The translations under genes were made by a program, and so were the position numbers. The notes under the pieces are model-generated. The model was not told the DNA's origin. It worked only from the letters and a program-made list of their open reading frames with translations, and searched no databases. DNA of 53,747 nucleotides, taken from the NCBI GenBank assembly GCA_032718475.1, contig JAUCBJ010006357.1:1-53747 (forward strand), in the 5' to 3' direction. The stretch's first letter is position 1; the number at the start of each line of letters is the position of its first letter. This stretch comes from Nemertoderma westbladi (lineage: Eukaryota; Animalia; Xenacoelomorpha). Shown piece after piece: positions 1 to 53,747 of the stretch.

Positions 1-2868
1 GGGGTCGTATTTTGTTCAAAAAGAATCTGCTTTTGTTTCAACGGGGGCGTATTTTGTTCCAGAAGGATCAGTGTTTGTTCCAATGGGGTCGCATTTTGTT
101 AAAAGATGAACTGCATTTGTTCCAATGGGGACGTATTTTGTTCCAAAAGGATCTGTGTTTGTTCCAATGGGGTCGGTCGGTATTTTGTTCAAAAAGGATC
201 TGCGTTTGTTCCAATGGGGACGTATTTTGTTCCAAAAGGATCTGCGTTTGTTCCAATGGGGGCGTATTTTGTTCCAAAAGGATCTGCGTTTGTTCCAATG
301 AGGACGTATTTTGTTACAAAATGATCTGCGTTTGTTCCAATGGGGACGTATTTTGTTCCAAAAGGATCTGTGTTTGTTCCAATGGGGTCGGTCGTATTTT
401 GTTCAAAAAGGATCTGCGTTTGTTCCAATGGGGACGTATTTTGTTCCAAAAGGATCTGCGTTTGTTCCAATGGGGGCGTATTTTGTTCCAAAAGGATCTG
501 CGTTTGTTCCAATGAGGACGTATTTTGTTACAAAATGATCTGCGTTTGTTCCAATGGGGACGTATTTTGTTCCAAAAGGATCTCTGTTTGTTCCAATGGG
601 GTCGTATATTGTTCCAAAAGGATCTGTGTTTGTTCCAATGGGGTCGTATTTTGTTCCAAAAGGATCTGCGTTTGTTCCAATGGGGACGTATTTTGTTCCA
701 AAAGGATCTGCGTTTGTTCCAATGGGGACGTATTTTGTTCCACAAGGATCTGCGTTTGTTCCAATGGGGACGTATATTGTTCCAAAAGGATCTGCGTTTG
801 TTCCAATTGGGACGTATTTTGTTCCAAAAGGATCTGCGTTTGTTCCAATGGGGACGTATTTTGTTCCACAAGGATCTGCGTTTGTTCCAATGGGGACGTA
901 TTTTGTTCCAAAAGGATCTGCGTTTGTTCCAATGGGGACTTTTTTTGTTCCAAAAGGATCTGCGTTTGTTCCAATGGGGACGTATTTTGTTCCAATATGA
1001 TCTGCGTTTGTTCCAATGGGGACGTATTTTGTTCCAAAAGGATCTGCGTTTGTGCCAATGGGTACGTATTTTGTTCCAAAAGGATATGCGTTTGTTCCAA
1101 TGGGGGCGTATTTTGTTCCAAAAGGATCTGCGTTTGTTCCAATGAGGACGTATTTTGTTACAAAATGATCTGCGTTTGTTCCAATGGGGACGTATTTTGT
1201 TCCAAAAGGATCTGTGTTTGTTCCAATGGGGTCGTATTTTGATCAAAAAGGATCTGATTTTGTTTCAATGGGGGCGTATTTTGTTCCAGAAGGATCTGTG
1301 TTTGTTCCAATGGGGTCGTATTTTGTTAAAAAATGATCTGCATTTGTTCCAATGGGGACGTATTTTGTTCCAAAAGGATCTGTGTTTGTTCCAATGGGGT
1401 CGTATTTTGTTCAAAAAAGATCTGCGTTTGTTCCAATGGGGACGTATTTTGTTCCAAAAGGATCTGCGTTTGTTCCAATGGGGACGTATTTTGTTCCAAA
1501 AGGATCTGCGTTTGTTCCAATGGGGGCGTATTTTGTTCCAAAAGTATCTGCGTTTGTTCCAATCAGGACGTATTTTGTTACAAAATGATCAGCGTTTGTT
1601 CCAATGGGGACGTATTTTATTCCAAAAGGATCTGTGTTTGTTCCAATGGGGTCGTATATTGTTCCAAAAGGATCTGTGTTTGTTCCAATGGGGTCGTATT
1701 TTGTTCCAAAAGGATCTGCGTTTGTTCCAATGAGGACGTATTTTGTTACAAAATGATCTGCGTTTGTTCCAATGGTGACGTATTTTGTTCCAAAAGGATC
1801 TGTGTTTGTTCCAATGGGGTCGTATTTTGTTCAAAAAGGATCTGCTTTTGTTTCAATGGGGGCGTATTTTGTTCCAAAATGATCTGCGTTTGTTCCAATG
1901 GGGGCGTATTTTGTTCCAAAAGGATCTGCGTTTGTTCCAATGGGGCCGTATTTTGTTACAAAATGATCTGCGTTTGTTCCAATGGGGACGTAGTATGTTC
2001 CAAAAGGATCTGCGTTTGATCCAATGGGGCCGTATTTTGTTCCAAAAGTATCTGCGTTTGTTCCAATGGGGACGTATTTTGTTCTAAAAGGATCTGCGTT
2101 TGTTCCAATGGGGACGTATTTTGTTCCACAAGGATCTGCGTTTGTTCCAATGGGGACGTATATTGTTCCAAAAGGATCTGCGTTTGTTCCAATGGGGACG
2201 TATTTTGTTCCAAAAGGATCTGCGTTTGTTCCAATGGGGACGTATTTTGTTCCACAAGGATCTGCGTTTGTTCCAATGGGGACGTATTTTGTTCCAAAAG
2301 GATCTGCGTTTGTTCCAATGGGGACTTTTTTGTTCCAAAAGGATCTGCGTTTGTTCCAATGGGGACGTATTTTGTTCCAATATGATCTGCGTTTGTTCCA
2401 ATGGGGACGTATTTTGTTCCAAAAGGATCTGCGTTTGTTCCAATGGGGACGTATTTTGTTCCAAAAGGATATGCGTTTGTTCCAATGGGGGCGTATTTTG
2501 TTCCAAAAGGATCTGCGTTTGTTCCACTGAGGACGTATTTTGTTACAAAATGATCTGCGTTTGTTCCAATGGGGACGTATTTTGTTCCAAAAGGATCTGT
2601 GTTTGTTCCAATGGGGTCGTATTTTGTTCAAAAAGGATCTGCTTTTGTCTCAATGGGGGAGATCCTTTTGGAACAAAATACGTCCCCATTGGAACAAACG
2701 CAGATCCTTTTGGAACAATATACGTCCCCATTGGAACAAACGCATATCCTTGTGGAACAAAATACGTCCCCATTGGAACAAACGCAGATCCTTTTGGAAC
2801 AAAATACGCTCCCATTGGAACAAACGCAGATCCTTTTGGAACAAAATACGCTCCCATTGGAACGCTCC
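1..2868. repeat. 42-bp tandem array with an inverted terminal arm; probably one end of a foldback/Mutator-like non-autonomous element
   Basis: Unit GGGACGTATTTTGTTCCAAAAGGATCTGCGTTTGTTCCAATG (two related ~21-bp halves) repeats from 1 to ~2659. About 5 reverse-complement copies follow from ~2660, ending TTGGAACGCTCC. All overlapping ORFs here are repeat artefacts. Confidence 0.9.
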
Positions 2869-4331
2869 CACTTCAACAATCCATCCTTCCCTATCAAATA
2901 TTTTCCATATAAACCTGCAGTAGTGATATCACGATACATTCCCAGTTGACCTGTTCGACTTTATTAATTCAAATGAAGGATTACCTATGTGATATGCATC
3001 TATATCGATTCCATTCATAATAATAAGCAATGTACGGTTGTAAACGGCTTAAACTATTCCCATTATCAATTGTATATACTATATTACTACTATAAATCAT
3101 CTGCTTTATTATATATATAAAAGTATGCATAGTAGGATATATATCTTAAGCAAATGCATAGGTATGATATTGGACGTAAAAATTAAGCGTTTATTCTTTA
3201 AATTAAATTATATTTAAAAGGAAATAGCGTAAAATGAAATGAAATTCCATTGAAACGTGTGATAGCCTCTGACGCAACGGGTTATGCGATATAATACATC
3301 AGGCAGTAATTATTGTTATAATATCAAGTTTATCGCAGTTCACTAGACGCTATAACATACGGATGTAAAAATGCCGTCGGCATATAGCCTTTGTATGTTC
3401 TGAATGCAATGCCTTTCAAAGTAACATAACAGGGTGGTTGGTGAGAGTTAATGCACAAAACGTTGAATGAAATATCCAGCAGCGATTTTGAATATCGAAT
3501 GAATTTCATTACCTTTCGAATACACACAATTAAATAGGTTGGCTATAAATAGCTATTTTATTCAGGCATCAGTTTCAATTTTATTAAATGTGTTAGTGAA
3601 GAAATTATTATTTCGTACCGAAATAATTATTTTTTCACTTTGGTAGAAACGGTTGGTAGTAACAGTAAATTTTATATGACTAATCATTATCTACTAATCA
3701 CAAGAATTGTGAAATATTCAATACTGTTAATACAACAAATTAGCAAAACTTCACACATAATAATATAACTAACCTTTAACGTTACAATAATTGCACTATT
3801 ATAAGTCGCTATGTTATAAATTTTCAATTTCCATTTCACATTACGAGATAATAAAATGTCATGTGTTCTGTCTACAATTCTTCTCTATGTTATAAATTTC
3901 AATTTCCTTTCCTCTTTTACAAGCGAATTTGTTGCCATGTGTTCGTTCTGTCTAAGAAATTCCTAATTGGAAAACTACTCTGCAGGTAATTTGTTTCTGC
4001 ACGCCTCTCATATTATATAACTATGTATCTTAATGAGATTCTACCATGTTTTCTATACAGGATCTGATCAACAGGAGTACAGTTATGTGATATTTGATAC
4101 GCGGCTACGTCACTCAGTTCATGACAACCAGGGAAAACAATTATTTAATTAATTAATTAATATCACCTGGCAGCAATACTCGAGCTGAATATTTATTTAT
4201 TTGTACTTCCCTCCTGTTTCACTCTAGCATACTTGAGGCCGGTAGGTCCGCTGTTAGAGATAGAAAATATGCAACTTAAGACTGCCTGTTTGTTCAATAG
4301 AAGTGGATTGGGTGGGAGTTTGAGTGTCAGG

Positions 4332-4405
4332 GGCTAGTGGCTGAGCTGGTTAGCGCTACAGATGAGGCCTGAAACGTACGTACAGCGATGGTTCAACCCC
4401 CGGTG
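4332..4405 (+). other. tRNA-like head (possible SINE remnant or tRNA pseudogene)
   Basis: A-box-like TGGCTGAGCTGG and B-box-like GGTTCAACCC at pol III spacing; no convincing cloverleaf. Confidence 0.3.
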
Positions 4406-4479
4406 ACGTGCTTTCCCATTTTTTCCACTTCTGAACAAAACCATTTACATTACATCATTAAAAACAATTATCATCAAAC

Positions 4480-5785
4480 TGTTATAGAGATAGTGAGAGA
4501 ATTAGAGAGACATTGAGAGAGTTAAAGATACACTTAGTGAGTTACAGAGACTGTATGCGATGATACAATTACTGAGTTAGAGAGACTGTAAGAGATGAGA
4601 CAATTCCTGAGTTACATAGACAGTTACAAAGTTACAACGACAGTTACAGAGTTACAGAGACAGTTAGAGAGCTATATAAACTGTGAGAATGTTACAGAGA
4701 CAGTTACTGAGTTTGAGAGACAGTGGAGACATTGAGAGAGTTACAGAAACAGTTAATGAGATACAGAGACTGTGAGAGAGTTTCAGAGACAGTTACAGAG
4801 TTACAGGGACTTTGGGAGAGTTAGAGAGACAGTTACTGAGTTACAGAGACTGTAAGAGAGTTACAGAGGTAAAGATACAGTGGGGATATTGAGCGAGTTA
4901 CAGAGGCAATTACAGAGTTAGAGAGAGTAAGTGGGGATATTGAGAGAGTTACAGAGACAGTTACTGAGTTTGAGAGACAGTGGAGACATTGAGAGAGTTG
5001 CAGAGAATGTGAGAGAGTTACAGAGACAGTTACAGAGTTAGAGAGACAGTGGAGACAGTGAGAGAGTTACAGAGACAGTTACTGAGTTTGAGAGACAGTG
5101 GAGACATTGGGAGAGTTGCAGAAACAGTTTATGAGATACAGAGACTGTGAGAGAGTTTCAGAGACAGTTACAGAGTTACAGAGACTTTGGAAGAGTTAGA
5201 GAGACAGTTACTGATTTACAGTGACTGTAAGAGAGTTACAGAGGTAGAGAGACAGTGGGGATATTGAGAGAGTTATAGAAACAGTTAATTAGGTACATAG
5301 ACTGTGAGAGAGTTTCAGAGACAGTTACAGAGTTACATAGACTTTGGGAGAGTTAGAGAGACAGTTACTGAGTTACAGAGACTGTAAGAGAGTTACAGAG
5401 GTAGAGAGACAGTGGGGATATTGAGAGAGTTACAGAGGCAGTTACAGAGTTAGAGAGACAGTGGGGATATTGAGAGAGTTACAGAGACAATTACAGAGTT
5501 AAAGAGACAGTGGAGACATTGGGAGAGTTACAGAAACAGTTAATGAGATACAGAGACTGTGAGAGAGTTTCAGAGACAGTTACAGAGTTACAGAGACTTT
5601 GGCAGAGTTAGAGAGACAGTTACTGAGTTACAGAGACTATGACAGAGTTACAGAGACAGTTACTGTGTTACAGAGACTGTGAGAGAGTTACAGATATAGT
5701 TAATGAGTTACAGAGACTGTGAGAGAGTTACAGAGATAGTTAATGAGTTACAGAGACTGTGGGAGAGTTACATAGACTGTTACTA
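4480..5785. repeat. Degenerate purine-rich minisatellite (GAGTTACAGAGACAGT-type motifs)
   Basis: Dozens of imperfect GAGAGTTACAGAGACAGTTA / GTGGAGACATTGAGAGAG motifs with strong strand asymmetry. Confidence 0.9.
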
Positions 5786-6660
5786 TCACTTTTATATATT
5801 ATAGCAAAGATTCGTTTAAGTATTGTCACAAAATTTAAATTCAATTATTTACGCTTATTTTTTTAATAATAATATAGGTGATTATGTAACTAGATTAATT
5901 CAAATTAATGTGGTTAAGTGAAAAAAACTGAATATTTTATAAACAGTTCTGAGATGGAACAGACGGTGTTTTTAATTGACATTAGATGTGTATCAGCTAT
6001 TCAGGCTGTAATTGCAGTGAGGAATACCGTCTCAACTGCAGGGCTGCTTGGAGGAAAGAAGCCACTCAAATATATCTCATTAATATGTCACTGATAACGA
6101 ATAAATGTCACAATTCCACTCGCTTTTATCTTTAGCAAATAAAATGGCCCTGTCGATTGTAGATGCTTGTTGATAAAACCTTTTCGTAAGTATCTCTATT
6201 ATATTTAACCAATTAATTGCCAAAGTTGTTTTTTTTACATAAAAATACATTTTGCGAGATAATTAATTTCATGACTGCAAAGATTATTGAAAAGCAAGCT
6301 CGAAATCGCTCAAAGGTCCGCGTCTACTAACGCATGAACTGTCTCCCCCTTGAATGGTTTACTACAAACCTATCTTACTACCAATAAATTCATCTGAAAG
6401 GGGGGATTGAATTCGGTACCTAGAGATTCCAAGTTCATCGCTCTACCAACTTCGCCACTGCACAAAATTACTAAAACCTAACTGGTAATTTACAACAACA
6501 CCAATAACACCAACAACAACTGAGTGAATACTAGAGGTCTTGCTACGCGGACCTAAAAACCGACCAAGTTAAATTTTTGAAATACCATTATTACCTGTAC
6601 AATTTCAATCTCAATTGTCTTGATCTTGAAGTGCATATATTAATGTTAATATTAAAGATT

Positions 6661-6801
6661 TATTGTACGGTAAATAAAATATGCTTTATTTACCGTTTGT
6701 CCCGAGATCTGTTATTTACCGACTAGGCACCGGGTGGGAGGTAAATAAGTCAGATCGAGGGGCGAAAAGGTAAATAACGTGTTTTATTTTTTCGTACAAT
6801 A
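6661..6801. repeat. Imperfect palindrome / small hairpin MITE-like element
   Basis: Outer TATTGTACG...CGTACAATA, with inner GATCTG-TTATTTACC pairing to GGTAAATAA-GTCAGATC. A related TTATTTACCGC...GCGGTAAATAA hairpin lies at ~7450-7486. Confidence 0.55.
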
Positions 6802-7959
6802 TGTAATTCTATTGTTAAAATCATCCTTATTATTTATTATAAGTATTAAAATATAATATTGCTTAATAAGTAATTTGTAACGAAAGAAATTATGCCATAT
6901 ATAATAAAGTAATTTTATCCTCTCTCAAAACGTCGTAAAAGACCTTAAGGCTCGCCCCATTCAATATAATGTATTGTAATAATAATATAAAACTATAAAC
7001 TGTTATTATACTGTACAAATTGTGGGCTCGTTCAGGAGGTGTTTTGCTACAAGTATAATGCGGCTAGGAGGATTCTCCACGGCATAATTAAACATTTTGC
7101 ACCTCGCAGCGCAGTTATTCTTCGTCCTTATTGTGATATATATATACCAATGGAAAGATGTCGTTGCAAGGAATCAAAATTTGTAAATAACTATTAATGT
7201 CGTTGAGAAATAGCTGAGATATGGGTGTTCAAAAAGTGCATGTATTTTGTATTTGCATCCGATACAGCCGGCAGGGCAGGCCATTATATTTAATAAACGC
7301 ACAATATTCTGGAACATATTTCCTATTTGAAGTTTATTAATTACTTGATATCATTTTACTAGTCGCATAGCTACTCATTAAATAAATAAAATGTATTTAT
7401 TATACTACAAAGTTGACTGCCCCATTTACCTAGGTAAATAATACAAATCTTATTTACCGCTGGCCCATTGACTGGGCGGTAAATAATGTAAATTTTAACA
7501 ATATAAAAGATATTATTGTGGCGTTCTGCAAAGATACAGTTATAGTTTAACACTAAGTTAGCCTTAACTAACTTTTCAATTACTCGAAAAAATTCAAGAC
7601 ATATATATATCCCTAGGATAAAGACGTTCCAAGACTCTTAGGAATTTGGCTGATTACGTTTTTCAAATGATGGGTTCAAAAACCTATCTCAAAAATTTAT
7701 GGTATCAAAAAATATGTTTAAATGCAATCCAAAAATGGGGGTCTCCCAAGTGTGTGGCGAAATTTTTTTCTACATTTCATTTCTCTATTTATAATACAGT
7801 ATTTAGTATGACTATTTAAAAAATTGAATTATATATATTATTTAAAAGTCTTTACAAGATACTTATATATTGGCTCTGTTTAAAATTGATATAACTGGAC
7901 CAAAAATCATGTGTAACAATTCAACAATCCAGCAATCCATTACTTTAATTTCCTTGCAT

Positions 7960-8258
7960 ACGTATAGTTACACGTTCGTGGGGCGTCGCGCAGCACGCGA
8001 ACTTGAGCAAGTTCGAAACAAGTTTGATTTGATCTGGAGTCAAAAGTTCGAGAGGTATTTACCCGTAACTTTGAAAACTATTGGAAGTTTTTCTTTAGCA
8101 TGCCCATACAGAATTTGGTTGAAAATTGTTAAAATCTTCAAAATTTATTTTCGATTGAATTTTACATTTCAGACGGACAGACAGACAGACATGATGTTTT
8201 GCCCTATTTACTAATAATTGTGCGCCAAGGCTCGCCCTGTCTGCGTGGCTCGCCCCAC
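7960..8258 (-). mobile_element. Possible non-autonomous Helentron/DINE-1-like fragment
   Basis: (GACA)n microsatellite CAGACGGACAGACAGACAGAC near repeated GGCTCGCCC motifs; this layout is common in such elements, but no ends were resolved. Confidence 0.3.
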
Positions 8259-11200
8259 ATACAGTTGTAGCATTTCTATAGGCGAAAATCTACGTATATT
8301 AAATCAATAACTTTCAACTTACCTCTTTTATAGAACAGTAATACATAAATTCTGTCTAGATTCTATGTTCCAGGGGTCGAAATATATATACCTCAATATT
8401 ATCAATTACTACTTTCTGTATTAAAGAATTTCTAATTGTATTACAAATATAACGTACGCCTAATATAAAAAATAAACAGCAATTCTAATATATTTTTTTT
8501 AACAAAGATAATATTTTAAATTTACTATCTGGGAATGTAATGCTTTTTTGATGTTGGAATCTGTATTATAATAGTTTATGTCTATGCATTATTGTAAAAA
8601 TAATAAATTAAATTGAACTTTGATAAAGACAGAAGCATGTAATTATGCTCATGCACCAGCTTGGCTAACAGATAGACGCATACCAGTCGCAGATTGTCTG
8701 CCATGTGTATAACACGAGAGATATTACCAATATATAGGAGGCCCCTCAGTTTATTATGTGGTTTGTGACACATATTTATCAAGGGACCGTAAATTAATGA
8801 TTCATTCTTGTATATCACTGTGCTGTACATGCAAAAAATTTTTATAAAGTCTTTAATATATTGTTTTAATATTAAGTTATAAAGTTTTAATTATTAAGAG
8901 GGGAGGAAGATACAGTGGAAAGCATATCAACACATGTACCAATACTAAAATTTGTATTTCTAAATATTGTAAGTAAAAGTATAACCAATCACTAGAAAGT
9001 ATTATACCCAACATTTACATTATCGTACTGCATTGTTATACCCACCTTGAGATGAAATTCAACGTCTGACATCATTTTAGACAAACCAGTTGCCAAATTG
9101 CCAACATTCTCTAGCTCCATGATAAATTGTCTGGTAGGATTAAGCTTAAGCTAACGACAAAGTAAGTATGACGCGTTTTTTTAAATTTTTTTTCGATTTT
9201 ACCATTATGGCTGTAGACAATGCAGCTCTTATTGGTAATATGGGCAATGTAATTTGTTATCTCTGCCAAACCTCAATGTATTGTGTATGTGTATGTTATC
9301 TGAGATGAGCTCTGTGGTCAGAGAGCCCAACAAGGGTTTCCATAAAATATAATTGGCTCCACTGTAACTCACAAAAACTTCCGTTTAATGCATTTACTAA
9401 CAGTCGAGTATTTCCATATATTAGAAAGTTTGTTGTTAACGGCTCCTAAACTTATACTAATGAGTCCCTTGGCACCTAGTGTAATGAAAATCTTAATAAT
9501 TCATTGTAATTTTTTCGTGATATAATTAAATTGGCAAAAAATATAATTCATTGCTTTTAGTTAAAAAAAAATGCAAAATCTGACTGAATGGATTTTTTAT
9601 GAGTATCACAGCAATGTTTTGTAATTTTTTTCATATATTTCATAACTACCGGTAGCTACTATTTTTTTGGTTGATAGTGTTTAAGGCTGCTAGTATATTT
9701 ATAGTTTTATTAGTTATATTTTATTAGTTTTTACAATTTTTTTGTTTTTTGTTTTTTATTCTGCCGCAGTAATAATTTATTGATTCGAGATCCTTGTAAT
9801 ATCCTTGACATTTCCAGTTTTTTTTTGTTAATAATTCTCACAGTGCATGAAAGACAAATTTAACATAATAGCTGCGGTATAATCTAGCACTTTATGAGAT
9901 TTAAAAGTGAGGAACTTGAAAATCCAATCGAGAGTGAGGATTTTAATCGCTATGGACTAGAGATGTTATCTTAGTAATTGCTATTATACGACTTGATGTA
10001 TACAATGTTATTTGAAAATGGAAATATCTATAACAAAAGCTATATTTCTTAAAAATTATATGTTAAACAACAAAATTTTAAAAATAAATTTGAATTTTAA
10101 ACAAAACACCATCTTTTACAAAAATCGAAATATTTATTTCATTCTTTAACTATTTTCTCGATACTATTATCCGGGGTGGCGCTCGGTAAATAAAATACCT
10201 CGATATTAGTGATCAATTCATTGATGTCGATAATTAAATGTATCTACTTAACAATTTTTATTTATTTGTTTGAATGTTTTAAATAGTCATCAATTGTTAC
10301 CATATTTTTTTATTAGATTAATTAAAAAAAAAATTAAGAAAGTTCTACTTGATTTAACAGAATAAACAGATTAAATAATACTTTATAACAAAGCAATCAG
10401 CTGTTAGAACTTTTACGTTATTTTATTAGGCATACTGACAGGATATAATATTTAGAATTTAGCAATGAACCTGCTAAATTGCATTTTATAAGTTAAGTAC
10501 ATCACATGTATTTGTAAAACAAACAGCAAGCAATGAAACATAATGTTTTTCGTGTAAAACACATAAATACTCACAACAGGTATGAACAGTTTATAATGGC
10601 AGGCAACAACAACGTTATGATTAATTCTGTAGTTGGTTGAAACTTATGAAGTTACTTTTAAAATGGGTAGGGCTGCTTCCCATTAGCTGTTTCCATCTGC
10701 CAATCAGTAGTGCTAGAATGGCATGGAACTGGAATTAAGCTATTTCATTCAAGGAATCTCTTTCAAAGCGTCTCAATAATTTGGAAATTAGCTTTTCATC
10801 ATCATAATCCGTTTTTCTAAATGTTAAGATATTTTCAACAAATTGACTGCGTAATTTTGTTAGAGAAATTGTTTTTTCTACATGAATGATAGGAGGTCGA
10901 AAAGGAACAAATGGGGAAAAGGCTAAAATTAGCCCTTATGAAGGATATCAGACTTTCTACTGTTGTATTTCAATTTACAGTATACCCAGCCCCATGAAGA
11001 ATTCTAGGTTTTCACTATAAACATAGGTTACAGAGGGTCTGAATCTAACCAAAACAATAAACGAATTAGTATATGTACAGGTTATAAGACAGAAATAAGC
11101 GCTGTAAAACACTTAATAAGGTTAAATTAAAAAAATGTACAAATTCTTCATATATCAAATTTCAATAAAATTTCGACAGAAAAGTGAAGAAACCCTGGTA

Positions 11201-13034
11201 TTCTTTTTGTCGAAAACAACATTTAGGGCTTAATTAATATGCTACGATTCCATATAATATTTTGTAAATTATTACATTGTACATATTTACAGAGTGGAAG
11301 GGATTACTGTGTGGAAGATAACTTGGCTTAACGAGCCTAAAATATAATCCCATTCACTGTGTGCATATTTGTGACAATTCTTTTGGTTTTTGGTTTATAA
11401 TGGTGAAAGAAAATCGTCGATTTACTGTTTCAATAAATTTTTCATATTTTGGATTTTTTCAAAAATCAACTTACCGCTGTCATAACATTATCAACATAAA
11501 TATTGTTGGTCTCAATAGCAACTACCAAAAGTGATTCCGTCTCAATAGTTATTTATACATTAAGTTCACCTATTGTTAAATTGTTATTGTTCGAAAAACA
11601 GCAAACACAAGACACACATCTTTTGACAATAATTATTAGAATTATTAGAATTGCAATTGTTATTATTATTAGGTAACAATAATTAGTAATGAATACAATC
11701 TTTGAAGCATAAGTTGTAGTTCCCGTTACAGAGAAAAAGTTGTCAGAAAATTGTTTAGAGGTTTGGGACATAGGTGGACAAGTGGACAAGTGTACAACCA
11801 GCACCTTCTGGGAGTAGGTGGAAGGCCCAAATGTGTGGTGAGAGGCACAGAACACTGTTTTCATTCATTCATCATCCGGATTATGTATTATTCTGTAGCA
11901 TAAGTTTTTATTGTTATATTTGCTCTCCTGCCGTCGTATTTCAGCATGGCTGATGCATTTTGTTAAACTTCAAAACTCTGTACTTACTACAATACGGGCT
12001 GTTAAGGCGAAGAAATTCCAGGACCAGGAAAAGCAATTAATGGACTCCCTTATAGCGATGTCTTTGATGTATGTATGTTCTCCTTGGGAAACTGAGTGAC
12101 TCTAGATAAGAAACACTACTTGCAAAAAAACGCCCTCATAGAGAAATCAGAAAACCTCTCAAAGAAACTGGACCAGAAACCTTCCAATAAAATCTCCGGA
12201 GAGAAATGCTGCCATTGAGGACGAGCTAATCCGGATGACTCTGGCAAGCAACTCTTTGATAAACTCCGACAGTGTATTTTCCAATCAAGAAACTCGCTCT
12301 GCTTCTTTAGCAGAGCAACCAGGGCGGCCTTAAAGTCTAGGCTTACAAGGCTTCAACCTAGGGGCCCGGCCAGGAAAGGGGCCCGCAAATTTTAGTAAGT
12401 TTTATATATGGACAACTATCATTAAAAAAAACTTTCTTCATCCAATTTTAACCAAGGGGAGGGGGGCGGGGGGGATTCAGGGATTGACCCCCCCCCCCCC
12501 CCCCCCCCCCTTATTGACAAGAAAACCTGAACACATTTATACGAATTGTTACGATATATGGCGTTGTGTACTAAAAAACCCATCATACAGTATAGAGTAA
12601 TTAGATAAAGTTATATTGATGTACAGCTTTCGTTTGATAGGGAAAATAAAATACACGAGTTTATTATATTCAACTGATTTGTACAGTATGTAGCCTTACG
12701 TATGTAATTTTTATAATAAAACCTTAGCATATTAATTTACGGTGGCAAACTTTTACAAAACATTAATACGAATTTGCCGTTTATTGATAATAATTGAACC
12801 TAATGTGTATTTGTATTAATTCAATTCGTATGTCCCTATAAACTAATGTTATACTAAATTAACGCTAAAATGTAATATACCTATAAATAGGCACATTCCC
12901 AGAAGATATCTATATATATTCCAAATATATTTTCGATATTTCCAGTACCGCTATACTGTTTTTAAACTGTAAAATATACTGTCAGACTGTACTGTTGCAG
13001 TGCATACTGTTGGACCGTCTGACTGTACTGCGGG

Positions 13035-14303
13035 ATGACGTGCTCCCGGGTTCATTGTACACATATTGAAAACGATGCACTCACGTACATATGGTCGGCC
13101 CATGTTAAGGGGTATAGGAAAGATACTATTGTAGCTATAATTCAGCCATGGCATAAGTTCACTGATGCAATGCTGAAGGAGGCAAAACATCTGCTAGGTT
13201 TGATTCCGAGCTCTGATAGGGGAAAGTCGAAGCAGAGCTTTTCTAAATCAGGTCAGGCTGGTGAGATGCTATGAAAGAATTTGATTAACGATATGATAGA
13301 GATTTTTGAGTATCCTGGTTATGATGATGGTCGGCGTACATATGATAGCAATACAGACGGAAGCGGTGATGGTAGTACAGCCAGTAGGCATATCTCGTCC
13401 TCGTCTGCAATCAGCCCTCGGTTCATTCCGAAGGATGTGTCATTGTTTCCGGCATTCTTGCCTGTGGAGGCAGATCTGGCATTGCTGCTCAAATTAGTTA
13501 GTGGGCTGCAAGATAGAGTTGCGGTTTTAGAAGATAGGCCTATTGCCACCGCTCTCCCTAAATGCGGAGGGGATGTGGGGTCCGCGACGGTTGTCGGGGC
13601 TGATAGATCTGACAGAAGTGTTCCTCCAGCAGATACGGGGACGGGGAATGTACCCCGATTGTATTCGGGGTGCGGAGCGGATGATGACGTTGTGTTTGCT
13701 GGTTCGGGTTCGGGGCGAGCAGCTCCTCATGGTAGCGGGGGTCCAGCTCAGCCTCATACGACTGGGCCTCCTGTTGGCAGCGAACTGTCCGACCCCGCTT
13801 CCAGGTCGTTTATTGGGGCGCTTAATCCCAGGGAAAGTAACCCAGCGGAAAGAGACTGGTTCAGAGTTGGGCCAGATGGGTGGCATCGAGAGTCCCCACC
13901 TCGAGGCCTGCGCACCATTCAGCCTGGCAGTCGTGCTGGACGATGGGATGCGAATGGGACTGGTAGCAGTGTTGGTAGGTCTGGGGCTGGATGGAATACA
14001 GACAGGGATACTGGACAGCGTTTTATTCAAGGAACGGTGGGTAGTAAGGCTTTCGCTACGGTACGGCCTCCATCCAAACTATATTTCTAACTGGATGTGG
14101 CCCAAAGGTTGACTCTGATACAATCAAGCAGCACATAAAGGATGCTCTAGGTATCGTCATTGGCTGCGAGCGGATCTCCCATCGTGATTCGAGAACCGCT
14201 TCGTTCCGGATTTCCTGCAGGGGCGACGAGGAGTCCAGTCTCCTGGATGCGAATCTGTGGCCGCAGTTCGCTCGAATTAGGGAGTTTGTTCCTAGTAGGC
14301 TGA
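13035..14303 (+). pseudogene. LINE ORF1 remnant
   Basis: N-terminal IENDALTYI...EAKHLL, a short coiled coil (LVSGLQDRVAVLE), and a C-terminal RRM-like segment (ASFRISC...LLDANLWP) after a frameshift near 14090. Interrupted by a stop at 13272-13274. Confidence 0.7.
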
Positions 14304-14749
14304 TGTTTAATGGGAGTTCCGGCCAACGGCGTACAACAAGAAACGCACCGGCAAGATGGGACGGATCGGGAATGCGGCCGGGAGCCCGAACGGATCACAG
14401 CACTGAGTTGGAGTCGATCGCAAATGGAAGGGAACCCGAGTCAACTGGAAGAGAGGATCTGAGTCAACTGGATTCTGACGTAACTGTATCTTCACAGGGA
14501 TTCAGTGTGAGTGCACAAGGAGCTGACGGGACTGTTCAGGGATGCGATTTGAGTTCCCCTCGAACTGATGAGGTTTCCAGCAATTGCTCTGAGCGGGAAA
14601 GTAATAACCCATATGGGCTACTGTCAGAGAGTGAAGCCACTTAATTAGTATCTGTATGTGCAAATGTGTTAATATGTATATCTGTTGTTTATTTTATATT
14701 TTTTACTGTGTTTTTTTAGCAGATATTTTTATACTTTTTAAAAATCATA

Positions 14750-16878
14750 AATGCGACTACAACTAAGAATCTTGATAATCTCATATAATTGCAAGAATGT
14801 ACATAGTCCGTCGGGGCTAAATGATGTAGGAGATTATTGTCTTCCGGGGTTTGCAACATCCTTTTATTGCAAGAGACGTGGCTTCCGAAACAAGAGCTAG
14901 GATTTATAAATGAAATTCATAATGATTTTATTGGCAGAGGGGTATCACCCGTTGACCTTTCTGCCGGTCCACTAAGAGGCCGTCCCTATGGGGGGCTTGC
15001 AGTGTTGTGGAACAACTCGCTAGCTTCTATAGTGGAACCGGTTTCTTTGGTACAGATGAGTGCAGAATCATGGGTTTAAAGGTAAATTTAAAGAATAACG
15101 AGGAAATGCTTATTGTAAATGTATATATGCCTTTTCAATGTACAGATAATGAACCTGAATTTACTGAGTGCTTGGGTAAATTGCAATATATACTGGAAAC
15201 TCAATCATATTTGTGTTTATCAGTTGTAGGAGATTTTAACTCTAAGCCTGGAACTCAATTTTATAGTGATTTATTTGATTGGTGTGTTTCTAATTCATTA
15301 GTTATTGCTGATACACTTACATTATCTAGCGACACTTATACATTTGTAAGTGAAGCTCATTCTACGACATCGTGGCTTGATCACATTGTGTGTACAGGTC
15401 CGTTATTGAAGATGTCAAAGGAAATTAAGGTGCTTTTTTATTACTCTATATATGACCACCTACCGGTATTTTGGGAAGTTGATGTGGAAGTTGTAACCAA
15501 TGTACAAACTTCAGGTTATAATGATGATTGTTATGTTCTAATAACTGTGATAAAAGCAGTAAATTTGAGTGGTGTCATACCACTCAGGATAATATATTTT
15601 TATATGCGGATACGTGCAGTAAGATGTTGGGTGATCTCGATATCAATAGTGATTTTATTAATTGTAGGGATGTAAACTGTGGTATGCACCGTACCCAGAT
15701 AAGTAACCTATATAGTAAACTTACTGATATTCTTATTAACTCTGATGAGGCACATATTAAGAAATTGCCTAATAAGTGTGATAAAAAATGGTCTCACATT
15801 CCAGGGTGGAATGATTTTGTGTGAGATAAGCATGATGATGCCAGTAGTTAAGTCATGGCGTGAGTGTGGCTCGCCACGTCAAGGTCAGTAGATTACATGC
15901 GCTCCAGAGCTGCTTTTAAGAGGGCTGTTAGACATTGCAAAAAAAGATGAACAGAAAATACGTAATGATAAAATGGCAGATGCATTGTTGTCAGATAAGA
16001 GTTCTAAGGATTTTTGGGACCAGGCTAGGACATGTAATGCAATACATGTACATTAGGTGGGCGGGGCATAAATCTGGTAAATTTTTGGTTACAAATGGTA
16101 TGAAACAGGGTGGGGTCCTTTCCCCGATTCTATTCAATGTATATATGGACGGTTTAAGTAGGGCACTTAATGAGACTGGGGTAGGGTGTCTAATAGGGGG
16201 TACAAGGGTGAATCATTTAGGATATGCCGCAACTTGTGTCTTTTATCGAATAGTTTATTTGGGTTACAACGATTAATTAACGTAGCTGAACGATTTGCAT
16301 TTTTTAATTCTATATTATTTAATATGAAGAAAACAAAATGTTTATATTTCGTTCCCAGGAGCTCAGGTCATTGTATTTTTGGTGATGTATATCTATATGG
16401 TATTAAAATTGATGTAGTTGAAAAATTCAATTATTTAGGGCATATAATTCATAGCAGTGCAGATGATGATTTTGACATAAAAAGGCAAACACAGTGCCTG
16501 TACGCCAGAGGTAATCTATTAGCTAGGAAATTTGGTGCTTGTAGTAATAAAGTAAAGCTAACACTGTTTAGAGCATTCTGTTCAACAGTTTATTGTAATG
16601 CTTTATGGGCTAAACGAAATTATTCAGGAATTGTGCATAATAAACTCAGAGTAGCGTATAACAATTGTTTTAGGTTACTTTTTCATATTCCGAGAGTAAC
16701 AAACGGTGAACCAACTAGTATTAGCAGCGCATTCGGGCAATTTAATGTTAAAATGATGATGCATATTAGATACATGTCAATTGTAATTCTATTTAAAAGA
16801 GTTGATAAGACTGATAACAAAATATTGAGTACAATTACTAATGTATGCCGTCTGGACAGTACATCCAGAATAAGGTAA
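14750..16878 (+). pseudogene. LINE ORF2 remnant (APE endonuclease + reverse transcriptase, internally deleted)
   Basis: LLQETWL, GRPYGGLAVLW, NVYMP, VGDFN, SWLDHI, DHLP, IPGWN, KQGGVLSPILFNVYMD. The YADD motif is frameshifted (GYAA) and the N-terminal RT motifs are missing at ~16035. Confidence 0.9.
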
Positions 16879-19375
16879 ATGTGTGACCCTAAGACTTGGG
16901 TTTAAGTTGTAATTTTGTATCATTTTTGGTAACGTTGTTAGCCTGACTGTGTATATTCTGTTTGTTTGTATATATGTATTAGTACAGTATTTTTATGGGC
17001 CAACTGGGCCTGAAATAAAGCCAATAATAATAATAATAATAAAATGTGCTTTAATAATCGCGAAATTAATGTTATGGAAACAGACCTATAAGCCCACCAA
17101 GACAGATTTATTACCATATATATGGTATTGATTTGAGATCCCGGGAGGCACAGGGCCATAATCTGGCTCTCTCATTGGTTTAGCTATTTAGGTTGGTTTA
17201 ACGGTAGTAGGATTTGTTGGACCAATGATATAGACATTGCGTCATACCTATTTTTTGTTCACTTATTCACTTCTTGATCTTCGTTAATGTTCGCTTAATG
17301 ATTAATGATTCTCACAGTTTTTGTCGTTGAAAAATTGTTAATTCTGCTACTTTTGTTAATTGCAAATGCTGATTTCTGCTGTTATGTTTGCTTGATTGAT
17401 AACTTTAAACAATGATTACTGCTTAGACTGACTCTTGATTTCGTTAATCTTTGCGATGTAGCAAATCCTTATAAAGATTTTCCTTTCAACTGTCAGACTG
17501 TTTGTAAACGCATGTGCCAATACGGTAATTGTTCGCTTTAGCATGTCGGGCTAAGGGTACATGTAGGTGTAGCGGGCGCACTGTGGAAGCGACGGAAGGA
17601 GGAGTGGAGGATCCAATGTGGGGCAACGCTGGCGGAGGGCCAGTAGTTGCGGTCGGGCTAATCAGTTAGGGGACCGGGGACCAGTGGTCATTACAGCATT
17701 TGGGGGCTGACGATCCAGATTTTGTCTCAGCCTTGCAGTACTACGGTAGCTTAGAGGGTCTAGCTAGGAAGGCCGCATGTAGCTTGGGTGGTCTTAACCC
17801 TTTACACTAGCGCCATCACTAGCACTGTCGATAGCGCTACCAGCTCTGCCACTAACGCTATTTTATGTTGTGTTGTTTAAGGAGAGCCTGATGCTTGATT
17901 GTAATGTTTAGATAGGCACTATTTCTCTTGATTGTTTTCTATTTCTAAGCTTATGCTTATTAATTGCTGTTAGGTCAAAATAATACAGTAATTAGGTTGT
18001 TGCTATTATAACTCAGTAACATAATATATTAGTAATACGTATTCTGGAATACTTAGTAATTAGTACGCAACTCTGTATTTTTTGAGACACTGTAATTTAT
18101 TTAGGATTTAGAACAAAAATTTAAGAACTTGTAAGCTGCATAGCGGAGAATAGTTGGGTAAATTACGCTTAGAAATACCTTAGAATATTCGATGCTAGGC
18201 GGTTATTTGAAAATAGCGGGTCAGCAGGCTGACAGCGGCAGTGAAAGTGGCGCAGTAGTAAATTCGTAAGACCTAGCGTAAGTCCAGCGTAAGACCTAAG
18301 TTTTCGACATTAGGGCGAATTAATATTAAATCCTGTTACACATATAAATATTCTCACATTTGACATTGTTCCACCTAGCAAACTGCCTGTATTTCTCTGT
18401 GGGAAGTGAACGCTGAGTGTTAAACCATCCACACTCATATTAAGTAGCTTAGGAAGCCAGTTCAGATTTATTGCTTTGGTTATTGCTGTGTGGCTTATAA
18501 ATTCGAACAGTTAGCTCTCTGTTGAGATTTTCGACAGAGAAAGGAGCGTGTGATTGACAGAGCCGTACATAGTTTGCAATAGTGAATGGTCGCGTCCATA
18601 TAGTCCAACAGTAAAAGGTTTTGTTTGCTGTATCATTCAACAGTAAAGGGTTTTGTATTATTTACTGTGGCGGCTTAGGTATTTTATGGAAACAATCACT
18701 GACACATCGTGTGGAAGTTGTGAGATTTGGTGAGGACGAAAATCGAATTTTTGGCATTTAAGTATTATTAAACGGTGGAGAGATTCTTTTAATTTTGAAT
18801 GTATACATGCCTTATCAATCTAGAGATAATGCAGAGTTGTAAACAGAATTCCTTGGAAAGATGCAATGTATTCTAGAAACGTATCCATATTCTTTTGTTT
18901 GCATACAAGGTGATTTTATCGCTAATCCCAATGGGGGATTATTTTACTGTGAACTCAATGATTGGTGCACGTCTTTGGGTTTATGTATTAGTGATGTCAC
19001 AAGGTTGCCAAATGACACGTTTACCTTTGTAAGCGAGGCTCACTCCACTTCGTGGCTGGATCACTGTGTCTGTTCCAAAGCTCTTGAAGATAAAATTAGT
19101 CAATTTGAGGTTCTTTATGATTTTTCAGTGAAAGATCATATACCTCTCTTTACACAGTTGTTACTTGGCACCAGTGATTGTAGTGAATCGGAATCGTCTG
19201 AAAGTCCTACTGGTAGCGTTAATGTTAATGTTAATAATTATTATAAATTTAATTGGGATGGTGCAAAGTCCGAATACTTACAATCATATGCAAATGAGTG
19301 TAGTAGATTAGTAGGTAATTTACGGTTTGAAGACTCATTCTATAATTGTTTGGATACAAAATGTACGGTGCATAA

Positions 19376-19955
19376 TGTGACGGGATCCGAGAATCCCGAT
19401 TTATCCGGTTTTTGGTTATCTCGTCTACGCGTCCCTGCCGTGTGTGTGAAAAGAGTTCTGATGTTATTGAGTTGCTCTCTGTTGTTGGGTCGTATGCAGA
19501 GATATATATATAAGATAAAGTATAAGCACAGTGATTGTAATAACTGAATGGATGAGTACCGGTAGGATGGTTGAATGATGGAGGCAGTGGACGGTGACAA
19601 GAGTTACCGTTCCGCCCTAACTGAACTGACTAACTGAGTGAATAAATGACACAGTAACTGACAATATATTGCACTGGTTGGCCGTATTACATTACTCAGT
19701 GGATGCCTGCCCCCCATTGGCTAATAACTCACTTCTCGCCTCCCATCTCTCTGGGAGTGTTTCCCCCCCCCCCCCCGCTACTGTTATTCTCTCTCTCTTG
19801 GAGGTATAACCTCTGACCCCCTTTGTGTGTTCCTTTGGGGTTTGTCGTCCCCGCTTATTGGGGTGAAACGAGGTTGATTGGTAAGCAACCTCGTGCTCCC
19901 AATATTGCTTAAAGCTAACTTTGTGGGGTGGCTAGCGGAATTGAATTCGCTAACA
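19376..19955 (-). repeat. 3' LTR of the BEL/Pao element
   Basis: 580 bp, TGTGACGGG...GCTAACA on the plus strand. Direct repeat of 29853-30426, with about 10 substitutions counted by eye and a C-run length difference. Confidence 0.95.
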
Positions 19956-19963
19956 CCCCCCCC
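19956..19963 (-). promoter_or_regulatory. Polypurine tract
   Basis: G run on the minus strand immediately before the 3' LTR start TGTTAG. Confidence 0.7.
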
Positions 19964-20662
19964 ATGCTATCTTCCCGGTGAGAAGATAGCATCCACCTCT
20001 AGTGCGCTACAATTCCGCCGGATCCCGATCTACCATCGGGTGTGGGGTGGAATTATTTTCCTCGGAGCCGGCTTTCCAGGCCGCTCCCTATGGGTATGAT
20101 ATCGCTACCCCGTCTTGGTACAACTCTATCTATCTTGTACCAAGACACCTGGCGTCCCGTGTCGGGCCGATCGTGCGCTTCTCTCATACAACTTTTGTTT
20201 CCCCAACACTTTCACCACTAACTCCGCTCCACTTTCACCCTAACTCTTCCATACTCTTGGACCTCTTCGTCCCTCACTCTGCCTCTTGCTTCTCCCCCCC
20301 CCCCCCCCCACACTTGAATTGCACCCGCACTCTCTCCGCACTATTACTCAACCCCTATCTCACCCACTCACTCCTGACGAGTCTCACCCCCCTCCTGTGC
20401 CGTTGCACTCAAGAAGTGTGATGTCGTCCAATGTCTCATCTGTGATTCATAGTATCATAGTCTATTGCTCCCCAGTCCCAGTAGCTAATTGGAAAAGGTT
20501 ATATGACTATAGTTCTTACTTTGATTATATTTGTTTACTAAACTAATGATTGTTACGTACGTACATACTAATTACACTTTTCAATTATTTAAATTATTTG
20601 AATTTGTACTTAGGAATTCGCACGTCTCACATGGCGCCTTCCAGGCATGCCACATCGAAGTT

Positions 20663-23230
20663 CTAGTTCGTTCCACCTGACTTTGGGAACCATCTCAACT
20701 CTTTCCCTCTGTCGTCCTCCTCCCTTGGTCGTTTCCTGGCCGCTGCCGCTCCTTTGACTGTATCTCCCTTCAGACCCCTGACCCTCGCCGTCACCTCTCT
20801 GCTAATCCCGGTCGTCGACTCCTTGGGTGCTGGTGTTATTAGCTCCCGGTATCGCTTCGCGGGTGGCCCCTCCGAGTGGCCCTGTTGTCTCCCCCTGGTG
20901 GCGTCCCATAGGATCACTTTCATCGCCCGCGGCACATGCTCCGCCAAGAAATCTCTGAACTCCCCTCTGTTCTGTGGCGTCCACCTGTCCAAATACCTCT
21001 GCGTATTTATCACCCCGCCATACAACGCCGCCGTCGCTACCTCCTGGTATGTAAACGGAAGTCTCCGTTTGATAACCTCCAAGTGGGCCTCCTGGTTGGT
21101 ATTAAAGAAGCCCCACCGGAACTCCTGGGCCTTCATACGTTGCCGAGTCATGGCCCCGACGTCGGCCCACTCCTCGAAGATTCTAAACTTATCTTCGTCG
21201 TCCATCCAGTCGCACTGGCGTCCGTAGTGCCCCCGGAAACTGCACATCGAACACCGGTTGTGCAACCGTGGACACGCCCCTATCCTGTGGCTCGACTCGC
21301 GGCAGTAGAGACAACTAGTCCCTTTCTGGAACCGGTACAAACAGCTCCTTTCCTGGTGGGTCTGTCTCCCACAGTAATCACAGCCGAGCACCAATGTATC
21401 CCGCCCCACGTCTTCTTTCGTCCCAAGCGATCTCCACGGTCTGTGGAGTCGCTGGTAAGCGAACTTCTGGACGTTAGCGTCCCTGTCCACGTCGATCTCC
21501 TCGCCCCTCCCGGGCATCGTCTCCCCGAATACTACCCGTGGCGCCGTTCCCGGTTGCTCGCCCAACCTGGTGGTGCGCCCCGCGAAATCCATCGCCGGCT
21601 CCTCATGCACCCAGGCCCACTTGCCGGGTCTATCCCAGAAGGCTCTCGCCCCACTGGCTGTCACCACCCTCCCGCCAACCCAGTCCGTGTCCGAGTGGCC
21701 GATCCTCACGATGGGCGGCATCTCTCCGAACTCGTTGTCATCCTCATCCTCCTCTGGGAGTGGCTCCAACTCCGGTATCCCGGTGGACCCGCTGTGTCCC
21801 TTTCCACCTTGGCTCTCGCCCGTAACTTTCCATCCTTCCAGCTCCCCTAACCTCCTTAGCGGCTGATCGCCCTCGGCGCCCGCTGGTATGGGCGTCGTCT
21901 GCAATCCCGATGTCGACTGTTTTGGTGATCCCACCGTCCACCCTAATTCTCGCCCTAGAGACTCCCCCGAACTCCCTGATGATGTCCAACGAAGTTCGTC
22001 TAAGGCCGCCTGTTCCTCGAAGCCGTAGCTCTGTGCTCTAGCTTCTTCCTCCCTTTCATCTGCCTCTCTCCTTTCCTGTCTAGCGATTTCTTCCAATCGC
22101 TTCGCTTCTCGTCTATCCGCCTCTAGCTGCTCCCATCTCTGATATGGCGTATCTACCTCCCCGTCTACTAGATGTCGGCAGTTATAGTACACCGACTCGC
22201 CCTTCAGCCCCGGGTGGTCTACCAGACCCTCGAAAGCCGTCTTGAAGGCTCTTCTGTAGCTTAGGGGTTATCCCGATAATAGGAATGCCGTTGGTTCCCT
22301 CTCGATAACCACGGTCATGAATAGGTTAAGCAAACCCATCATTATCCAGTCCTCCTGTAGGATATATCGCTTCTGATATACCTTTATCGCTACTCTCCGG
22401 AATTGATACACCTCTTGTTTCCCTGGCCTCGCTCCCCACTTCAGCGAGTTCGCCAACTCCGCTCTGTACTCCTCTCTGAACTTACTCCAGTCCATAGGTT
22501 TGTGACACACGAGCCCCATTAGCTGGCCCATCACCACCGCTCCACAATGGCCTGAGTTCTCCACTAGTCCCAGCCCGTCTGGTGCTGTCATAGCCATGTC
22601 GACCGTCTGCGTATCCAGAAGGTTGGGGGTGTCCGGGCCAATGATTCTCTCCGCATCGTCACGAATCGCCGATCCCACTTTCGTCGTCGACTTCTCTCTT
22701 ACTAGGGTTTGCACCGCCTTCGGCAACCGGTTCAACTTCGGCCCGTCCTTCTTTCCATACGTCCCTAGGTCGAATAGGAATATATCCCCATTTGGCGCGG
22801 CCAAATGTAGGAGTATGGTTCTGGCTGACCCCGCCGATCCTCTCCTCGAACCCTCCTCGTCTTCCACGGTCCCATCATCGTCTAGGACCATGTATCCTCC
22901 TCGGCTGACGGACTCTACGAACCTCTTCCAATCCTTTCTCGGTGGCTCTCTTGCGTACTTCGGAATCCCGAACTTCGCTTCGTCTCCTTTCACCACGTAG
23001 TGGAAATGCTCGAAGATCGCATTGTCCAGCGACGGCGTCCCGTAGGTCCCAACCAGCCGCTGTTCGTGCACCTCCCTGAAATGGTCTTGTAGCGCTCGTG
23101 CTTTGTGGCCTCTCTCTAACCGCTCGTAGTATCCCCTCGTCTTCTCTTCCGGATGCCTCTCGGTGAAATCCACCAGTATCGCCTTTCCTCCTAACTCCGC
23201 CTTTCCCTTTTGGACAAGCTTCCCTGCCAT
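20663..23230 (-). CDS. Extra ORF of the BEL element: DEDDy/RNase D-like 3'-5' exonuclease + coiled coil + 3 CCHC zinc knuckles (one in-frame stop)
   Basis: ORFs 22268-23230 and 20663-22192 share a frame, separated by one TAA and an open linker (PLSYRRAFKTAFEGLVDHPGLKGESV). Exonuclease-like motifs: MVLDDDG, LLHLAAPNGDIFLFDL, LPKAVQTLV, KVGSAIRDD, LLDTQ, QKRYILQED. Knuckles: CDYCGRQTHQERSC, CLYCRESSHRIGAC, CSMCSFRGHYGRQC. Confidence 0.75.
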
Positions 23231-23699
23231 CTCGAACTCTCCTCAATCGCTCACCTGTAAGGTGGTGCCTTGCCAAGGCGCAGTACAGATGAGTGATAAA
23301 GTTAGGATGGTCTGTACAGTTCGACAATGGCCTATTTCTTACTTAACTTCGAGTTTTCGCCTAATTTTCCCTACTTAATTTCTAAAACTGCTAAATTGTA
23401 CCCTAAATTGTAATTTTGTCCGTTACTTTAATTATGTTCCAGAATATTTTTCCTACTGTTACCATAATTTGTCTAATTTTCTAATTCTATTTTATTTTTA
23501 ATATTTAATCAAACCCTGTTACTGTGCTACTACTTCTGCCAGTGGATTATTCTACTTTATAATCCACATTCTGGCCTACTCTGTGGGCTTGTGCAGTAAA
23601 ACAGTATACGTCGCGTGGCCTACACGATTTATCCAGCTGTACTCACATGCCCCCCTCTCGCTACTCACTACTACACTACTAACTAATATCTATATCATA

Positions 23700-24235
23700 C
23701 ATACCCTTCTACCACTAACTTCTAACTAACTTCTACTAACCGGTACTACGTACCCTCTTACTAACTTCTAACTAACTCCTACTAGCCGGTACTACATACC
23801 CTCTTACTAACCTCTAACTAACTTCCACTAACCGGTACTACGTACCCTCTTACTAACCTCTAACTAACTCTCAACTAACGGTACTACGTACCCTCTTACT
23901 AACCTCTAACTCTCTCTCAACTAACGGTACTATGTACCCTCTTACTAACCTCTAACTAACTCTCAACTAACGGTACTACATACCCTCTTACTAACCTCTA
24001 ACTCTCTCTCAACTAACGGTACTACGTACCCTCTTACTAACCTCTAACTAACTCTCAACTAACGGTACTACATACCCTCTTACTAACCTCTAACTAACTA
24101 ACGGTACTACATACCCTCTTACTACTAACTCTTACTAACTAACGGTACTACGTACCCTCTTACTACTAACTCTTACTAACTAACTAGCGGTACTACGTAC
24201 CCTCTTACTACTAACTCTTACTATCTGCCTACTTA
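23700..24235. repeat. ~46-bp tandem repeat inside the BEL element, between the pol remnant and the extra ORF
   Basis: About 11 copies of CTAACGGTACTACGTACCCTCTTACTAACCTCTAACTAACTCTCAA and shortened variants. Confidence 0.9.
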
Positions 24236-24364
24236 CACTCACTACGTACGTACTATTACTTTCTCTTCATTTTTTTATATTTTTATTTTTGTGTGTGGGA
24301 AGGGCGTCTCGCCGTCAATCCCACCCCCCTCAGTCCAAAACTTGGACGACTAAACTCTACTCGT

Positions 24365-27300
24365 CTAAGGTGCTCCCTCTAGTAGGCAGTTCTTCCACTG
24401 CCCCCGTGTAGGACCTCTGATTCTTCGCCCCGCTCTCCTTGTCAATTCCAACTCTCTTGGAATTGACCTTCCCTTTTCTCCTGTCCTTAAATTTGGAAAG
24501 TGCTGCCTATTCTCTATGTCTCTGATCTCCTCGTGGTCGTCCCTTGGCGGCAAAGTGCCACCCTTCAACTTGTCGTTCGGCGGTATAATGCCGCCCCTGT
24601 TTTCATCCATAATCTTAGATGCCACCTCTGCTGGCCTCCCCCTTAATATGTGCGCTGGCATTAAAGGCCTTGATGACCCCCATTCGTCCTTCGGTATACA
24701 CGATGTCTGCATATGTAATGCCCCCTCGCACTGTGTCAGTCCCGTGTGCATGTGTAACACACCTCCTTCTACTTTCCTGGCTTCTTTGTTACCTTTACTC
24801 TTGGGCTTCTCTGCCCCTGGTCTAATCATCTCACATCTTCTCCCTTTCCATCTTGTCTTCGTACTCGGCCTCTCCCTCTTCGGTATGCCTCTCAACCGGA
24901 CCGGTGTCTCTTCCGGACGTTCCTCCGGACACTCCTCCGGACGGTTGTCCTCCGGACATCTCGCCGTCCACACCTCTCCTGTCCCAATACTGATACTTGC
25001 TGGGAACATCCTTGTTCCATCCCATTGTCTCTAAATCTTCTGCGTTCAAGCCATTCTCCTCCGCCCACTCTCTTGGTGTTGCTTCCACTTCTAGCTGTCT
25101 CCCCCTATCGCCCGTCTCTGGCCTCTCCTCTACCTCCTCAACAGTCCCTGGCACCATGCACCCTGAAGTCTCGGTTACACTGAATGGTATATTGGTTTTG
25201 ATTGGGCCGGTTAGTGTCCACCTGAATGGTGTTAAAATCGCCACCGGGTCATACTGCCTGTCTTCGCCGAAGACCGTTTGCATTCTCTCGTGGGCCGTCG
25301 GGTAGTCCATTCCTACTATAATGGATACCTTCCTAACGTCCACCTCTGGGATTGAGAAGTCGATACTGTCCAGGAATTTGTATTGTTCGACCTCGATGTT
25401 AGTTGGTCGCCTGGCATTGATATTTATCGACTCTATCACCTGGATGGGGTTGATGCTCGCCCCATAGTCGCATCCTGGTGCTATTGCTGCTATCATGCAC
25501 CATCCGGTCCTCTTCTCCAGGACCTCATCTTTGCTGGAGATGGTTGTTACCGCCATTCTACTTGGCCTCATTCTCAATCCTATCTCTTTGGCCACCCAAT
25601 TCTCGACTAATGTGAAGGCTGCTCCACTGTCGACCAGCATCAGTGTGGTCACTGATCGATTGCCTTCCCCGATCACTCGCACTGGTACCACCCCAAGCAG
25701 TACCGTTCCTCTCTTCTTCGCCACTACGGTGCTTGTTGCCATCGTCTGACCTTTACTTTGACCGAACTTAATTGGCGTTTCCTTGCATTGGTTAGCACTA
25801 TGTCCACTCATCACACATCATGAACAGATTTCATTTCTTCTTGAGAAGATTCCATTTCATCTTCCCTGGGTAGTGCTTGCCAGTACCTGCAGTTCATGGT
25901 CTGATGAAGTGCATTTGTATGTAATTGGCATTTGCTCTTTGGGTTGTAGCTGTCCTTATACAATATCCTCGCTATAGACTGGGTCTGTTATTAATTCGGC
26001 TTCATAGTTCAAGAAGCTCGACATTTCTTCTAAACCCAGTTCCGCACCCTTCTTATCTCGAGTGGTGAAAGCGATTTTTCTCCACTTATTACGCATCCAG
26101 ATTGGCAGTGCCTGTGCTATCGTGGTAATGTTGTTAGACGCGTTGAGTTCGTATGGTGCGTCTAGCGTCTTTAGTACGATTAGCGCTTTCTCAACCTTGT
26201 TCGCAAACGTCTTTATGCTAACGGGATTATCCTGTAGGCCACCCGATGTTATACCTCTCAGGGTCTGCAGGATGATCTTGGCCGGGTGCCCGTACTCCCT
26301 GTCTAATGCCCGCCATGCTGTCGTGAAGCCACCCTCGATGCCCTGGTATTGCCTCACGATATCATATGCTGGGCCTCCTGTATATACTTGTAGATATTTT
26401 AGGCACTCCGCCTGCGTCAAGTTCTTTGTTAGTATTTCGTTACTATACATGCGCCGAAACTGTAGGTATTCTTCCTGCCTACTTCCATCGAATTTAAACA
26501 GTTCCACAGGTGGTAACTCGATCCTGGTTTTTAAGGCATCGATTAATGTAGCCATTCCCATCGCTTGCGCTTCCAATGGGTTCGATGGATGCTGTATAGG
26601 TTCTCCTGTTGGGTGCAGTCTGTTCGTCCTGTCTGACGCTTTTCTTTGACTTGGATATATCATTCGGGGTAGCGGCCCCCTCCATATTTCAGTGTCGCAT
26701 GATCTATTCTCATCCAAGGGGTTCGATGTTCTTATCCCTATTGGGGTATATTGTTGATATTGTGATGGGGGAATGTCACCCTGCCCCCCCCCCCCCCCCC
26801 CCCACCGGTATGTTTGGTACTGGGGTTGATATACGCAATAATTATCCCCTTCCCTGGGTATATGTTATGTCTTTGCATGCTGTAGTCATACTGCTGTGCT
26901 GGTACCGGTATAGGCCTATCTACTTCTGGCCTACCTGCCGGTATGTACTCCGCGACTTCCGGGTTTAATCCCGTTGTCCGCGCTATCCTATCACCTACAT
27001 TATCTCTCCCAGCATGGCCTATGGTATGTACAGTAAGGCCTACAGTATGTCCTGCAGTCTGTATGTGTCGCTCGGGATCAAAGTTTAATCTTCTCGAATA
27101 ATCCTCCCCGCGGCTACCGTACTCTCGATTGCTAGGTAGATCCCGTCGGGAAGTTTCTCTTCGACCCCCTCTACTGCTCTCGTCCTCGTACCAGTACATC
27201 CCGTACCCCCCTCTCGACGCGTAGTACGCCTCGTCTGGTCGCGTTTCTCCAGGATGACGGCAATCTCCCGAAGTTCGACCCCACTGACTCTCCGTTTCCA

Positions 27301-29698
27301 TCTCTACTACCGACGGCTCGCTATCCGTCTTCGCTCTCCTGTCATTCGCGACGACACTTCTTCTACTCTCATCCCTTCTTCTCTCTGCAGTGCAGTATCC
27401 CCGTTCGTGAGATCTCTCGTCGACCTCCCAGTTAAACTCCACTGTTCTTCTTCCTTCTTCTGATCGGGCTCGACGCTTCGTCGCCCGCCCTCTCGCGGTT
27501 TCAACCTGTCTCTCTCCGCTCGATCGCACGCCGCTGGGGATACTCGCAATCCCCCTACTATTCTCCATCGCCGGGTGCTGCGGTTCACCTAATTCGCCCC
27601 GCGCATTGTCCGCCGACGCCTTTGCCCCCCCCTCTCGCCGCTAATCTCTCGTTGTGGGGCTCCTATAGCCACCTATCACTCCACCGCCTCTTACTTCACT
27701 TCTACACCCCTCTCTAGTCGACACACTAACCCTACTGCGGCTGGGTCTATTCACCCCCGCCTCTCCCTCTACTACTGTGTGGCCTACCAGGCCCTCCACT
27801 TCCTGCCTACTAACTACGTGGCCTACCAGGCCCTCATTGGGTTGACTCAACCCCGCCACTTCCTGCCTACTGACTACGCGGCCTACCAGGCCTTTATTGG
27901 GTTGGCTCAACCCCGCCACTTCCTGCCTATTGACTACGTGGCCTACCAGGCCCTCATTTGTCGGGCTATCCACATCCGCCACGTTCATATTAATAGCACC
28001 ATTACCAGTATTATCTGTTAAATCAATTAAATCTTCAAATCAATTAAATTATTTTGCACGCCTAAATTAGAAACAGGATTATTTTGTTCATTCGAAATAA
28101 GATTATTTGAATTATTTTGCGTAATTATATTATTTGAATTATTTTGTAAATTCAGATTTAGATTATTTGAATTATTTTGCGTAATTATATTATTTGAATT
28201 ATTTTGCGTAATTATATTATTTGAATTATTCCCTACGTTTATATTAGAATGGGTCGGATTTAAATTACTACCATCGGACAAAATGTTATCTCCTGCAACG
28301 AAAGTTTGATTAGGGTTATCCACTACGGTACTATTAATATTAACGTCCTCTACTGTATTATTATTATTACCCCCCCCCCCCCCCCCCCCCCCCGCCCGCA
28401 CGGTCACACCAGTCCTGGGTCTGTCGTGCGGTCCCTGTAAGTGGGGCATTAATAAACGTTTCCCTAACTCCTGGCTCCTCGTAAATACTCGAGCCAGCCT
28501 CGCTCTCTGACAGCCCCATCTGCGCCATTTCCAGTCTGCGCCTCTGTTTGGCTTGATATTGCATAACCCCCCTCAACCGGGCGTGCATATTATCTCGCAC
28601 ACGCTTCCCCATTGCCTCTCTCTCCCAGTCCTCCCGCATACTCTGCTCGGCCAATTCCGCCTCTCTCGCAACTCTCTCCAGTCGTCTCGCCTCGCGCTCT
28701 TTTTGCTCACTCTGCTCTCTCGCCTCACGCTCTTCGCGCCTATTCTGCTCTCTCGACTCACGCTCTTCACGCCTATTCTGCTCTCTCGCCTCACTCGCCG
28801 CCTCGCGCTCTTCTTGCTCCTTCCTTTCTATCCTTCCTATTTCCTCGCACTCCTTAAAACTTCTCGCGACCTTTTTGGCTCTCTCTCTGTTCTCTCTAGC
28901 CAGTTCTTTCTCCTTCTCTATTAACGCACTCTCTTCCTCTAACTGTCTCTCTAATTCTCTCTGGTCTAGCGCCGCCAGATCGAGTTGGCACGCCAGATCT
29001 ATTTCCATCACCCGTCTTACTTTCGCGGAAGATGTAGCAGACTTATCGGTCGCGATGGACTCCCATCGCCTTCCCGTCCTACTAACTTTCCCCCGCCTCC
29101 CGGAATTTTCTCCAACCGACGAGACCGAATCCTCGGGGTTAACCTCGGATTCGCCCTCCTGCGGTCCCCTCCAACCCACTAATTTTATTCCCCAGGCATC
29201 GACTAAGTATGGCCCTATGTACACTACACCAGGCTCCATACCCCTACATTCCCATAGTTCAAACAGTTCGCTGGCAACCCCTCTCGCTCTCTCATCGGCT
29301 AGTTCTCCATGCCCAAAGCGCACTAAGTAATCAAAATGTTTGTTCGACTCACCTAGCCACTTCTCTAGCTTCATCTGGTCTATCTTGGCCCCTCCTTTGG
29401 CTTCTTTTAGTTGCTTCCAGGTCGCGGCGTAGGCTCGTCGGAGCCGGTTGCTGACCCCGACGTCCTCGTCGCCGACGTCTCCTCTATCCCTCCGTGTCCG
29501 GCGTCGTACCGGCGGCCCCACCGTCGCCGTACCGGTGGGCCGTCCGTCGCCCTCGGCCTGTGGCTGGCCGGTGACATCGGCACGTCGACCGCCGCTGTGT
29601 GTCGACTCATCTCTCCCCTCTCTCGACTCGCTCTCTCGTTGTAGACGGCCCCCCTCGGTTTGGATTGCCGGATCGCCTATGGTCGACGAATCCGGCAT
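24365..29698 (-). pseudogene. BEL/Pao gag-protease and integrase C-terminal remnant; RT, RNase H and integrase core absent
   Basis: Gag N-terminus with PEDSVS and a coiled coil (28367-29698); Pao capsid-like LPPVELFKFDG...AWRALDREYG (25956-26717); frameshifted knuckles at ~25785-25935; protease LVDSGA...IVGMD...PVAILTPFRWTLTGP (24831-25814); integrase-tail-like PLMPAHILRGRP and KNCLLE (24365-24680). Several stops and frameshifts, two at long G runs. Confidence 0.85.
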
Positions 29699-29852
29699 CG
29701 TGGGTCGGTACCGTCGCGTCGCGGCCTAGCGGATCGTTACGTCACTGTCCGGGGTCTGCGGCGGTGTCGTCTCTCTTTCTCGACTCATCCTTTTCGCTCT
29801 TTAGTCGGTGGCTGGTAACTGTCAGTTAGTTCAGGCAATTGGCTCTTGTCAC

Positions 29853-30426
29853 TGTGACGGGATCCGAGAATCCCGATTTATCCGGTTTTTGGTTATCTCG
29901 TCTACGCGTCCCCGCCGTGTGTGTGAAAAGAGTTCTGATGTTATTGAGTTGCTCTCTGTTGTTGGGTCGTATGCATAGATATATATATAAGATAAAGTAT
30001 AAGCACAGTGATTGTAATAACTGAATGAATGAGTACCGGAAGGATGGTTGAATGATGGCGGCAGTGGTCGGTGACAAGAGTTACCGTTCCGCCCTAACTG
30101 AACTGACTAACTGAGTGAATAAATGACACAGTAACTGACAATATATTGCACTGGTTGGCCGTATTACATTACTCAGTGGATGCCTGCCCCCCATTGGCTA
30201 ATAACTCACTTCTCGCCTCCCATCTCTCTGGGAGTGTTTTCCCCCCCGCTACTGTTATTCTCTCTCTCTTGGAGGTATAACCTCTGACCCCCTTTGTGTT
30301 TTCCTTTGGGGTTTGTCGTCCCCGCTTATTGGGGTGACACGAGGTTGATTGGTAATCAACCTCGTGCTCCCAATATTGCTTAAAGCTAACTTTGTGGGGT
30401 GGCTAGCGGAATTGAATTCGCTAACA
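29853..30426 (-). repeat. 5' LTR of the BEL/Pao element
   Basis: 574-bp direct repeat of 19376-19955, upstream of gag on the minus strand. Confidence 0.95.
30095..30148 (-). promoter_or_regulatory. Putative LTR core promoter (TATA-like box and initiator-like motifs)
   Basis: Minus-strand CAATATATTG (30139-30148) about 30 nt upstream of clustered TCAGTT initiator-like motifs starting at 30114. Confidence 0.4.
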
Positions 30427-30487
30427 CATAATGTGCAAATTGATAATTTATTATATGATGTAATAGCTTGTATACTACATTTATCAT

Positions 30488-30835
30488 GTTCCAATGACGT
30501 AATCAAACTAAACGTTCCGCATACGGTCAATGAGCAAGCGCGCAAGGCCTTCTACTACAACGCAGCGCAAGTCTGGAACTCCCTACCCAGCGACATGAGA
30601 TTCTGCACTGGAGGTATTAACTATGACACCTTTAAAAACAAACTAAAAACTAGTCTCTTTTAGTATTTTTGTCCAGTTTGTTTAGTGTATTATTATTAAT
30701 TAAGTGACTGATGGAACAGGTATATAGGTACTGGTTGTTTTAATTAGGTTAGGTAGTTAGCTGCAGGCGCCGTGATAAGATCGCACTGATCCCTAAGGGC
30801 GCCTGCAATAACAAAAATAAATTTGTTTATTATTA
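30488..30835 (+). mobile_element. 3' end fragment of a CR1/L2-like LINE
   Basis: C-terminal KAFYYNAAQVWNSLP...TFKNKLKTSLF, a 3' UTR stem TGCAGGCGCC/GGCGCCTGCA (30762-30807), AATAAA and a (TAT)n tail. TSD TTATCAT at 30481-30487 / 30836-30842; removal restores the host frame (ILHLSSELYIKKPK). Confidence 0.8.
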
Positions 30836-32463
30836 TTATCATCCGAATTATATATTAAAAAGCCTAAATTGCAAAAAGGGGATGGCACCACTCATATTCC
30901 AGGGTGGAATGAATATGTGAAGGAGAAATATGAGGACTCAAGGCGTAAGTTTAAATTATGGAGGGCCTGTGGGTCACCCCGACAGGGGCTTATTCACGGT
31001 AATTACCTTCGGGCTAAAGCGTCCTTTAAGCATGCGTTAAGAACATGTAAAAATAATGAAGAAGGGGCACGTAGCGACCGAATGGCGCAATCATTGTTAC
31101 GTGGGGCCAAACCGAAAGAATTCTGGGATCAGGTTAAAAGAAAATGTGCCATCCCCGTCTCCACACCCCAGTAAGTATTGGAGATGCAATAGGCGCAAAA
31201 AATATTAGTGAAATGTGGAAGTCTCATTTTTCTAGCTTGTATAATTGTGTAAACGTTTATCTATACTTTTTACAGCTATACTAGTGCATGGTTATTTACC
31301 AAGTAAAATAATAGAATCCGCATTATTTCCAATTGTTAAGGATAAATTGGGTGATGTGACTAGTAAGGATAACTACAGGGGTATCGCTGTATCATCTGTA
31401 ATAGGTAAAGTTTTAGAGATTATTATTTTAAATAGATGCATTAATTTGTTAACTACTACTGATAACCAATTTGGTTTCAAACCTGGACTTGGGACTGAAA
31501 CCTGTGTTTTCGCATTAAAAGAGATCATTAATTACTACTTGTCCTTAAATACACCTGTTTATATATGCATGTAGGATTCTTCTAAGGCGTTCGATCGTGT
31601 AAATCATTTTGTGCTATTTAACAAACTATTAGATAGGGGTATTCCACCTTATATAGTGCGTATCTTAGTATTTTGGTATAGGGAACAGAATTTATTCATA
31701 TATTGGGCTGGCTATAAGTCATCAAATTTTAAGGTCACTAACGGTACCAAACAAGGTGGTGTGCTCAGTCCCATTTTATACAATGTGTACATGGATGACT
31801 TGAGTAAGCAATTTACGGATTCTGGTGTAGGCTGCTCAATGGGTGACACTAGAACAAACCATTTGGGATATGCTGATGAACTTTGTCTATTGTCGACATC
31901 TATTTTTGGTTTACAGTGTCTGATTGATATAGCTGACAAGTATGCAAATAACAATTCCGTGACCTTTAATTTGAAGAAATCTAAATGTTTATATTTTATA
32001 CCTAAGTCGAGTAGCGTTACTAAATATGCCAGTGTGTTTCTATATAATAAACCTATTGAAGTTGTTGAGCAGTTTACTTATTTAGGCCACTTGCTACATA
32101 GCAGTACGGACGATGACCCTGATATTAAAAGGCAAACTAGATCTCTTTATGCCAGGGGCAATCTATTAGTAAGAAAGTTCGGTTCTTGCAATATTATTGT
32201 AAAACGACTATTATTTCGTGCATTTTGCACGCCGATCTATTGTAATGCTCTGTGGTCTGGGAGAAACTTTTCAAATAGTGTGTACAATAAAATATGTGTA
32301 GCTTACGACAATTGTTTTAGAATGCTGTTTAATATACCTAGGGTAACAGATGGGGAAGCAACGAGTATGGCTCTCCATTTTGGAATACATAATTTGCCGT
32401 TATTTAGTCACTTACACTATGATTCGATTAACAGTTTAAGTAGGGGGGTAGGGAAAACCTCTA

Positions 32464-33687
32464 CTAGGATCGGCATGCTGCATTGCAGCTGCATTTTTAA
32501 GAATGCTGTGCCGGCTTGTCAACAAAATTGCACCGCCACAACTCCCTATCACCCATGACATTTGCTAGATCATCCGCATTTTCAAGGTCAGTGTCCTTTA
32601 AGATGCGTCTCAAGAAAGTCATGGGCTGTCCACCATGCTTATTCACTCCATGAGGCAGCCAAAGTACAAGATTATGCACTGGCTGGTCCTCACGGCGAAA
32701 GCAATGTCCTGCAAAGCGGAGGCGATTTTGTTCTAGTGTCAAGCTTGGGGGAACCAATGAGACACCTCCAATGTTATATAGTGTCTGGTTGGAGATGTGT
32801 GCATTGTACTTGACACAATGAACCCGGCGTAGCATTCTTGTGAATGTGCCATCCAAAGATTTGGTGTCCTCAGCAGTTAGAGCCCAGCATGGACTCCCGT
32901 AGAGGAGTACTGGAACTACTGCTGCTTTAAATAATCGGACCATAAGTTTCCGATTAATTCTCGGTGACTTCGAAATACTGGAAAGCCTATTCAAGGCTGC
33001 CCATGCCTTTCCCTTACGTATTCGAAGGTCCTCACCTGACTTCCGGATCCATGATCCCAGGTAACAGAAGTCGTCCACATGCTCAAGCATACCATCCTTT
33101 GAGCTTATGCTCATCCGATCAGAGACTTGCTGAGGACTTTCAAAGTTAACTGTCAAAATTTTGGTCTTTCTGGAGTTAATAAAAAGACCAACACTAGAAG
33201 CAGCATGTTCTAATGAGCTGATGAGCCGTTGGGCTCCCTCTAATGATTCTGAGAGTACTCCTAAGTCATTAGAAAAGTCTAGATCAGTTAGGTACTTGGC
33301 AGGATTTCCTCGACTTCTGGAGCCAGTAGGTGGAGTTATCATCACTCAATCATCATTATGATGATCTAAGGACATGCGTAGAACATAGTCAACCACAATA
33401 ATGAACAAGAATGGTGCACGTGTGTCTCCTTGGAGGACGCCCCATAACACTTCAAATGGTTCTGTGTCACCGTCAACAGTAGACACAAATGTTGTCGAAC
33501 CATCGCATACTGATCTGATTGCTGCAATAATTTCATCAGGAATCCCATATAATGAAAGTATGCTGAACATACGTGAGCGAGAGACTGAATCAAAGGCCTT
33601 GAAGAAGTCAACAAAGATAACAGCCAGATGCCTGTCTTTCTTTTTTGATAATTCTTCAATTATTTAATTAAATTTAATTTACATTAA
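32464..33687 (-). mobile_element. 5'-truncated RTE-clade LINE
   Basis: FVDFFKAFDS, GVLQGDTRAPFLFIIVVDYVLR, DLDFSNDL, FCYLGS, VLLYGS, RLRFAGH; short TAG tail; perfect 15-bp TSD TAGGGAAAACCTCTA at 32449-32463 / 33688-33702. Confidence 0.92.
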
Positions 33688-34923
33688 TAGGGAAAACCTC
33701 TAATTTAGTACTATGTGCAGTTAATAATATTTGCCGTATATCGGGTACCTTGAGATAGGGGGTGAAAATAATATTTAAATAAATACAACTTTTTGTGCTA
33801 ATCTATTAATGTAATTTACCAGTGTCTGTTTGTATATCTGTGTATTGTAATTATGTATTGTGTTCCTGTCATTTTATGGGCTGTTTGCCTGGATTAAACG
33901 AAACGAACGAACAAACTGTTACTTTGTAACAGTAAAGGGTTTAGATATTTGTTCACTAGTCACAGAGAGTACAGAAATTTGTTAGGGTAGTTTAGTGTAT
34001 TATTTACTGTTACTTTATAAATGTAAAGGGTTATTATTTTCAGTTCACAAATCATTTTGAAATACAGTAATTTGTTGGGCCGTTAGGGTAGATTATAATT
34101 GTAAAATTAGTAACTTAAAATTTATAGCTAGGTTTGTGAGAATTCAGTTTCGGCAAAAATTTATATAATAAAATTTCGAGTTTTAGTACCGGTATGTTGG
34201 ATAACCGCTTAAATATTTTATACCATCTGGAGATACATGGCAAGATGGAACTTCTGATGCTGGGGTTTGTGTGGGTCTACGGGTTCAGTTTGCAATCAGC
34301 AACGAGACTGTAGCCTAGGATGCACAGTATAGTCTTCCGGAATCTCACAGCGAACAAGGTTAGTTGTTCTGTTGGCACCAGTGTAATTGTGGAAGCAGTA
34401 AAAAATTACCGGTTGTTTGACTGCGAAACTGAACTCGATTTATTAGTTAGGATAGTTAGGTTTAGCCGGCCATGGTGTTTTGGATCACTCAGTTAGAGAG
34501 AGAGAGAGTGTCGCAACCTGAATGTGTAGCCACGCGCCAGTGGATACATATATAAAATTTAAAAATAAAATTAGGCTGATTTGAGCTATGTATATATAAT
34601 TAGAAATATTTTGGGTGACAAATTTATTTTTTGAATTTTTTGCATTAGATTCAAAATATTTTGGCGTCATACCGGTATTTCAATGCTGTATAATAGCTAT
34701 AGAGCTACATTTTGTTTAAATATTATACCGGTATTTACTGTAACTATATACAATTAAATTCATAATATTTTATATTGTGAATTAACATTTCGTATTTGAT
34801 ATTTCGAGACCAAATAAATTATTTTCACAAATAATTTATAAATTTAATAATAATTTCGATTAAATTAATATATATCTCGAAATTTTGTGAGATTATAGCC
34901 AGAAGGCAAGATGTACTTTAAAA

Positions 34924-36330
34924 ATGAGTGTCTCAGAGAAGGAGGCACTAGAGGACAGCTATGAGACAGTGACTGGACTGCCAACTGATGACAGTGTCAA
35001 TATAACTGTTGACGACAATGCCAACTATGATGACGCAGCGAGTGATGCTGACGTAAGTGAACAGGAGGACGATGGTCCCAGTGGCAGTGAGGAGCACCCG
35101 GAGTTCCCGTAATAATCCCTCAAGTCCACCGAGTGTAAGTCAGGTAAGCTAGAGAGAGCAAGACATCGCGCTAAAGAAGAAACTCCGCACGCATGCCGGA
35201 CATATAACCCAGACGACGGACAAGGTAAGAAGGATGCTAGCCGACACTGGTAGCATCGAAAGAGAAGGTTTAATAGAACTTAGAAAGGGCTACAACTCAG
35301 CGCTCCTCAAGCAGACAGAAGAGCTAGCAGTTCTAGCAAAAAGGGCAGTGGACTCCCAGTTGAACGACATAGCGACGCAGGTATACGATAAGGCTTTAGC
35401 AATCTTATTGGAGCACCGCACATTGTCGGAGCAATTCCGACGGTTTAGGACGGAGAACTGGTTATTATGGGATTTGCAAGCTCAGGCTAATCGAGTCAGT
35501 GATGCAAAATTAAGAGATCTGGTGGAACTAGAAGGGACTCAAGACAAAGAGGAGCGCAGATACCAGAGAGAAGTCACAAATTGGCTGATACAGAGTAGAG
35601 TAGTAGTACCAGGTGAGGTGATGCCGACGACGGAGAATATCAAGCAGAGGCCGCTAACTCCGCCCGACAATGCATCCAGAAACAGTGGAGACTCACAGGT
35701 TAGTTATGCACAAGGAAATGTCATATGCGCTAGATCCCTTGTTTCTCACAACTCCGCAGAAGAAAGGAGATGCCGATTAGACGAACAACAAAAGGACATT
35801 TTTCGTGCGGCGGAGGCAAGGAAGGAAGCCAAATGAGAAAAGGAGCGCCGCTGCAGAGTGGACGCGAAGCTGCAAGAGTTGGAGGACATAAATAAGCGTG
35901 AGCAACTCGAACGCGAAGCAAAGGAACGCGAACACCAACTCGAATGCGAACGAATGTAAAGAATGTGAACTTCAACTCGAACGCGAATGCAAAGAACGCA
36001 AACTCCAACTCGAATGCGAAGTAAAGGAACGCGAACTTCAATTTGAATGTGAGCGCAAAGAACATGAATTTCAACTCGAACACGAACGTAAGGAATGTGA
36101 ACTCGAGATTGAGAGATGAGATGATTATTATACGAAGAGACGTCGCCATTGGAGGAAGAAAGCACAGCTAGAATTGCAAGGGAGGCAGAACAACGGAAGC
36201 TAGATCAATTAGAAAGCGCATGTTTAGATTTAGAGAGTGAAGAACAAACAAGGAAGGCAAATGAAATTGCTGAAAGGGGGATGCGAATGATCGAAGAATG
36301 TGGGGCGAGTGTAGGTACCAAGTTGCGAGG
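34924..36330 (+). pseudogene. Decayed Gag N-terminus-like coiled-coil ORF of another LTR element
   Basis: Broken ORF with an acidic start, KKKLRTHAGHIT, and a long charged coiled coil with 33-bp (11-aa) repeats at ~35900-36110. It resembles the Gag N-terminus at 28367-29698, but no diagnostic domain is retained. Confidence 0.45.
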
Positions 36331-36332
36331 CG

Positions 36333-36884
36333 GAAAGGCATGGGCAGCCTTGAATAGGCTTTCCAGGATTTGGAAGTCACCGAGAATTAATCAGAAACTT
36401 AAGGTCCTGTTATTTAGAGCAGCAGTAGTTCCAGTACTCCTTTATGGGAATCCATGCTGGGCTCTAACTGCTGAGGACACCAAATCTCTGGACGGCACAT
36501 TCACAAGAATGCTACGCCGGGTTCATTGTGTCAAGTTCAATGCACACATCTCCAACCAGACACTATATAACATTGGAGGTGTCTCATTGGTTCCCCCAAG
36601 CTTGACACTAGAACAAAATCGCCTCTGCTTTGCAGGACATTGATTTCGCCGTGAGGACCAGCCAGTGCATAATCTTGTACTTTGGCAGCCTCATGGAGTG
36701 AATAAGCATGGTGGACAGCCCATGACTTTCTTGAGACGCATCCTAAAGGACACTGGCCTTGAAGATGCGGATGATCTAGCAAATGTCATGGGTGATAGGG
36801 AGTTGTGGCAGTGCAATTTTGTCGATAAGCCGGCACAGCATTCTTAAAAATGCAGCTGCAATGCAGCATGCCGATCCTAGTAGT
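36333..36884 (+). mobile_element. RTE LINE 3' fragment, near-identical to 32464-33012 in the opposite orientation
   Basis: GKAWAALNRLS...VDKPAQHS and the same 3' end GCATGCCGATCCTAGTAG. Confidence 0.9.
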
Positions 36885-37560
36885 ATACATCCATTGACTG
36901 AAGTGCTTCAAAGCGGTTTTGAACTTCTACTGTATAAGCATCCTTTACTGCATTGTCAGTTCTGAGTTTCTCCCAGTCATAGTTGATATGCTTGCTTGTC
37001 CTGGGTTTGCTGGCTCTCAAACTGAGTCTGATCTCTGCAGTCACAATTCTGTGGTCCGAACCAATTAGGTTGAACGAGCTGTATGCCTCGCAGTTGATCA
37101 TGCTGTTTCTCCACTTTTTGTTTATCCAGTTGTAATGTAGTTGATGAAGATGTAATCCAGTTGTGCTTTGGTTTCATTAGGGTATTGAAAGGTCCATAGC
37201 TTCCTCTTACTCTTTTCGAATGTGGTGTTTGTTGGTATCAATTCATATTCTTCCATTAGGTCTAAAAGTTAAGTACCCATTTCTATTAGAACTGGTGTTA
37301 TATGTGTAATTACTGTTGTCTTGGGATTCCCCTCAAATGTTGCTATCATAACCCTGGAATTTATAGATTCGATGTTGTTTAGGGACTTAAGTGCAAATGG
37401 ACTTAGCAGAATTCCTACTCCTCCAATTGATGTATTGGCCGAATTTCTTATTGCTGAGCTTGTTACTAACGTCCACCCATTTCCGATGTCATTGTTGGCA
37501 TACCCTCATTGTTGACATTGTTCCAATGACATTGCTGTCATTTGATCCCTATATCTGTCC
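36885..37560 (-). mobile_element. RTE LINE endonuclease fragment
   Basis: GWTLVTSS...GGVGILLSP, RVMIATFEGNP, QLDYI-like segment, GSDHRIV, EVQNRFEAL. Confidence 0.8.
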
Positions 37561-38401
37561 ATATGTTAATCTCCCTAAAGGTATAAAATATACACATCTA
37601 CCCACAAGAAGAAATTATTGCCATTAACATAAAAGCTGCATAGGTGTGTGTACCCGTACCCGTACCCACCCCCCCCCCCCCCCCCCCCTCCCTCCTCCCC
37701 CCTCCCCTTAGCCTTCAACCGATGTCAGTTGTCCTAAATTTATATTCCGATGCAGTGCATTATTCTTGAGATAATTAATCTATTTTGCTGCCCAGAATAA
37801 ATGGACTAGACACAGCCGGAGACTTTCTTTTTTAATTAAGGGGCGCGCGACAAGAAGCTCCGTTAGTGCTAACGGCGCCGTTAACTAAAATTGTAAGTGA
37901 CACAAAACCTCCGTTAAATTATCGGCGGCTTTAACTAACGGAAGCCATCGTCTCGAAGCTCCGTTACACTAACCGAGGTTAAGGTCTCCGTTACGGTAAT
38001 TTACACGATGAGCCAGAAGGCACGTTTGATTAAGGTTCCATTAAGTAACATTTTTTATTGATTTGTATGGAATTAATTTCGCACTACCAAATTGCCAGGG
38101 TGACATATTTTCCAGTTTTATATCACAGTGGGACATTTACGCCATACATTTTACTATGTAGGTCCAGTATATCCAGTATGTCACAGCGTCATTCTAAATA
38201 TAATTACATGACGTCATTTGAATATACACTAACTATTTTATAATGCTAAAACGTACAAGATTGAAATAGGTCAGAATCGAACCAGCTTCCTTTACATTCA
38301 TAACCCAACGCGTTATCCACTACGCTAAATTAACACAGAAGAAAGTGTGTATAATTAACATGTCATACTCTCATGTTTGAAGATTTTTCTAGAATGTTTA
38401 A

Positions 38402-39426
38402 CACTATTAGTACCGGGCTATAAAATGTTGTACAAATACCGGGGGGGGGGGGGGGGGGGGCAGTCAGATTGACAATTGTTATCCTCTTCGTAGGAAAACA
38501 TATGAAAAACATATGAAAAAAAACAAGTAATCAGCACATTTCAATTACAACACAAAATGTTTAATTCACTTATACGATGCTATAAATGCAGATTTTAGGT
38601 TTTTTGAGGCGCTTTTTCTAATGGAATACATTTCTAATTTGCCAGATCAAGGCTAATCGTATTTTTCGGCGTAATATGGCAAATTTTGGTGCTAGCACCA
38701 AATTTCGTACCCATCACCAAAAAGTACAAGTTTGATTTTATGTCGAGTTCTTATGTTTAGGTTTTATGAATTTAGTTTGAGTTTTTATTGATTCTATCGG
38801 ATTCAGGACCCTCATAATCCGATATAACTCAAGAAACAAGATAACACTTAGTATTGATCAATTAGCTTATTTTCAAAAATTTGGTGCAAAACAACAATTT
38901 TCACCCACAGGCGAAAAATACAAGTTTGAAAACTCTTATGAAATTTTTACTGATTCCATTGAATTCAGAACCCTCACAAACCCGTATAACGCAAGAAACA
39001 AGATGACACAATCAATTGATATATTTGATGGTTTTCAAATCATCTCAATCATATCAAATTCATTTTCCACTCACTTCCCAAAAATACGAGTTTGATATGT
39101 CTAGTTAGATTTAATTATTTATTCCATTGAATTCAGAACCGCCATAAACCTATAAAACGCGAGAAATAAGTTGTCACAAACAATTGAACTATTGAATGGA
39201 TTTTCAAAATTTCGTGCTGGCAACAAATTTTGCTCACAGCACCGAAAAATAGAAGTTTGAAACGCCTGGTGCAACTCGTATATATTCAATCGAAACCAGA
39301 ACCCAAAAAAACCCACTATTGCGCAAAAAACAGGTTCAAATAATCCGTTTCAGAGTTATATATAACAATAAAACCACGGGGGAGGGTCATATTTACCCCC
39401 CCTCCCCCCACACGGGTTTAATAGGA
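38402..39426. mobile_element. Degenerate piggyBac-like MITE
   Basis: TTAA on both sides, imperfect ends CACTATTA / TAATAGGA, a G tract near the left end and C tracts near the right, and three internal ~170-bp repeats (ATTC...GAATTCAGAACC...AGAAACAAG). Confidence 0.5.
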
Positions 39427-53305: not shown

Positions 53306-53569
53306 TTTAGACCTAATCCCATCGATATCATATGCGATCAATTCCTTGGTTGTGAAGAATGCTGTCCATTTTGCAAAGCTCCTTGCGAGCTGACAATGAG
53401 AGGTCATGCAGCTGGTGATGGCTTAGAGGCAACGACTCCACATCGAAGTGAAGTTCACAGATCGCAGTGTTTAACTGGCCAACGATTACAGAACGGTTTT
53501 ATGGATGTAGAGATATGTACAACTCTAGTGGCAGGAAAAAATCAACGATTCAGCAATATTGACACTAAG
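53306..53569 (+). CDS. GVIN1: GVIN1-like downstream exon (Cys/His-rich C-terminal region); gene probably continues beyond the window
   Basis: CGCAG| acceptor in phase 0 matching the 50939 donor; 88 codons FRPNPIDIICDQFLGCEECCPFCKAPC...H...HRSQC...ICTTLVA...; ends at AAG|GTAATA. Not in the ORF track. Confidence 0.85.
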
Positions 53570-53747
53570 GTAATAATTAATTTATATATTCCTCCTAACA
53601 TACATTTATACGCTTTAAGCTTTAACTCTAATGATTTAGCTTCAGCCCATCCAGCTGTAATGAGAAATGCTGAGGGAGTAAAAAGGGCGTTGGAAGGTGA
53701 GAGTATACAGGCTTGGGAGTTAGTGTGGCGCGATCCCTGCTTTACAG

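Follow-up and report, generated by a model that had tools for sequence, protein, structure and literature searches.

A candidate self-priming signature in a defective BEL/Pao-type LTR element of Nemertoderma westbladi

The window, by which we mean the whole 53,747-nt stretch of Nemertoderma westbladi DNA that was analysed, carries on its minus strand an LTR element whose features are collected in Table 1. Its two LTRs differ by 11 substitutions and one 6-G indel, and the stretch 30239–30069, which includes the leader, is identical in the 3′ LTR counterpart. Together, the LTRs and the TTATG duplication set the element boundary, so that the LTR end is fixed independently of the pairing described below. 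The gag reading frame is split over several frames from 29725 onward, and neither a six-frame Pfam scan nor tblastn with two full BEL/Pao polyproteins found RT, RNase H or integrase in the element, which is therefore non-autonomous. Neither AATAAA nor ATTAAA occurs anywhere in its LTR, and Rfam gave zero matches across 29500–30500. Within the LTR, contig cover is deepest by a wide margin over a near-palindromic 29-nt segment in U3 (30338–30366), which may be common to another abundant repeat.

Table 1. Features of the LTR element, in positions of the window
Feature	Position	Strand	Details
Whole LTR element	30426–19376	−	11.05 kb
Target-site duplication TTATG	30427–30431	−	5 bp; second copy 19375–19371
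5′ LTR	29853–30426	−	574 nt, TG...CA
CCAAT and TATA-like AATATA	30139–30197	−	CCAAT at 30197, AATATA at 30147; putative promoter, from motifs
Second helix, 5′ arm	30089–30114	−	imperfect; repeated TCAGTT initiator-like motifs; putative start site near 30112
Exact complement of PBS position, CTCTTGTCAC	30071–30080	−	predicted self-primer 3′ end at 30071
U5 hairpin	29858–29875	−	predicted, 7 bp; just before LTR end
PBS position, GTGACAAGAG	29843–29852	−	directly after LTR-terminal CA; without TGG
Second helix, 3′ arm	29821–29838	−	predicted pairing
gag capsid-region ORF	25959–26864	−	DUF1759, BEL/Pao type, E 1.2e-10
Aspartic protease ORF	24834–25817	−	Asp_protease_2, E 1.2e-5
Tandem-type repeat	23714–24249		occupies expected place of RT, RNase H and integrase
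Extra ORF region	20663–23242	−	predicted 3′–5′ exonuclease-like domain (PF01612-like), then Cys/His-rich part
Polypurine tract	19956–19963	−	run of 8 G, directly before 3′ LTR
3′ LTR	19376–19955	−	580 nt, TG...CA

Elsewhere in the window, an uninterrupted 2,486-aa ORF on the plus strand (43587–51047) has the URGCP and URGCP-like GTPase domains of a very large GTPase. A 552-nt inverted repeat (32461–33012 and 36332–36883, 96% complementary and 3.3 kb apart) shares part of its left arm with the end of an RVT_1 fragment (31575–32555). LINE-like remnants lie at 14956–16721, with an endonuclease domain at 14956–15672, and at 31724–32368, the two segments being 67% alike. A 42-bp satellite occupies positions 1–2900 and includes an inverted block (2660–2863); a separate repeat array with a 20-bp period follows at 4461–5824.

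The element shares with the Belpaoviridae an LTR size within 0.2–1.2 kb, a DUF1759 Gag, a protease and a polypurine tract, whereas it has neither the RT, RNase H and integrase of their pol nor the 18-nt PBS for tRNA-Arg or tRNA-Gly by which the ICTV profile describes the family as tRNA-primed (PMC8742986). A search among longer proteins returned only two matches, both Littorina BEL/Pao polyproteins at 22–23% identity; a further protein search for close relatives returned eight, all to one short repetitive stretch, and others returned none. DNA-pattern scans of metagenome or viral contigs gave no match to the LTR family of the window element, and P0001 had none in viral contigs. The window Gag forms an unplaced long branch (4.87) in a Gag tree of 36 rows, which left out families without a recoverable Gag segment. 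The element is a defective, non-autonomous BEL/Pao-type derivative rather than a full member of the Belpaoviridae.

Within the extra ORF region, the exonuclease-like ORF and a downstream zinc-knuckle-like, Cys/His-rich ORF lie in one frame with a single stop between them. In the Atlas, residues 100–320 of the former score 0.93 and all of the 30 named matches are PF01612 clusters, and the ORF taken whole scores 0.86; Pfam shows no exonuclease match for it and PDB no sequence match. Its structure model has a pLDDT of 35.6, which makes a fold search uninformative, and protein searches found no relatives of either ORF. On the strength of the Atlas matches, an exonuclease identity is plausible.

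The original prediction held that this element has no tRNA-type TGG after its 5′ LTR and that the PBS position is complementary to the element's own leader in the geometry of a primer. TGG is indeed absent from the first 150 nt beyond the 5′ LTR, and all four predicted pairing segments, belonging to a 10-mer and a 9-bp pair, lie where they had been placed; the lack of RT, RNase H and integrase had not been part of that prediction. The complement of the 10-mer has offset 0 and ends exactly at the LTR edge. When the LTR was shuffled 20,000 times by dinucleotides, 8 shuffles gave at least 10 nt of complement at offsets 0–3, and a complement of 10 is reached at just 2 of 9,855 other internal positions. 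The second predicted pair is also present, in a pairing longer than had been claimed: the full predicted duplex joins 30107–30071 with 29852–29821 through 29 pairs at −36.9 kcal/mol, against −21.6 ± 2.8 kcal/mol after shuffling, with none of 300 shuffles matching the real one. The initiator and TATA roles that had been attached to this second pair are suggested by motifs. By raw energy the duplex ranks second among 274 internal windows. That one internal window pairs better with the LTR, and that the element is degenerate, would be in keeping with a decayed element that has lost its true PBS by deletion and matches its LTR by chance; we consider this highly improbable given the shuffle counts, the exact edge geometry, the second helix and an ACA/GT signature (the slash marks the LTR end) that recurs across BEL/Pao families.

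Because TCAGTT occurs repeatedly, alternative registers are open to the second helix, which in the window exceeds shuffles with a z of −2.4. Folding 30120–29790 gave a z of −2.2, with 2 of 100 shuffles equally good: the 10-bp long-range helix is found in the centroid only, whereas the minimum-energy structure favours a local hairpin around the 10-mer. With four trial 5′ ends, the helix had pair probabilities of 0.59–0.98. In the Tf1/sushi group a U5-IR-like structure lies beside the primer duplex; a U5 hairpin is predicted in the window element, but the Tf1-like duplex between the after-primer sequence and U5 is no better than shuffles in the window (z +0.3). A spliced primer in the window LTR was also considered and rejected, as the best complement over all GT–AG pairs is 4 nt.

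DNA contigs of the same organism show the LTR family to be multi-copy and variable. The helix 2 variants listed, at 30090 (20 contigs in run X1 and 14 in run X2) and at 29838 (3 and 2 contigs), both convert G·U to Watson-Crick pairs. Among the 40/55 matches listed, no variant falls in 30069–30089 or 29844–29852, and one X1 contig alters 29843 without a partner change at 30080; the contigs cover one arm of the pairing at a time, never both. Five contigs diverge to other letters downstream of 29835–29850, so not every copy has this PBS and helix 2. Contig depth is about ten-fold higher over 30078–30113 than over 30006–30053, a difference to which we give no weight because summed contig depth is not copy number.

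The duplex might instead be a genuine structure of the RNA, or a relic passed down, which would regulate packaging, translation or dimerisation while another RNA primes, or would persist in a defective copy that primes no longer. Such a reading would accommodate a duplex that runs well beyond the 10-mer, the competing local hairpin, the difference between copies downstream of the PBS, and an element that is broken and without RT. It accounts less well for pairing that stops exactly at the LTR edge in both the window element and its relatives, where no other primer site is left. Moreover, LTRs that are only about 2% apart and an intact target duplication indicate that the lineage was reverse-transcribed fairly recently with its present leader, and we regard a structural or relic role as rather unlikely.

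Relatives were collected by searching metagenome contigs with a 71-residue RT stretch of P0001, which yielded 79 loci (the best 80 of 298 confirmed) in 44 families at 90% RT identity. In five families the LTR end could be fixed independently, by the divergence of the 3′ LTR into its flank. All five have ACA/GT at this end, none has TGG, and each has an 11–14-nt complement in its own LTR, contiguous in one family (L003) and across a GT–AG intron in the other four. Relatives with a normal TGG site, which would have spoken against the original prediction, are thus lacking among the five families with fixed ends. When all CA sites upstream of gag were compared, a complement of at least 11 nt was found at 19 of 128 ACA/GT sites and at 13 of 4,577 other CA sites (Fisher p 1e-22), and an LTR-end motif built from the five families picks out 26 sites in other families, of which 15 reach 10 nt.

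The compensatory changes that were to be sought across related families are seen in these distant ones, in different letters. Specifically, 21 sites carry 12 distinct 10-mers, and when the PBS of one family is set against the LTR of another, 10 nt are reached by 6 of the 376 pairs whose 10-mers differ versus 44 of 44 whose 10-mers are identical. By script, 27 of the 44 families are positive (10–14 nt), 26 of them only across a predicted LTR intron. These positives comprise a set of 24 families chosen from earlier matches, together with L033, L044 and L051; within the 24, the complement is spliced in 23 and contiguous in one, with a mode of 11 nt (16/24). Predicted GT–AG introns lie inside the LTRs of most of the families L003–L079 and are mostly 130–430 nt long, and it is at their junctions that the complement to the PBS is made whole. 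In 19 of the 24 relatives the primer end has a poly(A) signal 6–50 nt beyond it, helix 2 is better than shuffles in 6 of the 24, and the Tf1-like after-primer/U5 duplex beats shuffles in none of them.

The script did not find the other 17 of the 44 families positive. Five of them lack an end sequence, in L015 and L038 the downstream half alone is seen, L004 reaches 9 nt, and L063 fits by eye and fails the acceptor filter; the other eight include L042 and L056, whose putative ACA/TTTTGGT is possibly a tRNA-type site. Two contiguous 11-mers in L043 were dropped as chance, its LTR end likely lying upstream, and a single cross-family score of 10 for the window PBS proved to be an artefact of the LTR end of L072 itself. 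A further 10-mer after the PBS region, GTTACCAGCC, occurs both in the window (29810–29819) and in the L004/L037 family (near 2295–2305 in L037), and may be chance or a packaging motif.

The LTR end of the window element, CCGTCACA followed by GT, fits the end motif of the relatives and is the same as that of L073 over 10 nt; its complement is 10 nt long and contiguous, as against the mode of 11 in the relatives. Its Gag is 22–26% identical to theirs. As the relatives are distant and the window Gag is unplaced, the covariation backs the principle and not the window family directly, and it is by geometry and LTR-end motif, at the level of sequence, that the window element is tied to them. We consider the signature itself to be well supported as a real feature of these sequences.

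The relatives also bear on the alternative that an internal tRNA fragment primes the element, in the manner of copia lineages that use half-tRNAs. The PBS is presumably complementary over its first 6 nt to the anticodon loop of tRNA-Asp(GUC), which by the same assumption sets 6 contiguous nt against the 10 offered by the element's own LTR. Neither the window nor 60 of the 79 relative loci yielded a tRNA gene. The relatives vary at positions 3–11 with matching changes in their own LTRs, so that one tRNA cannot explain them, and among the tRNA types in the supplements of PMC13524379 no tRNA 3′ 12-mer contains the motifs. Although a passage of PMC6317226 documents half-tRNA priming for about 2% of plant elements, we judge it improbable here.

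We favour the reading that the element's own RNA, instead of a tRNA, primes the minus strand, to which we assign a probability of about 0.72. The idea of self-priming in a BEL/Pao-type element, as originally put forward, finds support in the distant families, whose internal regions start with GT and pair over 10–14 nt with their own LTRs. Our best reading, by analogy, is that priming would resemble that of Tf1, with RT supplied in trans. Transcription would start upstream of 30080, probably near 30112 to judge from the TCAGTT at 30114, which would give the putative ~40-nt leader of the original prediction, and the leader would fold onto 29852–29821. A 3′-OH would then be made at C30071, most likely through a Tf1-like cut by RNase H from the RT of a helper element; considered by itself, RNase H as the source of this end has roughly even odds. 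RT would extend the primer from the terminal A of the LTR, and the R sequence downstream of the cut would support strand transfer. Strand transfer following a 5′ cut needs a poly(A) signal soon after the primer end, as found in 19 of the 24 relatives. For the majority of relatives, splicing of the LTR intron would have to come first to create the primer end, the window element and L003 being of the intron-less form. Should each cycle copy the PBS anew from the primer, as we infer, a perfect match would be kept automatically, and this upkeep would explain why a perfect 10–14 nt stands beside an imperfect second helix.

Within self-priming, and as part of the probability given above, the primer end could also be created by 3′-to-5′ trimming to the duplex edge, carried out by the product of the exonuclease-like ORF or by a host nuclease with either the 3′ end of the genomic RNA itself or a short, trans-acting, polyadenylated LTR transcript as substrate. 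The nearby poly(A) signals of 19/24 relatives would suit such a route, as would the failure to find an adjacent duplex of the Tf1 type, a leader that, from the splicing of the relatives, probably reaches 5′ of the paired 10–14 nt (unlike the 11-nt primer of Tf1), and the Atlas score of the ORF. However, the window element's LTR is without a canonical poly(A) signal, Pfam returns no exonuclease match for the ORF, and tblastn matched it in none of the 79 relative loci; because many of these loci have the signature, the ORF is not required for it. DEDDy ORFs also occur in unrelated retroelements and ride as passengers in other LTR elements, according to passages of PMC5408684. The bdelloid elements Juno and Vesta likewise carry a 3′–5′ exonuclease-like ORF downstream of their replication genes (the DEDDy ORF3); they belong to other lineages, and the passages on ORF3 in that source state no link to priming. 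The connection between exonuclease and priming that the original prediction raised is left unsupported by these results, and we view the trimming route as unlikely.

We lean, from sequence comparison, towards a broader reading in which much of BEL/Pao may be self-primed and not tRNA-primed. In most cases the host spliceosome would join the primer 3′ end from two LTR exons and so license reverse transcription, and the window element would stand for a branch that lacks the intron and uses a long capped primer secured by two helices. If true, BEL/Pao would be the third LTR superfamily with self-priming, after the Tf1/sushi gypsy elements, where it has been shown, and the TAR copia elements, where it is predicted. 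Self-priming would yield exact, testable RNA ends and could explain why PBS-based annotation overlooks such elements, and the intron-spanning form of the relatives would link retrotransposon replication to splicing; the window copy, a defective and intron-less example, would be the least unusual form. We found no report of BEL/Pao self-priming in the literature searched, the coverage of which ends short of subscription papers and Repbase reports, where a prior remark is possible, and the BEL/Pao papers PMC554778, PMC3118150 and PMC6238403 gave no PBS or tRNA passage. The replication of Belpaoviridae is described as poorly understood in the ICTV profile (PMC8742986).

Outside the Tf1/sushi group, self-priming has also been predicted from sequence for the TAR lineage of Ty1/copia (Houba, Osr-1), plant copia elements for which the passages in PMC6317226 mention no intron-spanning primer; the same source lists both Tcn1 and TAR of plants as predicted self-primers. 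Tf1 and Tf2 of S. pombe, Tj1 of S. japonicus and the wider Tf1/sushi group with Tcn1 are Ty3/gypsy elements. They share with the window element the want of a tRNA PBS and a PBS of about 11 nt that complements their own 5′ LTR (passages of PMC7175516, PMC4600332 and PMC6317226), and by this measure the window element matches at 10 of 10 nt with offset 0. In Tf1 the RNA's initial 11 bases anneal to the PBS, with RNase H cleaving between bases 11 and 12, as a passage of PMC7175516 describes, and for Tj1 self-priming was proposed on complementarity alone (passage in PMC4600332). The primer of Tf1 is thus the first 11 nt of its RNA, whereas the paired segment of the window element probably sits some 30 nt from the transcript's start with a second helix upstream; cleavage has been shown for Tf1 and is a prediction for the window element. 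An after-primer/U5 duplex of the Tf1 type was detected neither in the window element nor in its relatives, and the complement in these relatives, unlike that of Tf1, mostly spans a predicted intron. The Gag of the window element is of BEL/Pao type and not of the Ty3/gypsy (chromovirus) type, so that the element is not a member of the Tf1/sushi group, although it may work alike.
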